Assembly (NCBI GenBank): GCA_963727455.1
Contig: CAVSGG010000008.1
Coordinates: 438,377 to 502,376, forward strand
From: Candidatus Krumholzibacteriota bacterium
GTDB lineage: Bacteria > Krumholzibacteriota > Krumholzibacteriia > JAJRXK01
Reading direction: 5' to 3'
Length of the DNA stretch: 64,000 nucleotides
Made by a program: the position numbers and the translations under genes. Positions 1 to 64,000 of this stretch are shown in pieces. The notes under the pieces were generated by a model. That model ran no database searches. It was not told where the DNA came from and saw only the letters and a list, made by a program, of their open reading frames with translations. Every line of letters starts with the position of its first letter. Positions within the stretch are counted from its first letter, which is position 1.

Positions 1-4
1 GGCG

Positions 5-904
5 ATGAAGGATCTCCTCCCTTTGAATCCCGCTCTGGCCATGGAGGCCTATACCGCCAACCTCCCCACCGACTATACCGAACAGCTGTCCCGGCGCCCG
101 TTCTTTGCGCGGCTCTCCAAGGCCCAGCAGACCCGCATTTTGGAACGAGCACAGTTCCGCGCAGACAAGATCCCGATGAATTCGGTGCAGGTGGAGTTGA
201 TCGCCTACTACTATGACCTGCGCCATTTCCTTCCCTACGACTACATCGTCACCTCTTCCTCGGTACGCGGGCGCTACGAGGCCGATCCCAAGCGGTACCC
301 GCGCCAGATTGCTTTCTATCGTGATCTCAAGAACTACACGCAGATGGTGAAACGCTTTGCGCCGGAGGGGAACCGCAAGGGCCCGGAGATTCGTTTCTAT
401 CACTTCAGCGCCCAGGACAAGGCGCGTCTGGTGGCGGACAAGGGCACCTTCGATCCGGAAGACTACCTCCAGTTTTCGGATCAATTGCACGCGCCCCAGT
501 TTTACGGCTTTGTCAGCTCCGTGGCCCAACGGGCACTGGAAGCGAAAATGTGGAAATTGGCCGCCGGAGAGCTGGACGTGATGATTCAGCTCTCGAAATC
601 GGTCGAAATCACCCGGGCGACCCGGCTTCATCTGATCGAGAGAGCGGCCTTCGCCTACTTTCAGGAGGGCGAGTACGAGAAGAGCCTGGCGCGGAGTATG
701 TTGTACTTGAAGGACGAACCGAATTCCGCCGTGGTCCTGGGTTACCAGGCTCAGGCACTGGAAAAGCTGGGGGCAATCCAGGACGCGCTGCAAAGCTACC
801 AGAAATGTGCGCAGGCCGCGGCGCAGCAAGGTAGACAGCCACAGTGGTATCAGTGGGCGCAGGAACGGATCGCGGAGCTCACCCAAAAGCTCAAGGGGAA
901 GTGA
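5..904 (+). CDS. C-terminal part of a hypothetical protein with TPR-like repeats (probably begins before the window)
   Basis: Frame is open to the left edge. C-terminal helical repeats (AAFAYFQEGEYEKSL; QAQALEKLGAIQDALQSYQK) are TPR-like. Confidence 0.65.
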   Translation: MKDLLPLNPALAMEAYTANLPTDYTEQLSRRPFFARLSKAQQTRILERAQFRADKIPMNSVQVELIAYYYDLRHFLPYDYIVTSSSVRGRYEADPKRYPRQIAFYRDLKNYTQMVKRFAPEGNRKGPEIRFYHFSAQDKARLVADKGTFDPEDYLQFSDQLHAPQFYGFVSSVAQRALEAKMWKLAAGELDVMIQLSKSVEITRATRLHLIERAAFAYFQEGEYEKSLARSMLYLKDEPNSAVVLGYQAQALEKLGAIQDALQSYQKCAQAAAQQGRQPQWYQWAQERIAELTQKLKGK

Positions 905-1613
905 AGCCCGCCTTCAAGGAACCGAAAGAGCTGGTGTCCGCGGGCAGACCCTTGCTCAGGCCGTCCAGGTCGTAATGAACCCAGTCCCAGATGCTCGCGC
1001 CCATCGACGGACGGCTGGTCGCTCCCATGATGACCCGTCCCACCTCGAGGCGGCTGCCGCCTTTGGGCTTCACCAGAACGACTTGGGTCCCATCCAGCCA
1101 GACTCCCACCAGCTCGCCGCCAGGCTCCTCGCTGGAGTTCTTGACCAGCTTCACATTGTGGAATTCGTCGAAGAAATCGGCGTTCACAGTGGCGAGCCAG
1201 GACCATTTGCCCGCGGGATTCATCTCCACGAGCTCCATGCGGTCGGCAAAGAAGTGCAGAGCCACCTGGAGATTGGGACGCGAGAACTCGAGCACGCTTC
1301 CCTTGCCGTCGAAGTTGCTGAGCGCCTTCAGGCGGGCGCTCAGAACGAGTCGCGTGGAGGAGGTGATCTGCCCCAGGAGCGTCTGGAAGTACACCTGATC
1401 GTCGGAGCGATTGTCGTTGATGAGCAGACTGCCGTCATCCAGCAGGAGAGCAGCACCGTCTCCGATCCGGGTCCAGGGGTTGGTGGCTTGGTCCGGATAG
1501 GTACTCATCTGGTAGTCCCCGGTGGCAACTTTCTCCATCTGTGCGAAACAGACCAAGGGGCCGACTACCGAGAGTAAGGCGGTGAGAAGAGCGATGCGGG
1601 TGGGGAATCGCAC
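891..1613 (-). CDS. Secreted protein, possible concanavalin/LamG-like beta-sandwich, ending in a SFGSLKAGF motif
   Basis: GTG start at 1613 with GGGAGG SD. Signal peptide RFPTRIALLTALLSVVGPLVCFA. Beta-rich body (FHNVKLVK..VWLDG). The ORF-track extension to 2426 is antisense to NlpC/P60. Confidence 0.75.
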   Translation of the reverse strand: MRFPTRIALLTALLSVVGPLVCFAQMEKVATGDYQMSTYPDQATNPWTRIGDGAALLLDDGSLLINDNRSDDQVYFQTLLGQITSSTRLVLSARLKALSNFDGKGSVLEFSRPNLQVALHFFADRMELVEMNPAGKWSWLATVNADFFDEFHNVKLVKNSSEEPGGELVGVWLDGTQVVLVKPKGGSRLEVGRVIMGATSRPSMGASIWDWVHYDLDGLSKGLPADTSSFGSLKAGFTSP

Positions 1614-1886
1614 AAATTCCTCCCAAGGGACTGGGCGTGGGTCATTCCTCGGAGACGAGTGTACCACGGATCCCATCCGGAGCAGGAAAGAAATCCTGAT
1701 CCGGACTATTTTTGTCGCTATCGTGTGCCGTGTGCTCGAGGGGTTCCCCGTGCGCAGCTTGGCGCGTCGGCCGTCCCCCGTCAAGCGAGGAAGTGATGAA
1801 ATTGAGGAACATCCTTTGTGTACTTGGTACGCGAAGTGCTTTCCTGCGGAGTGGAATGCGACCCAATGCTGCCCTGGAATTCCGTC

Positions 1887-2459
1887 ATGAGAAAACTCGC
1901 GCCCATTCGTATCGCACGCCTCTTTCCGCTGCTGGCGCTCACCCTCCTGGCCGCCTGCGCTGGCCCTCCCCACAAGTCCGTCCTGCAGAGCGATCCGGAG
2001 CAGACCGTCTCTCCACCTGCTGAGAGCGCGCAGGGCGGGAGTGAAGCCTCGCGATCGCCAGAGCCGCTGCCCTCGAGCAGCCAGGAGGAGGTGCGCGCGC
2101 TCTTGCACACCGCGCGCTCGTACCTCGGGGCTCCGTATCGCTACGGTGGAGAAAGCGCGCGTGGCTTCGACTGTTCGGGGCTGGTGCGGAGCGTGTTTTC
2201 GCAGTTGGGGATCGAGCTTCCCCGTTCCTGCGCAGCCCAGGCGCAGCGCGGACTTCCGGTCGCGCGCACACAACTCGCGGCGGGAGATCTGGTCTTCTTC
2301 GGACGCGCAAAGGGAGCGCCCACCCATGTCGGGATCTACGAGGGGAAGAACCGCTTCATCCACGCCAGCACGGGCAAGGGTCGCGTGAGGCGCGACAGCC
2401 TTCAGGAGAGCTGGTTCGCGCGCCACTATCGCGGCGCGCGTAGAATTCCCCTTCCCTAG
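1887..2459 (+). CDS. NlpC/P60 (C40) peptidoglycan endopeptidase lipoprotein
   Basis: Lipobox LLAAC; YLGAPYRYGG, FDCSGLV (catalytic Cys), GDLVFF, HVGIY, FIHAS. Confidence 0.93.
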   Translation: MRKLAPIRIARLFPLLALTLLAACAGPPHKSVLQSDPEQTVSPPAESAQGGSEASRSPEPLPSSSQEEVRALLHTARSYLGAPYRYGGESARGFDCSGLVRSVFSQLGIELPRSCAAQAQRGLPVARTQLAAGDLVFFGRAKGAPTHVGIYEGKNRFIHASTGKGRVRRDSLQESWFARHYRGARRIPLP

Positions 2460-2471
2460 CCAAGCCTCCGC

Positions 2472-4427
2472 TCAGAGTCCCGATGCCGCGGTCACGATCT
2501 GATCGCTTCCGTTGCAACTGAACAGAAGGTTGCGCGTGCCATCGCGCGCCCAGATTGCATGCCCGGGTCCTTGGCAACCGCCAGGGGCCGAAGTGGTGAT
2601 GTTCGAGAGCACACTTCCGTCGCTGTCGATGAGGGTAACGGTATAGGTGTTGTCATTGTATCCGGTGCTGCACACCGCCACCGTCCCATCCCCCAGATCC
2701 AAGAGGTCAATCCCGATCGGACCGTCGCCGACGAGAACGTTCCGGACGACACTCGCGGTCGTGCCTCCATCCCAGAGCACGATCGTCAGGTCGTCGCTCT
2801 CGAAGTTGCTGACCACCGCGATCTGAGCTGCCGCGCGCACCCGTCGCGGACCGTCGCCCACCTCGCCCACGAGGCTCGCCGAGCCGCTGCCGTCGTGAGG
2901 ATGCAGGTAAAGCTTGCCCGGCGTGCCATCGGCCACCACCAGCACGGGAGCGTCGATGGCATTCGAGAATGCGCTCACCAGGTGGCCGGGCAAGGGCGCG
3001 GGAAACTCGCTCTCGAGCAGAGCGGGGCTCCCCGCGGTAAACCCGTCGTTCACGGGATCATAGTTTTTGAAACCCACTTGGTTGTAGCTGAAGTTCACGT
3101 ACACGAGACCCTCGCTAATGGTCTTGTTTCCGTAGCTGACCGCATCGGTCACGTTGGAGTTGTACGCCGCGTACTGCAGCTGGCCCCACTGCTCTGTCGC
3201 GGCGTCGTATTGGGTGATCCTGGCGTCGTTGGGCCCGAAGGCGAAGAACGCGTCGACATAGCCCGCCTGCTTCTGACTGGAGGTGTGGGAGAGCGGAAGC
3301 GCGCCGTAGCTCGCGAGGTTCGCCAGCAGGAAGGCGTTCAGCAGGGCGGTACCGTCGTGTGGATCGAGGACGGCCCAGCCGTTGGTCCCGGCCAACACCA
3401 CCATGAAAACGGCGGCCAGAAGCCCGGCAAACGCGGGGCGCACGCGAAACAGGCCTTCCGGTGCGGTAACCGGGGCATCGGCCACCCCCACTTCACTCGT
3501 GTCGCCTCCTCCCCCCGCACAGTCGATGCTCAGCTTGAAGAAGACCGTATAGGTTCCGGTACCCGAGAGCGTCTCCGACAGGCGGTAATCGGAAAAGACT
3601 ACGGCCGCCGCCAGAGTGCCGGCGGCGTCCGCGTTGCAGGTGCAGGTGTAGGACTGCAGGGAGCTCATGATCTCCGGGGTAGCGGCGTCCAGCTGTCCCA
3701 GTCCCTTCTCCACCTCGCCCGAATAGCTGAGTAGGTTGCCGGACACGAGAGCGCAACGATCCTCGAATGTCGCCGTTCCCTCGAATTGCGAGCCCTCGTG
3801 CCGGTTGACGAAAAGAACCGGAGCAAAGGGACCGCCGCAGGGCACCGGCGAGGGGATCCCGTCGAGGCCTGCGCTCACCGCTACCTTCTCCAGGATTCCA
3901 TACACTGCGGTGCCATACGCTTGGAGGGTGACCTGCTCGGTATGGCTATCGCCGTCCAGGAGCATCTCCTGGGAATCCAGCACCACGGGGTCACCACCGC
4001 TCTCGCGCAGGACGGCAAGCAAAGTGGGGATATCCGCTGGAAGGCCGTCCGTCTTGATGTTCGAAGGCGCCGGGATGCGATAGCTGAGGGTCGCTGGCTT
4101 GAGGAAGTCCAGGGCCTCGGGTTCCACCCGGTAGGCGAGTTCCGCTCCCTCTGCGAACAGGGAATTCGGCAGCTCTCCCCCGGTGAGCTTGGTGATCGAG
4201 ATGCTGGTGGTCTGAACCAGGGCCCCATCGGGGATCGTCAGGATGAGTCGGCCGTCCGCCGAGCTGATGGTGCCGCCGGTGGGGTCGACGACCACGATCA
4301 CCGGAGCCTCTCCGGAGTCTGCGGGGCTGGCACTGTCCTCCGAGCAGCCGGGAAACAGCGCCGCCGCCAGAAGCAGGGCCAGCAGCTGTGGAAGACACAA
4401 TCGAAACCGACAATTCGGGCGAGACAC
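2472..4427 (-). CDS. Large lipoprotein with an N-terminal ZU5-like domain and a C-terminal beta-propeller-like region
   Basis: GTG at 4427 with GGAGG SD. Lipobox LFPGC; GGTISSADGRLILTIPDGAL (ZU5-like); VGDGP repeats (YVTN-type propeller). Confidence 0.75.
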   Translation of the reverse strand: MSRPNCRFRLCLPQLLALLLAAALFPGCSEDSASPADSGEAPVIVVVDPTGGTISSADGRLILTIPDGALVQTTSISITKLTGGELPNSLFAEGAELAYRVEPEALDFLKPATLSYRIPAPSNIKTDGLPADIPTLLAVLRESGGDPVVLDSQEMLLDGDSHTEQVTLQAYGTAVYGILEKVAVSAGLDGIPSPVPCGGPFAPVLFVNRHEGSQFEGTATFEDRCALVSGNLLSYSGEVEKGLGQLDAATPEIMSSLQSYTCTCNADAAGTLAAAVVFSDYRLSETLSGTGTYTVFFKLSIDCAGGGGDTSEVGVADAPVTAPEGLFRVRPAFAGLLAAVFMVVLAGTNGWAVLDPHDGTALLNAFLLANLASYGALPLSHTSSQKQAGYVDAFFAFGPNDARITQYDAATEQWGQLQYAAYNSNVTDAVSYGNKTISEGLVYVNFSYNQVGFKNYDPVNDGFTAGSPALLESEFPAPLPGHLVSAFSNAIDAPVLVVADGTPGKLYLHPHDGSGSASLVGEVGDGPRRVRAAAQIAVVSNFESDDLTIVLWDGGTTASVVRNVLVGDGPIGIDLLDLGDGTVAVCSTGYNDNTYTVTLIDSDGSVLSNITTSAPGGCQGPGHAIWARDGTRNLLFSCNGSDQIVTAASGL

Positions 4428-4528
4428 GGGGTACCTCCAGGGCGTGCCCGTCGGCGCTGCCTCGGCCAATCGCTTCCGCGGGGAGACCGTGGGCCCTGGG
4501 TTCCTCGCCAAGGAGACGTCGACGATCA

Positions 4529-4555
4529 GAGAATGAAAACGTATTTCATTTTCAT
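4529..4555. promoter_or_regulatory. AT-rich inverted repeat (Fur-family-like operator) upstream of the lipoprotein gene
   Basis: GAGAATGAAA-acgta-TTTCATTTTC, a 9/10 dyad in a GC-rich background, next to a TAAAGT -10-like hexamer on the - strand. Confidence 0.5.
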
Positions 4556-4716
4556 ACTTTAGCAGAGATTGGCTTCCGAGGTCCATGACCATCGGCGTGG
4601 AGTGGAGTGTCCTGGGAGGAATGCAAAGACCGGGAGTCGAAGCGACGCAAGGAAAACCGCCAGGGAGCGCGGTGCCGGTGCCGCGATCCTCGCCGTCTCG
4701 TCGAAGTTCGTTGCGC

Positions 4717-5145
4717 TCAGGCTTGTAGAGCCCGCTTCTTCTCGATGACGGTCGCCATGTCGGCCAGACTCATCTGGCTGAGCTGTCCGAAGAAACTGTC
4801 GCGCAACTCGCTCCATGTTTCATGCAGTGGGCAGGGAGCTTCGTCGCTGCACTCGTCCAGGCCCAGCACACAGCGGGCGCTGTTGTGACCCGGTTCGAGG
4901 ATCGCAATGACCTCTTCCGCCGTGAGACTCTCCGGATCCCGTGCGAGTGCGAACCCACCCCCCGGTCCCTTGGTGGAGCGGACCAAACCGTGTCCGGCCA
5001 GCTGCTGGAGGATCTTGGCCAAATAGTGGCGCGGAATGGACTCCACTTCGGCGATCTCCCTCACGAGACAGGGACCGTCCTCACGGTGGATGGCGAGATA
5101 GATGAGTGCGCGAATTCCGTATTCACACGAACTGGAGAACAACAA
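4717..5145 (-). CDS. Rrf2-family transcriptional regulator with Cys ligands
   Basis: EYGIRALIYLA, YLAKILQQL, STKGPGGGFALAR, CVLGLDECSDEAPCPLH. Confidence 0.93.
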   Translation of the reverse strand: MLFSSSCEYGIRALIYLAIHREDGPCLVREIAEVESIPRHYLAKILQQLAGHGLVRSTKGPGGGFALARDPESLTAEEVIAILEPGHNSARCVLGLDECSDEAPCPLHETWSELRDSFFGQLSQMSLADMATVIEKKRALQA

Positions 5146-5301
5146 GGTTTCCCCCTCATACCCTCAAGGGTGCCTGGAGATCACAAGAGAATGCAGGATA
5201 TTCTACCCATTTTCTCGTGCGATGCACCCGAAAAGAATCAAAAAATGCGCGCCAGCGCCCTCTTTTCTTCTCTCTACGAGGAACGGGGCCGACGCTCCAA
5301 G

Positions 5302-6846
5302 TCAGACTGCCGCGACGATCTCCGGATCGAGCTCAGGCCAGCGGGCCATGTACTCCGCTCTCTCCTTGCGCAAGCGTTCCACGTGCTCCTTGTATTCCTC
5401 CATACGACCCGCGCGCTCATAGAGCTGCCGTGGCCGCAAGAGTTCCCCGTCCTCCTCGGGGAAACCGGGAACGGAGCTGGCTATCTGGTAGCCGAAATCG
5501 GGATCTTCCTCCCACTCGATCGTTCCCTCGGCGATGGCTTTCACCACCGCGGAGGAATGAGGAATCTTCACCTTCTTGCTTCCGCTCTGAGCCTCGGCTC
5601 CTCCCACTCGTCCCGTGCTCATGAGATAGACTTCCATGGGACAGTTCTTGAGCAGCTCGTGGAATCGATTTCCCTGCTCGGCTTGGAGCCGCGGGAAGAA
5701 GGGATTCGTGCCGGGAACTCGCAAGCTCTTGCCCGCTTCTTCCTTTCCCCCCGCGCTGGTCCCTTTGGTCTCCCCCAACATGAAGTAGGCTGCGGCCTGC
5801 ACCGGCGAGAGTTTGGCGACGGCGGGAATGATGTGCTCGTTGCGGTTGAGGATGAGCAGAAAATCCGCCTTGCCCAAATCGCGCGCATCGGCGGCGTCTT
5901 TGACCTGACTCATGGCGAAGACGGCTCGTCCGTTCTGCGTATAGCTCGTGTCGAAGAAGTCCAACTTACCCTGATCGCCCTGGCTCACGTTCTCCAGCCA
6001 GGCGTCGGGCTGGGTGACGGCCCCATAGATGGTGGGCTCGAATTCGGGATCCAGACCGAAGGTCTTTGCGAAGCAACCATTCTCGGTGGAGTAGACGACT
6101 CCTCCCGGCATCAACGCTACGAAATCGTCCTGCACCGGCTGGCTGTGATTTTGGGAGGTGAAGGTCGTCGTGGTCTTGCCCGTTCCCGAGAGACCGACGA
6201 TCAGCCCCACTCTCTTCTTGTCTTTCACGGGAATGACCTTGCATCCGGCGTGCAAGGCGAGACCTCCGCGCTCGTAGACCATGTTGTTCCACATGCGCAG
6301 ACCACCCTTCTTGGACTCGCCGAAATAGTCGCTGTTGCACACGCGAGTGATTCGACGGTCCAAGTCCACCGAGATGATCCGGTCGTTGGGATAGCCCTTC
6401 ACCGCCAAGCGAGGAGTGTAGATCACGGTGAGCTCGGGCTCGAAATCCTCGGTACCCGGCGAAGCAGGATCGTAGTACAGCGTCTGTTGCATCACCGCGA
6501 TGTTCGCCGCAGAACGGTCGATGATGAGGCGAGCCGCAGTGCGAAAATTCCTATCGTTGCCGATGTAGCCATCGATGACGATCATATCGCAGTCCTTGAT
6601 GTGCTCGTCCTGCAGTGCCGCGACCCGAGCCCCCTCTTCCCGGCTGATGCACGGGTCGGAGTGTTGCTCGGGGTGATCGGTGACGAGGAAGGTGCTGGAC
6701 TTGCTGCGGGCAGTGGCCTTGGTGGCGACGTTGAAATTGTCGAACTCGGTGAGCCGAGAGTTCTTCATCTCGGACACCATCTTTCGAAGTTCTTCACGAC
6801 TGGGATTGAAGTGGATTTTCCGAGCCTGGATGGGCAGCTTCGCCAT
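5302..6846 (-). CDS. pckA: Phosphoenolpyruvate carboxykinase (ATP)
   Basis: YFGESKKG, LHAGC, P-loop GLSGTGKTT, QDD, ENGCFAKT, TQNGRA. Confidence 0.9.
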   Translation of the reverse strand: MAKLPIQARKIHFNPSREELRKMVSEMKNSRLTEFDNFNVATKATARSKSSTFLVTDHPEQHSDPCISREEGARVAALQDEHIKDCDMIVIDGYIGNDRNFRTAARLIIDRSAANIAVMQQTLYYDPASPGTEDFEPELTVIYTPRLAVKGYPNDRIISVDLDRRITRVCNSDYFGESKKGGLRMWNNMVYERGGLALHAGCKVIPVKDKKRVGLIVGLSGTGKTTTTFTSQNHSQPVQDDFVALMPGGVVYSTENGCFAKTFGLDPEFEPTIYGAVTQPDAWLENVSQGDQGKLDFFDTSYTQNGRAVFAMSQVKDAADARDLGKADFLLILNRNEHIIPAVAKLSPVQAAAYFMLGETKGTSAGGKEEAGKSLRVPGTNPFFPRLQAEQGNRFHELLKNCPMEVYLMSTGRVGGAEAQSGSKKVKIPHSSAVVKAIAEGTIEWEEDPDFGYQIASSVPGFPEEDGELLRPRQLYERAGRMEEYKEHVERLRKERAEYMARWPELDPEIVAAV

Positions 6847-6957
6847 GGTTCCTCCGGAATGAGTCGTTCCTGAAGTCGCGGGGGGAGCTCGTCAGCAGAG
6901 GACGAGAATTCGGCCCGAACGTCCGTATGTCGCCCCTATCGTAGAGGATGGTATGCA

Positions 6958-8736
6958 GTGACGCAACTGGCGCGCGAAGAGAGCCCGGCTCCGATCTGGC
7001 GCTGGTCGTGGGGGCTCATCGCCCTCACCGCCCTCCTGGCCCATCTCCCCGCTCTGGGTGGCTACTTCTTCCAGGATGATTGGACGCGACTCGCAGCTCT
7101 CGTGCACGGGGGAGGCGCTGGACTCTGGGGTCCGCGGCCCCTCTCGCGGGTCGTGGGCTTCGAACTGGGCCTCGCCTTCTTCGGCCTGCGCGCCGCCGCG
7201 TGGCATGCGACCGCCCTCTGTGCCTGGGCCGCGGCCAGTGTGCTTACGCAGAAGCTCGGGCTACGGATGGGATTGCGTCCCTTCGCGGCCCTGGTGGCCG
7301 GCCTCATCACGGCCGCCACTCCCGTGGTGCTCTTGCCCGTCTTCTGGGCCAGCGCCTCGGCGGAGATCTTCGCGGTGCTCTTTGGCCTGCTCGCCCTTGG
7401 GGCTTGGCTCCATCCGCACCGGCTGGGGGGGATGGTCGCGGTTCTGGCCGGCCTGGCCTCCTTCTTTTGCAAGGAATCCCTCCTCGCTCTTCCCCTGCTC
7501 TTGATGCTGCTTCCGCGCACACTCCTCCCAAGCGAGGGGGCTTCGCGCGCGTGGCGGCGCTGGGCCCTCGTCGTGCTACTCGTGGGAGCCGCGACGGCGG
7601 GCGGCTTGGTGTGGAAGATCATGGCCCCGGCCACTCCTCACGATCCCTACGCCATGGGGGGACCCAGACTCTGGCTGATGAACTTGCTCGTACTGGGAGC
7701 ATGGCTCATCTCTCCCGTCTCCTTCGCTCTTCTGGCCACACCCTCTCTGCCCTTCTTCGGAGCCCTGGTTTGGGCGGCATGGGTGGCCCTGGCCATCCGC
7801 CAGGCACGCGCGGGAAGGCGGCGCGAAAGTTGGTGGCTGCTCTTTGCGTTGGGAAGCCTGGCGCCCGTGCTGCCCCTGGCCCGTCACCTTCAGCCTTACT
7901 ATTTGCTGGGCACCGTTCCCGCGTTTGCCTGGAGCGTTGGAGGCGCTCTAGATCTGCTGCAGGAACGCGCCCCCCTGCGGCCTCGCCTACAGCCGCTGCT
8001 CGCCGCTCTCCTTGCATTCGTGGCCCTGGGCGTGGGTTATGGCGCGAGTGCACGGCGTTTCGAGGCGCGGGACGCACGCGGCCAACTCGAAAACCCCCTC
8101 GCGCTTCGTAGCGCTCTGGCTTATGAGGTCGCCGGCCTGGTGGGGAGTCTGCCTCTTCAACCCGGGGAGACCCTGGCCGTATTGGCCGCCACCGCGACCG
8201 AGTGGCCCAAGGAGATGCCGGTTCGAATGGCCCAGCGCCTCAATTCGAAGATCTACGTGGCCATCGATGGAGCGAAGGGTCTGAGCGTCATGGTGCCGCA
8301 AGGAGTTTCGGTCCGCTGGGATAGTCACCTCGACGGACTGCGCGCCGACAGCATGATTCTCTTCGACAATGGCGGGACGCATCTGCGCGTCTGGGGAAGA
8401 GTTCGCAATGCGCGCTTCTACTCGGCCCTGTTGGCGATGGCGGCACAACAATACCAACGCGCTCTGCACGATCTCTGGGTGGTGGGCGGAAAGGGAACGC
8501 AACTCGACTTCGTTTACCAGCCGGAGCTATTGCCAGTCGCCGGCAGTGCGATCGACGAGAACGCGAGCCCCTTCGTGCACTACATCTTGAGCCACGAGGA
8601 TGACACGGCCCTGGCCCGTCGCCTGGTCCTTCTCTTCGAACAGCTCTACAAAGCGGTGCGCGGGAAGGAGCTGCACTGGGCAAGCGATCCGACGGGACAC
8701 TCCTCGCCCGATCCTGCGGATTCCGACGGCCCCTAG
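6958..8736 (+). CDS. Polytopic membrane protein, GT-C-like glycosyltransferase
   Basis: N-terminal GYFFQDDW..RPLS, many transmembrane segments, KES motif, soluble C-terminus. Confidence 0.6.
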   Translation: MTQLAREESPAPIWRWSWGLIALTALLAHLPALGGYFFQDDWTRLAALVHGGGAGLWGPRPLSRVVGFELGLAFFGLRAAAWHATALCAWAAASVLTQKLGLRMGLRPFAALVAGLITAATPVVLLPVFWASASAEIFAVLFGLLALGAWLHPHRLGGMVAVLAGLASFFCKESLLALPLLLMLLPRTLLPSEGASRAWRRWALVVLLVGAATAGGLVWKIMAPATPHDPYAMGGPRLWLMNLLVLGAWLISPVSFALLATPSLPFFGALVWAAWVALAIRQARAGRRRESWWLLFALGSLAPVLPLARHLQPYYLLGTVPAFAWSVGGALDLLQERAPLRPRLQPLLAALLAFVALGVGYGASARRFEARDARGQLENPLALRSALAYEVAGLVGSLPLQPGETLAVLAATATEWPKEMPVRMAQRLNSKIYVAIDGAKGLSVMVPQGVSVRWDSHLDGLRADSMILFDNGGTHLRVWGRVRNARFYSALLAMAAQQYQRALHDLWVVGGKGTQLDFVYQPELLPVAGSAIDENASPFVHYILSHEDDTALARRLVLLFEQLYKAVRGKELHWASDPTGHSSPDPADSDGP

Positions 8737-9671
8737 GGCCAATCCAAGGGGGGTGGCCAAACCACCGAACTCGGGCGCGTGCGACGCGGCACGAGTACCC
8801 GCAGGCCTCCCGGTTCGATTCGCGCGTGGAATTCTCTTCGGTCCCCCTGGTCATCCCCGTCGAGCTGGAGGGGGATGGGATGCTCGCAGCGTACGCTCAC
8901 CTCCCGTCCTCGAAGGAGGGTGAGACCACCGTGCGGGCGCGGCCGTGCGCCGAACGATGCAGCGGCCAGGGTCACGACCTGTTCGAAGGTCTGGGCCCGG
9001 ATGATGGCCACATCCAGCATGCCGTCCTGTCCGTCCGCTTCGGGCGGAAAGATCCAGTTTCCCATCTGAGTTCCGAAGTTGGCGACCATGACCGAGGCGG
9101 CGGTGATTTCGTGTTCGGCATCATCCACCGTAACGGTAAAAGCGTGGTGGTTGATGGGAAGGTGCCGGGCAGCGCTGATGACATAGGCGGACTTGCCCAA
9201 GACGTTTTTCAGTTCACGTCCGGCCTCGCGGATGAGATGGCCATCGAAACCGCCGCCGATGGCCAAGAGAAATGGCTCCTCGGCGCTGCGTCCGAGATCG
9301 ACTCGCCGTGGGACCCCTTCTTTCACGAGCCGCAGGGCCGAGCGCAGTCCCATCGGGATACCGAGCCGCAGCGCCATCACGTTTCCGGTTCCAGACGGAA
9401 CGATGACCAGAGGACGAGAACTGTTTGCCAGAACGCGGGAGGCCCGCTGCAGGGTTCCGTCGCCGCCGATGACTACGACCGGTCCTTCGGACTGGTCCTC
9501 CTCGAGTATGCGGTCGGCGTCGAACTCGATTTGGGTGGAACGCCATTCGTCCGGCAGTCCCTCCTCGCGCAGTACTTTTCGTAACCTGCTCTCGTCGATC
9601 CGTCGCAGATTTCCGCCCGCCGCGGGATTGAAGATGATGGTGGGCGCGGACTGGGGCAACTCAGGCTCCAT
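8733..9671 (-). CDS. Diacylglycerol/lipid kinase family protein (YegS/DgkB-like)
   Basis: IFNPAAG, GGDGT, PSGTGNVMA, DGMLDV, QLDGD; ATG at 9671. Confidence 0.9.
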   Translation of the reverse strand: MEPELPQSAPTIIFNPAAGGNLRRIDESRLRKVLREEGLPDEWRSTQIEFDADRILEEDQSEGPVVVIGGDGTLQRASRVLANSSRPLVIVPSGTGNVMALRLGIPMGLRSALRLVKEGVPRRVDLGRSAEEPFLLAIGGGFDGHLIREAGRELKNVLGKSAYVISAARHLPINHHAFTVTVDDAEHEITAASVMVANFGTQMGNWIFPPEADGQDGMLDVAIIRAQTFEQVVTLAAASFGARPRPHGGLTLLRGREVSVRCEHPIPLQLDGDDQGDRREFHARIEPGGLRVLVPRRTRPSSVVWPPPLDWP

Positions 9672-9806
9672 GGTGTGTGTCCAGAGGGGTAGTCTGTGAT
9701 CCTGCCAGTGTATCGGATGCGGCGGAAGGAGCAAGCGTCCGCTCTGCTTGCCCTGGTCCGTGGCGGCGGCTAGTATGCCCCTCGAGCCGCCCGCAAGAGG
9801 ACCCGC

Positions 9807-10943
9807 ATGTCCAAACCCATCTCCGTTCTCCACCTCGACGACGCGCGCACCTGGCGAGGTGGTCAGCAGCAGGTGCTGTATCTCCATCGCGGACTTCTGG
9901 AGAAGGGCATCGACTCCACCGTGGTCACGCCCGAAGGCAGCGCACTGGCCCGGCGTTGTAGGCGAGAGGAACTTCCGTTGTGGACGCTCCCGCTACGGGG
10001 CATTCGTTCTCTTGGCTCGATCGGGAGACTCGCCAGCAAGGCCGAGAGCGAGAATGCCATTCTCCACAGTCACACCGCACACACGCATACCACCGCTCTC
10101 TTGTGCTGCTATCTCAAACCCCAGCTCAAGCTGGTCGTTTCCCGACGGGTCGACTTCGTGCCCTCCGCCACGCGTTTGAATCGCTGGAAATATCGCAACG
10201 CGCGGGTGGACCGCTATCTGGCGATCAGTTCCGGGGTGGAGCGAGTCCTGCTCTCGAGCGGGGTGCCGAAGGAGCGCATTGCGAGAGTTCCTAGCGGTAT
10301 CGATCTGGCGCGATTCGAAGACCTCTCCCCGGACCGCGCATGGCGCGAGAGCCTGGATCTTCCGCCGGGGCGCAAACTCGTGGGCAGCATCGCGGCGCTG
10401 GCTCCACACAAGGACCAGCCGACTCTGCTACGCGCCTTCGCGCGTTTGCTTCGCATGGGGATCGACGCGCAGCTCATCATCTTCGGTGAGGGCAGTGAGC
10501 GCGCGCGTCTCGAAGAGCTACGGGGGCAACTCGGACTCGCAGAACGAGTTCTTCTTCCGGGTTTCGTCGCGGAGCCCTTGCCTCGCGCGGCTTGCTTCGA
10601 TCTCTTCGTGCTGAGTTCCGCCGAGGAAGGTTTGGGTACCGCGATCCTCGACGCGATGGCCATGCGACAAGCGGTGGTGGCGACGGCTGCCGGTGGCATT
10701 CCCGACGCGGTGGCGGACCGCGAGACCGGCCGTCTCGTACCGCCCAAGGATGTGGAGGGGCTGGCCCAGGCGATGGCGGCCCTGCTGAGAGATCCCGAGC
10801 TTACGCGCCGCTATGGGCAAGCCGGCCGAAAGCGGGTTGAGGAACACTTCGAGGTCCACCGCACGGTGGAGCTGACCCTTTCGGCCTATCGGGATCTCGC
10901 GAAGCCCTCGCTTGCCGAGTCCCCGGCAAGTTCTCGATATTGA
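9807..10943 (+). CDS. Glycosyltransferase family 4
   Basis: WRGGQQQV, HKDQ, EGLGTAILDAMA, GGIPD. Confidence 0.92.
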   Translation: MSKPISVLHLDDARTWRGGQQQVLYLHRGLLEKGIDSTVVTPEGSALARRCRREELPLWTLPLRGIRSLGSIGRLASKAESENAILHSHTAHTHTTALLCCYLKPQLKLVVSRRVDFVPSATRLNRWKYRNARVDRYLAISSGVERVLLSSGVPKERIARVPSGIDLARFEDLSPDRAWRESLDLPPGRKLVGSIAALAPHKDQPTLLRAFARLLRMGIDAQLIIFGEGSERARLEELRGQLGLAERVLLPGFVAEPLPRAACFDLFVLSSAEEGLGTAILDAMAMRQAVVATAAGGIPDAVADRETGRLVPPKDVEGLAQAMAALLRDPELTRRYGQAGRKRVEEHFEVHRTVELTLSAYRDLAKPSLAESPASSRY

Positions 10944-10949
10944 GGCTCC

Positions 10950-13067
10950 ATGGAATTCGAAACCCGAAGAGCCTCCTCCTCCGCCAACCATCCGCACTCC
11001 CTGCGCGGTGCGTTCGTCTTCGGTTTGCTGTGCGGCATCGTCGCGCTGCTCTTCGAACTGCGCGTTCGCGCGCAGGGTCTCGACTTTCTCCAGGATGGGA
11101 TTTGGCTTCTCTCCGGGTCGATCCTGCATGGTGGAGGGGCGCTGTATCGTGAGATCGTCACGCGCGAGGGACCCTTCGACGCCGAAATTCTGCGCGCGGT
11201 TTTTTTCTTTTTGGGAGAGAAGGCGGCGGCTCTCGCCGTTCTGAAGGCCCTGGTCGATGCGTTCGCCGCGGCCCTCAGTTCGGCCTGGGCCTTCAAAGAG
11301 GGTAGAAGGGGCCTCGCCTGGCTCGCGCCCTTGGGAATCCTGACTCTGGCGCCATTTCCCCCGCGCTACCTCGTGCTCGGCGTGGCCGCCGCCCTCCTCA
11401 CGGGGGCAATCACGCGAGCAAGGGCGGGAGAGTCGGCGCGGACGAGCTTCTCGACCCGCCTGCCCGTTCTCTTCTGCGCCAGCGGGTTCTTCCTGGCTCT
11501 CGCCACGCTGAGTGGCGTGGATGGACTTCTTCTGGCCCTTCTCTTGGGAGGAGGAACTCTCAGCGCCCTTCCGCGCGAGACCCCGCCGCTTCGAGCTCGC
11601 GCCAGAGCCTGGCTCTGGCTCGGCGCCGCGATTCCTTTGATCGGAGTGCTACTCGGCGGCGTGTTGAAGGGCAATTTGCTGAAGGGCTTCGATCAAGTGC
11701 TGCTGGCGGGTTTCAGCGAATCGATGCATCTGATCGCGAACTTCTCACCGGGAAAGTGGTGGCACGGGCTGTGGGATGCGCGCTTTGCACTTTCGCCCTT
11801 CAAGAGTTTGATGACCGGAGAGAGTCTGCACGAGTTGTTCCCCTCCGCTCCCATCTTGAGGGTGCTCTCTTTTCGGCTGCAAAATCTGCTGCTCTTCTTC
11901 GTTCTGGCGTGGGCCTGGTCGCGACCCTCGTTTCGACGCGCGCGCATGCGCCCACTGATGATTCTCGCCACCGCTCCGCTCGTGGGAACGATCTTCCACG
12001 GCAATGCCATGTACTCTCACCGTGCCTGGCTCGCGGTCGCGATTCTCCTACCTCTTCTCTTGAGCGAGCTGCGAAAGCCGAGCCTTCGCGCCGGCGCAGC
12101 GGCGGGAGTCGTCCTTCTAGCCTGGTCGCTTCCCATCATGGAAAACACCTGGCTGGCCACGCATATGCAGCGCGAGGATCTCAGATGGTGGCATCGTCCA
12201 CGCACCGGGATCGCGCTGGACACACAGCAGGTAAGCAAGCTCGATGCGTTGTTTGCTCTCCTGAAAGCTGAGAGTGGCGACAAGCAAGAACCCCTCTTGG
12301 TCTGGCCCAAATCCCCCGCGATCAACTTTCTGATGGATGCTCCGCTCGCGCTTCCTCAGGCGGTCCTTCTGCCCGGACGAGTCCGGCACGAAGAGCGGCT
12401 GGCTCCACAGCTTGAGCAATCGGCGCCGCGACACATCTTGCTCGGGCTTTCCTGGAACTACACCGGGGAACAGATCGAAGAGCTAGCTCCGGGATGCTGG
12501 GACTTCATGCGCCAAAACTACCGCGTTCTGGGAAGCGTGATTGGCCCCGATCTCAGGTTTCGCGTTCTTCAGCACCTAGGGCCCGACGAGAAGCTCGAGG
12601 AACTCACGCTTCCGCAACGTCTTCCCGACGTGGAACAGAGCGTGGGGAATGGGGTGAGTCCCGCCCTCCGGACGAAGTTCGAGATCGGCCAGAGCTTCCG
12701 CGTGGGTCCTCGCGATCTGGAAGGTTTCGCGGTGCGGTGGCGCACCGAGGCGGACTCCTTGACGGTGGGCCTGCGCATTCGCATCTGGAAGTGGGAGAAG
12801 AACGGGTGGAATCGGCTCATGGAGACCTACGAGCTCGACGTGCCGATTCGCGGGAATTTGGATCGCAGCTTCCTCCGCTTCGGACCGGTGGAAGATTCGG
12901 CGGAACAGCTCGTGGCCGTCACCTTCGAGTTGAAGAAGGACCCCGGACCCGAGTTGCGCCTCGTCTGGCACGACGAGAAGAATGGGGCGCCGGACCTCTA
13001 CCCCGAGGGCGCCGCTCTGGTCGAACTCGAGCCACGAGACGCCGACTTGTACTTTTTCAGTTGGTAG
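10950..13067 (+). CDS. Large polytopic membrane protein with a periplasmic C-terminal domain (GT-C-like)
   Basis: QDG..L.G..LYRE..GP N-terminal loop, about 10 hydrophobic segments, beta-rich C-terminus. Confidence 0.55.
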   Translation: MEFETRRASSSANHPHSLRGAFVFGLLCGIVALLFELRVRAQGLDFLQDGIWLLSGSILHGGGALYREIVTREGPFDAEILRAVFFFLGEKAAALAVLKALVDAFAAALSSAWAFKEGRRGLAWLAPLGILTLAPFPPRYLVLGVAAALLTGAITRARAGESARTSFSTRLPVLFCASGFFLALATLSGVDGLLLALLLGGGTLSALPRETPPLRARARAWLWLGAAIPLIGVLLGGVLKGNLLKGFDQVLLAGFSESMHLIANFSPGKWWHGLWDARFALSPFKSLMTGESLHELFPSAPILRVLSFRLQNLLLFFVLAWAWSRPSFRRARMRPLMILATAPLVGTIFHGNAMYSHRAWLAVAILLPLLLSELRKPSLRAGAAAGVVLLAWSLPIMENTWLATHMQREDLRWWHRPRTGIALDTQQVSKLDALFALLKAESGDKQEPLLVWPKSPAINFLMDAPLALPQAVLLPGRVRHEERLAPQLEQSAPRHILLGLSWNYTGEQIEELAPGCWDFMRQNYRVLGSVIGPDLRFRVLQHLGPDEKLEELTLPQRLPDVEQSVGNGVSPALRTKFEIGQSFRVGPRDLEGFAVRWRTEADSLTVGLRIRIWKWEKNGWNRLMETYELDVPIRGNLDRSFLRFGPVEDSAEQLVAVTFELKKDPGPELRLVWHDEKNGAPDLYPEGAALVELEPRDADLYFFSW

Positions 13068-13106
13068 TTGGTCTCAGCTCACGGTAGGGAACTGCCGCGA
13101 GCATTC

Positions 13107-14111
13107 TCAGCCTTGCAGGTTTACCGCACCCTCGGTGCGCCCTTCCCGGAGGAATTCGACGATCAGACGAGCCGCAGCGAGACCGACTTTCGTCTTGGCT
13201 TCGCGGGTGGAAGCTCCAAGGTGTGGAGTGTGAACGACCTGTTCCATGGACAGGAGGGGATGGCCGGTGGTCGGCGGCTCCTCTTCATAGACGTCCAGAG
13301 CGGCCCCCGCCAAATGTCCCGAATGCAGTGCCTGGGTCAGGGCGGATTCCTCCACGAGACCGCCGCGCGCGCAATTCACCAGCAGCGCACCTTCTTGCAT
13401 GAGCGCGATCTCTTTCGCGCCGATGAGCCCGCGCGTATCCTCGCTGAGCGGAAGATGGAGCGTGACGATATCGGCACGGCGCAAAAGCTCGTGCAGCGGC
13501 AGTTTCGTGAATCCCTCTCTCTCCGCCCTCTCCTCGGTGAGGAAAGGATCGTGCGCCAGGATGTCCATTTCGAAGGCCTTGGCTCTCTGGGCCACGAGCG
13601 TTCCGATGCGGCCGACGCCGATTACTCCCAGCTTCTTTTCCGCCAACTCGATACCCACGTAACGCTGGCGTTCCCATTCGCCCTTCGACAGCGCCACGTG
13701 CCCCAATACGAGCTTGCGCACCAGGGCCAAAAGTAGCGCGAAGGTCAGCTCGGCCGCCGCGACTGCGTTGCCACCCGGTGTATTGAAAACTACGATTCCG
13801 CGACGAGAGGCTTCTTCGAGATCGATCTTGTCCAAGCCCACGCCGGCTCGTGCGATCGCGCGCAGAGCCGGGGCCGCGTCGAGGAGTTCGCGATCGACGC
13901 GCGTACCGCTACGCACCAGAATCGCACTGGCCTCACGCAAGGCCTCTTGGCGATCGCGCGGCGAGAACTTCGCGGCGTCGATCACCGACAGCCCTCTCTC
14001 GCGCAAGAACTCGAGTCCTTCCGCCGCAATGGAATCCATTGCCACCACGGGTCCGAAATTCCCATCCGAGCTTCCTTCGCCAGCTTGCGCTCCCGCGCCT
14101 CGCGCCTTCAT
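13107..14111 (-). CDS. serA: D-3-phosphoglycerate dehydrogenase-like D-2-hydroxyacid dehydrogenase (short form, no ACT domain)
   Basis: RAGVGLDKID, GVGRIG, NCARGG, DVYEEEP, TPHLGAST; ATGA overlap with the upstream aminotransferase at 14108-14111. Confidence 0.8.
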   Translation of the reverse strand: MKARGAGAQAGEGSSDGNFGPVVAMDSIAAEGLEFLRERGLSVIDAAKFSPRDRQEALREASAILVRSGTRVDRELLDAAPALRAIARAGVGLDKIDLEEASRRGIVVFNTPGGNAVAAAELTFALLLALVRKLVLGHVALSKGEWERQRYVGIELAEKKLGVIGVGRIGTLVAQRAKAFEMDILAHDPFLTEERAEREGFTKLPLHELLRRADIVTLHLPLSEDTRGLIGAKEIALMQEGALLVNCARGGLVEESALTQALHSGHLAGAALDVYEEEPPTTGHPLLSMEQVVHTPHLGASTREAKTKVGLAAARLIVEFLREGRTEGAVNLQG

Positions 14112-15202
14112 GAGCCACTCCGCAACTTTTGCCACTCTTCGTCCAGCACGGTCAGACATTCCTCCAGAAGCTCTGGGTCGATCTCGCCCATGTGACCCAC
14201 GCGGAACACCCGCGATTTGGTTTCACCGTATCCGGCTCCCACCACGAACCCGCGTTCCCGGCAGGCCTGCAGCCACTTCGCTACATCCACCGAATCCAAA
14301 GCGAGCGCGGTGAGAGTGGGAGAACGATAGCCCTCGCGCGCAAAGGGCGCGAAGCGGCCGGCGGCCCATGAGAGAACTCGATCTCTCATGGCGACATGGC
14401 GCTGGTAGCGGCGCTGCAGGCCCTCACTCTCCATATGTGCGAGTGCGGCACGAAGCTGAAAAAGCAGCGCGATGGGCGGAGTGTTGGGAGTCTGCCACGA
14501 GTCCATCTTGCGCCGGTGCAGACACCAATCGAAGTACATGCCTTTGCCCCGCGCGGTCTCGCTCTCCTTCAATACGCGCTCGGAAACACTAACCAGCGTC
14601 AGACCCGGCGGAAGCGCCCAGGCCTTTTGCGTTCCCGCGAGGCAGAGATCCACTCCCCACTCGTCCAAGCGCAATTCGACCGCGGCCATGGAAGACACGG
14701 TATCGACCAGCAGGAGAGCATCGCTTTCCTCGCGCACGACTTTGGCAATTTCTTGCAGCGGGTTCAAAATGCCGGTCGAGGTCTCGTTGTGCACGAGCGT
14801 CACCGCACGATAGCGTCTGGTGCGCAACGCTCTCCGCACCTGTTCGGGTTCGACGGGCTCTCCCCACTCCACCACCATCTCGTCCCCTTCCACATCGCAG
14901 GCCGCGCGCAACTTCGACCAGCGCTTGGAGAAAGCCCCGCAAACTAGATGGAGCACCGGTCCCTCGACGAGATTACGGATGGCGCCTTCCATCGCTCCCG
15001 TGGCCGAGGAGCAGAGGGGAAAGACCGAGCCCTCGGTGGCCAGAACTTTGGCGACCTTGCTCATCGTCTCCTTCAAGAGGACCGAAATTTCCGGGCCACG
15101 GTGACCGATCATGGGAAGCGTGCCCGCCTGGGCGACCTCCGGAAGTACTTCGGTCGGTCCGGGCAAGAACAGCAATGGATGGTCGCGACGGATCGAACTC
15201 AT
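14108..15202 (-). CDS. Class V PLP aminotransferase (alanine-glyoxylate/serine-pyruvate family)
   Basis: FLPGPT, HNETSTG, DTVSS, GTQKAWALPPG, FRVGHMG. Confidence 0.9.
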   Translation of the reverse strand: MSSIRRDHPLLFLPGPTEVLPEVAQAGTLPMIGHRGPEISVLLKETMSKVAKVLATEGSVFPLCSSATGAMEGAIRNLVEGPVLHLVCGAFSKRWSKLRAACDVEGDEMVVEWGEPVEPEQVRRALRTRRYRAVTLVHNETSTGILNPLQEIAKVVREESDALLLVDTVSSMAAVELRLDEWGVDLCLAGTQKAWALPPGLTLVSVSERVLKESETARGKGMYFDWCLHRRKMDSWQTPNTPPIALLFQLRAALAHMESEGLQRRYQRHVAMRDRVLSWAAGRFAPFAREGYRSPTLTALALDSVDVAKWLQACRERGFVVGAGYGETKSRVFRVGHMGEIDPELLEECLTVLDEEWQKLRSGS

Positions 15203-15203
15203 T

Positions 15204-15956
15204 TCAATTCCCCTTGTCTCGCAGAGTGGCAAGGGCGGCCGAAAGTCGCTTCTGCGTTTGCGGCCGGAACCAGAGACGAATCCACGCCTCGTCTTCCAGG
15301 TGCGCCGCGTTCATGGCGTCCAGAGTGGGCGCTTTCAATCGTGACTTGATCTCCGCGAAAGCGGTGAGTGAACTCGTCCAGCGTTCCACCGACAGAATCG
15401 AGTGATCGATGAGTTGTTTCGGTTCCACGAGTACGTCGAGAATCCCCATGTCGAAGGCCTTGAAGGCGGGATACACCATGCCCCCGTACATCAGTTTTTC
15501 CAGTAGGGGCCGATCGAGGGTGTAGCGTCCCATCTCGACCAGGCTGGGCGGCACCGCGAGGCCGAGCGCACTCTCGTTCAAGCCGAACTTGCCCTCTCCC
15601 TGCGCCATCACTCGCAGGTCGCACGCGAGGGCCAAGAGTGCGCCCCCGGCTATCGCGTGGCCGTTGATGGCGGCGATGACGGGACGGGGAAAGGCGAAGA
15701 GCTGACGGCAGACTCCATAGAGCTGATGCAGCAAGCGGCGGATCGCCACTCGATCCAATTTCATCATCTGCTCCAGATCGAGGCCGGCGCAGAAAATGGA
15801 ATCGGTGCCGGTGAGCACCAGGCCGCGCGGTAGATCGCGCCGGGCGGCGTCGAGTTGTTCTTGAATCGCGGCGAGAAACTCCAAGGAGAGCGCGTTCCCG
15901 TGACCACGCTCCATGCGGAGGATGCCAACCCCATCCCGTGTTTCGCAGGAAATCAT
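15204..15956 (-). CDS. Enoyl-CoA hydratase/isomerase
   Basis: FCAGLDL, AAINGHAIAGG, ACDLR, GLNE. Confidence 0.9.
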   Translation of the reverse strand: MISCETRDGVGILRMERGHGNALSLEFLAAIQEQLDAARRDLPRGLVLTGTDSIFCAGLDLEQMMKLDRVAIRRLLHQLYGVCRQLFAFPRPVIAAINGHAIAGGALLALACDLRVMAQGEGKFGLNESALGLAVPPSLVEMGRYTLDRPLLEKLMYGGMVYPAFKAFDMGILDVLVEPKQLIDHSILSVERWTSSLTAFAEIKSRLKAPTLDAMNAAHLEDEAWIRLWFRPQTQKRLSAALATLRDKGN

Positions 15957-16019
15957 TTCTCTCCATCTGGAAGCGGCCGCGGGATATTCCAGGGCAACCC
16001 GGCGGCCAGGCGTAAAATC

Positions 16020-16841
16020 TTAGGCAAGCTCTCCGGGCTTTTTGCCCTCGCCACGCGTCAACGCATCGCGCGCTTGCAGGAGCTTGGCACGAGTGCGCTG
16101 TGAAAACCACTGATCGAGCCAGGACTCAGCGGCCTCCGATGTGCTGCGAGCCAGACGCTCACCGGCCCGACGGAGCACGCTGGCCTTGGCCAAGCTGAAG
16201 CCCGCGAGAGAGGGGGAAGCCAAACTTCGCGCGCAAGCCACGGCCTCCTGCTCCACTTCCTCCGCGGGTACGACCGTGTCCACGAGACCGCGCAGAAGTG
16301 CGTCCTGCGGCTCGTAGATGCGTCCCTCGTAGAGCAGTTCCTCGACGAGTCGCCGCGGCCATGCGTCGCGCAACACCTCGATGGCGATCTCGGGGTACGA
16401 GACCCCCAGGTGGATGCCGTGAATACCGAAACGACAGCCTCGATCGGCCAGGATACGCCGATCGCAACAAAGCGCCAGCAGGGCCCCACCCGCCAGGGCA
16501 TGGCCAGCGACCGCCGCCACCACTGGAGCGGGGTGAAGATAACAGGCCGCAAGCGCCTCCTCAAACGCTCTCATCAGCCGCGCCATGCCCGTCCGATCCA
16601 GATCGATGGCAAACTCCAGATCGAGTCCGGTGCAGAAAGAGCGGCTTTCGGAGGCCAATACGATCGGTTTGGGATCTTCGGCCGCTCGGCGGAACGCGCG
16701 CGCCATTTCGTTGAGACTTTTCTCATCGAGCGCGTTCCCACGGCCCCGATGGAGCTGCCATAGCTCTATCCCCTCGAACTCGCGAACTCTCAGCAGGCCG
16801 CGTTCCTCCCTCGCACTCTCTTCCGCGTGTCCACCGGCCAT
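16020..16841 (-). CDS. Enoyl-CoA hydratase/isomerase paralogue
   Basis: FCTGLDL, AAVAGHALAGG, CCDRR. Start trimmed because the ORF extension to 18335 is antisense to the DUF4097 gene. Confidence 0.85.
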   Translation of the reverse strand: MAGGHAEESAREERGLLRVREFEGIELWQLHRGRGNALDEKSLNEMARAFRRAAEDPKPIVLASESRSFCTGLDLEFAIDLDRTGMARLMRAFEEALAACYLHPAPVVAAVAGHALAGGALLALCCDRRILADRGCRFGIHGIHLGVSYPEIAIEVLRDAWPRRLVEELLYEGRIYEPQDALLRGLVDTVVPAEEVEQEAVACARSLASPSLAGFSLAKASVLRRAGERLARSTSEAAESWLDQWFSQRTRAKLLQARDALTRGEGKKPGELA

Positions 16842-16952
16842 CTGTGCCTGTTCCTCCACCGTGCAACCATTCGCTCCTGCGATGCGTCCAACCCTGAGAA
16901 CTAGAGCGGGCGAGTCCATGCTGCCCGCCCCCTCTTCCCCGGGAGATTTGGC

Positions 16953-18044
16953 ATGTCCAACCAGAATACCCGTCTCGTCAGGCTTTCGCTGCTCTTCCTT
17001 CTCGGTGCCACGCTGGTGGGCGCCCCCCTTTCCGCGTGGGCGGAGTTCCAGAAGGAACTGAGCGTAAAAGGAGAGCGGCTGGTCCTCAGCAATTTGATCG
17101 GAAAGATACAGCTCGTGGGCACCGAGGGCAGCGAATTCAAAATTCACCTCGAAGTCCACGGAGAAGATGCCAGCGAGGATCTCATCCAATTGAAGAGCGA
17201 AATCGAAGGGGACGAAGCACAGGTGCTCGTGCAGTTCCCCATCGACAAGGAAAGGGACTACGTCTACCCCGCCCTCGGCAAACACTCCCACACGCGCTTT
17301 TCCGCTCGGCTGGGTTCCAAGATCCACCGCAGCTGGTTCAGCAAACTGCTCGGCTCCTCGGAGAGGATTGAAGTTCGTGGTTCGGGCAAGGGCTTGAGGC
17401 TCTGGGCCGATCTCCGCATCGAAGTGCCAAAGGGCAAGGACAGCGAGATCTATCTGGGATGCGGCACCATTGACGCGAGCGATGTCGCGGCGAACTTGAA
17501 GCTGGACACCCAATCCGGTCCCGTCACCGCGAAGAAAATTCGCGGGGACCTTCTCGTCGATACCGGCAGCGGTCATGTCTCGATCGAGGATGTCGAGGGG
17601 AAAGTGAACCTCGACACCGGCAGCGGCAACGTGAAAGTCACCGGAGTGACGGGTGATCTTCTCGCCGACACCGGCAGCGGATACGTCGAACTCAATTCGA
17701 TTGAAGCCGACAGGGTGGACATCGACACCGGCAGCGGTGGAGTGCGTCTCGATACCATTCAAGCCAGAGATCTTAAAGCCGATACGGGCTCGGGAGAGGT
17801 GGTTTGCCGCAACGTACTCTGTGAAAGCCTGCTGGTAGACACCGGGAGCGGGGGGATCGAGCTCATCCTGCCCAAAGAGAGTTCCGCGCGCATCGAGGTC
17901 GACACCGGCAGCGGTGGGATCGACATCGATTTCGAGGGCGCCAGGATCGAGAAACGATCGAAGGATTACGCTCTGTTGACGGTCGGAGCAGGCAAGGGAC
18001 GTTACAGCTTGGATACGGGCAGCGGAGAGATCCACATCCGCTAG
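16953..18044 (+). CDS. Secreted DUF4097/putative adhesin beta-strand repeat protein
   Basis: Signal peptide; about 8 D-T-G-S-G repeats spaced 18-21 aa apart. Confidence 0.85.
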   Translation: MSNQNTRLVRLSLLFLLGATLVGAPLSAWAEFQKELSVKGERLVLSNLIGKIQLVGTEGSEFKIHLEVHGEDASEDLIQLKSEIEGDEAQVLVQFPIDKERDYVYPALGKHSHTRFSARLGSKIHRSWFSKLLGSSERIEVRGSGKGLRLWADLRIEVPKGKDSEIYLGCGTIDASDVAANLKLDTQSGPVTAKKIRGDLLVDTGSGHVSIEDVEGKVNLDTGSGNVKVTGVTGDLLADTGSGYVELNSIEADRVDIDTGSGGVRLDTIQARDLKADTGSGEVVCRNVLCESLLVDTGSGGIELILPKESSARIEVDTGSGGIDIDFEGARIEKRSKDYALLTVGAGKGRYSLDTGSGEIHIR

Positions 18045-19051
18045 TCGTCCTGCGAAGAAATCCTCAGCAAGGCGAGCCGTTCGTGCCGGTCGCTGACGTT
18101 CGTGTAGGCCTGTGCCGCCTCCTCGAAGGGATAGACGCGACTCACGACCTCCGTGGGATCGAAGAGCTCCGCGGCGAGAATGTTGAGGACTGGCTCCAGG
18201 GGACCCTGGCGCAGACCGAACACCCGGATGCTCTTGTCCAGGACCAAGGTCAAAGAACGCGGCACTCCGTCGTGGCATGAACTCATCATGAAGATGGTAC
18301 CGCCGGGACATACCAGATGCGTCGCGGCCTTCCACCCGCCCGACTGGCCGGTTGCCTCGAAGATGAAGGGATAGCTCGCGAGCGCGGGGCCGAACCGCCC
18401 GGGACGAACTCCGTTCATCTCGTCTTCGTCGGTCGCCAAATTGAAGTGAATCCCGTGGCGCCGAATGAGGTCGAAACGATCTCCGTGCTTGCCGCGTAGC
18501 GTGACGGTATATCCTGCCGAAGCGAGCGACAGCGCGACCAGCATGCCGATCCCGCCATCTCCCACCACCAGAACATTTGTCCAGCGCGGGAGTTGTCCGC
18601 GAGTCAAGGATTCGTAAATGGCGGCGATGAGGGGCGAAAGCACCGCGGCCTCGTCCTTCACTCCGCGAGGAACGACAGCGACCGCTCTCCGAGGCAGGTG
18701 GACGTACTCGGCCTGTCCCCCTGCCGCTCCGAAGAGTCCGGGGCGCACCCGGTCACGGCAACGCTCGTCGTGTCCCAGACGACACGCGTCGCACATTCCA
18801 CAGCCGTAAATCGAGCGTCCCACCACGCGGGAGCCCACGAGTGCGCGCCCTTCCTCGGATCGACTCTCCTCAACTTTGCCCACGAAGCAGGTTCCTGGAA
18901 TCCCAGTGTAGGGCCGGCGTCCGGAGACAACATCGACGTCGAGTCCGGTGATCGCGCTCATGAGAACCCTGATCCTCAGATTCCCTTCGGTGAGCCCCGG
19001 CTCGTTCATTTCGGTGAGCGTGAGCTCTCTGTCCATCAAGAGACTCTTCAC
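18041..19051 (-). CDS. Medium-chain dehydrogenase (Zn-ADH fold) with a degenerate catalytic Zn site
   Basis: Structural Zn lobe CGMCDACRLGHDERC; VGDGGIG; GTG start overlaps the upstream TGA. Confidence 0.8.
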   Translation of the reverse strand: MKSLLMDRELTLTEMNEPGLTEGNLRIRVLMSAITGLDVDVVSGRRPYTGIPGTCFVGKVEESRSEEGRALVGSRVVGRSIYGCGMCDACRLGHDERCRDRVRPGLFGAAGGQAEYVHLPRRAVAVVPRGVKDEAAVLSPLIAAIYESLTRGQLPRWTNVLVVGDGGIGMLVALSLASAGYTVTLRGKHGDRFDLIRRHGIHFNLATDEDEMNGVRPGRFGPALASYPFIFEATGQSGGWKAATHLVCPGGTIFMMSSCHDGVPRSLTLVLDKSIRVFGLRQGPLEPVLNILAAELFDPTEVVSRVYPFEEAAQAYTNVSDRHERLALLRISSQDD

Positions 19052-20079
19052 GCGCCTCCCCCTCCCATGGCGTTGCGAACCAGGACCTTGAGGGTTCCGC
19101 GCGTGTTCGCTTTCTCCAGCGCGGTCATGGCTTCCTGCATGGGATAGCTGCCGGCGACGAGGGGAAGAATGTCCAGGCGCTTGCGCTGCAGATACGCGAG
19201 GCTGTCCTCGAGCTTTCCTCCGTTGACTCCTACCATGTCGATTTCGTTCTCGGTGAGGAAGCGCAGGTCGAAGCCCTGGCTGGGCGCGAAGCGGCTCAAG
19301 AGGACGATGCGCCCGCGGGGACGCGAGGCCGCCACCGCCAGATCGAAGCCCGAGGGATGACCCGAGCAGTCGTAGACCATTCCGTAGGATTCGGTGACCA
19401 GCTTGGCTCCGGAGACCGGATCTCCCGAAGCAACGTCCGCTCCCGCGACTCCACTGAAGGAGATCCCGCTGCGCCACAACAGCTCGCGTCGGGACATGTG
19501 CCGCCCCAGAACGCTCACCGTGTGTCCCGCAGCATGGAGGACAAGGGTGGTCAGAAGCCCCAGATTGCCGTCTCCGACCACCAGAACTCGTTGGGGTGGG
19601 GGGCCTTCTAGCAGGGAAGCGGCCTCCAGTGCACTGGCGAGGGGATGCGCGAAGATCGCCTCCTCGTCATCCACCCCCTCGGGAACCTCGACCAGGGCAC
19701 GCTGCGAGATGGCAACCCATTCCGCCAGGGCTCCGTCGGTGATCCCCATCCCCAGTGCGCGGTCTCGCGTGAGCTCGCAGAGCCAGGGTTTGCCGTCGCG
19801 GCAGGGCAGGCAGCGTGTACAGCCCGCATTGAGGTTGGCGACGATACGGCGCCCAATCCAGGCTTCCCCGGAGGGCGTCGTCGCTTCCACTACCTCACCC
19901 ACGAATTCGTGGCCCAGAATGATGCGCTCGCGTCCCGGGCTGCGAATTCCTCGAACCAGCTGCAAGTCACTGCTGGCGATCCCACAGGCACGAACCCTGA
20001 CCAGGACTTCGCCCTCGGCCGCGCGCGGGCGACTCACCGTCGCCAACTGCGGCACCTTGTCGAGAACGAGCGCGCGCAT
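19048..20079 (-). CDS. Medium-chain Zn-dependent alcohol dehydrogenase family protein
   Basis: GHEFVG, CTRCLPCRDG..C, VGDGNLG; start could be 20124. Confidence 0.85.
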   Translation of the reverse strand: MRALVLDKVPQLATVSRPRAAEGEVLVRVRACGIASSDLQLVRGIRSPGRERIILGHEFVGEVVEATTPSGEAWIGRRIVANLNAGCTRCLPCRDGKPWLCELTRDRALGMGITDGALAEWVAISQRALVEVPEGVDDEEAIFAHPLASALEAASLLEGPPPQRVLVVGDGNLGLLTTLVLHAAGHTVSVLGRHMSRRELLWRSGISFSGVAGADVASGDPVSGAKLVTESYGMVYDCSGHPSGFDLAVAASRPRGRIVLLSRFAPSQGFDLRFLTENEIDMVGVNGGKLEDSLAYLQRKRLDILPLVAGSYPMQEAMTALEKANTRGTLKVLVRNAMGGGGA

Positions 20080-20267
20080 CGTACGAAGGCGGGTACTCTT
20101 GCTCGAGCGCTGGATCGGGCTCATGGGAGCTTTCTCCTCGTCCACGCGTATCCCCGATCTGGCGGAGGGCACCGGAAGATGCCAGGGCCGGGATCGACCT
20201 CTCCGATCATTGCCTGGATTCCCTCATCGCCAAGGCAAACTCCGTGCCGTTCCCCCGGCAAAACAGC

Positions 20268-21389
20268 TCATTCTCGGCCGCCATGCTCACTTTCGCTCCA
20301 ATCGCACAGCAGAACGTCCGTGTCGTGCGGGCGGGAGTCGATCAGGTTACCACACCACACCAGCTGTCTGCCGTCGGCGGAGAACATGGGAAAACCGTCA
20401 AAACTGCGGTTGAAGGTCAAGCGGCGCAGGCCCTTCCCGTCCATGCCGATGAGATAGAGCTCGAAATTGTAGCCGTATTGCCCAGGCACCGTCTGGTCGA
20501 AATCGTCCCGGTTGCTGGCGAAAATGATGCGCCGGCCATCGGGATGCGGGAAGGGAGCCCAGTTCGTCACACCCTCGTCACCGGAATGGGTGATGCGACG
20601 GAGATTCTGCCCGTCGGCATCCATCAGGTAGAGATCGAGTTTGCTGGGGCGAATCAGGCCCTCCTGTAGGAGTTCCTGATAGTCCTTCAGCTCCTCGCCC
20701 TCGGGATGCCGCGCGCGAAACACGATATGCTGGCTGTCGGCGGTGTAGAAGGCGCCTCCGTCGTAGCCGGGGGTAGCCGTCAGGCGCCGCACTGCGCTTC
20801 CGTCGGGATTCATGTCGTAGAGGTCGAGGTCACCGTCCCGCGTGCTCGTGAAGAGGATCTTCTTGCCGTCGGGTCGATACACGGCCTCCGCGTCGTAGCC
20901 CGGACTGTCCGTGAGTTGCTCGCGCTCGCCCCCTCCCACCGGGATACGAAAGATCTCGTAGGCGGCGTAGATGGGCCAGGTGTAACCGTGCGCCATCGAA
21001 GGTCGGGGAGGACACTCCTTGCTGGCGAGCACCGTGCTGGCGTAGACGATCCACTTCATGTCGGGCGAGTAGAAGGAGCAGGTGCAACGGCCCTCGCCCG
21101 AGGAAACCATCGAGACCCCGGTTCCGTCGCGGTTCATGCTGTAGATCGCGTCGCAGGCGCGTCCGTCGCGGCTGGACTGGAAGATCAGCTTCTTTCCATC
21201 TGGAGAAAAGTAGGCCTCTGCGTTGTCCCAAGTCGAGTACGGTCCCGGATTCTGGGTGAGCAAACGGACCCTCTTCATGGACGCGTCGTAGCGGGCCGGC
21301 TCCTGCGACCATGCGCCCGTCGCGCACAGCAAGCAGAGTCCCAACAGTGCAAGCACCCGGCGGAGAGTTCCAGAAACAAGAAAGTTCAT
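20268..21389 (-). CDS. Secreted TolB-like PD40 beta-propeller protein
   Basis: Signal peptide; repeats FSPDGKKLIF, YRPDGKKILF, PGYDGG, FDGFPMFSADG. Confidence 0.85.
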   Translation of the reverse strand: MNFLVSGTLRRVLALLGLCLLCATGAWSQEPARYDASMKRVRLLTQNPGPYSTWDNAEAYFSPDGKKLIFQSSRDGRACDAIYSMNRDGTGVSMVSSGEGRCTCSFYSPDMKWIVYASTVLASKECPPRPSMAHGYTWPIYAAYEIFRIPVGGGEREQLTDSPGYDAEAVYRPDGKKILFTSTRDGDLDLYDMNPDGSAVRRLTATPGYDGGAFYTADSQHIVFRARHPEGEELKDYQELLQEGLIRPSKLDLYLMDADGQNLRRITHSGDEGVTNWAPFPHPDGRRIIFASNRDDFDQTVPGQYGYNFELYLIGMDGKGLRRLTFNRSFDGFPMFSADGRQLVWCGNLIDSRPHDTDVLLCDWSESEHGGRE

Positions 21390-21475
21390 TGCGATCTACC
21401 TCGGAGGCTGAGCGGTGAGCGGCAAGCCTAACCTCCACCGCTGCCAGGAGCAAGAACCAGGGTCCTCGATACGAC

Positions 21476-23554
21476 TCAGGCGCCGCGGCGATTGCTCCCT
21501 AGTTGTTTTGCCATGAGCTCGGGATCCGTGGTTGGCCGTTGGCAAGTGAATGCGCGACAGACATAGGCGGTCGCGCCGCCTTGCGCGTTCTTCCCCGCCA
21601 AAGGAGGCATCGTCTCCTCGCTGCTCGCTTCACCCGACGCGTGAGAGACGAAGAGGTGCGGGTGATAGCTGGCGCGAGCGCGATGCAACAGTGGCGCAAT
21701 TTCTTCGCGGCTCCCTGCCAGGACCAATTCCGTGCGCTCCGCCAGATAGGCCTCCAGCGCGAGAACCATCGAGGCCATGGCCGCGGGGTGAGCGGAGAGA
21801 ATTCCCCAAAAGGCATGAAGGACACGCTCGAGTTGCCTCGCATACGCGTCGTCGCCGGTAAGTTCGAAGAGGCAGAGCATGTTGGCCGCCGCCACGCTGT
21901 TCGCCGTCGGGGTCGCTCCGTCGTACCCCGTCTTGACCCGCACTAGGAGTTCGGTCTGCCCTTCCTTGGTATTGAAGAGCGCGCCGTCCTCTTCCGCGGC
22001 GAAGTTGCCCATCATTGCATCGTGCAGCTCCTTGGCCGCGGCGAAGAAGCGCGGCTCGAAACCGTCCTGGTAGAGCTCGAGGAGCCCCCAAACGAGCATG
22101 GCGTAGTCTTCACAGTACGCGTCGATGCCGGCCTGTCCGCGCCGCCAACGTCGCTTCAGAGTGCCATCGACGATCATTTCGCGCAGAATGAAATCGGCCG
22201 CTTCGGCAGCCGCGTTCAGATAACGGTCCTGTCGAAGCACTGCTCCCGCGCGGGCCAGGGCGCGTATCATGAGCCCGTTCCAGCCACTCAGGACCTTGTC
22301 ATCCCGCTCTGGACGTGGGCGCCCCGCCCGCCGCGAGAGCAGGATTTGCCTACCCTCCCTCAGGGCCTCACGTACCGCCGGCACCGTGATCGACAGATCG
22401 TCGGCCACTCTCGAGTCGCTCGCGGCGCGGTACAGGATGTTCACGCCCTCCCAGTTTCCGTCCTCGCAAACACCAAAGGCAAGGCGGAAGGGGCCGAAGA
22501 TCTCAGGCGGCAGGGCCTCTTCTATCTCCCGGTATCGCCAGACGTAGAACTTCCCCTCTTCGCCCTCACTGTCCGCGTCTTCGGCGGAGTAGAAACCACC
22601 GAGAGGATCGCGCATGTCGCGTAGAACGTAGTCGAGGGTGCTTGCCGCGACTTCCGCCAAGCGCTCCTCGCCCGTGAGCTGGTAGGCCTCCAGATAATGA
22701 AACGCCAGCTGCGCATTGTCGTAGAGCATTTTCTCGAAGTGCGGTACCAACCAGTTTCCGTCGGTGCTGTAGCGCGCGAAACCGCCGCCCAAGTGGTCGT
22801 AGATTCCGCCCTCGGCCATGCCTCGCAGAGTCGTGAGCGCCATCGCCAATGCCGCTTCGTCCCCCTCTTTCCGATAGCAGCGGAGACAGAGCGAACCGAA
22901 ATCCGAGCGCGGAAACTTGGGTGCGCTGCCCCAACCGCCGCTCCTGCGATCGAAAGAAGCGGCAATTTGTTGATAGAGCCTGTGCACCGGGGTGGCGTCC
23001 ACTTCCCCCTCGCTTTGGTCGAGCAGCGCGAGCTGGGCTAGACTCGCCGAAACCTGCTCGGCCGCGGACGACAGGCGCTCGGATTGGGTCACCCACATCC
23101 GGTGCAACTGGCGGAGCAGCTGGGGAAATCCGGGCCGTCCGAAACGTTCTTCGGGGGGAAAATAGGTGCCGCCGAAAAAGGGCTTTCGATCGGGGGTGAG
23201 AAACACGCTCATCGGCCAGCCACCCTGGCCCGTCATTGCCTGGACCGCGGCCATGTAGATTTCATCGAGGTCAGGACGTTCTTCGCGATCGACTTTGATG
23301 CAGATGAAATGCTCGTTCATGAGCGCGGCGATGGCTTCATTCTCGAAGGACTCGCGCTCCATGACGTGACACCAATGGCAAGTGGAATACCCGATGGAGA
23401 GAAAGATCGGCTTGTTCTCCTCGCGTGCGCGCCGGAGAGCCGTCTCATTCCACGGGTACCAGTCCACCGGATTGTGTGCATGTTGCAAGAGATAGGGGCT
23501 CTGTTCATGGATGAGATGATTGGTGTGGCGGTGTTCCGCGCCGTTCTCTCGCAT
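21476..23554 (-). CDS. Thioredoxin-domain six-hairpin protein (YyaL/SPATA20, DUF255)
   Basis: [48 protein letters not shown]; ATG at 23554. Confidence 0.93.
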
Positions 23555-23588
23555 GAGGCCTCCTGGAATCCCCGGGCTCGGGTTTGAA

Positions 23589-24184
23589 TCCTCCTCGCTG
23601 CGTCCCATGAAGGAGCAAAGCGGATTGTCGAGGAGGAAAGGGGAGGCGGGGAGTGATCGTGTGCTTCCCCGTGAGGGAGAGTTGTGCAGAGGATAAGCAG
23701 AGGGAGGCTTCCTCGCCCGCTCCCTGCTCGGGCAGAGCGAGTCCACGGTGGAAAGCTCGCGCTGCGAACGGACGCAGCCAACACCTCGAGGACCTACTGA
23801 TCCGCGCTGAACCCCTCTCGCACCCCACGGCACCAGTCACAGTTTCTCGCGCACATTCCTTGCTGCCGTCGCGTTTTTCAGGAGAAGCGCTCTCGCTGAG
23901 AGTGCCAGCGGTCTCGCTCTCACCCCCTCCGTCGTGGCGGGTGGGGTGCGGGGCCCTCGATCCGGAGGTTTCGGCGAACGGCCTGAGCATGCGCCCCTGA
24001 GAACTGGGGTGAAACTCGGCTGGTACCTCCTTGATTCCCAACGGGGGCGACGCTCTTTGCGCCAATTGCCGCCGTCGGCCCGGGGGCCCCGAACATTTCT
24101 CCCGAGCGTCCGCGAGATGCCGTGACTCGCGGGTGCCTAAGCTGCGGCTCAACCCACCTCCCGGGGTTGAGCCGCGCTCTTTTT
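23589..24184 (+). ncRNA. Candidate large structured RNA (~600 nt), family unknown
   Basis: Non-coding gap between divergent genes with many nested helices. G-U pairs favour the + strand. Ends in a + strand intrinsic terminator with no + gene upstream. Confidence 0.5.
24144..24184 (+). terminator. Rho-independent terminator
   Basis: Perfect 12-bp stem GCGGCTCAACCC/GGGTTGAGCCGC followed by GCTCTTTTT. Confidence 0.75.
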
Positions 24185-24193
24185 CGCTCCCTT

Positions 24194-24221
24194 TTGCCAG
24201 CATTGAATCGTGTGCTATCTT
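24194..24221 (+). promoter_or_regulatory. Sigma70-like promoter of the aldehyde dehydrogenase gene
   Basis: TTGCCA-N16-TATCTT with a TG extended -10. Confidence 0.5.
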
Positions 24222-24284
24222 GGCCGCCGGACATCCGCGGTCCGGTCACACATATCTGTCTCTTTTTCTCAGGGGTAGCTTCCG

Positions 24285-25802
24285 ATGCGCGATTTTCTCA
24301 AGGAGCTGGGTCTCTCCGGTGTCAATTCCGGCGTCTACGGACAGGGCTGGGTCGATCATCCCAATGGCGGTGAACTCACGAGCTACTCGCCCACTAGTGA
24401 AGAACCGGTGGGGAAGGTTCTGCAGGCCAGCGACGAGAACTACGAAACCGTCGTGGGCGCGGCACAGGAGAGATTCAACAGCTGGCGTATGTTGCCGGCG
24501 CCGCAGCGCGGCGAAATCGTACGCCAGCTCGGCGAGGAGCTGCGCAAGTACAAGCGCCCCCTCGGCAAGCTGATCTCCTTCGAGATGGGAAAGATCCTCA
24601 GCGAGGGAGAAGGCGAGGTTCAGGAGGCTATCGACATCGCGGACTTTGCGGTGGGGCTCTCGCGTCAGCTCTACGGCTTGAGCATGCATAGCGAACGCGC
24701 ACGCCATCGAATGTACGAGCAGTGGCACCCCCTGGGAGTGATCGGGATCGTGACCGCCTTCAACTTCCCCGTGGCAGTGTGGGCCTGGAATGCGATGATC
24801 GCGGCAGTGTGTGGGGACACCATGATCTGGAAGCCCTCCAGCAAAACTCCTCTCTGCGCCATCGCCATCCAGCACATCTGTGATCGAGTGATGAAGAAGA
24901 ATGAAGTGCGCGGAGTGTTCAACCTCTGCGTGGGACGCGGCTCGGCGGTGGGCGAAAAACTCATCAACGATCCCCGAATCCCCCTCATCAGTGCCACCGG
25001 AAGCTGTCGGATGGGCAGGAGGATCGGTGAAGCGGTGGGCAAGAGACTCGGCCGCAGTTTGCTGGAGTTGGGCGGGAACAACGCCATCATCGTCACGAAC
25101 GATGCGGATCCCGATCTGGCCCTGCGCGCGATCGCCTTCGGCGCCGTGGGCACCGCGGGTCAGCGCTGCACTTCCACCCGCCGGGTGTTTCTGCAGCGCG
25201 GCATCGCCGAGGAATTCACCAAGCGTCTGGTGAAAGCCTACGAGAGCATTCCCATCGGCGATCCGCTCGATCCCGACACGCTCATGGGTCCTCTGATCGA
25301 CGAATCGGCGATCGAGGACATGACGGCTGCGCTGGAGGAGGCGCAGGCTGACGGAGCCAAAGTGCTTACCGGCGGCAAACGCATCGACCGAAAGGGCTAC
25401 TTCGTGCAGCCCACCATCGTGGCCGCGAAGCATGGAATCAAGATCGCGCAAGAGGAGACCTTCGCGCCCATCCTCTATCTCTTCGAGTTCGACGAGGTGG
25501 AGGAAGCCATTCGAATGCAAAACGACGTCCGACAGGGTCTCTCTTCGGCGATGTTCACCACTAACCTGCTCTCGGCCGAGACTTTCCTCAGCGCGGAAGG
25601 CTCCGATTGCGGCATCGCCAACATCAACATCGGCACCAGTGGTGCAGAAATCGGCGGAGCTTTCGGAGGCGAGAAGGAAACGGGAGGCGGACGGGAAGCC
25701 GGCAGCGACAGTTGGAAGTTCTACATGCGCCGCCAGACCTGCACCATCAACTACAGCCGTGAAATGCCGCTGGCGCAGGGCGTGAAGTTCGAGATCGAGT
25801 AG
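24285..25802 (+). CDS. Aldehyde dehydrogenase family 7 (aminoadipate-semialdehyde/piperideine-6-carboxylate dehydrogenase-like)
   Basis: AFNFPVAVWAWN, LELGGNNA, GTAGQRCT, GAEIGGAFGGEKETGGGREAGSDSWK. Confidence 0.93.
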   Translation: MRDFLKELGLSGVNSGVYGQGWVDHPNGGELTSYSPTSEEPVGKVLQASDENYETVVGAAQERFNSWRMLPAPQRGEIVRQLGEELRKYKRPLGKLISFEMGKILSEGEGEVQEAIDIADFAVGLSRQLYGLSMHSERARHRMYEQWHPLGVIGIVTAFNFPVAVWAWNAMIAAVCGDTMIWKPSSKTPLCAIAIQHICDRVMKKNEVRGVFNLCVGRGSAVGEKLINDPRIPLISATGSCRMGRRIGEAVGKRLGRSLLELGGNNAIIVTNDADPDLALRAIAFGAVGTAGQRCTSTRRVFLQRGIAEEFTKRLVKAYESIPIGDPLDPDTLMGPLIDESAIEDMTAALEEAQADGAKVLTGGKRIDRKGYFVQPTIVAAKHGIKIAQEETFAPILYLFEFDEVEEAIRMQNDVRQGLSSAMFTTNLLSAETFLSAEGSDCGIANINIGTSGAEIGGAFGGEKETGGGREAGSDSWKFYMRRQTCTINYSREMPLAQGVKFEIE

Positions 25803-25846
25803 AGAGGGACCGGGCTGCGCCGAGCCCCATACAAGCGAGGAATGAG

Positions 25847-26044
25847 CTGAGCACCAGCGCGCATCCTCCCCGAGTTTCCATCTCGGTGCCCTGCCCCAGC
25901 TGTTCAGGGGAGCCGCCCCGCCGCGCGAACTGCGCCCGCTGCAAGGGAGACGGGATCCTACTCTTGAGCGTGAAAGCGGAGCACGCCGGCCTGCCGGCGC
26001 CCAAACTCTTGCGCATCTACGCGAGCGAAGATCCCGGGCGCTAG
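25847..26044 (+). CDS. Small (65 aa) zinc-finger protein with a DnaJ-type CxxCxG..CxxCxGxG motif, absent from the ORF track
   Basis: Reads LSTSAHPPRVSISVPCPSCSGEPPRRANCARCKGDGILLLSVKAEHAGLPAPKLLRIYASEDPGR*. CTG start lies 5 nt after GAGGA. The stop shares CTAG with the convergent radical SAM gene. Confidence 0.6.
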   Translation: MSTSAHPPRVSISVPCPSCSGEPPRRANCARCKGDGILLLSVKAEHAGLPAPKLLRIYASEDPGR

Positions 26045-27312
26045 GCCGCGACCTGCCCCGTCTCTACCATCCGGCGCAACTTCTGCTTGGCGCTGCGCAG
26101 CTTCGCATAATACGCGGCGGAGAATGCGGTATGCATCGCCTTGAGTTTCATGCGGTGCGCGAGGTAGGAACCGCGGCGCTCACTCAGGCCGGCACACTCT
26201 TCGGGCAACATGACCAAGCTCACGTGGATGTTGGGCGCGACCCCTATTGGCATGTGCTTCTGCATGCAGCGGTCATAGAGGCGAGCGAAGATAGGAACCA
26301 TGTCCTCGGTGCTGGGAACGTCCACCGATTCATAGTCGGTTCCTTTCAACGGGCGGAAAACGCAGACGGTGGGAACCGCTCCCTGCTCGGTGATCCAGTC
26401 GATGGCCTCGATGCTGTCGGCGGGACTTTCCAGACCAGCGATGATCTCTCCGTTCGTGACCCAGGGCTCGAGTTTGGCCAGGTCACCGTTACCCAGGGAC
26501 GCACAGTAGCGGATTGCCTCCAGGTAGCGGTCCAGGCCGTACTGGGTGTGCTTCCCGGGACACACCTCGATGAAGCGTTCGCGATTGAAGAGCTCGAAGC
26601 AGAAGCTCACGCGGTTGACACCCATCTTCTTGAGCCGGTCATAGCGAGAAAGATCGGCGTGTGGGGGTGTCTGTACTCCAACGAGTAGACCGGTTTCTTT
26701 CTTGATGGCGGCGATGTAGGGCTCGAGAAGATCCAAGTAGCTTTCGCCCGGATAGTGACCCGTGTTGAAATCCACGTAGGTGATTCCGCTCTCCAGCACC
26801 GCGGCCCGCACCACCTCCATCACCTCCTCCACTTCCTTCTCGTCGGCGTCATCGTGGCCCAAGTTCAGTCCCACGCTGCAGAAGTGGCAGTTCACCTTGG
26901 TGTCGCGCGTCCAATACTCGCATACCTTGCCGGGATAGATTCCCAGATAGGTCCCCTGCAGACTTCCGATCTGTCGCATCTTTCGTCCCGAGCTGGTGGT
27001 GCGCTCGTACCAAGACGGCTTTGGCGACAGCCTCGGTTTGCAGATGAACTCGCCCTCACGTTCCAGCACCAGCTGATCGCCGTCCATTCGCAAGAGGTAG
27101 GGAGAGCGATCCACGAAACTCTCGGCCACCGGGACATTGGTCCACAACCCATCTGGGAGAATCAGTTCGAGTCCACTACCCAATCCCGCTCGTGTGCGTA
27201 GAATAGGACGGCCACCGGCCCGCTCGAGATAACAGCTCTCGTCGATGCGAGCGCCCTTGCAGTAGAGGTCGAGCTTGAGATAAGACGGATTACTCTTGGG
27301 ATCCAAACGCAC
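26041..27312 (-). CDS. Radical SAM protein with a non-canonical CX10CX2C motif
   Basis: CEYWTRDTKVNCHFC; NTG, FCFE, IIAGLES, FRPLKGT motifs of the radical SAM barrel. Confidence 0.85.
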   Translation of the reverse strand: MRLDPKSNPSYLKLDLYCKGARIDESCYLERAGGRPILRTRAGLGSGLELILPDGLWTNVPVAESFVDRSPYLLRMDGDQLVLEREGEFICKPRLSPKPSWYERTTSSGRKMRQIGSLQGTYLGIYPGKVCEYWTRDTKVNCHFCSVGLNLGHDDADEKEVEEVMEVVRAAVLESGITYVDFNTGHYPGESYLDLLEPYIAAIKKETGLLVGVQTPPHADLSRYDRLKKMGVNRVSFCFELFNRERFIEVCPGKHTQYGLDRYLEAIRYCASLGNGDLAKLEPWVTNGEIIAGLESPADSIEAIDWITEQGAVPTVCVFRPLKGTDYESVDVPSTEDMVPIFARLYDRCMQKHMPIGVAPNIHVSLVMLPEECAGLSERRGSYLAHRMKLKAMHTAFSAAYYAKLRSAKQKLRRMVETGQVAA

Positions 27313-27432
27313 CAGCGGCCTCCGGGGGGGAAAGCTCCGCCATCATGGCGAAGAAAGTTCGATCAGGAGCGGCGAAGCTGCTTCAAGTATGGGAGTCTGA
27401 GAGGGTGTGGGTCAAGGAACCAGGGAGGAATC

Positions 27433-28428
27433 ATGCGTTTCGAATGGACCGTGAGCGATGCGGATGCCGGCCGACGCCTGGATCGCTTTCTTTTCAGCCG
27501 CTTCAAATCGCAGCTCGAATCGGTCTCTTCTTCCCGCATCCAGCGCATGTTGCGCATGGGCGATGTCAAAGTGAACGGGACCAAGGCCCGGGCGGGCATC
27601 AGCTTGCGAGCGGGGGACGTGGTCGTGGCCCATCACCCTGCACCCGGATCCGTGCCGCCCGCGGGCGAGGAAAGAGGGCGCGGCCTGCCCCCGGCTCCCA
27701 GCTACGAGGGACCGCCGATCGACGTGCTGCACGAGACGGACGGGTTCCTCGTGGTAAACAAGCCGGCCCGCGTGAGTTGCGATCACGGCGAGGGGGGCAA
27801 TCCCGGTCTCTTGAACTGGGCGTGGTTGCGCTACGAGGAGGACGCGGTGGCAGGCAAGGTGCGGCCCGCCGCTGCACACCGTCTCGATGCGGGAACCACC
27901 GGCGCGGTTTGTCTTGGACTGACCGCACGCGCGCTGGAGAGTTTCCGCCGCGCCCAAGAAGAGCAGAGGATACACAAACTCTACTGGGTAGTGGTCTGGG
28001 GGCGACCTATGGAAAGAGAATTCGAGATATCGATTCCCCTGCGCCGTCTCCCGCATGCCAGGAGAAAAGCTCCCAAAGTCGTCGTAGCCGAAAATAAAGA
28101 CGAAGGAATGACCGCGCACACGCGATTTCGTTGGATCGCAGCTGGCGACGGATCCTCCCTCCTTCAGGCCGAAGTCTTGACCGGACGCACCCACCAGATC
28201 AGAGCTCACTGCAAAGCACACGGGCTTCCGATCGTGGGCGATCCCCGCTACGGAGATCGCGCCAAAGACGAGAACGCGGGTTTGGCTTCGATACTCGACC
28301 ATCAGCTGCTGCACGCAAGGCAGCTCGAACTCGCCGATTCTCGCAGGGGATTCACGGTCACGGCGCAACTACCCATCGAATACCGGCGCGCGTTGCAACG
28401 ACTGCGAATCGACCTGGGTGAGGATTGA
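27433..28428 (+). CDS. RluA/RluD-family pseudouridine synthase with an S4 domain
   Basis: RLDRFL (S4), NKPA, HRLDAGTTG, TGRTHQIRAH, GDPRYG, LHA. Confidence 0.93.
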   Translation: MRFEWTVSDADAGRRLDRFLFSRFKSQLESVSSSRIQRMLRMGDVKVNGTKARAGISLRAGDVVVAHHPAPGSVPPAGEERGRGLPPAPSYEGPPIDVLHETDGFLVVNKPARVSCDHGEGGNPGLLNWAWLRYEEDAVAGKVRPAAAHRLDAGTTGAVCLGLTARALESFRRAQEEQRIHKLYWVVVWGRPMEREFEISIPLRRLPHARRKAPKVVVAENKDEGMTAHTRFRWIAAGDGSSLLQAEVLTGRTHQIRAHCKAHGLPIVGDPRYGDRAKDENAGLASILDHQLLHARQLELADSRRGFTVTAQLPIEYRRALQRLRIDLGED

Positions 28429-28575
28429 GCAGGAAACGCTCAACGTTGCTCGGCGCAGCCTGTACGATTAGACTGAAGATCTGCGCGAGAGTTCCGGCTA
28501 GCCCAAGAGCTGAAGCCGAAGTCTCGGGCGAGAGCAAGTACTGACCCCCATCGATGCGCAAGTAAGGAGAGATCC

Positions 28576-29001
28576 ATGGATCGACGTCAATTCATCCAAG
28601 TGGGACTCGTAGGCACCGCAGGTGCGCTGGTCATTCCCAAAATGGTCCTCGCGCAAATTCCCGACAGCCCCATGGCGGGCGGGGTATATTACACCGAAAA
28701 AGCGCCGGGACGTTGGAGTAAAAAAGTTGCGCTTCATTTGCCCAGCATCGAAATCGAGAAGGGCAGCGATGCGCTTTCGGTTCAGGTCCGTACCTCGCAT
28801 CCAATGGACGGCTACGAGCACTACATCGTGAAACACGTACTCCTGGACAAGAACTTCAGCTTTCTCGATGAAAACATGTTCGATCCCACGAAGGACAAGG
28901 CGCCTTTCTCCACCTTCAAGCTGCCGAGCTACGAAGGCGCTTTGTACGCGCTCAGTGTATGCAACAAGCACGACACCTGGCTGAACATGCTCGAGGTCTG
29001 A
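28576..29001 (+). CDS. Tat-exported superoxide reductase-like (desulfoferrodoxin C-terminal domain) protein
   Basis: Tat signal MDRRQFIQ; ligands HLP, HPM, EHYI, CNKH. Confidence 0.85.
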   Translation: MDRRQFIQVGLVGTAGALVIPKMVLAQIPDSPMAGGVYYTEKAPGRWSKKVALHLPSIEIEKGSDALSVQVRTSHPMDGYEHYIVKHVLLDKNFSFLDENMFDPTKDKAPFSTFKLPSYEGALYALSVCNKHDTWLNMLEV

Positions 29002-29032
29002 CGGGCTGATTCGATGCCACTGGGGCCGCAAC

Positions 29033-30643
29033 TCAGCGGCTGACGCGGGACATGAGATTACGGACTCTGGTCGCGACGACCTGCCGGGTGCGCCGTCGCC
29101 AGTCGACACCGACCACCTCTTTGGGAAGAACGATCCAAGCGATGAGGGTTCCCCCCATGGCGGTCAGGATGGAGTCGACGAGGAGTAAGGACCAGCTGTC
29201 GGGTCGCCAGGCGTGGGTGGCGCCCCAGCCACTCGCGAGAGTGGCGAAGAACACGATGAGCCCCGGCCCCAGCGCTTGCACGTAAAGTTGGCGAATGGAG
29301 TAACTCAGGACTCGGCTCATGTAGGAAGGGAACCAGAAGAGATCGATCAGCAGATAAGCGACTAGAGTTGCAATGGCCACTCCGTAGATCTCGTAATAGC
29401 GCATGAGGACCAGGCTCAACAAAACCTTCAGAATCCCCGATCCCACTCGCATCGTGTTATAGGTTCCGATCCGCGCCGTGCCAGTGAGCACCGAATAGCC
29501 GAGCCGGGAATTTGGATTGAAGAGCTGCGGAAAGATCAAAATGGCCATGAGTACGCCGCATTCTCCATACTGGGGCCCGATCCAGAGCCGAAAGAACGCC
29601 TGCCCCAGAATGATACCGCCGGCAGCCAGAATCCCGCCCATCGCATACATAAATACGCTTCCCTCGAGAAATACGGTTCGAACTCCGCGCGTTCCACTGC
29701 GGGCGAAGCTCTGCGCGGCATAGGGATCGACGACGCGCACGATGCTGCTGACGAAACTCCCGACGTATCGCAACATCGTGGAGGCCAAGGCATACACCGT
29801 GATACGTTCGGGCGGGAAGTAGATGCCGATGAGCACGAGATCGGCCTGCGTCATCAGCAGATCGGCTCCGATCCCCATCAGCGATTTTCCACCGAAGGTG
29901 AAGAGTGCTCGCAGAGCCGCGCGATCCGCCTTGCGCAAGTCGAGGCGCCAATGCGGCTCCTGCCGGCGCGCGGCCAAGTAGTAGAGCACTCCGGTGAGGA
30001 CCGCGACTCCGAGGGTGAGATAGGCCAGCGCAAGAATCCCGAATCCCGCCTTGAACAAGATCACAATGAGGCCCGCGCGCAGAATCAAACCACCCACCGC
30101 GATGCCGTTCATCGTGTCAAAACGCTGATTGGCAACCAGGAGACAGCTAAATACCGCAAAGCCGAAAGTCGCGCCCACCGCCATCGACGCGATCACGATG
30201 GTATGCCGCGCCAATTGCAACAGGTTCGGCGGAATGTTGAACTTGTCCGCGCCAAAGACCGCTACCAGGACACCTCCCAGCGCGCAGAGTCCCGCGGCAG
30301 GCAAGAGAATGCTCAGTGCCGCGTTTACATAGCGCGTCTCCATCTTGGGATCTTCATGTCCGATTGCGTAAGCGAGGTAGCGGGTGGTGGCGCTTTGAAT
30401 TCCACCCGCAAAGAGTCCGTAGTGACCAGTGAACGCCACGATGAGCGACCAGACTCCATAGAGCCGATCGCCCAGATTCCTCACGATGAAGGGCGCCATT
30501 ACGAAACCGATTACGAGCGGAAAGAAGAAGCCCGCCTGATTTGCAACGAGATTTCCAAACACCCTGCGGCTCAGGGATGACTGCGGCCGTGACACCTCTA
30601 AAGGTGTCTGCGGAGCTTCGGTCTCGATACGGTCCGATTTCAT
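29033..30643 (-). CDS. Polysaccharide flippase (Wzx/MOP family)
   Basis: PFIVRNLGDRLYGVW, about 12-14 transmembrane segments; ATGA overlap with the GT2 gene. Confidence 0.85.
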   Translation of the reverse strand: MKSDRIETEAPQTPLEVSRPQSSLSRRVFGNLVANQAGFFFPLVIGFVMAPFIVRNLGDRLYGVWSLIVAFTGHYGLFAGGIQSATTRYLAYAIGHEDPKMETRYVNAALSILLPAAGLCALGGVLVAVFGADKFNIPPNLLQLARHTIVIASMAVGATFGFAVFSCLLVANQRFDTMNGIAVGGLILRAGLIVILFKAGFGILALAYLTLGVAVLTGVLYYLAARRQEPHWRLDLRKADRAALRALFTFGGKSLMGIGADLLMTQADLVLIGIYFPPERITVYALASTMLRYVGSFVSSIVRVVDPYAAQSFARSGTRGVRTVFLEGSVFMYAMGGILAAGGIILGQAFFRLWIGPQYGECGVLMAILIFPQLFNPNSRLGYSVLTGTARIGTYNTMRVGSGILKVLLSLVLMRYYEIYGVAIATLVAYLLIDLFWFPSYMSRVLSYSIRQLYVQALGPGLIVFFATLASGWGATHAWRPDSWSLLLVDSILTAMGGTLIAWIVLPKEVVGVDWRRRTRQVVATRVRNLMSRVSR

Positions 30644-31626
30644 GCTGCCGTACGTTCCCGATAGTGTGAACTGAGGCGGCTCAGGCTGAGGGAGAGGAAC
30701 TTGGCCAGCGGCGGAGGAAGAGACATCACGGCGTTCTTCAAGCTGAGTTTCAAATCCCACCGGGATCTGGGAACTTCATGGATCAAGTTGCGAAACGCCG
30801 GGACATCGGCGCACTCAAAGGCCACCTCGGCCGCGACCCGGCTCCGATAGGAAATCTCATCGTCGATGATGGCGGAGTAGTCCACCTTGGTGGCATGGCT
30901 GGCGCGAGCGTGATACAGGATTTCGATCTCCCCCTGCAGAGTTGCCAGTAAGTCCCCGGAGAAATTCTGCCCATGCCTCCTAATTCCCACTGTGGCCGCC
31001 TCCAAGGCAGCCACTTTCGAGTGTTCCACACTGCGCAAGATGAAGTCGAGGTCCTCCGAAGGGGTGCGGCTGAATTGGGGATCGAAGCCCCCGACGCTCT
31101 CGAAATGCTTCCGCGACATCACCACCGCCGAGGGAAAGATCGGTTGAAAACGCAACACCCGGCCGTACATGTCATCGATCGGCCACCAGCCTCCAGGAAT
31201 GACCTCCGCCCCGACCCAAAAGCCCTCCGGTGCCTCCTCGAACTTGGATCGTTCCTCCCAAACTCCGTCTCGCACGATGCGGAAGTTGGAGAAGGAGAAA
31301 GGGACCTCGCCGAATCGCTCTCTCAACTCGGCATGCAGTTCCAGGTGATTTGCTGCCCATAGATCGTCGCTGTCACAGAAGACCACCCACGGCGAACGGC
31401 TCAAGGAAAAACCGTGATTCCGTGCCCGGCAGACCCCTCCATTTCGAACTCTGGTGTACTGAACCGCGTCACCGAAGGGGGCGATGACCCGCTGCGTCTC
31501 ATCCGTCGATCCGTCGTCCACGACGATGATTTCTTGTGGAGGTAGACTCTGGCTCAGGATGCTGCGAATCGTCTCACCGATGAGGTGAGCCCGATTGTAA
31601 CTGGGGATGATCACGCTGATGTCCAT
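30640..31626 (-). CDS. Glycosyltransferase family 2
   Basis: SVIIPSYNR, VVDDGSTD, ARNHG, FCDSDD, SED. Confidence 0.93.
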   Translation of the reverse strand: MDISVIIPSYNRAHLIGETIRSILSQSLPPQEIIVVDDGSTDETQRVIAPFGDAVQYTRVRNGGVCRARNHGFSLSRSPWVVFCDSDDLWAANHLELHAELRERFGEVPFSFSNFRIVRDGVWEERSKFEEAPEGFWVGAEVIPGGWWPIDDMYGRVLRFQPIFPSAVVMSRKHFESVGGFDPQFSRTPSEDLDFILRSVEHSKVAALEAATVGIRRHGQNFSGDLLATLQGEIEILYHARASHATKVDYSAIIDDEISYRSRVAAEVAFECADVPAFRNLIHEVPRSRWDLKLSLKNAVMSLPPPLAKFLSLSLSRLSSHYRERTAA

Positions 31627-31653
31627 GCCTGCCTCGAAGGTGTTCGGACCGGA

Positions 31654-32613
31654 TCAATCTCGGCGAGAGACGCCGCCGCCAGATACCTTTCGGCTCGCGC
31701 GATGCTGGGCCATCGCTCCCAGAATGCTCCAGAGTTTCGTCTCCCACGCAAACGCGACTGTAGGCGAGCGAAACAGCCAACGCCATCCACTGGCAAGCGC
31801 ATACTCGGCCGCCTGGCGATAGAGGTAGCGCGGAACACCCAAAAAGAACGCCCCTTCCGCGGGAAACTGAGTACCTCTCAAAACGGAACTCCGACCGTGG
31901 GCATAGAACCAGCGGCGAAAGTAGTTGAGCCGCGTGCGACGAGAGCCGAAGCAGTGCAGGACCACGCTCTCCGGCTGATAGTACACGCGCCGGCCTGCAC
32001 GCAAAATCCTATCGCACATCTCCGTGTCCTCACCCATCAGGAGACCGCTCCCGGCGCGATTCAGGGTAACGGACCAGCGACCCAGTTTGTCCACCGTGTC
32101 CCTGAGGATTGCGACGTTCGCTCCGAAGAAACCGTCGTCGCCGATCTTCAAATCGAGAGGCTCGTTCCCCAGGTCCAGAAGGGCCAGGGCCGGATCGAGC
32201 CTGGACGAGTACCAGGAGGGAACGCCGCCGGGCCAACGAGGCAGAATTCGCCCGAAGACCGCGTCGACAGCCTGCGCCTCGAAGGCCTGAAGCGTGGCCC
32301 TGAGCCAAGCGGGGTCAGCCTCGACGTCATCGTCGGTGAGAAACACGATCCGTCCCTCACAGAGATCGAGGCCGCTATTTAACGCGTGGCTCTTGCCCTG
32401 CTTCTCCTCACGACCAGCAACCAGAGGTAAACGCTCCTGGAACGAGGCGATGGTCTCCTGGGTTTGGTCGGTCGAGGAGTTATCCACTACGACGACCTGC
32501 CAGCGCAAACCCGGCTCGACCTCGAGCCGCACGAAGCTCTCGAGAGTCCTCCGCAGGCTCTCCGAGCGGTTGTAGGTGCACACGAGGATCGAGAGGTCCA
32601 TCTGCGTCATCAA
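31654..32613 (-). CDS. Glycosyltransferase family 2
   Basis: ILVCTYNR, VVDNSSTD, FLTDDD, GAN, GEDTE. Confidence 0.93.
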   Translation of the reverse strand: MMTQMDLSILVCTYNRSESLRRTLESFVRLEVEPGLRWQVVVVDNSSTDQTQETIASFQERLPLVAGREEKQGKSHALNSGLDLCEGRIVFLTDDDVEADPAWLRATLQAFEAQAVDAVFGRILPRWPGGVPSWYSSRLDPALALLDLGNEPLDLKIGDDGFFGANVAILRDTVDKLGRWSVTLNRAGSGLLMGEDTEMCDRILRAGRRVYYQPESVVLHCFGSRRTRLNYFRRWFYAHGRSSVLRGTQFPAEGAFFLGVPRYLYRQAAEYALASGWRWLFRSPTVAFAWETKLWSILGAMAQHRASRKVSGGGVSRRD

Positions 32614-32904
32614 TTCCGGGCAAAAGACAGGAACGTCTCTCCGTGGCAGAGAGTGGCGTTATGTCCCTAGCATGCTTCGAGCCTAAGGGGTGTTTCCCAA
32701 AATGTCACCTAAGTGAACAGAGGACCCCGAGATAGCCGATTCAATCCGGTAGTTTCTTCTCGCGAGAGAGCGAGCGCTTATCCCCGCGACCGAACGGACC
32801 GTGGTCGCGCTGGCGCAGGCCTGCTACACTCCCTCCTCCCCACGGGACAGAAGCTGCGCGGCGGATGTCCGCCGTTCTCCTCCCCCGAGCCAATAGGAAG
32901 TGCG

Positions 32905-34293
32905 ATGTACCTGCTTAGGCCGTTGCCCCTCGCCCGACGCGTTCTGCGACCCTTGGCGATCTTGCTCGCGGGCGCTCTCGTCCTTCTTTCCATCTCCTTC
33001 GGCAGTGCCACCGCAGCGGACCCCCCACCCGAAATTCAAGAGCACGTGCTTCAGAACGGGATGAAGGTGCTGCTCTGGCCGGTGAGCAGCATCCCGAACC
33101 TCTCCCTCTATACCTTTTGGCACGTCGGCAGCCGCAACGAGGCTCCCGGCATCACCGGCCTGGCTCACTTCTTCGAGCACATGATGTTCAACGGATCCAA
33201 GCACTACCCTCCGGGAGCTTTCGACCGCACGATGGAGGCAGCGGGAGGATCCAACAACGCGTATACGAGCCGGAACCTCACGGTCTACCAGGATTGGATT
33301 CCGGCCAGCGCCCTGGCAACGACGCTCGACCTGGAGGCGGACCGCATCGCTTCCCTCTCCATAGATCCGAAGGTCGTCGAGAGCGAGCGCGGCGTGGTGA
33401 TGAGCGAAAGACGAAGGAGCATCGAGGATTCTAATCCGCGGCTCATGCTGCTGCAGCTCTGGGCCGCGGCTTTCACGGCCCATCCCTACCAGTGGCCTGT
33501 CATCGGTTGGCGCAGCGACATCGAGAATTGGCGCCAGGAAGATCTCGAGACCTTCCACGAGCGCTTCTACGCGCCCAACAACGCCACGATGGTCCTGGTG
33601 GGCGCCTTCGATCCCGACGAGGTGCTCCCCATGATGCGCGAAAAACTGGGCACCATCCCCGCGCGTGAAATCGGCCGTGACGTGGTGACCGTAGAACCCG
33701 AGCAGCATGGAGAGCGACGCGTGATCCTGCACAAAGAGGCGCAGTTGGCGAGCGTGGCCATGGCCTGGCACGTTCCGCAGGCATCGAGTGAGGACTATCC
33801 CGCCCTGCGGCTGCTGGATCTCGTCCTCACGAACGGGGAGAGCTCACGGCTCTATCGTCGACTCGTCGACCAGGATCAGACGGCTCTGTCGATCTGGGGG
33901 GATTTGGGTGAGGCCTTCGATCCCACGCTCTACACCCTCTTCGCGGAAGTCAGAAAGGACGCATCGAGCGTCGAGATCGAGAACGCGCTCTATGAGGAAA
34001 TCGACCGGGTAGCGAAGGAGGGAATCGAGGAGCGCGAGCTGCAAAAGGCCAAGAACATCCTCTTGGCCGACTTTTACCGTGGACTCTCCACTTTGAGCGG
34101 CAAGGCACAATCGCTGGGCGATTACGAGATGTTTCACGACGGATGGCGCCACCTTTTCAGCGCGGCGGATGATTACGAAAAGGTGAGCGCCGATGATCTA
34201 AAACGCGTCGCCGCCCGCTACCTCACCCAGGACAACCGTACCGTCGTCACTCTCGTCCCGATTCAAGCGGAGCAATCCGATGAGAACAACTAG
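32905..34293 (+). CDS. M16 (pitrilysin-like) zinc peptidase, active subunit
   Basis: HFFEH inverted zincin, NAYTS, ERGVVMSERR, YAPNNA; signal peptide. Confidence 0.93.
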   Translation: MYLLRPLPLARRVLRPLAILLAGALVLLSISFGSATAADPPPEIQEHVLQNGMKVLLWPVSSIPNLSLYTFWHVGSRNEAPGITGLAHFFEHMMFNGSKHYPPGAFDRTMEAAGGSNNAYTSRNLTVYQDWIPASALATTLDLEADRIASLSIDPKVVESERGVVMSERRRSIEDSNPRLMLLQLWAAAFTAHPYQWPVIGWRSDIENWRQEDLETFHERFYAPNNATMVLVGAFDPDEVLPMMREKLGTIPAREIGRDVVTVEPEQHGERRVILHKEAQLASVAMAWHVPQASSEDYPALRLLDLVLTNGESSRLYRRLVDQDQTALSIWGDLGEAFDPTLYTLFAEVRKDASSVEIENALYEEIDRVAKEGIEERELQKAKNILLADFYRGLSTLSGKAQSLGDYEMFHDGWRHLFSAADDYEKVSADDLKRVAARYLTQDNRTVVTLVPIQAEQSDENN

Positions 34294-35749
34294 TCAGCCT
34301 GCGCTCGATTTCAGCTCGAACTCGCATCTTTGGTCGTACGGAGCGTTCTTGCGCGTTCTCAGCCTCGTGCTGTTCGTCGCTTGCCTCGAAGCAACGCTCT
34401 TTTGCACTTCGGCGCGGGCAGAAGCGCCCAGCTTGCAGCTGCCGGTGTACCAGACCCTCAAGCTGGACAACGGCCTAACGCTCCTGCTCATGAAGCACGG
34501 TGCGGAACCCCTGGTGAATTTGGAGATGTGGATCCTGGATGGCTCGGCCGCCGATCCCGCGAAGCACGCAGGGCTAGCCTCTCTGTGCGCGGAGTCGCTT
34601 CGCAAGGGCGCGGGGGAACGTGATGCCGCCGCATTTGCCGAAGCACTGGACTTTCTGGGCGCGAACCTATCGACTGGAGTCGACCACGACCGTACTGCGA
34701 TTTCCTTCCAGTGCCTCAGCAAGGACTTCGACGAAGGCTTGGCCCTCTTCGCCGATGCCCTGTTGCGACCGCGCTTCGACCCACAAGAGGTGCAGAAGCT
34801 GGCCCAGCAAATGTCAGAGGGCGTGAGCCAGGCCAAGGACAATCCTCGCTTCGTGCTCGATGAATATCACGATGCTCACCTCTACGGGGACCATCCCTAC
34901 GGCCAGCCGGTCGAAGGAACCGAGAAGAGCCTCACAGGGGTGAAGGCGGGAGAGCTTCGCTCCTTCTATCGCGATCACTATGGCGCCGACCGCGCCATCC
35001 TCGCGATTGTCGGGAACTTCGAAATGGATCACGCGACGAGCCTGGTGCAAAAGACCTTTGCCTCCATGCCGGCGGCACGGGTTGCTAGAGCCAAGGTTCT
35101 CCCGCCCAAGCCCGTGAAGGGACGGGATGTCTTGCTGGTGGACAAGCCCGATACGCCGCAGACCTGGTTCCATATCGGCAATCTCGGTCCCAAGTGGGGC
35201 AATCCGGATTACGCGGCGGTGGAACTCGTGCGCACGGTTTTCGGAGGGCGTTTTACCTCCTGGCTCAATACCAAGCTTCGCATCGAGAGCGGCCTCTCCT
35301 ATGGGGCGGGCTACACCATCGACCGCCGACGGCAGGCGGGATCGGCCTTCATCTCCTCCTTCACTGCCAAGGAGACGACGGAGAAGGCGCTGGATTTGGC
35401 TCTGGAGACCTTGAAGCGCCTGCACCAAGAGGGACTCAGTCAGGACGAGCTGAACTCGGCCAGGGCCTATCTGAAGGGACAAACTCCCTACCGCTACGAG
35501 TCGAACGGCTCTTTGGCGCGGGTCCTGTGCCTCATTACCGCTTACGGCTTGGGACCTGAGTTCGTAAACGGCAGGTTCGCCGCGCTCGACCGCGTCACCC
35601 TCGACGATTGCAAGGCCGCGATCGCCAAGTGGTACCCCGAGGAAAATCTCTCCTTCACCTGCATCGGCGTGGCGAGCGAAGTGAAGGACGTGTTGGCCAA
35701 GTACGGGAAGTTGCGAGTACGCGAAAACGACGAGCTCGGATTCCACTAG
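34280..35749 (+). CDS. M16 peptidase partner subunit lacking HxxEH
   Basis: LDNGL, HPYG, FTSWLNTKLRIESGLSYG (R-Y pair). Confidence 0.88.
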   Translation: MRTTSQPALDFSSNSHLWSYGAFLRVLSLVLFVACLEATLFCTSARAEAPSLQLPVYQTLKLDNGLTLLLMKHGAEPLVNLEMWILDGSAADPAKHAGLASLCAESLRKGAGERDAAAFAEALDFLGANLSTGVDHDRTAISFQCLSKDFDEGLALFADALLRPRFDPQEVQKLAQQMSEGVSQAKDNPRFVLDEYHDAHLYGDHPYGQPVEGTEKSLTGVKAGELRSFYRDHYGADRAILAIVGNFEMDHATSLVQKTFASMPAARVARAKVLPPKPVKGRDVLLVDKPDTPQTWFHIGNLGPKWGNPDYAAVELVRTVFGGRFTSWLNTKLRIESGLSYGAGYTIDRRRQAGSAFISSFTAKETTEKALDLALETLKRLHQEGLSQDELNSARAYLKGQTPYRYESNGSLARVLCLITAYGLGPEFVNGRFAALDRVTLDDCKAAIAKWYPEENLSFTCIGVASEVKDVLAKYGKLRVRENDELGFH

Positions 35750-35771
35750 GAGGAAATCACTCGAAACGGAG

Positions 35772-36146
35772 TCAGTTCTCGATGGCTTGTGGGCGCTGAT
35801 CGTCCCCGACGTTGACGTAGACTACCCGGGCTTCGGTTACCAGTACCGATTTCCGCAAGTCCTCGCATTGCGCGTGTACCCGCACCACCACCGTGATCGA
35901 GGTCCGTCCGATCTTCTCCACTTCCGCGTAGAAACTGACGAGGTCACCCACGCGGACCGGCTCGTGAAATTCGATCTGATCCATGGCGACGGTGACCACT
36001 TTACGGCAACCGGCCCGATGCGCCGCTACCGCTCCCGCCTGGTCGATGTACGAGAGAATGATGCCACCGAAAATGGTGCCGTGGGCGTTGGTGTCCCGCG
36101 GCATCATCAGCACTCGGATCTCGGGTTCGTTTTTCTCCGTCTTCAT
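35772..36146 (-). CDS. Acyl-CoA thioesterase (hotdog fold, YciA-like)
   Basis: DTNAHGTIFGG, GRTSITV. Confidence 0.92.
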   Translation of the reverse strand: MKTEKNEPEIRVLMMPRDTNAHGTIFGGIILSYIDQAGAVAAHRAGCRKVVTVAMDQIEFHEPVRVGDLVSFYAEVEKIGRTSITVVVRVHAQCEDLRKSVLVTEARVVYVNVGDDQRPQAIEN

Positions 36147-36338
36147 GGCGCAGTCAGCCTAGAGTTTTCGCACCAAACCGGCAAGTGTGGATCAAAGATG
36201 GGTTCCTTTGCCGTGAGAGGTGTGGCCAGGCTCCGCGCTTGGGCATATCATGCCCGCTGAAATCTCTACGATCGCCCATTGTGAGAGAGCCGAACCCCCT
36301 CGGACTGTCGAAGAAAGCTCATGGATGGAGGCATGACG

Positions 36339-36821
36339 ATGACGGAGTTGACGATCGGCCGCAAGGCACCGGCGTTCACCGCCAAGAACACCGACGGGAA
36401 AAGCGTTTCCCTGAACAAGGACATCGTGGGCAAGCCCGCGGTCATCTATTTCTATCCCAAGGACGATACTCCGGGTTGCACGAAGGAGGCTTGCTCGATT
36501 CGGGACCACTGGTCCGAGCTGAAGCGTCGTCACATCCAGGTGTACGGAGTCTCTCCCGACGACGCGGAGAGCCATGCGAAGTTTCGCGACAAGTTCAAGC
36601 TCCCCTTTCCCCTACTCTGCGATCCCGGCCACAAGATCGCCGAGAAGTACGGCGCCTGGGGCGAGAAGAACCTGTACGGCAAGAAGACCTTTGGAATCAA
36701 ACGCAGCACCTTCCTCTTGGACAAGGAAGGCCGCATTCAGCACATCTGGAAGAGACCGGACGTGAAGCGGCACGCCGAGCAGATTCTCGAGAAGCTCGAT
36801 GAGTTCAAAGCCAAGAAGTAG
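36339..36821 (+). CDS. bcp: Peroxiredoxin BCP/PrxQ
   Basis: YFYPKDDTPGCTKEAC; GGAGG SD favours the ATG at 36339. Confidence 0.92.
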   Translation: MTELTIGRKAPAFTAKNTDGKSVSLNKDIVGKPAVIYFYPKDDTPGCTKEACSIRDHWSELKRRHIQVYGVSPDDAESHAKFRDKFKLPFPLLCDPGHKIAEKYGAWGEKNLYGKKTFGIKRSTFLLDKEGRIQHIWKRPDVKRHAEQILEKLDEFKAKK

Positions 36822-38685
36822 CCGCTTTGTGATGCTGTGCGAGGGCGCGCTGGCTGGAGGGCTCTTCGGCGCGCTCGACGCACGTTGGGCGATTCAGGGT
36901 ACGCATCCGCCCCTTCTCTCCCCTTTCGAGTGGTGGAGCACCTGGATCGTAGCGCTCGCCCTGGGGGCAGCGTGGGGATGGGTCGCCGCCTTCGTGCTCT
37001 CGCTCTTGGCGAGACGCGCGACGGCGGCCGTCCACGGTCTCACCGTGGGAGCGGCCCTGGCTCCGCTGGTTTTCGCGGCGGTGTTCCTGCGCACGCGGCC
37101 CCACTTCGGGCCGGAAGGCAAAATGGCTACCCTCGCCGTGGCCAGCGGAATCGCCACCTTTTGTCTCGCGCTCCCCGTAGTTCTCTCACCCACTCTGCGA
37201 CGGCGATTGCTGCTCCCTTTGGGGCTCGTGCTCGCGTTTGCGGCCACTCTCAGCGGGGTACTGAAGGCGCCGCGGGCGACGGAAAACACCCCCGTTCCCG
37301 CCGAAACGACTGCGGACTCCACTCCCTCCCTTCTCCTCATCACCCTCGACACGACGCGCTTCGATCACCTTCCTCCGCAGGCACGGTTTCTCGATCCCAA
37401 AGGTTTCCTCGAGGGCCTCGATCGCAAGGCCACTCGCTGGGCCAACTTGACGGCACCCATTCCGCTGACCGGGCCCTCGCACAGCAGCCTCCTCACCGGG
37501 CTCACGCCCCTAGAGCACGGAGCCCAGGACAACGGCTGGCCCATCCGGCCGGGGGTGAGAACCTTGGCGCAAGAGCTTCGCGTCCGGGGATACCGTACCT
37601 GTGCGATCCTTTCGTCTGCGGTACTTCACCCCGATCTCTGTGGTCTGGATCGTGGCTTTGATGTTTATGACGATTCGTTCCGGCCCGCAGCGCCCATGCG
37701 ACGGCTAGCCGTCGTGGCCAGCGCCGAACGGATCGCGCGCTGGCTCACCCGGCGTTCCAGCGGACTGAGCCGACAGCGTCGTGCCCAGGAAACGGTGCAG
37801 AACGGCCTTCGCTTTTTGCGCCGGCATGGACGCCAACCCTTCTTCCTGTGGCTGCACTTCTACGACGCGCACGCCCCCTACCAACCCCTGGGCGCGCCCC
37901 CGACGCCGGGTGTTCTGCCCGCGCTCGCGCGCGAACCGACTCTGAGTGAAGACCCCGACTATTGGCAAAAGCGGCGCGCCTACGCGCAAGAGATCGAGGA
38001 AGTGGATCAGGCGCTCACGCGCCTCCAACGCGAACTGGCGCGCATGGACTTGCTGAAGCAAACTCTCATCGTGGTGGTCACCGACCACGGCGAGAGTTTC
38101 GGTACCCACGGCCACGGCTTCCGCTTCGATCACGGCGCCTATCTCTACGAAGACGAATTGCACCTCGCCGCGTGGTGGCTCGAACCAAACAGCGAGTCCC
38201 CTTCGCCGGGTGTCCATCAGGAGCAGAGTGAAGAGGGCGGGCAAACGCGCACGGTGACCCGCGCGGTGGGCGTGGATGCGCTGGGACGCGCGCTGCTGAG
38301 ACGTTTCGCGGTGCGGGCGGACAGTCTGAGCTTTCGCGGCTATAGCCTCTCGCACTCTTCGGTGGCGAACGACACCCTTTGGTTCGATCTGCGCCGGCCG
38401 GATTGCAAGTTGATCGCGGGCCGTACCCCCTCCGGCGCGATCCTCTACGAGGCGTACGACCTGCAGCACGATCCCGACGAAACCAGCAATCTGCTTCCGG
38501 ATTTCCAGCCCCCGAGCCGCCACCACGAAGCACTTCTCGGGTCGAGAGCACGCGTCGACTGGGAGAAGGACGAGACGATTCTCTCCAGCTACGCGCAGCG
38601 AATCCTGGAGAGTTTGAAGCAACCCCGGCCCGAGCTGTCCGAAAGTGCTCGCGCGCGCCTCAAGAGTCTGGGCTACCTGCGTTGA
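36799..38685 (+). CDS. Membrane-anchored sulfatase-like hydrolase
   Basis: N-terminal transmembrane segments; LITLDTTR, TGPSHSSLLTG (Thr at the usual Cys/Ser position), HFYDAHAPY, TDHGE, RLKSLGYL; start uncertain. Confidence 0.85.
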   Translation: MSSKPRSSRFVMLCEGALAGGLFGALDARWAIQGTHPPLLSPFEWWSTWIVALALGAAWGWVAAFVLSLLARRATAAVHGLTVGAALAPLVFAAVFLRTRPHFGPEGKMATLAVASGIATFCLALPVVLSPTLRRRLLLPLGLVLAFAATLSGVLKAPRATENTPVPAETTADSTPSLLLITLDTTRFDHLPPQARFLDPKGFLEGLDRKATRWANLTAPIPLTGPSHSSLLTGLTPLEHGAQDNGWPIRPGVRTLAQELRVRGYRTCAILSSAVLHPDLCGLDRGFDVYDDSFRPAAPMRRLAVVASAERIARWLTRRSSGLSRQRRAQETVQNGLRFLRRHGRQPFFLWLHFYDAHAPYQPLGAPPTPGVLPALAREPTLSEDPDYWQKRRAYAQEIEEVDQALTRLQRELARMDLLKQTLIVVVTDHGESFGTHGHGFRFDHGAYLYEDELHLAAWWLEPNSESPSPGVHQEQSEEGGQTRTVTRAVGVDALGRALLRRFAVRADSLSFRGYSLSHSSVANDTLWFDLRRPDCKLIAGRTPSGAILYEAYDLQHDPDETSNLLPDFQPPSRHHEALLGSRARVDWEKDETILSSYAQRILESLKQPRPELSESARARLKSLGYLR

Positions 38686-38919
38686 ACGAGGCCACAGCCT
38701 CCTCCCGTGCGGGAATGACCGAGTGGGAACAGGCATGATGGCATCTTCGCCTACGGCCCGGGCAGCCTCGAGCAGGAGTTCAGGGTGGTGCTTGTCGTTC
38801 TCTCCCGGTGCGGCTAAGTTCAACCGGAGCTTGGGCGGAAGCCGCGGAAGAGAAGATCCTGCGCCCTTTCGGCCCGGCCCCGATGTCCTCGCAGCCATTT
38901 TCCTTCGAGGTGTTCCGCG

Positions 38920-39519
38920 GTGAGCATGTCCGAACTCGAGCTGGACTTCGTGCGACAGGGGATTCGTTCCAGCATCGAGTTGAAACAATCTCTGTTGGAT
39001 CAGGCCGCAACCATCGCTGCGATGGCCAAGGCCGTCGCCGAGGCTCTTGGCCGAGGAGGCTCTCTTCTGGCCTTTGGAAACGGAGGCAGCGCCGCCGACG
39101 CGCAGCACATCGCCGCCGAACTCAGCGGCCGTTTCGAGCGGGAACGTCCACCGATGTCGGCCGAGGCCCTGACCGTGAATTCCAGCGCGATCACTGCCAT
39201 CGGGAACGACTACGGTTTCGAGGAGATCTTCGCGCGCCAACTCGAGGGACGCGCCCGGCCGGGAGACATTGCCCTGGGGATTTCGACCAGCGGGAACAGT
39301 CCCAACGTCCTGCGCGCCCTGAGGCTGGCCAAGACCAAGGGACTGCGCAGCTTGGGAATGACGGGAATCGGCGGGGGTAAGATGGCAAGCGAGGGAGTGT
39401 GTGATCATCTCCTGATGGTTCCCAGTTCGAACACCGCCCGGATCCAGGAATGCCACATCCTGGTGGGTCACCTTCTCTGCGGATGGCTCGAGAAAGAACT
39501 CCACGGCCGCACGCAATGA
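38920..39519 (+). CDS. gmhA: D-sedoheptulose-7-phosphate isomerase
   Basis: GNGGSAADAQH, GNDYGF, STSGNS, TARIQECH. Confidence 0.95.
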   Translation: MSMSELELDFVRQGIRSSIELKQSLLDQAATIAAMAKAVAEALGRGGSLLAFGNGGSAADAQHIAAELSGRFERERPPMSAEALTVNSSAITAIGNDYGFEEIFARQLEGRARPGDIALGISTSGNSPNVLRALRLAKTKGLRSLGMTGIGGGKMASEGVCDHLLMVPSSNTARIQECHILVGHLLCGWLEKELHGRTQ

Positions 39520-40730
39520 TGAGATCCAGGTGGTTCGTCCTCTTCGCCCTGCCGATCTACGCGTTTGCCATCGCTGCCCCCCTCTCCGTCGCGGTTGGAG
39601 CAATTTGCGCCGGGACCCTCGCCGTCCTTGCCCTGGTGCGTTGCTTCGTTCGCCCGCGACCCTACGGGGCCGTCCCGCGCTCCCTCGCCCTCGTCCTCCT
39701 CGCCTACTTCCTGGCTCACCTTTGCGCGACCGTGTTCGCGGCCCCCTATCCCAGCAACTGGGGCAAACTGCTGGGAGAAATGTGGCTCAAGTTGCTGCTG
39801 ATCTCCGTGCCAGTGGTGGCCTTCGGCCTATCGGAACACGTCCGGCGCGCCGTCAAACTTCTCCTTCTGGTGGGCGCCGCAGTCGCCGTTTACGGAATCT
39901 GGCAACACTTCAGCGGAGTCGATTGGTGGCACCATCGCGCGGCGCCCATGACCGGTGGTCAGTACATGTCGGTGGCGTTCTTCGGCCATCACCTGACCTA
40001 CGGCGGCCACGTCATGCTGCTGTTCATTGTATCGGTGTCCTGGGCTCTTCTCAGCCGCGATGTGAAGAAGCTCGAGCGCGCGCTCGCAATCTGTGCTGCG
40101 GTTCTCACGGGCCTGGCGCTGCTCTGGTCCTTCGCGCGCAGCGCCCAGATCGGAGCACTGGTCGGGGTTCTCGTCCTTGGCATCGCGATTCCCCGGCGGC
40201 GCAAGTGGATCGCTCTGGCGCCGCTTTTGGCAATGGGCGTGGCCCTTCTAGCCACCCCCGCTCTCATGGCGCGCGTGACCGCGCTCTTTGAGCCGGGCGC
40301 CGAAGAGACCCGCAGAAATCTCTGGAGTTCCTCGGTGCAGGGAATTCTCGCGCGACCGTGGCTGGGCTTCGGTCCGGGGAACTTCGGCCGCATGATGCAG
40401 GGCTACGAGGTCCCGGGCTTCTACGATACGAAGTCCCACGCCCACAACGACTTCCTGATGCACGGGGTGAACGCGGGCGCCTTGGGACTGCTCGCGGCGC
40501 TCGCGCTCCTGATCCTCAGTATGGTCCTTCTGTGGAGGGCCCGGCGAGGCGCAGTCCGCGGGGCCTTCCTCCTCACCGGAGTGTTCGCGTGCCAGGCCGG
40601 AATCTCCATCGCGGGGCTCTTCCAGGTCTACCAGACCGACGACGAGGTGGAGATGTTGCTCTATTTCCTCCTGGGAGCGGCCTTTGCCCTGGCCGCGCGC
40701 CGCCAGCCCTCGCCGCCGGACAGCCCCTGA
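39516..40730 (+). CDS. O-antigen ligase family protein
   Basis: Multiple transmembrane segments; RRNLW, PWLGFGPGNF, HAHNDFL; ATGA overlap with gmhA. Confidence 0.88.
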   Translation: MMRSRWFVLFALPIYAFAIAAPLSVAVGAICAGTLAVLALVRCFVRPRPYGAVPRSLALVLLAYFLAHLCATVFAAPYPSNWGKLLGEMWLKLLLISVPVVAFGLSEHVRRAVKLLLLVGAAVAVYGIWQHFSGVDWWHHRAAPMTGGQYMSVAFFGHHLTYGGHVMLLFIVSVSWALLSRDVKKLERALAICAAVLTGLALLWSFARSAQIGALVGVLVLGIAIPRRRKWIALAPLLAMGVALLATPALMARVTALFEPGAEETRRNLWSSSVQGILARPWLGFGPGNFGRMMQGYEVPGFYDTKSHAHNDFLMHGVNAGALGLLAALALLILSMVLLWRARRGAVRGAFLLTGVFACQAGISIAGLFQVYQTDDEVEMLLYFLLGAAFALAARRQPSPPDSP

Positions 40731-40944
40731 CCGCCCCCACTCTTGGCTGGCTCCCTCTCGTCCACTCTTCTTGGAACCACCCGCGCAGCTCCCCTTCGTT
40801 CGGGCCGATTGAGCACCGGGATTCCCGCGCTCCACTCTCGGCATCCGCCTTGCTGGATGACGCGATGCCCGGGGCTTCCCTCGCCATCTCCTCCCTAAGG
40901 GAGCGGATGTGCCCCGGGCGAAACATTCAACGGGGATGTGTGCG

Positions 40945-41787
40945 ATGCCGTATCGAGCTGCCGCGAGATTGGATGGACCGGGGATTCTGGCCACTGCAAA
41001 GCCGCCGCGAAAGAGTAGCGACTTTAAGCCCTCGATCATCGCCACCGTCTCCTGTAGCACTCCGGTTCTGCGTGGCGTGGATCTGATACGTCTGGATGCA
41101 GCCCACGGTACTCTGGCCGAGATCACTCGCACCCGCACGTACTACTCCTGTCCCGCCATCCTGGATCTGCCCGGGCCCACGAGCACCGCGCGGACCAGCC
41201 TTCTCACCACAAGCGAATTTCTGATCTTTGCCGCGGCCGAGGGATTCGACTGGGTCACGCTCAATGGCGTGCGTGAGCTCCGCGAGATTCAGCACGCGCG
41301 CGAACTCTTGCTGCCCTCGATTCAAATCGCGAGTTCCAGCTCTGCGCCCGAGGAACTCGGGGACACCCAACTCGAGTCGATCGTAGCTGCGAGCGATGCC
41401 TTGGTTCTCCCGTACGGACAACTCGCGCTGAGAATCGGTGGGGATCGGGCGCGCCAGCAGGTCGGACGGGCTCTGGTCGCGTGTGCGCGGCAAGCTCGTC
41501 CTCTCCTGCTCTCGGGAGGTCTTCTGAGCACCATGGTGGATTCCCGAATGCCGGAGATCTCGCAACTGGAATGGCTCGGCGAATTCGCCAACGCCGGCTG
41601 TGCCGGCTTCGTACTGACTGAAGAGACCGCCGCCTCCCCCCACGCTCAGCTCTGCGTCGACACCCTCGAGTTCGTGCTTGCTCCCCTCACGGCGACCGTC
41701 TGCCGGCGCCAGTCCGGATTCGCGCGGGTCTCGGCCGCACCCGGACTCTTCAGCCAGCAAGCAGTCGTACTTTCCGAAGACGAGTAG
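40945..41787 (+). CDS. Degenerate pyruvate-kinase barrel protein (probable pseudoenzyme)
   Basis: Colinear PK-like motifs IIATV, GVDLIRLDAAHG, ILDLPGP, ASDALVLPYGQL, LLSTM, FVLTEETA; no B or C domain. Confidence 0.7.
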   Translation: MPYRAAARLDGPGILATAKPPRKSSDFKPSIIATVSCSTPVLRGVDLIRLDAAHGTLAEITRTRTYYSCPAILDLPGPTSTARTSLLTTSEFLIFAAAEGFDWVTLNGVRELREIQHARELLLPSIQIASSSSAPEELGDTQLESIVAASDALVLPYGQLALRIGGDRARQQVGRALVACARQARPLLLSGGLLSTMVDSRMPEISQLEWLGEFANAGCAGFVLTEETAASPHAQLCVDTLEFVLAPLTATVCRRQSGFARVSAAPGLFSQQAVVLSEDE

Positions 41788-41803
41788 TTTCGCCCAGAAA
41801 TTT

Positions 41804-42847
41804 TTAGGTGAAGAGACCTTCGCGCGCGCCGCACTGCGGACCCATGAGTTTGAGGGCCTGCACCGCGCGTCGAACCGCGTTTCCGTCCACCGGCCCCAAA
41901 ATCTCTCGCGCTGCGATCGTGGGCGCTCGCATCATTGCAATCGGATCTGACCGCAACCAGCCGCGAGCACGCGCGAGTTGCGTGGGGTCATCCACCCACT
42001 CGAATGCCTGCAGGGCCCGAGCGAGCGGCGTTTGCCTCGGCCCCGAGCCTCCCTGGAGATTCCACGAGCCCAGGCCGAGGGTAGGACGGCCTAGGGCGGC
42101 TGCCCGCAAGAGGGTCACCCCGGGTTCGGCCAAAACCAAATCGCTGGCCGCGAGGAGTTCGGCCTCGCCGAGCATCTCTGTTTTGGGATAGACACCGGGC
42201 CCCTGAAGGACACGCTCGAAGGGCAGCGGATCGAGGAGACGTCGCTCGGTGGAACAACTCAGGACCAGGTCCGCCTCGACTCTGAGTGAGGCAAGAGCCT
42301 GTGTCAGCGTTCTCAAGCCTTCGCCACCGGCCTCGACCCGCAGCAAGTACAGAGGGCGCTCGCTCTCGGGGGAGAGCCCCAGCGCGCAGCGCGCGCGACT
42401 GCGCGCGCCCACCTGAAGGGCGATGTCCAGAACGGGATCGCCAATGACGACGCTCGCGCAGGAGGGGTCGTCGTCGCGCAGTGAGGGACCAGACACGAGC
42501 GTCAGGGTGGCGGACGAGATTCGCCCACCAGTGCCGGGATCGCGCCACTCCACCAGGGCGCCTCGTTCGCGCAACCAGCCGCGCAGACTGGCCTCGGAAA
42601 GTTCTCCGTGACTTACCAGAAGGTCGAAATCGCCATGGGGCGTACTGAGCGGCTCGAGTCCGCGCTCGCGGGCGATGCGTAGCACTTCCGCGCGGCTGTT
42701 CAGGTGAAAGGAAGGCCAGCGTCCCGAGGGAACCAGAATGTTCGATCCCGGAGTGCGACGCAGCACCGCTTCGAAACTTTCGAGCTGCTCGGGGAGAGTG
42801 ACGAGAAAACCGGTGCGCATGCGGATCGCGAGCGTGCCCATCCCCAC
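41804..42847 (-). CDS. Hypothetical protein with GT-B/CDP-glycerol glycerophosphotransferase-like remnants
   Basis: IGDPVLD, RCALGL..RP, LLAASDLVL..AAALGRP, DGNAVRR. Confidence 0.55.
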   Translation of the reverse strand: MGMGTLAIRMRTGFLVTLPEQLESFEAVLRRTPGSNILVPSGRWPSFHLNSRAEVLRIARERGLEPLSTPHGDFDLLVSHGELSEASLRGWLRERGALVEWRDPGTGGRISSATLTLVSGPSLRDDDPSCASVVIGDPVLDIALQVGARSRARCALGLSPESERPLYLLRVEAGGEGLRTLTQALASLRVEADLVLSCSTERRLLDPLPFERVLQGPGVYPKTEMLGEAELLAASDLVLAEPGVTLLRAAALGRPTLGLGSWNLQGGSGPRQTPLARALQAFEWVDDPTQLARARGWLRSDPIAMMRAPTIAAREILGPVDGNAVRRAVQALKLMGPQCGAREGLFT

Positions 42848-42910
42848 GACGGGACCGCGCTCGTCCGCGTCTCTTTCAAGAATGGTGCCGTCCTGGCGCC
42901 GGCGGGCAAT

Positions 42911-43396
42911 CTAGCCGTGATACAGAACCCGCGCGGGGACTCCCGCGACGACTTCCTTGGCTGCCACGTCCCTGGTGACCACGGCGCCGGCGCCGATGAC
43001 CGCGCCTTTACCCACGTGGATGCCGCCCATGATGATGGCCCCCGAACCGATGGAAACCTGATCGCCGATTTCCGTGGGCACGAAGCGATCCGCCCAGTCC
43101 TTCTCCTGTTCCGGTTTTCCACTGGGAGTCACCGCGCGCGGATGAAGGTCGTTGATGAAAATGACGCCGTGACCGACGAAGCAACCATCACCGATGTGGA
43201 CCCCTTCACAGATGAAGGTGTGACTGCTGATCTTGCAGTAGCGGCCGATGACCGCCCCCTTCTGGATTTCCACGAAAGTGCCGATGCGGGATTCGTCTCC
43301 GATCTTGCAGCCGTAGAGATTCACGAAACGGTAGATCTTTACGTCCTTACCCAAGATCACGTCGTCTGCAATGCTCACGAATTCCAAGTTCGTCAC
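42911..43396 (-). CDS. Hexapeptide-repeat N-acetyltransferase (WbpD-like)
   Basis: IGTFVEIQ, ICEGVHIGD, FINDLHPRA, IGAGAVVTRDV..GVPAR. Confidence 0.92.
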   Translation of the reverse strand: MTNLEFVSIADDVILGKDVKIYRFVNLYGCKIGDESRIGTFVEIQKGAVIGRYCKISSHTFICEGVHIGDGCFVGHGVIFINDLHPRAVTPSGKPEQEKDWADRFVPTEIGDQVSIGSGAIIMGGIHVGKGAVIGAGAVVTRDVAAKEVVAGVPARVLYHG

Positions 43397-43543
43397 CTTC
43401 TCTCGATCTCGTTCTCATCCCGGCGCTGTTCGCTGGCTGGGGTGCTAGCCGCGCTTCGCAATCGCCTTCTGAGTTAGTGGCGTGAGCTTACGACCCACGG
43501 CTTGCTTCGAGAATAAACGTGTCACCGAAGGGAAGCGAGCAGC

Positions 43544-43578
43544 AAAAAAAGGCGAGATGAGCTTCGCTCACCCCGCCT
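43544..43578 (-). terminator. Rho-independent terminator
   Basis: On - strand AGGCGGGGTGAGC-GAA-GCTCATCTCGCCT followed by a T run; G-U pairs fit the - strand. Confidence 0.85.
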
Positions 43579-44014
43579 CCAATCTAGATTCCAGTTCTGT
43601 TAGAAGAACACCCCCCTGCCCGTTCATGCTCAAGTTGCGCTACCGGTGGGAGCCGAAGCCGATGAAGCGCACAGGGGGGTGAAGAAGGTGCGCGGGCCGT
43701 ACCCAACTTGGAGACCTTTGATCATGAGGATTGGTCCCAGTACCTCATGAGGAATGCCAAGTGCTCGTGGCGTGAATGAGAATCCTCGCCACGCCCTGCG
43801 AGTGGTTCTCGCTGAGATGAGCCGACGGCGCCCGTGTGTCAGCTGCATCTCCAATCGCCACAAACTGGTCCGACCCGCACGTGGTCGCAAAAAACCTGGA
43901 CCGCGGTTTCCGCATGCGGCCGGGAGCGGTCGTCCCGGGGAAGCCAATTGTTCCGCTTCCGCTACCAAGAGAATCCAATCTCGAAGGCGCCGCAACGACT
44001 TCTCTAGAATGGAA
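43544..44014 (-). ncRNA. Candidate large structured RNA (~470 nt), family unknown
   Basis: 670-bp non-coding gap with a chain of hairpins, complementary 5' and 3' ends, TAGAAT upstream and a terminator downstream. Confidence 0.5.
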
Positions 44015-44066
44015 TGATTCTACCCAGTCCGGTTCGTAAAGGTCCGAACAGCCTTTCGTAGCGGGC

Positions 44067-46850
44067 TCAACGAGGCAAATTGGGTGCAAGGAGCACCGCG
44101 TTCAGAAGCAGGCGCGTGGTCACCGGCCAGATGCCCCGGAAGGTGGGATCTTCGGCGAAAAGAACGAGCTTACCCTTTTCGTGTTTCTCGCAGATGAGGT
44201 AGGGGCGTCCCGCCAGAGCTTCGACGGTCTCCGGCCAGGCGAAGCCGGCGATCAGAGGTTCGTGCGCCGCGTAATTCACTACGACTTGGTCCTCCTCGCC
44301 CGCGCGCAGCTCCCGTCCACGCAAGACGAGAGCGGAACACGGCCCCTGGGCGCCGTAGCACAGGAAGTGGTAGGGAGCCCTCTCCAACCGAAAGATGGCG
44401 CCCGGGGTGCTAGGAGGCGCATCTGGGGGCTCTGTGCCATTGGGACCCAACTGGGAGGGATTCTCCTCGCCGGGAGAAGTCTCGGCGTTCTTTTCGTTCG
44501 GATAAGGACTAGATTCCGCCGTGGGGGCCTCCTGGGAAGACAGTGCTGGCTCCACCTCGTCCTCCCCCGGCCGGGTGTCTTGGGCCAGCGATACGGACAA
44601 CCAGTCCGGCACCTCCATGAGGGCCTCTCCCGCCTTGCCCAGTGCCACCAGAATCCCCCCTTGATCCACCCAGCTGCGCAGGTCCGGCAGGATCGGCGCG
44701 TGCTTCTCGAGATCCGGAAGGATGATCACGTCCACCTCACGCAAACGAAGTTCCTCGAGTTCGTCGAGGAGCACCGTCGAGCACTCGATTCCCATGTGCT
44801 CGCGCAAAATCCACAGCACGCTGCCCAGGCTGGTCGGGCGCACTCCGGGGCCGCCGGCGACCACGATACGCGGCTGGCGCAAGCGCACCACCCTTTCGCT
44901 CCCCAGGGATGGCCCCTCGTCGCTCCATGCACTGCTGACAGGGACGACTTCCACTCCCGTATCGCGTGCGACATCGTCGATCAGGGAATCCAGAACGACT
45001 GTGGAGTCCTGGACCGAACGCTTGAGCACCAGACTACCCGCGGGAAAGTCCTCCTTGCCTTGTCGAAACGCGTCGCGGGCGAGAGAGACCTTCGCGCCTT
45101 TGCGCCAGAGTGAAGCCAGAGCGGCACAAGTCGCGTTGTCTCGATCGGGGATGAGGTAGCCGTAGGACGCGTTCGCATGTTCGATTGGCGGGCTCGGCGG
45201 TACGTCCTCTGCTGTCACGCGAACGCTGGTCACGTCCAGACTTTTCGAGCTGTAATAGGTGGTCAGTCCAAAAGCGAGCGGCAGACTCCAAGCCGTCACG
45301 TCGTAGAAACGATCGCCAAGTCCGGCGCGGTGGCGTTCGGTCTCTTCTTTCAGAAAGGGCTCGTCCATGGCCTGTTCCCAAACCAGGAGGTTTTGCAGGA
45401 GCGGATAGGCCGCTTGCTCCAGAACGATCCGGTAGCTCCCGGCTGAGAAGTTGTGCTCGTTTTCCTCTCCGCTCTCTTGGGTCGAGACTCGCGCCCGGAA
45501 GCCGCGCTCGCTTTGTAGGACCTGTACTCCTTGCATGCTCAAGAGCCGCGCCAGGCGTCGCGTCTCGGCAGGAGCTTTATCGAGATCGAAGAGAATTTCT
45601 CTGGCATCGACCTTAGCCGCCCTACGCAAGGCCTCTTCGTGAAAGCGCCGGGAATACTGGAGCAGTTCCTGGCTCTTGGCGGCGCTCGTGCGGCAGCTCG
45701 TCAACGCCGCGAGGAAATGGTGCGCAACCGCATCGCGGTAGCTGCGGATGGCTCCGCTGCCGTCTTCGATCCGTAGCCCGTGCGAACTCGCTTGCTCGAA
45801 GGTCATCCCGATCGCGCCCTGCAAACTGGGCCAGGAGTCTCCGTAACCGGGATAGAAGAGATCGAATTGCTCGCGCACGAAGTAGTCGAGTCCGGCGGCA
45901 TCGAAAGCCGAGGCATTGGCCCTTCCGTAGAGCTCGAGCCAGGACTGCAGCGCTTCGGGAAGCAGCGGATTGTGCGGCAGAGCCGAAGGCGGAAAGAAGT
46001 AGGTGGAGGAAGGCCGCATCTCGTGCAGGTCCAAAAAGACCTGGGGGTGCCAGCGTAGAAAGGCGGCGACCCTCGCCCTGCTCTCCGGCTGGGTAAGGAA
46101 GGCCCAGTCGCGGTTGAGGTCGAAGAGGTTGTGGTTGTAGCGGCCGGACGGCCAGAGCTCTGTGTGCTCGATGGCGTAGGGATAGGGGTCGGGGCCTCCC
46201 GACTGGCGCGTGAAGGATCGAAGGTGCTGCAAGAATCGGCCGCGCCCGTCGGGATTCTGACAGAGATCGATGAGTACCACGATGTGTTCGAGGAGCTCTT
46301 GCGTCGCCTCGCTGCGATCAGCCGCCAAGTGGTATGCCAGGAATAGTCCCGCGTCGCAGCCGCTGGCCTCGTCCCCGTGGATCCCGCAAGCGACCCACAC
46401 CGCGGGCAGGGGCGCGGGGGCTTTATTGCTTCGCGCAGCCGCGCTCGCAGAAAGATCCAGCGCGGCCCGTGACTGCAGCAGACCGTCCTGCCGCTTCGAA
46501 GCGCTGATCGCCAAGAGGAGCAATGGATCGCCCTCGACGCTGCGACCGATCTCGTGCACGCTCACCCGATCGCTCTCTTTGGCCAAGAGCCGCGCGTAGG
46601 CGATGAGTTCTTCGACCGAAGCCGGTCTCTTCCCCAACGGGTGCCCCAAGAGCGAAGCGGGCGTGGGCAGGGCCGGATCGTAGTCCGCTCCTTTCACCCA
46701 CTGTGTCGCAGGGGCCTCCGCCGTGAACCCGGCCGCTACTCTTGGCGCAAACAGTGCGCCGAGCAGCAGGAAGAGACTGAAGCCAAGCAACTCCAAGGAG
46801 CGCTGGCCAAGCTTTGCCTGGTATTTTTCAAGGGAAGAACGCAATGCCAC
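44067..46850 (-). CDS. Secreted M14 zinc carboxypeptidase-family protein
   Basis: IHGDE, NPDG, RYNH..DLNRD, DLHEM, FEQ, YDVTAWSLP. Confidence 0.9.
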   Translation of the reverse strand: MALRSSLEKYQAKLGQRSLELLGFSLFLLLGALFAPRVAAGFTAEAPATQWVKGADYDPALPTPASLLGHPLGKRPASVEELIAYARLLAKESDRVSVHEIGRSVEGDPLLLLAISASKRQDGLLQSRAALDLSASAAARSNKAPAPLPAVWVACGIHGDEASGCDAGLFLAYHLAADRSEATQELLEHIVVLIDLCQNPDGRGRFLQHLRSFTRQSGGPDPYPYAIEHTELWPSGRYNHNLFDLNRDWAFLTQPESRARVAAFLRWHPQVFLDLHEMRPSSTYFFPPSALPHNPLLPEALQSWLELYGRANASAFDAAGLDYFVREQFDLFYPGYGDSWPSLQGAIGMTFEQASSHGLRIEDGSGAIRSYRDAVAHHFLAALTSCRTSAAKSQELLQYSRRFHEEALRRAAKVDAREILFDLDKAPAETRRLARLLSMQGVQVLQSERGFRARVSTQESGEENEHNFSAGSYRIVLEQAAYPLLQNLLVWEQAMDEPFLKEETERHRAGLGDRFYDVTAWSLPLAFGLTTYYSSKSLDVTSVRVTAEDVPPSPPIEHANASYGYLIPDRDNATCAALASLWRKGAKVSLARDAFRQGKEDFPAGSLVLKRSVQDSTVVLDSLIDDVARDTGVEVVPVSSAWSDEGPSLGSERVVRLRQPRIVVAGGPGVRPTSLGSVLWILREHMGIECSTVLLDELEELRLREVDVIILPDLEKHAPILPDLRSWVDQGGILVALGKAGEALMEVPDWLSVSLAQDTRPGEDEVEPALSSQEAPTAESSPYPNEKNAETSPGEENPSQLGPNGTEPPDAPPSTPGAIFRLERAPYHFLCYGAQGPCSALVLRGRELRAGEEDQVVVNYAAHEPLIAGFAWPETVEALAGRPYLICEKHEKGKLVLFAEDPTFRGIWPVTTRLLLNAVLLAPNLPR

Positions 46851-46860
46851 CCCTCCGCGT

Positions 46861-48000
46861 TCAGGCCCCGGACGTTTCGCGTCCCCGGCCTTTCGCCCAT
46901 GCGATCACCGCCCGCATCACTCGCTCCTGATCGCCGGGCTTCATTCTGGCCGAAAACGGCAGGGACACGACTCGCTTGCAGAGTGCTTCGGTCACCGGCG
47001 TCGCGGGCGTCCGTGGGCAACGGTCCTTGAAGGCGACCTGAGTGTGCAAGGGATGAGGATAGTGCACTACGGTGGGAATTCCCTTTTCGTCGAGCTCTTG
47101 AACGAAGCTTGCGCGCTGGTCCTCTCCTGGAAGCCGGATCGTGTACTGCGCCCACGAGGAACGGCAGTCCTCGCGCGTGTGGGGAAGTTCTACCGCTCCG
47201 CTCAATCCTTTAGAGTAGCGATCCGCTACGCGCTGTCGTAGCTGCAGTTCTTCAGGAAAGGCGCGAGCGCGAACTAAGAGAGCCGCGCACTGCAGGGCAT
47301 CCAGGCGCGCGTTGGTGCCCGGTTCCTGGTGGAGGTGGTGTCCCACTTCTCCGTGCTGACGCAGACGGCGCAGAGTCTCGGCGAGATCGTCCTCCTCGCA
47401 AAAGATCATCCCCCCATCACCCAAGCCACCCAAGGGCTTCGCCGGATAGAAGGAGGTGAAGCCGGCCCGTCCAAAGGCGCCGCTCATGCGCGTGGAGCTC
47501 TTCGCGCCGAGGCTCTGGCAAGCATCTTCCAGCAGTACGATCCCGCGCGCGTCACAGAGTGCCTCCAGTTCAGCCAAACGAGCCGGGTGCCCGAACAGGC
47601 TCACCGCGACAACCGCCTTCACTTTGTCGGTGAGCGCTGCCCGGACCGCCTGCGGGTCCATCGTAAACGTCTCCGGTTCGACGTCCACGAAAACCGGGCG
47701 GGCTCCCGCGAGCAGAACCGCCTCGGCAGTGGCCGCGAAAGTGAAATCGGGTACCAGAACCTCGTCGCCTCGGCCGATCCCCAAAGCCATGAACAAGAGT
47801 TGCTCGGCCACCGTGCCCGAAGTACAAGCGACAGCGTGTTTTGTCCCCACGAACTCGGCCAGAGTTTCTTCGAGCTCTCCTACCTTGGCTCCGCCGATGA
47901 AACGTCCGGAGTCCAGGACCTCCAGCAGAGCCTGGCGCAGTGCTTCTTTCTGCGGTGCAAGCATGGCCTGAAGATCCAAAAAAGGCAGACGAGGTTCCAT
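46861..48000 (-). CDS. DegT/DnrJ/EryC1 sugar aminotransferase (WbpE-like)
   Basis: SGTVA, EDACQS, SFYPAKPLGGLGDGG, NARLDALQ. Confidence 0.92.
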   Translation of the reverse strand: MEPRLPFLDLQAMLAPQKEALRQALLEVLDSGRFIGGAKVGELEETLAEFVGTKHAVACTSGTVAEQLLFMALGIGRGDEVLVPDFTFAATAEAVLLAGARPVFVDVEPETFTMDPQAVRAALTDKVKAVVAVSLFGHPARLAELEALCDARGIVLLEDACQSLGAKSSTRMSGAFGRAGFTSFYPAKPLGGLGDGGMIFCEEDDLAETLRRLRQHGEVGHHLHQEPGTNARLDALQCAALLVRARAFPEELQLRQRVADRYSKGLSGAVELPHTREDCRSSWAQYTIRLPGEDQRASFVQELDEKGIPTVVHYPHPLHTQVAFKDRCPRTPATPVTEALCKRVVSLPFSARMKPGDQERVMRAVIAWAKGRGRETSGA

Positions 48001-48013
48001 GGACTTCGTTCTC

Positions 48014-48607
48014 TCACTCACGATTGCGTCCGGGTTGCCAGAGCACGTCCTTTGTGCCCTTGCCGTTTGCCATCCGCGAGGCAACGAAGAGAAAATCGCT
48101 GAGCCGGTTCAGATATTTGAGCGCGTTGGGATTGACCTGCCCCTTGCGGCTCAAAGTGACGGTGTGCCGTTCTGCGCGACGGCAAATCGTGCGCGCCAGG
48201 TGGAGCCGTTGGCTCAGAGCAGAGCCACCGGGAAGCACGAAGCTGTTCAGAGGAGACAGCTTCTCGTTGGCTGCGTCGATCAGCTTCTCCAACCGCACCA
48301 CTTGCTTCTCGACGATGCGCAGCGCCTCGTCGTCGGAAGGAGCGGCTTCTTTCTTCTGCGCCCTTTGCGGAGTGGAGAGGTCAGCCCCGAGATCGAAAAG
48401 ATCGTGCTGAATGGCGCACAGAGCATCGCGGATGTCCTCGTCGCCGCTTTCACAGGCGCCGATACAGATACCAACGGCGGCGTTCAGCTCGTCCACGCTG
48501 CCGTAGGCTGCAATGCGCACATCGTCCTTGAAGACGCGGCTACCATCGGTGAGCCCGGTCGATCCGTCGTCGCCGCTGCGTGTGTAGATTCGATTCAGTT
48601 TGACCAT
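48014..48607 (-). CDS. ATP:cob(I)alamin adenosyltransferase (PduO/MMAB type)
   Basis: IYTRSGDDGST, YGSVDELNA, FVLPGG, RRAER, YLNRLSDFLF. Confidence 0.95.
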   Translation of the reverse strand: MVKLNRIYTRSGDDGSTGLTDGSRVFKDDVRIAAYGSVDELNAAVGICIGACESGDEDIRDALCAIQHDLFDLGADLSTPQRAQKKEAAPSDDEALRIVEKQVVRLEKLIDAANEKLSPLNSFVLPGGSALSQRLHLARTICRRAERHTVTLSRKGQVNPNALKYLNRLSDFLFVASRMANGKGTKDVLWQPGRNRE

Positions 48608-48655
48608 GACCTCATTCTAGCCGCAGTCGTGATCCTCGACCAGCATGGATGAAAT

Positions 48656-49648
48656 TCACCTGCCTCGCGCCTTGAGCAAGAGCACCAAGAAGAGCGGCGC
48701 GCCCACGATTGCGGTCAGCACACCCACCGGAAGTTCCGCTCCGCGGCCAGCCAATGTCATGCTTCGGGTGATGGTGTCCGCCAGGACCAAGAACCCGCCA
48801 CCCAAGAGGAAGGAGCCGGCCAAGAGGCGCCGGTGCGCAGGACCAAGCACGCGACGCGCGGCATGAGGAGCCAAGAGCCCGACGAAACCAATGGGGCCGG
48901 TCACCGCCACCACCGCCGCGGTGAGAGCCGATGCGGACAGCAGGCAGATGGTTTGGCTGGATTCGACGTCTACGCCGCGGCTGTTGGCCAGTTCTTCGCC
49001 GAAGGCGAGTTGATCCAATGCCCCCGCCTGCAGCGCCACTAACAGGAGCGCGGGGAACAGGATCACCGGCAGGGGCGAGAGCGCGCTCATGCCGCCCACT
49101 TCCAACCCTCCCATCATCCAGTGGTCCATGGCGCGCAGCCGGAAAGGATCGCTCAAGAACCGCAGGAGCAGAATTGCGGCTCCGAAGAAGAAGTTTAGGG
49201 TAACCCCGGCCAAGAGGAGTTCGTTGGTATCCAGGCTGCGTCCGCGTCGGGAGAGCAGATACAGCACTCCGACATCGATCACCGCAAACAGGAACGCGAA
49301 GAGCGTCACCGACGAGAGCGGTCCGATGGCGAATGCGAGTCCTGGAATGCTCAGAGCCAGAAAGGCCCCTAGGGCGCCGGCGAAGGAAACTCCCAGGGTG
49401 TAGGGCGTTGCCAAGTCGTTGCGCAAGAGTGTTTGAAAAACGGCGCCCGCGACAGCGAGACTGCCACCGGCCAAGAGACCGAGCAGTATGCGGGGCGCGC
49501 GCAAAAGAAGTATCTGCCCCCGGGGACTGTGCGCACCGTGCAAGAGGTCGAAGAGAGCCCCCCGCACATCGATCGAGGTGCTGCCCAAGAACGGAGCCAT
49601 CAGAAGAACCACCAGGCAGAAAAGCGCGAGCAGGAACAAGCGCTTCAT
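48656..49648 (-). CDS. FecCD/BtuC-type ABC permease
   Basis: RAPRILL, LRNDLATPYTLGV, GPIGFVGLLAPH, ELPVG. Confidence 0.92.
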   Translation of the reverse strand: MKRLFLLALFCLVVLLMAPFLGSTSIDVRGALFDLLHGAHSPRGQILLLRAPRILLGLLAGGSLAVAGAVFQTLLRNDLATPYTLGVSFAGALGAFLALSIPGLAFAIGPLSSVTLFAFLFAVIDVGVLYLLSRRGRSLDTNELLLAGVTLNFFFGAAILLLRFLSDPFRLRAMDHWMMGGLEVGGMSALSPLPVILFPALLLVALQAGALDQLAFGEELANSRGVDVESSQTICLLSASALTAAVVAVTGPIGFVGLLAPHAARRVLGPAHRRLLAGSFLLGGGFLVLADTITRSMTLAGRGAELPVGVLTAIVGAPLFLVLLLKARGR

Positions 49649-50439
49649 GGCCGTTCCTTCCCGCGCGGAATCGCGGGTAACACCACGACCCGGTCGCCGG
49701 CCGGATGGGCGCCCACCCAGAGGCCATCGCCATAGACCTCGCGCAAGAGCGGCTCCTTCAGGACCTCCGCCGGATCCCCTTCCGCCACGCATTCTCCGCA
49801 CTGCAAAAGCACCACTCGGCTCGCAAAGGCGGCCGCCAAATTCAGATCGTGGGTGGCGCAGAGGACCGCACGGCCCTCACGGGCCAGGACGTCGAGCAGG
49901 GACAAGAAGCGCACCTGGTGGTGTAGATCCAGCGAGGCGGTGGGTTCGTCCAGGAGCAGGAGCTCGCCTCCTTGGGCCAGCGCCGCCGCCAAGTGGACTC
50001 TCTGCCGTTCCCCTCCGCTCAATTCGAAAAGCGTGCGTGAGGCGAGCGCAGTGACCTCGGTGCGCTGCATCGCGAGCTCCACCTCTTCGAGGTCCGCCTC
50101 ACCGGGCCGGCCCCAGCTTCCGAGGTAGGGATAGCGTCCCAGACCGACGGTTTCTCTCACCGTGTGGACGTGGATACTCTCGACATGTTGCGGAAGGAAG
50201 GCGATCTTGCGCGCGCGTTCGCGGCGCGAATAGTGCCGCAATTCGCGCCCGTCCCATTCCACACTTCCCTCTCGTGCCGGCAGGAGACCTGCTGCCAGGC
50301 GCAAGAGCGTGCTCTTCCCGCTCCCATTGGGACCCAAGAGCATCACGAGTTCACCGCGCTTCACTTCGAGTGAGAGTTGCGCGATCACGCGCACTCCCTC
50401 GGTATAGGAGAAACTCAGATTGCTCAGGCGAAGCGTCAT
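49645..50439 (-). CDS. ABC ATPase (FepC/BtuD type)
   Basis: GPNGSGKST, LSGGERQR, LLLDEPTASLDLHHQ, HDLNLA. Confidence 0.95.
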   Translation of the reverse strand: MTLRLSNLSFSYTEGVRVIAQLSLEVKRGELVMLLGPNGSGKSTLLRLAAGLLPAREGSVEWDGRELRHYSRRERARKIAFLPQHVESIHVHTVRETVGLGRYPYLGSWGRPGEADLEEVELAMQRTEVTALASRTLFELSGGERQRVHLAAALAQGGELLLLDEPTASLDLHHQVRFLSLLDVLAREGRAVLCATHDLNLAAAFASRVVLLQCGECVAEGDPAEVLKEPLLREVYGDGLWVGAHPAGDRVVVLPAIPRGKERP

Positions 50440-50442
50440 GGT

Positions 50443-51381
50443 TCAGTTGCCTCGCGCTTTGAGGATTGCGTCCTGGAAAGTCCGCGCCGTCTGCGCGATC
50501 CGTGGCCCGGGAATGAGAAGGCCGTCGAAAGTCACCAACTCGACGGGACAGGATACACCTCCCTTGTGCCAGATCGCCGCCAATTCCTTCGCTCTCTTCT
50601 GGCTCCACTCTTCTTCCGGACGCAGCTCGAGGACGAGGTCCGGGGGATTGGCGAGCACGGATTCGAGGCTGGGCTCGAAGTACCCCAAAGGAGAATCGTC
50701 GTACAGGGGTTCACCACCGGCCAGTGTCAGAAGCTCACCCAGGAAGCTCTTGCTGCCCACCGTCCACAGGCGGTTCAGGGCCACCGGATCGTGTCCCAGA
50801 GAGAGGAGCACCTTCGGCCGGGGCAGGGACTGGAAGATGGAATCGGCGCGAGCTTGGATGCGGTCCAAATCTCCCTCCACTTTCACTCGCAGGCGGTTCC
50901 CATCCCGCCTCCGACCCCGAGCCAAAATGGAGTCCAACGCGCAGAAGCCCGCGAGGATGGAGTCGAGTCCCCGGTCCATGTCCACCCGGGCCAGGGGGAT
51001 GGAATGCTCCTTCGCGAAGCGCGAGAGCAAGCGGCTTCTGCCCTGTACCACCAAGAGATCGGGCGAGAGGGTGAGGATCTTTTCGAGTTTGGGATCGAGG
51101 GCGCCCCCCACTTTGGGCAAGTTCAGAAGGGAAGGCGGCCACACGCAGTAATCGGTGGTGGCAAGGATCTCGTCTCCGTAGCCCAGGGCATATGCAGTCT
51201 CCTCGAGATTGGGCGCGAAGAGAATCACTCCTCGCTCCGCTTCGCGCTCTTGCGGGAGCGCCGGCATGTTTCCCTTCCCGGACGAGGGCGATGGCAGGGG
51301 GTCGGACTCGCTCAAGATGTAGGAGAGCGCGAATCCCACGATCAATACGAAAACCAGTGCAAGTGTGGTTTTGAGGCGCAC
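50443..51381 (-). CDS. Helical-backbone substrate-binding protein (BtuF-like)
   Basis: APNLEETAYALG, TDYCVWP, KVGG..P..EKILTLSPDL, PGPRI; co-located with PduO. Confidence 0.85.
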   Translation of the reverse strand: MRLKTTLALVFVLIVGFALSYILSESDPLPSPSSGKGNMPALPQEREAERGVILFAPNLEETAYALGYGDEILATTDYCVWPPSLLNLPKVGGALDPKLEKILTLSPDLLVVQGRSRLLSRFAKEHSIPLARVDMDRGLDSILAGFCALDSILARGRRRDGNRLRVKVEGDLDRIQARADSIFQSLPRPKVLLSLGHDPVALNRLWTVGSKSFLGELLTLAGGEPLYDDSPLGYFEPSLESVLANPPDLVLELRPEEEWSQKRAKELAAIWHKGGVSCPVELVTFDGLLIPGPRIAQTARTFQDAILKARGN

Positions 51382-51483
51382 TACTGCTTGAAGACCTCAC
51401 GGAGTTGCGTGTTTCTCGACACCAAGTTTCCCTGATGGTAGGGTACCTCATTCCACTCGGGAAGGCTTGGTGAGGAGAATTCC

Positions 51484-52401
51484 ATGACGCAGCCCAAAGT
51501 TCTACTGAATCTGGGTCACGCACTCATCGCGGCCGCCTGGGCGGACGGTGAGCTGGACCGCAAGGAGCTACAGAGCCTCAAGGATTTGCTTTTTCGTCTG
51601 CCGGGACTCCGACCGGAACATTGGGCCGAGCTCGAACGGCGCGCGGAAATCCCGGTGGATGAGGTGGAGCGCGAACGACTCATCGGCAACCTGAGCCAGA
51701 GTATCGCGACAGAGGAAGATCGACGCCTGGTACTTGGCGCCATCGACCAGCTCCTCCGTACCGATAGCGAATTCGGCCAAGCTGAGCGGGAGGTGATGGA
51801 GGAGATCCGCCGGGCAAGCGAGGTGAACGACACGAGCGTCTGGCACGAGCTGAAACGCTTCCTCCAAGTACCTCTCCGGCTGCGCGCCAACGCGCAAGGT
51901 ACCGAACTTCCGCAACAGCGTCTGAAGGAACTCAACCGCGCCATTCTACGCGAAGTCTCCGACCGCATCGCTGAAGACGAGCAGGACCTGGATCTTTCCG
52001 AGCGCGAGCTGAAGCGTCTCTGTCTGGCCGGTGGACTCTTGGCACACGTGGCCGAAGTGGATCGCCGCGTGGACGAAGGTGAGCGCTTGGTCATGGTGGA
52101 GGCGCTGAAGGACGGCTGGGGACTGAGCGAAGCGGTCGCGCGAGCCGTGACCGAAGTCGTCCTCATTCACTCGGGCGACGACTTCGATCTCCATCGGAGC
52201 CTTCGCGAGTTCTTTTCCCTGACCAGCGAGGCTGAACGCATTTCCTTCCTGGACGTTCTCTTCGCAGTGGCGGCAGGCGATGGGCAGGTGAGCTTCCAGG
52301 AGCAGGAGGAAATCCGCCTCATTTGCATGGGCCTGAAACTCTCCAACGTGCATTACATCGCGGCGAAAACACGCGTGCCACAAGATAGACGCGAGGTGTG
52401 A
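51484..52401 (+). CDS. Tandem TerB-domain protein
   Basis: AAWADGELDRKE, HVAEVDRRVDEGE, AVAAGDGQVSFQE. Confidence 0.85.
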   Translation: MTQPKVLLNLGHALIAAAWADGELDRKELQSLKDLLFRLPGLRPEHWAELERRAEIPVDEVERERLIGNLSQSIATEEDRRLVLGAIDQLLRTDSEFGQAEREVMEEIRRASEVNDTSVWHELKRFLQVPLRLRANAQGTELPQQRLKELNRAILREVSDRIAEDEQDLDLSERELKRLCLAGGLLAHVAEVDRRVDEGERLVMVEALKDGWGLSEAVARAVTEVVLIHSGDDFDLHRSLREFFSLTSEAERISFLDVLFAVAAGDGQVSFQEQEEIRLICMGLKLSNVHYIAAKTRVPQDRREV

Positions 52402-52406
52402 CCTAC

Positions 52407-53708
52407 TCAGAGTACGCTGTGCGCCGTGGCCGAGCCTGATTCCGAGCCCTTGGGACGGCCGGGAAGGCCGTAGATCTCGGCGGGAAAGAGGTAGGGGAAG
52501 ACCCCCTCCAAAAACTGGCGCCGCTTGTAGGCGCGGTGGCTCGTGTTATCGCGCCGCACCAGAGTCCGTAGATAGCTCTCCACGGTGAGGATCTGCAGCT
52601 CCACCGGAAAAATGTAGGGTTGAATCGCCTCGCCCCTTTCCGGTGCGTAGAGCACGTCGACGTCCTCCTTGAACACTTTGAAGTCGCTGCTGCTGAAGCG
52701 ATTCATTTCTTGGTGTTGCTCGGGATAGCGGAAGAGATCGACTTGATTGCGGAAGGCAAGCGGACCGCCCAGAACATGGTGCAGAAGATCCGCCAAATGG
52801 TGCACGTTCTTTTCGTCCTTCACGATGAATCGCAGACCGAGAATGTCGGTGATGGCGACGGGATCGTTGATACGCTTGCGCAGCATCTTGGAGAGAACCG
52901 AGGCCGAGCGGATTCTCTCGAGTCGCGGCAAGTCCTCGGCGCGGCGATCCCTCTGCCGCATGCCTGCAACCGGGGCGCCGTCCATCTTGAATCGCGCCGA
53001 AACGTGATAGATGGGCAAGTCGAAGGGTCCGCCCGGCAGATCGCGCACCACCCTGCGGGTACTGAAACGGAACCAGCGGCAATCCGGTCGCTTCCCGCGC
53101 GCCTCGGTGAGCCGCACCCCGCTCTCGTCGAAGGTGTAACTCACCTCGAGCTCGCCGGACTCTTGTACGTAAGCCCAGAGCTCGCGATCGAGAATCGAGA
53201 GCAAATAGCGCTTGTGACGCGGACCCTCCTGGATACGGCGCGTCCGATCGATTTGGATGAGCATCCGGGCCAGATAGAGCTTGCGGCGGGCCTCGAAGGC
53301 ACAGCGGCTGCTGTGGTCACAGAAGAGGTGCTCGACCAGCTGATGGAAGTCGTTGCAGGTGGCGATGCTCGGATCGCAGGAGAAGTGCTTCCTCTCGTCT
53401 TCCGGTAGCAGTAGCACGAGCTGCGCGAGATAGGCGCTCGCGTCGTGCAGGTAGGAAGAGAGGATTCTTTCGTTCACCTCCAGAGAATGTTGCACGCTCA
53501 CTGGATGCAAGAGGCGGTTCAGCAGATTCTGGTAACGCCAGGGGTTGCTCATGTTCTCGCGCAACAGCCGCACGTAATGGCGCATCGCACTGCGGTCGCG
53601 CTCGAAGAAGTGCGGGTCCAATAGCGGGTGCGCGGAATAATCGGGTTGTTCGCGATCGCTGGCGCGACGATCGGAGGCCTTGGGAACGATCGAGATGGTA
53701 CGTGCCAT
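52407..53708 (-). CDS. Stand-alone RelA/SpoT-like nucleotidyltransferase (TIGR04552-like)
   Basis: SVLSKMLRK, ITDILGLRFIV, VELQILT, SHRAYK; ATG at 53708 with AGGAG SD. Confidence 0.7.
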   Translation of the reverse strand: MARTISIVPKASDRRASDREQPDYSAHPLLDPHFFERDRSAMRHYVRLLRENMSNPWRYQNLLNRLLHPVSVQHSLEVNERILSSYLHDASAYLAQLVLLLPEDERKHFSCDPSIATCNDFHQLVEHLFCDHSSRCAFEARRKLYLARMLIQIDRTRRIQEGPRHKRYLLSILDRELWAYVQESGELEVSYTFDESGVRLTEARGKRPDCRWFRFSTRRVVRDLPGGPFDLPIYHVSARFKMDGAPVAGMRQRDRRAEDLPRLERIRSASVLSKMLRKRINDPVAITDILGLRFIVKDEKNVHHLADLLHHVLGGPLAFRNQVDLFRYPEQHQEMNRFSSSDFKVFKEDVDVLYAPERGEAIQPYIFPVELQILTVESYLRTLVRRDNTSHRAYKRRQFLEGVFPYLFPAEIYGLPGRPKGSESGSATAHSVL

Positions 53709-53793
53709 CCGGTCCAACTCCTGAGGAAGCGTCGAGGCCAAGGTGGCGTCCTTGGTCTACGCCGTCAAGCGCGCTCGAGTTCCACCCCTTAGC

Positions 53794-54759
53794 TTACTCC
53801 ATTAGGGATGCACGAACCAGGCCTAGCAGGCTCGTCACGAAGGCGGGATGATCGTTGAGACAGGGCACCAGTTTGAAATCGCCTCCTCCGGCCTCCTGGA
53901 AGAGCGCCCGCCCCAGCTCGCCGATTTCGTCCAGGGTTTCCAAGCAATCGGTGGTGAAACTCGGTGTCATCACGTACAGACTCTCCGTGCCGGCCTTCCC
54001 CAGGGCCACCAGCCGCTCCTGCGTGTTGGGAGTGATCCAAGGCTCGGGTCCGAAGCGGCTCTGGTAGCCGAGTTCCCAGCTTTTTTCTGGCCAATCCATT
54101 TTGGCGGCCAGTGCTCGCGCGGTTGCCTCGCACTGCGTCGCGTAGGGATCGCCCTGTTTGATGTAGCGCCGCGGAAGACCGTGGAAGCTCAAGAGCCAGT
54201 GGCGGGGCTCACCCCAGCGCTCCCGCGCCTCGCGCGCGGTTTGCGCCAAGGCCTCCAGATAGCCCTCGTGTGTCGCGAAGCCGCGCAGCTCCACCACTTT
54301 CGACTCACGACGGCTCTTGGGCCACAGGAGCTCGAGCTTGTCGTACACGCTTTCGCTGGTCGAACGCGAATACTGCGGAAAGAGCGGTAGCACCACCATC
54401 TGGTCGAATCCAGCTTCTTGAAGCTCCTCGAGCGCCTCCTTCAAGGATGGATTCCCGTAGCGCATGCCAAGGGCCACCTGCCACTGCGATCCCAGGGCTT
54501 GCGCCAGGGTTCTCTGTAGGCGCTGGCTGTAGACGAGCAGGGGCGATCCCTCCTCCATCCAAACCCGGCGGTACAGGGCAGCGCTCTTCTTGGGCCTGAC
54601 CCGCAACACGATTCCGTGCAGGATGGGCAGCCACAGCCAGCGCGGATAGTCGACCACGCGAAAGTCGCTCAAAAACTCCGCCAAATACCGGCGTACCGCC
54701 TCGGGAGTCGGGGCGTCGGGCGTTCCCAGCTGGGCCAAGAGAAGCGCTCGCTTGCTCAC
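53794..54759 (-). CDS. hemH: Ferrochelatase
   Basis: QLGTP, EGSPL, GMRYGNP, PLFPQYS, SFHGLP, YQSRFG..W, DCLETLDEI. Confidence 0.95.
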   Translation of the reverse strand: MSKRALLLAQLGTPDAPTPEAVRRYLAEFLSDFRVVDYPRWLWLPILHGIVLRVRPKKSAALYRRVWMEEGSPLLVYSQRLQRTLAQALGSQWQVALGMRYGNPSLKEALEELQEAGFDQMVVLPLFPQYSRSTSESVYDKLELLWPKSRRESKVVELRGFATHEGYLEALAQTAREARERWGEPRHWLLSFHGLPRRYIKQGDPYATQCEATARALAAKMDWPEKSWELGYQSRFGPEPWITPNTQERLVALGKAGTESLYVMTPSFTTDCLETLDEIGELGRALFQEAGGGDFKLVPCLNDHPAFVTSLLGLVRASLME

Positions 54760-54765
54760 GATCTC

Positions 54766-55200
54766 TCACTCCTTCTCGGGATCGACGGCGCGGCGCTCCC
54801 GCTTGCGCTGAGAGCGGCGCCGTTTGGCCTCTTTTCGCCTGCGGCGGCTGGCCGCGGTCGGCCTGGTGGCCTTGCGTGGGCGCGGGCGGCGCAGGGCTTC
54901 CGTCAACAACTCCTGCAATCTCCGCACGACTTCGTGCCGATTTTGCGTTTGGCTGCGGTGCGCTGAGGAACTGAGGTGCAGCACCCCCCGTCCGTCGAGA
55001 CGCGAGGACAGCTTTTCCAGCAGTCTGGCCCGCTGTCGGGGCCCCAAACTGTCACTCTTCGCCACGTCGAAGAGCAATTCCACCTGGGTGTCGCTGGTGT
55101 TGACGTGTTGGCCTCCGGGTCCGCCGCTGCGCGAAGTTCGAAAGCGCAGTTCGGAGCGCCGCAAGCTCAGCGAGGGAGTGATGCGGATGTAGCTTTCCAT
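54766..55200 (-). CDS. arfB: Alternative ribosome rescue peptidyl-tRNA hydrolase
   Basis: RSGGPGGQHVN, RSQTQNR, basic C-terminal tail. Confidence 0.93.
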   Translation of the reverse strand: MESYIRITPSLSLRRSELRFRTSRSGGPGGQHVNTSDTQVELLFDVAKSDSLGPRQRARLLEKLSSRLDGRGVLHLSSSAHRSQTQNRHEVVRRLQELLTEALRRPRPRKATRPTAASRRRRKEAKRRRSQRKRERRAVDPEKE

Positions 55201-55399
55201 GGCTTCTCCATGCTTCGCGCGGGACGGCCTCACTCTCTGGCAAATCGCCGGTCACCGCAAGTTCGGCTTGAGGCCCAAGTTTCTTGCGGGAATCGCGGGC
55301 TTGGCGTAGCCTGCCAAAATCCTGAGGAACTCATGTTCCCGGTTCGGCCATCGTCCCACGCCAGGCCGCAGCGACTCATTCTTGGGAGGAAGTTTGATC

Positions 55400-56224
55400 A
55401 TGCGACGCACCATCCTCTTTGCGATTCTCGTCGCTCTGCTCGTGCTCTCGGCCGGAATTGCCACCGCTCAAGAGACGCAGACGAAGAACATGGAGGGCTC
55501 CACGACGAGCTCTTCCACCGTCACCGCGAGGACGCAGTCCAATCTGAGCTATCGGGGGCAAAGCGAAGATGTCCGTCCTTTCGTGGCCTGGATGAAGGAT
55601 ACGGTGATCGCCCCCGGTGTCGTGGTCGAGCCCTTCTTCGCGCTCAACGACTACAATCATGCCAGCGGCTGGAATTTGGGAGGGCAGGCCGGTTTTCGCG
55701 CCGCTCCCGATTTCGAGACCGGCCTGCGCTGGAGCCTGGATCATTTCAGCGTCGACAACGGCGGGGATGAAACCGGCCTCTCCGATCTGCGCGGCTACGT
55801 CCGTTATCGCATCCAGCCGCAGAATCCGCAGTTCTCGCTCGGGGCCTGGGTCGACCTCCCCGTCGGTAAGGAAGAGGTCGGGGCCAGCAACTTCAACGTC
55901 GATCTCTTCGGAGCCATGCGTTACCACCTCGATTCGGGCCTGGTCGTGCTCGGCAACGCGGGAATCGAGAGCGTGGAGAAGGGCGGCGACAACCGGGACA
56001 CCGGCATTCACTTCGGCGGCGGGGTGATCTATCCCCTCTCGCAGGATCTCAGCGCCCTGGGCGAGCTGAACTGGGGCAGCGCCAGCGAGTACGGCCTGAT
56101 CAACGGCGGGTTGGACTACCTGGTCAGCAACAACGGTCACATCCGCGCCTCCCTGGGCTTCGGCTTCGACGATGGCGCTCCGGATCTGACTCTGCTCTTG
56201 GGATTCCTCCTGGGGATTGACTAG
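55400..56224 (+). CDS. Secreted, probable outer-membrane beta-barrel protein
   Basis: Signal peptide with GGAGG SD; alternating amphipathic strands; GLSDL..LPVG pattern. Confidence 0.7.
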   Translation: MRRTILFAILVALLVLSAGIATAQETQTKNMEGSTTSSSTVTARTQSNLSYRGQSEDVRPFVAWMKDTVIAPGVVVEPFFALNDYNHASGWNLGGQAGFRAAPDFETGLRWSLDHFSVDNGGDETGLSDLRGYVRYRIQPQNPQFSLGAWVDLPVGKEEVGASNFNVDLFGAMRYHLDSGLVVLGNAGIESVEKGGDNRDTGIHFGGGVIYPLSQDLSALGELNWGSASEYGLINGGLDYLVSNNGHIRASLGFGFDDGAPDLTLLLGFLLGID

Positions 56225-56295
56225 TTTCCTCCCGCGAGGGGAAGGCTGCGCGCGAGCAGTCCAAAAGAGCCTGAAGAAATTCGAGGAGAGAGATC

Positions 56296-57928
<1,633 letters not shown>

Positions 57929-57968
57929 TCCCTGCCGACACGAGTACCTGGGTCGGCGCTCAAGGGGG

Positions 57969-58030
57969 ACCCGTCTCGAAGGTCCGCCCTCGCGTTTCGG
58001 CCAAAGCGCCCTATACAATTCACTCTCCGT
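57969..58030 (+). repeat. Left copy of a 62-bp imperfect direct repeat (IS91 ori-end-like)
   Basis: 49/62 ungapped identity (hand count) to 61819-61880; core AAAGCGCCcTATACAATtCACTcTCCGT. Confidence 0.85.
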
Positions 58031-58066
58031 CTGTCCGTTGTCGGTCACTGTCCCTCCTGGAAGTGT

Positions 58067-59923
58067 TCACGTTGACGCCATAAGTCTCTCGTCGCGGTAA
58101 ACCCTGAAGGGGCGCCCGTGCTCATCGAGGCCCATCTCCCAGGTGAGCCCTTTCCCGTCGGTCCCAACTTCGCCGCGTACGCGCAAGAGCCCTTGGTGCT
58201 CGCCGATCTGGTGGTGGAACGCGCAGAGTGTGATGCGGTTGGAGTCGCGATCGTCGCCCCCTCGCGCCCGGTACTGCAGGTGATGGACCTGGAGGTTGCG
58301 GCGCTGCGTACACTCCGGAGTGGCGCAACGCCAACCATCGCGATCGAGAATGCGCCGTTGGGAAGCCGGGATCGACTGGTGATGGTCCGCCCACACCTTG
58401 CGTGCGCGATAAAAGAGGCGACACAACGCGAGCCACGCCGGGATCCGTCGCGGCGCGGGAACGTCGTCCTGGGCTCGCACGCGATCCTGTTCGCTGGCGA
58501 GCTGCATCAGGAGCTCGTCGCGGGTCTGAAGACTGAGGCGAAAGCGAGCGGTGCCCCGGGGGGCGTCATTCCAGGCCAAGAGCGCCTCGTGGAGAGTGGC
58601 CCCTTGCGCATGCTCCGGATTCCGCACGAGTACTTCCAAAGAGTGGTTGCCGGTTCGGAGTTGGTCCTCATCCGGAGGAGCGCAACCGGCCAGAGACCAC
58701 GCGCGATAGTCGGTGAGGAGCTGTCGGCGCGCCCAGGCCATGGCGGCGCGCAGGCCGCGCACGGTATGGCGAAGTGCGTAGCGGATCCACTTCCATAGGT
58801 CGGAGACGGGAACGTGGCAACGCCGATGCAGGAGCGCCAGGAGGTCGGCCTGCACGGTGGAGAGTTTGCCCCGGGCGCGGGCGAGGGCGATGGGGTGTTT
58901 TCTCCGCCTCTCGCGCGCGCGACGCAGGCGATCGGTGCAGGTCGACTGCGGCAGATCGAGAAGCGCGCGCGCGAAGCGCTCGAAGTTGGAGTACCCGTAG
59001 CGCTCGTGCAGACCGTCGAGCATCCATTCATAGAGCTGATCTTCTTGGCGGAGGCGCAGGCGATTGCGTCGCGCCAAAAGACGCTGCAAGAGGGCGTGCA
59101 GACGGAAGGCGTAGCGACGTTGGGCAATCTCTCCCAGAACGGGAAGGCGCGGATGGGGGAGGGTTCGCGCGGTGCGTTCCAAACGCGCGGACTGTTCCCG
59201 TGAAAGGGGAGTGTGCGTGCGCCCGTCCCGAACCCCGAAACGGCGCCGTGCCCGCGCCGCATCAACGGTTGATTCGCCTTCGCCGCCTGCCTCGGCGAGG
59301 AGGGCGCTGATGGCTTCTTCGTCGCCCTGGCAGCGTCCCACCATCGCACGGGCGAGTTCGAGGGAGTCCTCGAGATAGAGGACGGCGGGCGCGGGTGCGG
59401 AAAAGGAGATGTTGGTGAACTCGCCGGACTCGTCCCCTCCCGCAGTGCCGGTGGTTGCCGGTTCGGAGTTGGTCCCCTTCCGTTCTTGTTTGTCTGCGCG
59501 GTGGGCGGATGCGCCCGGAGCGTGGTCCTCCCCGCTGCCCTTGGCATCTTGCTCCTTAAACCCATGCCGCGCGATGAGGTCGAGCGCACGAAGGGAAGTA
59601 TGCCCTTCGCGAAACTCGGCCCGCAGATGCGGCTGCTGACAGAGCAGGCGACCTACTCGAACCCACTCCAAGAGGGTCGAGGGGGAAACGCCGAGCAACG
59701 CGTTGGCGTAATCACGTTGCGAATGGGCCATCCAGCGCGGCCCCCGCAGCGCGATGAAATAGGCACTGGCCAGACAGAGGCGGAGTAGGAGCCGCGAGTC
59801 GGCGGCGCGATAGGCGGCGAAGGTGTCGCGCAGCTTGTCGCAAGAGACTGCAGTCGCGCGGGAGCGGGAGCCGGGAGAGCTTGGAAGTGCGGCGGTGAGA
59901 CGCCCGACCCAGAGCTTGCGCAT
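58067..59923 (-). CDS. HNH endonuclease with two DUF222-like helical repeats
   Basis: C-terminal RDGWRCATPEC..NLQVHH..RARGG....SNRITLCAFHH; two repeats of [YF]AxALLx..S....R. Start uncertain: the track's TTG at 60088 lies inside the promoter. Confidence 0.85.
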   Translation of the reverse strand: MRKLWVGRLTAALPSSPGSRSRATAVSCDKLRDTFAAYRAADSRLLLRLCLASAYFIALRGPRWMAHSQRDYANALLGVSPSTLLEWVRVGRLLCQQPHLRAEFREGHTSLRALDLIARHGFKEQDAKGSGEDHAPGASAHRADKQERKGTNSEPATTGTAGGDESGEFTNISFSAPAPAVLYLEDSLELARAMVGRCQGDEEAISALLAEAGGEGESTVDAARARRRFGVRDGRTHTPLSREQSARLERTARTLPHPRLPVLGEIAQRRYAFRLHALLQRLLARRNRLRLRQEDQLYEWMLDGLHERYGYSNFERFARALLDLPQSTCTDRLRRARERRRKHPIALARARGKLSTVQADLLALLHRRCHVPVSDLWKWIRYALRHTVRGLRAAMAWARRQLLTDYRAWSLAGCAPPDEDQLRTGNHSLEVLVRNPEHAQGATLHEALLAWNDAPRGTARFRLSLQTRDELLMQLASEQDRVRAQDDVPAPRRIPAWLALCRLFYRARKVWADHHQSIPASQRRILDRDGWRCATPECTQRRNLQVHHLQYRARGGDDRDSNRITLCAFHHQIGEHQGLLRVRGEVGTDGKGLTWEMGLDEHGRPFRVYRDERLMAST

Positions 59924-60076
59924 AACGGGTGAAAATTCTGTATCTCCTGCTCGGAGAGGGACGGGAGCCGCCGCGGACTTCGGGAAGAAGACAGCTGATC
60001 TGTGGTTTGCCGTTGCTCGTGGTAGGACACGCCGCTCTCCAGAACTTGGGTGGCAAAGGTGGCGGTGCGTAGATGC

Positions 60077-60105
60077 AATATAGTACAAACAAATGTAGTG
60101 TGCAA
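60077..60105 (-). promoter_or_regulatory. Sigma70 promoter for the HNH gene with an internal palindrome
   Basis: TTGCAC-N17-TATATT on the - strand; TACA-N6-TGTA dyad in the spacer. Confidence 0.65.
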
Positions 60106-60324
60106 TGGGGTTCTTTGAAGTTTTTCAGAGGGGCGACGGCACGACCGTACCAATTCGCCCAGGCTTCCGACGAACGAGCAACGGCGCGAGCTCAACAAAC
60201 TCGATCGCCGGCCCAAGTCTAGCGAAATCACATGCACCTGAAGAGCCCGTGTCACCTCGGCAAGGGTTGTGTTGCCATGCTCTCTGGCCTCCCCTATCCC
60301 ATGTAGGAGCGTCGAAGCACGCGA

Positions 60325-61626
60325 ATGCCTCCCTCTCTGGGAGGCATTTTGCCAGGTACCGCGGTTGCATCTTTCGTTGGGATCTACCGGCCCCGCCATC
60401 CTGAGCGCACCGCGCTCTACCAGCTTTTCGACCGCCACGGCGAGCGTTTCTTCCGCGAGTACGACGAGCGCTTCGAGCACCAATACGGCCCCTTGCGCGC
60501 CGTTGTGCGACGCGTGGTTGACCAGTATCTCGAGTGCGGTCGCCCCGAGGGGGGCTTCGCGCGCATCCGCTGCCCGAACTGTCGCGGCGAGCACCTGCTG
60601 GCGTTCAGCTGCCAGACCCGCAACTTCTGTCCGAGCTGCCAGGCCAAGCGCGCTGCTCTTTTTGCTGAACATCTGGTCGAGGAGGTGCTCAGCCCGGTTG
60701 CCCACCGCCACGTGGTTTTCACGGTACCCAAGGTGATCCGTGGATTGTTCGAGCGGGAGCGCCGACTGTTGTCGATCCTTCCGCGCTGCGCGCACCGGGC
60801 GATCCAGCGCCTGCTGTGCGAGGCGGTCGATGACCCCCGGGCGCAGGTGGGCACCATCGCATCGATCCAGACCTTCGGCAGCTACGCCGCGAACTTCCAT
60901 CCCCACGTCCACGCGCTGATCACCGAGGGAGCGTTCCACCTACCGCGCCGCGGCGATCCATGGTTCGAGCGCGTCGAGTGGTGGGATCAAAAGACGCTGA
61001 CTGAGCTGTTCCGACGGCTGGTGCTTAAAGAGCTGCGTCGCGCGAAGCGCCTGCGCGAGGAGACCGAGGCCATGCTCTTGTCATGGCAGCACTCGGGCTT
61101 TGGGGTCCATGCCGGCGAGCCGGTGCTGCCCGATCACACCGAGCGCCAGGAGCATCTCGCGCGATACATCACCCGCGCGCCAATCCGGCTCGACGCGATC
61201 ACCCCGCTCGACGCCAAGCAGGTTCGGGTTCGGACACCGATCCATCCCAGCACCGGCCAACGTGATCTCGAACTCGATGTTCTGGAGATGATCCGCCGTC
61301 TGTGCGCCCAGATCCCCGCGCCACGGCAGCATTTGGTCAGATACTACGGCTGGTACTCGCACCGGGCCCGAGGGGCAAGAGCCAACCCCCAGGACGCGAC
61401 GATCGCCAGGGCACCGTCCACTGCGCGCAGCCGCAGCTGGGCACGCCTGCTGCGCAGGATCTTCGAGCTGGACCCCATGCTCTGCCCGCAGTGCGGGGGA
61501 ACCATGAAGATCGTGTCGGTGATCGACGAAGCAGCGGTGGTGGACCGGATTCTCAGACACCTGGTACGGATCGGCGGCAACGACCCGCACGAGGGGACGG
61601 CGCAACGAGCTCCGCCAAGAGCATGA
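60325..61626 (+). CDS. IS91-family (HUH, rolling-circle) transposase with an N-terminal Zn-binding domain
   Basis: CG..GFARIRCPNC..AFSCQTRNFCPSC, HVVFTVP, HPHVHAL (HUH), SGFGVH, LARYITR, VRYYG, WARLLRRIFELDPMLCPQCGG. Confidence 0.93.
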   Translation: MPPSLGGILPGTAVASFVGIYRPRHPERTALYQLFDRHGERFFREYDERFEHQYGPLRAVVRRVVDQYLECGRPEGGFARIRCPNCRGEHLLAFSCQTRNFCPSCQAKRAALFAEHLVEEVLSPVAHRHVVFTVPKVIRGLFERERRLLSILPRCAHRAIQRLLCEAVDDPRAQVGTIASIQTFGSYAANFHPHVHALITEGAFHLPRRGDPWFERVEWWDQKTLTELFRRLVLKELRRAKRLREETEAMLLSWQHSGFGVHAGEPVLPDHTERQEHLARYITRAPIRLDAITPLDAKQVRVRTPIHPSTGQRDLELDVLEMIRRLCAQIPAPRQHLVRYYGWYSHRARGARANPQDATIARAPSTARSRSWARLLRRIFELDPMLCPQCGGTMKIVSVIDEAAVVDRILRHLVRIGGNDPHEGTAQRAPPRA

Positions 61627-61818
61627 ACCCCTACCAGTACCCTCAGCCTCCCGACGAACGCGCAAGGGCACGAGCGTCGGGAGTACGGTGTGCCCAAGGA
61701 TAGGTGGAAGCCGCTCAGGTGGGCGCATGTCGGGCGAACAGAGTTGCGGTAGGGTGAGTCGGGGATCGACAATCAATCCTCATCGTGATCATCGCACCGA
61801 GAACACAGCGCAAAGAGC

Positions 61819-61880
61819 ACCCGTTCTGAAGTTCGGTGCTCGCTTTTCAGCTAAAGCGCCGTATACAATCCACTATCCGT
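61819..61880 (+). repeat. Right copy of the 62-bp direct repeat; probable oriIS end
   Basis: Lies about 200 bp downstream of the transposase stop; ends TATACAATCCACTATCC-GT. Confidence 0.85.
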
Positions 61881-62160
61881 ATTCCCTTGCTCCGACTCAG
61901 AACCTTCTGCTTGCGCCCGGAGCGTACTACTTGAATACTCGCCATCGGCGGTCTCCTTGATCTGGTGGATGTTTTTGCTACACATCCACTTCTACCAGAT
62001 TTCGGAGCCGCCTCCTATTTCAACTAAACTTGGCACATCCTCACGGGATAGGCTTGGAATAGAAATTCACATTTCCCTTCGGAAGGAGGCAAGGCTCCAC
62101 TGGAAAGCCAACCATCTATAGCCGGTAACTTCCAAGGTACCCACCGAATCATCGCTGCAT

Positions 62161-62823
62161 CTAGTACCCCGCCTTCAAAGACCCCCAGCTCGACGATTCC
62201 ACAGGCACGCCGCACTCATCATGGACCGGCACCCCATTGGGTTGAAATTCAAAGAAAACCCTGCAGCATCCGTCTGGGACAGTTATGCACGGACCTGGAA
62301 CCAAAGTGAACGGAAGCGGATCTGGGGTATCGACACACTCCGTGTATCGAGGCATGCTGGCTCCCGAAGCCAGCGATGGTGTAACGCAATACAACACATC
62401 TACATCGGGTAAGGTAATCCAGGTAAACTGGTGCTTGGCGAGTCGAATCGTATCCGAGTTTGGTCCCGCCTCAGAACTGCCAACCTGAAAACAGCTTCCC
62501 GTGTTGACTCGCACATCCCCGTTGGTGCCAGAGTCAACCGCCGTGGAGGGATAGACGATCGGTGCGCTTTCGAAAGCACTCGCATCCGTTGAGGTTAACC
62601 TGTATTCGTAACCAGAGAGTTCGGAGAGATCGTAAGCCACGACCCAAATCACAGCCGAAGGTGCGTTGGCGAGATTCGGATTGGGAGTGAGGTCAGTATG
62701 ACTATCTAGAAGGACTTGTGTCCCAGCTTCGTCTCCAAAAGCTCCAATCTCCTGTGAAAACGCACTACCCGTCCACATAGTTGCGCAAATCAGGATTGCA
62801 CCCAGTAACAAGAGCCGCTTCAT
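62161..62823 (-). CDS. Low-GC secreted hypothetical protein ending in VPVESSSWGSLKAGY
   Basis: ATG at 62823 with GGGAGG SD; signal peptide MKRLLLLGAILICATMWTGSAFS; several Cys. Confidence 0.8.
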   Translation of the reverse strand: MKRLLLLGAILICATMWTGSAFSQEIGAFGDEAGTQVLLDSHTDLTPNPNLANAPSAVIWVVAYDLSELSGYEYRLTSTDASAFESAPIVYPSTAVDSGTNGDVRVNTGSCFQVGSSEAGPNSDTIRLAKHQFTWITLPDVDVLYCVTPSLASGASMPRYTECVDTPDPLPFTLVPGPCITVPDGCCRVFFEFQPNGVPVHDECGVPVESSSWGSLKAGY

Positions 62824-62878
62824 TCCAAACCTCCCTTTTGATAACTTGCCACTTTCGGTCAGATGCATAATCAGCCCG

Positions 62879-64000
62879 CTAGTGTTCTTCCTGGAACTGG
62901 GCCTTAAGCTTCCCAAAGCTCGTGCCATCGGATGGGACCGCCTCGCCCGCGAAGGGCTCAAAATCAATCACCGCCTGAACCTGGCTAAAGTCGTTATAAT
63001 CCCAGATGCGATCAGCGATCACCTCCGAATCGGTCGTGCCCCAGTAGTTGCCCGTAAAATCGTAGTGCTTGATTCCTAGCGCCAGGTGGCCTGAAATATA
63101 GGCCAAGTATCCCTGGGAGGAGACAAGGTCATTTTCATGAGCAATCACCGTGCTTGGTGAACGGATCCAGATTCCATAGTCCAGTGAATCGACAATTTCA
63201 TTCTGGCGAAGATCCACGACCGCATAGCTATGAATGTCAAATTGGAGCGCGTTATTCTGCAGAATATTGTCAGAGATCGATACAACCGTGCGACTTTCGA
63301 AAACTGAAATCGCAGCCGCGGAGAGGTTTTCAATTACACAGTTCTGGATGGACCCAGGACAGTTATCAAACTGTATCCCCCCACTCCCACCCAAAATATG
63401 CGTGTCACTGATTTGAGCCTCCAACGGAGACGCGAGATTAATTCCAATTCCTGAGTTGGCCGCAAACTCACAATGACGGACACGAATGAGTCCCGCTGTA
63501 TAGAAGCCGCGAACACCATCTCTATTTTCGTAAATGCTGCTGTTCTCGATATCGATCGGTCCCTCGGCACCAAAGCCACCCGTACAATAGCGCGCTGCAC
63601 AATTCTCAACGTAGAAATCTCCAAGAGAGTAAACGCCATACCAAGTGTTCTCGAAGGTTAGCTTCTCGATATGGGTAACACTGACGTTTTGAGCGACCAC
63701 TAGTCCCACAGGATCTCCCTGAGCTATGGTGGGGACGGTAGGACCGATGATCACGGCTTCTCGATCCATTCCCAAGATCGTGAGATTGTCGACTCGAACC
63801 ACGAGATGTGCATCGCGACGCACTCCGCTATTGAAATAGAACTCTGTTACCTCTTCATACCGCCCTGGCCCAATCAGGAGGGTATCCCCGGCTGCGGCTG
63901 CATCTGCGGCAGGCTGCAGCAGGGTGTAATCCCCACTGCCGCCCTTCATCACGGTGATCGTGTGGGACCATGCTACGGCTGAGAGTAGGACCAGAGCCAA
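62879..64000 (-). CDS. Low-GC secreted right-handed beta-helix protein ending in SFGKLKAQF (5' end truncated by the window)
   Basis: GDYTLLQPAADAAAAGDTLLIGPGRYEE, parallel beta-helix repeats, NYWGT. Confidence 0.85.
   Translation of the reverse strand: MALVLLSAVAWSHTITVMKGGSGDYTLLQPAADAAAAGDTLLIGPGRYEEVTEFYFNSGVRRDAHLVVRVDNLTILGMDREAVIIGPTVPTIAQGDPVGLVVAQNVSVTHIEKLTFENTWYGVYSLGDFYVENCAARYCTGGFGAEGPIDIENSSIYENRDGVRGFYTAGLIRVRHCEFAANSGIGINLASPLEAQISDTHILGGSGGIQFDNCPGSIQNCVIENLSAAAISVFESRTVVSISDNILQNNALQFDIHSYAVVDLRQNEIVDSLDYGIWIRSPSTVIAHENDLVSSQGYLAYISGHLALGIKHYDFTGNYWGTTDSEVIADRIWDYNDFSQVQAVIDFEPFAGEAVPSDGTSFGKLKAQFQEEH

Follow-up and report, generated by a model that had tools for sequence, protein, structure and literature searches.

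Small bacterial RNAs of the 6C and CcsR1 type, about 80-100 nt long, carry C-rich loops by which they bind mRNAs at G-rich or Shine-Dalgarno sites, and among the sigma-54-dependent RNAs CrcZ, Qrr and Pxr, CrcZ extends over several hundred nucleotides and is tied to catabolic control. The locus described here belongs to a 64-kb stretch of DNA (hereafter the window) and very probably encodes a real non-coding RNA with a defined structure, about 310 nt long, at ~23875-24184 of the plus strand and outside every described family. It lies ahead of a gene for L-piperidine-6-carboxylate dehydrogenase, an enzyme of lysine catabolism. Rfam 15 gave no match at gathering score anywhere in the 64-kb window, as an earlier sequence-only reading of this DNA had anticipated in recognising no hallmark of RNase P, tmRNA, SRP or common riboswitches, and nothing relevant in four homologous loci. 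At E<=10 six sub-threshold matches were obtained over 23400-24400, the best of them to 6C (26 bits versus 47).

Like 6C (RF01066) and CcsR1 (RF02791), which matched below threshold at 24143-24193 and 24122-24180, the RNA has a C-rich loop, CCUCCCG, exposed on its terminal hairpin, with a U run after it; both scores are far under gathering (for CcsR1, 13.1 versus 65.3 bits), and unlike these RNAs it has an extra junction domain of ~220 nt, a second invariant loop and a home in an unrelated phylum. The likeness to CrcZ, Qrr and Pxr consists of an intergenic RNA gene, a -24/-12-type box (GCAC-N5-TTGC) and the presence of rpoN in the genome. Unlike in those systems, CG or TG stands in place of GG, no activator gene or site was identified and sigma-54 dependence is putative; the RNA resembles them neither in sequence nor by Rfam. 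With the lysine riboswitch (RF00168) and other junction aptamers it shares a near-constant multi-helix junction of more than 100 nt, a lysine-metabolism gene and a terminator-like hairpin, but it gave no Rfam match to that riboswitch at E<=10, stands ahead of the gene's conserved promoter box and not within its 5' UTR, adjoins a catabolic gene, is found in two genera only and showed no alternative pairing. Orphan structured non-coding RNAs of bacteria have also been brought to light by comparative genomics, the raiA motif being one example (PMC10861870, PMC11109978), and they share with our RNA a long G+C-rich intergenic region, a complex covarying fold and the lack of coding potential; it is a member of none of the orphan families in Rfam 15 and is far rarer, with six copies in 5 of 208 genomes.

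Conservation, fold and strand of the RNA

The features of the locus are, in order:

21479-23554, minus strand: DUF255/thioredoxin-like (YyaL-type) gene (PF03190, 268.7 bits; ATG at 23554)
23555-23848, no strand: non-conserved spacer outside the conserved RNA, holding the minus-strand upstream region of the DUF255 gene and the rod proposed earlier
23849-23865, plus strand: conserved box GCGCAC-N5-TTGCTG, candidate promoter of the RNA
23887-23905, plus strand: P0 hairpin, GCGCTCTC/GAGAGTGC, with an invariant AGCGC at its 5' side, a variable loop and a covarying stem
23921-23948, plus strand: P1 hairpin, CACCCCCUCCG...CGGGUGGGGUG, 11 pairs, 100% paired
23949-24091, plus strand: three-way-junction core, in which P2 encloses P3 (with P4 and P5) and P6
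23949-59 and 24081-91, plus strand: P2, CGGGGCCCTCG/CGGGGGCCCCG, invariant
23964-69 and 24025-30, plus strand: P3, GGAGGT/ACCTCC, near-invariant, extended by P4 and P5
24038-53 and 24059-78, plus strand: P6, closed by P2, with an invariant apical extension
24106-24136, plus strand: P7 hairpin, CCGCGAG/CTCGCGG, with loop motif UGCCGUGA
24144-24184, plus strand: terminal hairpin of 12 bp with loop CCUCCCG, and U run; presumed 3' end and intrinsic terminator
24194-24221, plus strand: predicted dehydrogenase promoter (TTGCCA, 16 nt, extended -10 TGCTATCTT)
24285-25802, plus strand: L-piperidine-6-carboxylate dehydrogenase gene (NCBIfam NF050084, 773.7 bits versus a cut-off of 730; Pfam Aldedh)

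The sequence-only reading had proposed an undescribed structured RNA of ~600 nt with its own terminator, on the plus strand between divergent genes. Apart from the size and the first domain this is supported, the terminator as a presumed one: the left neighbour is indeed on the minus strand, and the conserved part of the gap is confined to ~23875-24184. The 5' half (23589-23849) is 82, 58, 42 and 39% identical to the C9 copy and the copies of G001, G004 and G002, and the ~225-nt rod and TCCTCCTCG hairpin assigned to the first domain have diverged like neutral spacer and cannot be aligned in the two species that are farther away, with 1-7 pairs of the proposed 5' helices left in homologues, uncompensated. 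For the segment from P1 to P6 (23919-24095, 177 nt), identity to the same four homologues is 98, 91, 81 and 80%, above that of the surrounding genes (84, 78, 77 and 77%).

Over the five long-form sequences (the window and these four homologues), the 84 consensus pairs are paired in 97.4% of cells versus 41-46% in slid controls, and eight of them have changed on both sides, versus 0-1 in slid controls. None of 500 shuffles matched this count, shuffle controls being known to inflate significance when sequences are related, as they are here. The whole set comprises six sequences from two genera, two of which share one MAG, and over all six the 3' module (23 pairs) is 99.3% paired with eight compensatory changes, versus 0-1 in controls. 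Compensatory replacements occur in six of the 12 pairs of the terminal hairpin (100% of cells paired, six sequences), in two of the 11 pairs of P7 (98.5%, six sequences), in one of the five pairs of P0 (92%), and in P1, where C-G is replaced by U-A in 2 of 5 sequences. P4 and P6 each have one pair altered, on one side only, and variation in P3 and P5 leads solely to unpaired cells. The P7 loop motif UGCCGUGA is identical in all six copies, the single variable base lying just before it, and the terminal loop CCUCCCG, anti-Shine-Dalgarno-like in sequence, is likewise invariant.

It should be noted that the central helices are nearly or fully invariant within the genus, their support coming from one short form through its own MFE fold, outside any joint alignment.

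The ten helices listed from the sequence were all found at their places, nine of them fully complementary and one at 7 of 8 positions. Of the second domain proposed there, P0, P2, P3, P7 and the terminator were recovered in the consensus of the five homologues, with compensatory changes in P0, P7 and the terminator, P2 being invariant and P3 almost so; its closing helix GGAGAA/TTCTCC (23881/24097) was not recovered, being paired at 6/6, 6/6, 2/6, 3/6 and 4/6 positions across the alignment and forming in two MFE folds alone, those of the window and the C9 copy. Folding energy follows the same division: the whole 596-nt stretch is modestly more stable than shuffles on the plus strand (z -2.58; 1 of 100 shuffles equal; minus strand, z -4.71), and the conserved part is strongly so (23866-24184, plus strand, z -4.71; 0 of 100 shuffles equal).

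The minus strand of this 3' region folds almost equally well (z -4.24). The strand is told by the wobble pairs, which had been thought to favour the plus strand: the pair tables contain 31 G·U cells versus 2 C·A cells, which points to the plus strand. The T run 3' of the last hairpin on the plus strand is a second indicator. The plus-strand stem-loop (24143-24176) with its T run, read earlier as a terminator, is the sole terminator-like site in 23300-24500, where the count of such sites is no higher than in shuffles (mean 1.0). Three copies, those of the window, C9 and G001, have a clear U run after the terminal hairpin; that of G005 is partial, and G004 and G002 have none. Among the closer species the last hairpin presumably also works as an intrinsic terminator, and in G004 and G002 read-through into the dehydrogenase gene would be possible.

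The gap had also been said to contain no credible ORF. This calls for a proviso: the gap overlaps with three ORFs, of 232, 115 and 109 aa, which have neither a Pfam match nor third-position periodicity and are broken by single-base indels in homologues. Variable sites fall on the three codon positions at 15, 16 and 15, and 1-nt indels separate homologues at 23969, 24033 and 24064, which together exclude coding for the RNA region. The ~310-nt RNA is intergenic, non-coding and conserved in both sequence and structure, as expected of a stand-alone sRNA gene.

Several known identities were considered and set aside. RNase P RNA (RF00010) was not found in the genome's own MAG, which is 88.85% complete, yet it lies at unrelated loci in 5/5 relatives, where it scores 273-302 bits, and the RNA described here is present as well in four of these five; as the relatives have a canonical RNase P RNA elsewhere, this identity was rejected. 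The genome's 6S RNA is at C5:583654-583833 (60.2 bits) and its small SRP RNA at C5:156930-157028 (78.4 bits). A small protein gene was dismissed on the lack of a Pfam match, the 1-nt indels and the flat codon periodicity, and a mobile element or plasmid/phage RNA on blastn searches without match. Mimicry of the 16S rRNA 3' end by GGCUGGUACCUCCUU was abandoned because the short form does not retain this stretch.

Distribution and synteny

The RNA was found in two genera only. In the sister genus it takes a short form of ~215 nt, which lacks P0 and P1 and retains the three-way junction (folding z -4.65): helices of different sequence stand where P2 and P3 do, the start of P6 (CCC-NN-CGGGGGCGA) is shared, and both 3' hairpins have altered stems with the loop motifs UGCCGUGA and CCUCCCG kept. 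A pattern of the two loops occurs at 26 places in the 208 genomes of the phylum, six of which are the RNA, the other 20 comparing with 14 in a reversed control; no copy was thus found elsewhere in the phylum. The homologue-search models covered 219 positions and 85 positions. No members outside the two genera were obtained with model R1 (the family and 151 phylum genomes) or with model R2 (151 genomes), for which four weak matches (30-33 bits) lie away from dehydrogenase and DUF255 genes, nor did blastn over 41 genomes widen the family past the two genera. Because 15-29 first-look candidates were scored per genome, weak relatives could have escaped detection in these scans. An exact 19-mer matched 75 loci among genome contigs, of which three are real and correspond to three relatives already known; an exact 23-mer matched two loci in metagenome contigs, whose scores equal those of the forms in the window and in G002. 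Plasmid and phage collections gave no blastn match to the RNA.

In 6/6 copies the RNA stands directly upstream of the promoter of the dehydrogenase gene and in the same orientation. G003 lacks the RNA, and the dehydrogenase gene was not found there with the query used. The left neighbour is not required for the RNA: the DUF255 gene was not found with our query in G002, where the RNA is present. A constant linkage to one gene is also what would be expected of a cis-regulator, and this counts against reading the RNA as stand-alone.

Across the class the dehydrogenase gene itself is common, with 113 of 201 genomes carrying it. An extended -10 box, TG(C/G)TATCNT, is found 72-104 nt before its start codon in 9/9 loci of the family, four of which have no RNA, which argues that the gene is independent of the upstream transcript. 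Among 21 dehydrogenase loci examined outside the family, neither the upstream box nor the extended -10 box occurs and none has the P7-loop motif within 700 nt, the lone match lying at -795 (L136); both RNA models found no match in these loci or in G009.

A proposed stand-alone regulatory RNA and its alternatives

The ~310-nt RNA is best read as a new, lineage-restricted RNA that would act as a stand-alone regulator. The data show its conservation, fold, strand, lack of coding, synteny and distribution, whereas its function is inferred. It is somewhat more likely than not to be made as an independent transcript, and a stand-alone regulatory RNA gene, taken as a whole reading, has in our view about an even chance of being right. 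Transcription would start from the conserved GCAC-N5-TTGC box, possibly with sigma-54, and the transcript would end just short of the dehydrogenase gene's own extended -10 promoter. The invariant loops might then be the acting parts of the RNA, with the exposed CCUCCCG loop pairing with Shine-Dalgarno regions of target mRNAs, and the junction core might be a module for binding or sensing. Such anti-Shine-Dalgarno pairing is put forward tentatively and is rather doubtful; duplex energies between the RNA and the dehydrogenase 5' UTR were no better than with shuffled UTRs, which equalled the real energy in fractions of 0.63, 0.36, 0.14, 0.94 and 0.96 in five species.

The upstream box is retained as GCAC-N5-TTGC in 5/5 long-form sequences, with variable flanks; the short form has it too (L103 1173-1190), which makes 6/6 copies. 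Its spacing is that of a sigma-54-like -24/-12 element, TTGC at -12 being canonically spaced from GCAC, and the genome encodes rpoN (Sigma54_DBD, 217.8 bits, C8:25937-26407). The GG expected at -25/-24 is replaced by CG or TG in all six copies, a pyrimidine standing for the first G; the genome contains 50 occurrences of the relaxed motif, which by itself is thus at chance level. Among 16 ORF translations from 13-36 kb of the window no sigma-54 activator family was found with Pfam, and no upstream activator site was identified for the box. The sequences ahead of the 6S and SRP RNAs gave no information on a housekeeping promoter consensus. A sigma-54 promoter at this box is possible, at less than even chances.

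It is tempting to see in the constant linkage a cis-acting, riboswitch-like leader of the L-piperidine-6-carboxylate dehydrogenase gene, a reading that we consider unlikely but the best of the alternatives. A transcript from the upstream box would cross the RNA, a metabolite or protein bound at the core would set termination, and the extended -10 box would provide basal expression. All six copies directly precede this gene on the same strand, G003 is without RNA and, with the queries used, without gene, and G002 loses the left neighbour and keeps the dehydrogenase linkage; moreover, the junction core is nearly constant and its apical loops vary, as is usual for aptamers, and the U run after the terminal hairpin varies, with none in G004 and G002. 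However, the gene's extended -10 box comes after the RNA, which places the RNA outside the predicted 5' UTR, where a leader belongs, although a second promoter farther upstream, with read-through, may exist; the -10 box is family-wide (9/9 loci, four RNA-less). A stable P7 with an invariant loop is interposed between core and terminator, no conserved anti-terminator or alternative pairing was seen by eye, and the gene is present in 113/201 genomes of the class, the 21 loci outside the family having neither the upstream box nor the extended -10 box.

Less probable still is a protein-binding RNA, one that would sequester a protein or form the RNA part of a ribonucleoprotein, with the junction and the invariant loops as protein contacts. 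A 177-nt P1-P6 segment that is 80-98% identical exceeds what a base-pairing sRNA needs, and both loop motifs are identical in 6/6 copies whereas 8 of the 23 pairs in the stems have both bases changed; yet inspection by eye revealed no repeats of a binding motif such as GGA, the dehydrogenase aside no conserved neighbouring gene encodes a candidate partner, and the 6S and SRP RNAs are encoded elsewhere in the genome, as is RNase P RNA in relatives. Finally, that there is no RNA at all, the region being a DNA-level regulatory region, a mobile-element remnant or a small protein gene with helices arisen by chance at 65% G+C, is highly improbable and already largely refuted: the local G+C (0.63-0.68), the better-than-shuffled folding of both strands and the overlapping ORFs of 63-232 aa speak for it, but compensatory changes hold 97-99% of cells paired versus 32-48% in slid controls across the five- and six-sequence tests, the G·U asymmetry favours a single strand, 1-nt indels, absent codon periodicity and the lack of a Pfam match speak against a protein, and a single syntenic copy per genome, no match in plasmid or phage collections and no adjacent transposase, reverse transcriptase or nuclease gene speak against a mobile element.

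Returning to the stand-alone regulatory RNA, its core might sense a lysine-degradation intermediate or a pathway protein, and would then define a new class of ligand-responsive RNA controlling the piperideine-6-carboxylate dehydrogenase step, either in cis, by regulated read-through from the sigma-54-type promoter, or in trans, through the anti-Shine-Dalgarno loop; this we hold to be a long shot. As the RNA is rare, its general importance would be limited unless the core does sense a ligand. If transcribed, it would add a complex-folded RNA family to a phylum that is known from metagenome-assembled genomes alone and for which the literature searched, as far as its accessible portions go, yielded no report of non-coding RNAs. 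The exclusive linkage to one lysine-catabolism gene offers a concrete and testable lead to function, and the long and short forms delimit a minimal core for biochemistry.

A conserved element between divergent genes

The five-way alignment limits conservation to the right-hand part of the gap, so the structured RNA of ~600 nt proposed by the sequence-only reading stands as a conserved plus-strand element and shrinks to ~310 nt. The features of the locus are as follows (window coordinates).

23554 (ATG), minus strand: DUF255/thioredoxin-like gene (Pfam PF03190, 268.7 bits), which confirms the orientation first proposed for the left neighbour
23555-24284: intergenic gap between the two divergent genes
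23849-23865: upstream box, G(C/T)GCAC-N5-TTGC(T/A)G
~23875-24184, plus strand: the RNA
24194-24221: promoter-like TTGCCA-16-TATCTT with TG extension
24285 (start), plus strand: aldehyde dehydrogenase gene (NCBIfam NF050084, L-piperidine-6-carboxylate dehydrogenase; 773.7 bits, cut-off 730)

Segment identity of the window to the C9 copy / G001 / G004 / G002, in that order
5' part (23555-23849): 82/58/42/39%
P1-P6, junction core with P1 (23919-24095): 98/91/81/80%
Linker and P7: 100/84/74/70%
Terminal hairpin: 95/95/68/63%
Flanking genes: ~84/78/77/77%

The core is thus conserved above the level of coding sequence. By blastn the gap was found in three of the four other genomes of the genus (G001, G002 and G004) and in none of 36 genomes outside it; a further copy on contig C9 of the source MAG (G000) was counted as one more related sequence, and with the short form of a sister genus (G005) the set comes to six sequences, of which one bin supplied two. 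Each of the ten helices that the sequence-only reading listed was found in its stated place. The 5' rod of that reading, in contrast, does not hold as an RNA domain: it drifts like spacer and its helices lose pairs without compensation, CCGTGAGG/CCCCACGG keeping 7, 5, 6, 6 and 3 of 8 pairs across the five sequences.

The MAG itself (88.85% complete, 6.68% contamination), whose contig C8 carries the window, deserves comment. Window 1-60300 is collinear with G000:C9:169996-228961 at 80-88% identity, a second copy of nearly the whole window, so that the bin is probably a mixture of two related genomes or else contains a very large duplication; further duplicated sites lie between contigs C2 and C6. 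The DUF255 start in the C9 copy (L002 ~1349-1495) matches the window protein in two different frames, which suggests an indel or assembly error there, and a search of the MAG at E<=1e-180 reported the dehydrogenase gene from C8 only. An IS91-family transposase (60325-61626, plus strand; Pfam Y2_Tnp and Zn_Tnp_IS91) lies in the window, and parts of it (repeat ~60800-61900) are found again, at 89-99.8% identity, in several spots of contigs C9 and C2. Bacterial type-A RNase P RNA was not found in this MAG and is present in all five relatives (273-302 bits); most likely it was not assembled or not binned.

Structure of the long and short forms

The RNAalifold consensus of the five long forms (window 23866-24182) comprises, from 5' to 3', the following helices.

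P0, P1: hairpins
P2: long-range helix closing a three-way junction
P3 (extended by P4 and P5) and P6: the other junction arms
P7, then the terminal hairpin: hairpins

Standard pairs occupy 97.4% of 419 cells (84 pairs), compared with 41-46% when partners are slid by 1-3 columns, and both sides have changed in 8 of the 84 pairs against 0-1 in the slid controls, a figure reached by none of 500 shuffles. These compensatory changes are located in P0, P1, P7 and the terminal hairpin. Within the genus, P2 and the apical extension of P6 do not vary at all, P4 and P6 each have one pair that differs on one side, and P3 and P5 show no variation other than to unpaired cells; the pair data of the five sequences therefore do not bear on the P2-P6 helices. 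The plus-strand bias of wobble pairs that had been noted by eye is found in the pair tables (31 G·U cells, 2 C·A cells), and owing to this asymmetry pairs are kept at 97% on the plus strand and ~90% on the minus strand. Folding of the 596 nt originally proposed gives z -2.58 on the plus strand but -4.71 on the minus strand, and folding energy alone therefore settles nothing; the redefined RNA reaches -4.71 on the plus strand, which none of 100 shuffles equals, and -4.24 on the minus strand. Coding is excluded by single-base indels among homologues (23969, 24033, 24064), by an even spread of variable sites over codon positions in two overlapping ORFs (15/16/15 and 24/27/23) and by the lack of a Pfam match for any overlapping ORF.

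R1, a covariance model of the core (219 positions), scores 224-251 bits on the five long forms and gives a single weak match of 21.9 bits in G005, a genome from another genus within the same family; there too the orthologous dehydrogenase gene follows immediately downstream. This relative of ~215 nt (MFE fold z -4.65) is without P0 and P1; P2, P3 and P6 were compared with the long form by eye from separate folds. Its elements run as follows.

Upstream box: GCGCAC-N5-TTGC, same as long form
Long-range closing helix: sequence entirely different
P3-like helix: AUGAGG/CCUCAU
Start of P6: CCC-NN-CGGGGGCGA, common to the long form
P7 hairpin: altered stem, unchanged loop motif UGCCGUGA
Terminal hairpin: altered stem, unchanged CCUCCCG loop
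U-rich tail: runs into TGGTATCTT

Over six sequences the 23 pairs of the 3' module are 99.3% paired, 8 of them with compensatory changes against 0-1 in slid controls, and the P7 and terminal loop motifs are identical in all six copies. The strongest hint that the two loops are the working parts of the RNA is their invariance on stems that covary. We conclude that a conserved, non-coding, structured plus-strand element exists, with a three-way-junction core and two invariant loops.

Distribution and known families

Nowhere in the 64 kb of the window did an Rfam 15 match reach its gathering score. Six sub-threshold matches appear in 23400-24400 at E<=10, among which 6C (26 bits, against 47) and CcsR1 (13.1, against 65.3) fall on the terminal hairpin because of its CCUCCCG loop. 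CrcZ, Qrr and Pxr serve as comparisons, together with the properties of 6C and CcsR. The part of the literature available to us on the phylum, its ncRNAs and riboswitches with this dehydrogenase reports no RNA of this kind.

Among ten genomes of the family and order, the RNA lies directly upstream of the dehydrogenase gene in G000 (both copies), G001, G002, G004 and G005, the long forms being syntenic; it is absent from G006-G009, which have the gene behind a short divergent intergenic region, and in G003 neither the RNA nor, with the query used, the gene was found. The DUF255 gene was not found in G002, although that genome carries the RNA, the upstream neighbour there being a zinc alcohol dehydrogenase. 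Many genomes of the class have the dehydrogenase gene (113 of 201, E<=1e-180), and neither R1 nor R2, a model of the 3' module, matched in 21 dehydrogenase loci of other families or in the G009 locus. R2 scores 86-106 bits on the six copies and, over 151 phylum genomes, yields only four other matches (30-33 bits; R1 and R2 E-values are rough, calibration having been shortened), none adjoining a dehydrogenase or DUF255 gene. Of the 26 places, spread over 23 of 208 phylum genomes, where the two-loop pattern occurs, six correspond to the RNA and 20 have no hairpin organisation; a reversed control gives 14. An exact 19-mer, searched in one genome per GTDB species, hit 75 loci, of which R1 confirmed three, with scores equal to those of G001, G002 and G004; an exact 23-mer found two contigs in JGI metagenomes, with scores equal to the window and G002 forms, and plasmid and phage collections gave no match. 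Because the scans score a limited set of first-look candidates in each genome, and diverged relatives escape a search by exact words, the RNA should be described as not found elsewhere rather than as absent; among the genomes scanned it is restricted to two genera.

Transcription and possible function

The position of the RNA is fixed upstream of the promoter of a lysine-catabolism gene. The promoter-like site at 24194-24221 lies 3' of the terminator-like stem-loop, and TG(C/G)TATCNT recurs at equivalent sites, 72-104 nt upstream of the dehydrogenase start codon, in 9 of 9 family loci (L100-L103 and L119-L123), including four without the RNA, and in none of 21 dehydrogenase loci from other families of the class. 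Given its presence in RNA-less loci, we take this box, on sequence grounds, as the gene's own putative extended -10 promoter, downstream of the terminal hairpin. The terminator first reported is present as a terminator-like plus-strand stem-loop (24143-24176) with a T run after it, the sole such site in 23300-24500, but the count is no higher than in shuffles (mean 1.0). Downstream of the hairpin the window and C9 copy have CUCUUUUU, G001 has CUCUUUUC and G005 a weaker UUCCCUUUCC; G004 and G002 have no U run there. That the RNA is a cis-acting leader or riboswitch of the dehydrogenase gene, as its exclusive linkage to that gene and, especially in G004 and G002, the lack of a U run after the hairpin would favour, seems to us unlikely.

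The upstream box is the sole conserved upstream element, both flanks being variable. In spacing and in its -12 half it agrees with a sigma-54 promoter, and the genome has rpoN; such a promoter would start the RNA near 23875, 12 nt before P0, and in G005, by the same reckoning, right at the closing helix. Against this, a pyrimidine replaces the first G of the GG doublet in all six copies, and the genome contains 50 instances of the relaxed motif, as many as chance would give, against three canonical TGGCAC-N5-TTGC sites; no sigma-54 activator was found among 16 ORF translations scanned in 13-36 kb of the window. The sigma-54 reading is accordingly a tentative one, which we doubt somewhat more than we favour. 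The canonical sites (G000:C10:120148, plus; C8:29641, minus; C9:453274, minus) all have an open frame of at least 260 aa beginning within 11-49 nt, and the C10 site has the -12 context CCTTGCTGC in common with the box upstream of the RNA. A perfect palindrome, GCTGCG-N6-CGCAGC (23761-23778), lies ~90 nt upstream of the conserved box. In G001 it persists with a paired change (GTCGCG/CGCGGC); G004 and G002 show no recognisable counterpart. It may serve as a binding site for a protein or form a small hairpin.

We infer that the RNA forms a transcription unit of its own and has a regulatory role. Since its CCUCCCG loop is complementary to Shine-Dalgarno sequences, the simplest mechanism would be translational repression through pairing of this loop; pairing with the 5' UTR of the neighbouring gene was no better than in shuffled controls. 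A core of this size and under this constraint suggests a second function as well, in ligand or protein binding.

Follow-up and report, generated by a model that had tools for sequence, protein, structure and literature searches.

Among the structured noncoding RNAs of bacteria, OLE, GOLLD, ROOL, HEARO and raiA are large orphans, and the protein-sequestering sRNAs of the CsrB/RsmZ type carry repeated loop motifs of the form A(N)GGA. The locus described here contains a genuine, previously undescribed family of structured RNAs. It was found on the − strand of a 64-kb stretch of DNA from a Krumholzibacteriota genome, which is called the window in the following. To our knowledge, Krumholzibacteriota are known from metagenomes only, and a full-text search of the literature yielded no paper on noncoding RNA in Krumholzibacteriota and none that joins the CYTH domain with a structured noncoding RNA motif.

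The element occupies most of a 523-nt stretch (43544-44066) that lies between the end of a gene for an M14 peptidase and the far end of an intrinsic terminator (Table 1). A sequence-only reading of this region had proposed a structured noncoding RNA of about 470 nt, and all motifs it had listed were found at their positions on the − strand. The minimum free energy of positions 43544-44022 on this strand is −212.6 kcal/mol, compared with −178.6 ± 6.0 kcal/mol for 100 dinucleotide shuffles, none of which was as good (z = −5.64). The + strand of the same positions folds less well (z = −3.99). The GC content is 0.54-0.60 within the element, compared with 0.63-0.68 in the flanking genes. Together with the covariation in 18 homologous sequences presented below, these values bear out the proposal of a structured RNA on the − strand.

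Table 1. Positions of the features of the element and of its upstream neighbour in the window
Feature	Position	Strand	Remarks
M14 peptidase gene, upstream neighbour	44067..46850	−	927 aa; Pfam Peptidase_M14, E 3.9e-21
−10-like box TAGAAT	44017..44022	−	in conserved block GGTAGAAT/GGTAGAAC; putative promoter element, or the RNA's 5′ edge
5′ peripheral domain	43881..44016	−	type-a specific; several hairpins, including GGAAGC/GCTTCC and CCGGGA/TCCCGG; conserved in 5/5 type-a lineages
Conserved core	43690..43880	−	191 nt; covariance models R1 and R2
Loop L3	43827..43837	−	ACACGGGCGCC; contains the palindrome GGCGCC
Loop L4	43790..43797	−	AGGGCGTG
Loop L9 motif	43733..43738	−	GGGACC; tip of P7-P9
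3′ peripheral hairpin P10	43609..43681	−	CACCCCCCTG...CAGGGGGGTG; type-a specific
Intrinsic terminator and T-run	43544..43580 (hairpin 43580-43548)	−	terminator scan; kept in 5/5 type-a lineages

A blastn search of 61 genomes with the 523-nt stretch gave matches in four of them, the window's own counted. Apart from the window itself, the matches lie on a second contig of the same assembly (C9, 90% identity) and in three of the four same-genus genomes (83%, 75% and 73%), and there was no match beyond the genus among the 61 genomes. The C9 copy is most simply explained as an orthologue from a co-binned relative and not as a paralogue, because the segments C8:451922-498684 and C9:181374-228961 are collinear over ~47 kb, with 85-88% identity, and because the assembly, which is 88.85% complete, is rated as 6.68% contaminated. 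It appears to hold two related genomes, and its copy numbers need care. Between the C8 and C9 versions, the element is 90% identical, compared with ~76% in the flanks.

Two covariance models extended the search. R1, a model of the central 191 nt, retrieved full-length core matches from nine of the ten genomes of the taxonomic family, and R2, built from 13 sequences, retrieved the core from all ten. With strict filters and just 17 candidates scored per genome, R2 found the core in none of 141 genomes of the phylum's other families, which were sampled at the class and then at the phylum level. With the filters off, it found nothing beside the peptidase orthologues in 11 genomes of other families. 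In addition, 185,579 species genomes as well as metagenomes were pre-searched with a three-block pattern of the invariant loops. The pattern occurs at nine places in the species genomes (eight in records of Krumholzibacteri- or “uncultured bacterium” MAGs and one in Streptomyces), in 30 metagenome stretches, 11 of which match R2, and at no place in viral contigs; phage and plasmid collections contain no match to the element either. The Streptomyces place and the other 19 metagenome stretches were rejected as RNA copies, as R2 gives no match and they look like chance occurrences in GC-rich sequence. As far as searched, the RNA family thus appears to be confined to one family of Krumholzibacteriia.

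The copies are found in three genomic contexts, designated types a, b and c. Type a is the ~470-nt form, in which a ~135-nt 5′ domain precedes the core and the hairpin P10 and the terminator follow it. This form is carried by the window, C9 and three further genomes (G001, G002 and G004), with the M14 peptidase gene immediately upstream. Type c, found in the genera g2-g4 and on two metagenome contigs, is located between the orthologous peptidase gene and a gene with a CYTH domain (Pfam E 6.6e-15); a convergent Dus gene comes next. The CYTH gene is co-directional and starts 28-100 nt beyond the core at each of the seven distinct type-c loci. One of these, on a metagenome contig (L049), has a 14-bp hairpin and UUUUU ~10-50 nt past the core and before the CYTH start, which is absent from the other six. 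Copies of type b are dispersed, follow a DUF2275/DUF4252 gene pair and are not linked to the peptidase gene; a convergent gene has its stop codon 13 nt beyond the core. They are present on contig C6 of the window's assembly, in G001, G003 and G004, and on two metagenome contigs. The C6 copy (L030, G000:C6:106207-106386, + strand), which scores 127.5 bits with R2, is paralogous and has the same core sequence as the G003 copy. A type-a and a type-b copy occur together in G001 and in G004, whose contamination ratings are low.

The peptidase gene is the sole conserved neighbour of the type-a and type-c RNAs. Its orthologues, which end in ...FRGxWEGLxRLLLNxxLLGP..., are found directly upstream of the core in G005-G009 and the two metagenome contigs, and an orthologue is also upstream of the core in G001, G002 and G004. 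The linkage to polysaccharide genes that the sequence-only reading had considered is not conserved. A co-directional gene for a hexapeptide acetyltransferase follows the terminator in the window, G001 and G002, and a convergent Dus gene comes right after it in G004. In the latter genome (L010, G004:C1, 1853-3025, − strand), the Dus frame enters the 3′ domain of the RNA and the terminator by ~90 nt, resulting in a tail-to-tail overlap. With the G008 protein as query, no CYTH gene was detected in the window's genome, which is 88.85% complete; in the window's genus, the RNA is kept and duplicated. The position of the RNA is syntenic, not mobile.

An alignment of the five type-a lineages showed that conservation begins exactly at TAGAAT, i.e. 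at GGTAGAAT, and stops at the terminator. Similar boxes (TAGACT, TAGTAT, TAAACT and TAATCT) lie upstream of the type-c and type-b copies, and −10-like TAnnnT boxes are present upstream of all three context types. A consensus scan for sigma-70 promoters found no full or canonical promoter at the element. From its position and conservation, TAGAAT may be a promoter element of the RNA's own gene, in which case the 5′ end of the RNA would lie a few bases downstream of it and the 3′ end would be formed by the terminator. The −10-like box follows the stop codon of the peptidase gene after only ~16 nt in G004 and G002. Because of this short gap and the lack of a canonical promoter, processing from the peptidase mRNA is a possible alternative to an own promoter.

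The terminator had been predicted, and the terminator scan recovered it as GGAGGCGGGGTGAGCG-AAG-CTCATCTCGCCTTT followed by a T-run, i.e. as a 15-bp stem with eight G-C pairs and a 3-nt loop. It is retained in all five type-a lineages, and its stem shows compensating changes. The 5′ peripheral domain is missing from types b and c, and its helix CCGGGA/TCCCGG shows a double change from A-U to G-C in two type-a sequences. In the hairpin P10, the inner motif CGGCTCCC-N-CCGGTAGC is invariant, and the stem has several double changes, e.g. from C-G to U-A and from A-U to G-C in two of the five sequences.

The helices that had been proposed from the single sequence fared differently in the comparison. 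Five of the ten show compensatory changes, i.e. CCGGGA/TCCCGG, GAGATGCAGCTGAC/GTCGGCTCATCTC (P3), CTCGC/GCGAG (P4), ATGAGG/CCTCAT (P7-9) and CACCCCCCTG/CAGGGGGGTG (P10). Two, GGAAGC/GCTTCC and GCGG-AAA-CCGC, are conserved with little or no covariation, and three are unsupported: CGTGGCG/CGCCACG clashes with the covarying helices P2 and P4, GGTCC/GGACC is incompatible with P1 and disrupted in two genomes (G004 and G002), and the helix said to pair the ends of the RNA is fully paired (14/14) in the window, drops to 10/14, 10/14, 9/12 and 4/12 pairs in the four remaining lineages, lacks double changes and gives duplex z-scores of −2.6, −0.8, −0.6, −1.9 and +0.2. The covarying helices P1, P2 and P5/6 had not been listed. 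The proposed ~470-nt unit holds as a folded RNA that ends in a terminator, while the unit conserved in all contexts is the 191-nt core.

In the core, P1 closes two arms; P2 bears the hairpins P3 and P4, and P5-P9 form one long hairpin. Among 18 distinct core sequences, 91.3% of the cells form standard pairs and double changes are found in 57 of the 65 base pairs, both values being derived from an alignment that was fitted to the covariance model. None of 500 shuffles came up to these values, and sliding the partners by 1-3 columns reduced the pairing to 35-42%. When the sequences were aligned with MAFFT only, without fitting to the model, RNAalifold recovered P1, P3, P4 and P9, and 29 of the 35 pairs had double changes.

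The terminal loops behave differently from the stems. In L3, CGGGCGCCG is invariant in all 18 distinct sequences and ACAC is present in 17; in L4, GGGCGTG is present in 16 and missing from the copies of G007 and G006; and GGGACC in L9 is invariant in all 18. In contrast to these invariant or nearly invariant loops, the junctions of the core differ in sequence and length among the 18 sequences. UCCC is found at the P1 boundary in 10 of the 12 type-b and type-c sequences. A pseudoknot between the GGGACC loop and UCCC just 3′ of P1 was considered and rejected; UCCC is better explained as an extension of P1, in which it would pair with a purine run (GAGGGG, GAGGGA or GGGG) just 5′ of P1.

Traces of expression were sought in public RNA data. 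Contigs of 110-220 nt from four metatranscriptome runs of four studies fall wholly inside 43637-43929, with 90-99% identity, and one of them spans 43767-43929; they stem from relatives whose flanks may be too diverged to match, they reveal neither strand nor transcript ends, and DNA may be present in RNA libraries, so that they are a weak hint of expression. Parts of the stretch that have no cover in the four RNA runs are no evidence of silence. Most of the stretch is contained in DNA runs from wetland and salt-marsh metagenomes.

The sequence-only reading had left open whether the element is a stand-alone RNA or a cis-acting attenuator. With moderate confidence, we favour a stand-alone gene for a highly structured noncoding RNA of ~470 nt that acts in trans. 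This is favoured because the RNA has been retained and duplicated in a genus in which CYTH was not found, because it is more conserved than its neighbours and because it gains peripheral domains. It is also favoured because neither the type-b copies, with their convergent gene, nor the type-a copy of G004, with its convergent Dus gene, have a co-directional gene downstream. The position of type c before CYTH at seven of seven loci, with a terminator-like hairpin at one of the seven, looks like that of a 5′ leader and counts against the stand-alone view.

If the RNA acts in trans, its functional heart would be the 191-nt core. The P2 arm bears two hairpins tipped by ACACGGGCGCC and (A/U)GGGCGUG, respectively, and the arm formed by P5-P9 is tipped by GGGACC. 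The fold could thus be a scaffold that shows G-rich loops to a partner. We infer this because the stems vary and yet stay paired, the loops are fixed and the junctions are variable; as invariant loops cannot show covariation, loop presentation is a candidate mechanism. Possible partners are an RNA-binding protein, a further nucleic acid and, via the palindromic GGCGCC, a second copy of the RNA. A ligand pocket based on the junctions is not favoured.

An unlikely interpretation, though the first to be weighed against a stand-alone RNA, is that the element is a cis-regulatory leader, either riboswitch-like or a protein-dependent attenuator, which would control CYTH in type c and, via the terminator, the acetyltransferase or polysaccharide genes in the window. 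The location of a riboswitch, i.e. the 5′ leader of a co-directional gene, is seen in all seven type-c copies, and the acetyltransferase genes of the window, G001 and G002 are also co-directional; it is not seen in type b and in the type-a copy of G004, and the persistence of the RNA in a genus where CYTH was not found argues against such a role as well. Attenuation would be compatible with a possible pairing between the 5′ strands of P10 (C-rich) and of the terminator (G-rich). The energies of this pairing are −11.8 to −18.9 kcal/mol within species and −9.7 to −15.2 kcal/mol across species, a comparison that includes only two divergent lineages. Pairing within species is therefore no better than across species, and P10 itself is far more stable (R1xR2 duplex energy of −21 to −25.5 kcal/mol within species). 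A terminator/antiterminator switch is not favoured, as no species-specific complementarity was seen in these lineages. Furthermore, P1 and the terminator are ~115 nt apart, with an entire additional domain between them, and the conserved nucleotides are in the terminal loops and not in the junctions.

Less probable still is that the element is a processed, stable fragment of the 3′-UTR of the M14 peptidase mRNA, with a role tied to the peptidase. In four genera, the peptidase is the conserved neighbour of types a and c, which would fit this, as would the very short distance to the stop codon in G004 and G002 and the lack of a canonical promoter. Against it are the type-b copies, which are unlinked to the peptidase, the lack of such an RNA downstream of the peptidase orthologues in the 11 genomes of other families, and the conservation of the TAnnnT box at the 5′ edge.

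It is very improbable that the element is a small protein-coding gene or a non-functional remnant, e.g. the debris of a mobile element. The − strand contains ORFs of 121 and 114 codons, and neither product has a Pfam match. The 121-aa frame is cut to 83, 60 or 59 codons or is absent in the homologues, and the alignment of the homologues is rich in 1-nt gaps and contains no common ORF. From end to end, the invariant motifs span 100-107 nt, with all residues modulo 3 represented. A coding gene was therefore rejected, in agreement with the earlier statement that the region has no credible ORF. The compensatory changes argue for selection on RNA pairing, and the absence of matches in phages, plasmids and viral contigs as well as the syntenic position speak against a remnant.

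The search for described RNA families was likewise negative. The 4227 covariance models of Rfam 15 gave no match at gathering thresholds, neither on the whole 64-kb window nor on the eight loci with type-b and type-c copies. When E-values of up to 10 were allowed, only chance-level matches were obtained (snoU82P, E 0.21; sR20, E 9.5; two plant miRNA families; and RsmV, with 15.1 bits compared with a gathering score of 100). In line with the sequence-only reading, which had recognised no family, the element matches no described one, and its conservation with covariation is strong. A search of the window's assembly (G000, 88.85% complete) gave no match to RNase P RNA (RF00010), most likely because of an assembly gap. 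That the element is a diverged housekeeping RNA (RNase P RNA, 6S, SRP RNA or tmRNA) or another described family below the Rfam thresholds is effectively refuted: beyond the missing RF00010, only a 9-nt identity with the RNase P RNA of relatives (AACAGAACT) points in this direction, whereas each of 25 relatives carries a normal RNase P RNA (273-334 bits) at a locus other than that of the element, blastn against the RNase P RNAs of three relatives gave scattered short matches and no collinear similarity, and 6S (RF00013), SRP RNA (RF00169) and tmRNA (RF00023) are present elsewhere in three of four, four of four and four of four tested genomes of the family f1, respectively.

Two more speculative ideas, to which we would give a rather low probability, concern the origin and the action of the core. 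It might represent a new class of ligand- or protein-sensing aptamers that ancestrally controlled the CYTH (triphosphate-tunnel) gene and was later, in the window's genus, freed, duplicated and enlarged to ~470 nt. Alternatively, the RNA might self-assemble via its invariant GGCGCC loop; self-assembly has reportedly been described recently for other large bacterial RNAs.

Two other features of the window were recorded. A second conserved non-coding stretch is located at 23834-24284 on the + strand, with a terminator-like hairpin near 24140-24185. It is probably the region that the sequence-only reading had listed as its first candidate for a large noncoding RNA. Its similarity is 87% to G001 (query bases 78-451), 80% to G004 and 78% to G002 (about bases 82-342); there was no match in G003 or G008 and none to Rfam in the window, and the stretch is unrelated to R2. 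Furthermore, the window contains a gene for an IS91-type transposase (60325-61626, + strand; Pfam Y2_Tnp and Zn_Tnp_IS91), and ~1.2 kb around it (~60668-61887) are present in at least eight copies on contig C9, with 89-99.8% identity.

The locus is a well-supported new family of structured RNAs; its covariation is unusually clean, and its three loop motifs are fixed or nearly so. It makes an evolutionary history visible, in which one syntenic locus lost its downstream gene, acquired peripheral domains and was duplicated. The narrow distribution and the orphan status limit its wider importance, and it offers a concrete target for annotation with covariance models and for a partner search.

A comparison with known systems places the RNA in the following way. 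It resembles the type A RNase P RNA (RF00010) in its size (350-450 nt), its multi-domain organisation and the failure to detect RF00010 elsewhere in an incomplete genome, but relatives have both RNAs at separate loci, and there is neither collinear similarity nor a cmscan match. With riboswitch and attenuator leaders it shares a structured element before a gene, i.e. CYTH in type c, and, in the window, a terminator before a co-directional gene. It differs from them in that conservation is concentrated in terminal loops, that several copies have no co-directional downstream gene, that the candidate antiterminator pairing shows no species-specific signal and that no Rfam riboswitch matches.

The likeness to the CsrB/RsmZ type lies in the combination of varying stems with fixed loop motifs and in the presence of several G-rich loops per molecule. 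However, the loops are GGGCGCC, GGGCGUG and GGGACC and not A(N)GGA, just three of them are present in a fixed multi-way junction, and a partner protein is only postulated; the sole match of the Rsm type is the chance-level one to RsmV. OLE, GOLLD, ROOL, HEARO and raiA show no match to the RNA in sequence or structure, as Rfam gave only chance-level matches; compared with them, its range is far narrower, comprising one family of Krumholzibacteriia, and its core is just ~190 nt long, with peripheral domains that are specific for the type. It nevertheless resembles this category in being an orphan, lineage-restricted and multi-branched RNA of several hundred nucleotides with strong covariation, and probably in forming a discrete unit that ends in a terminator and has a putative start of its own.
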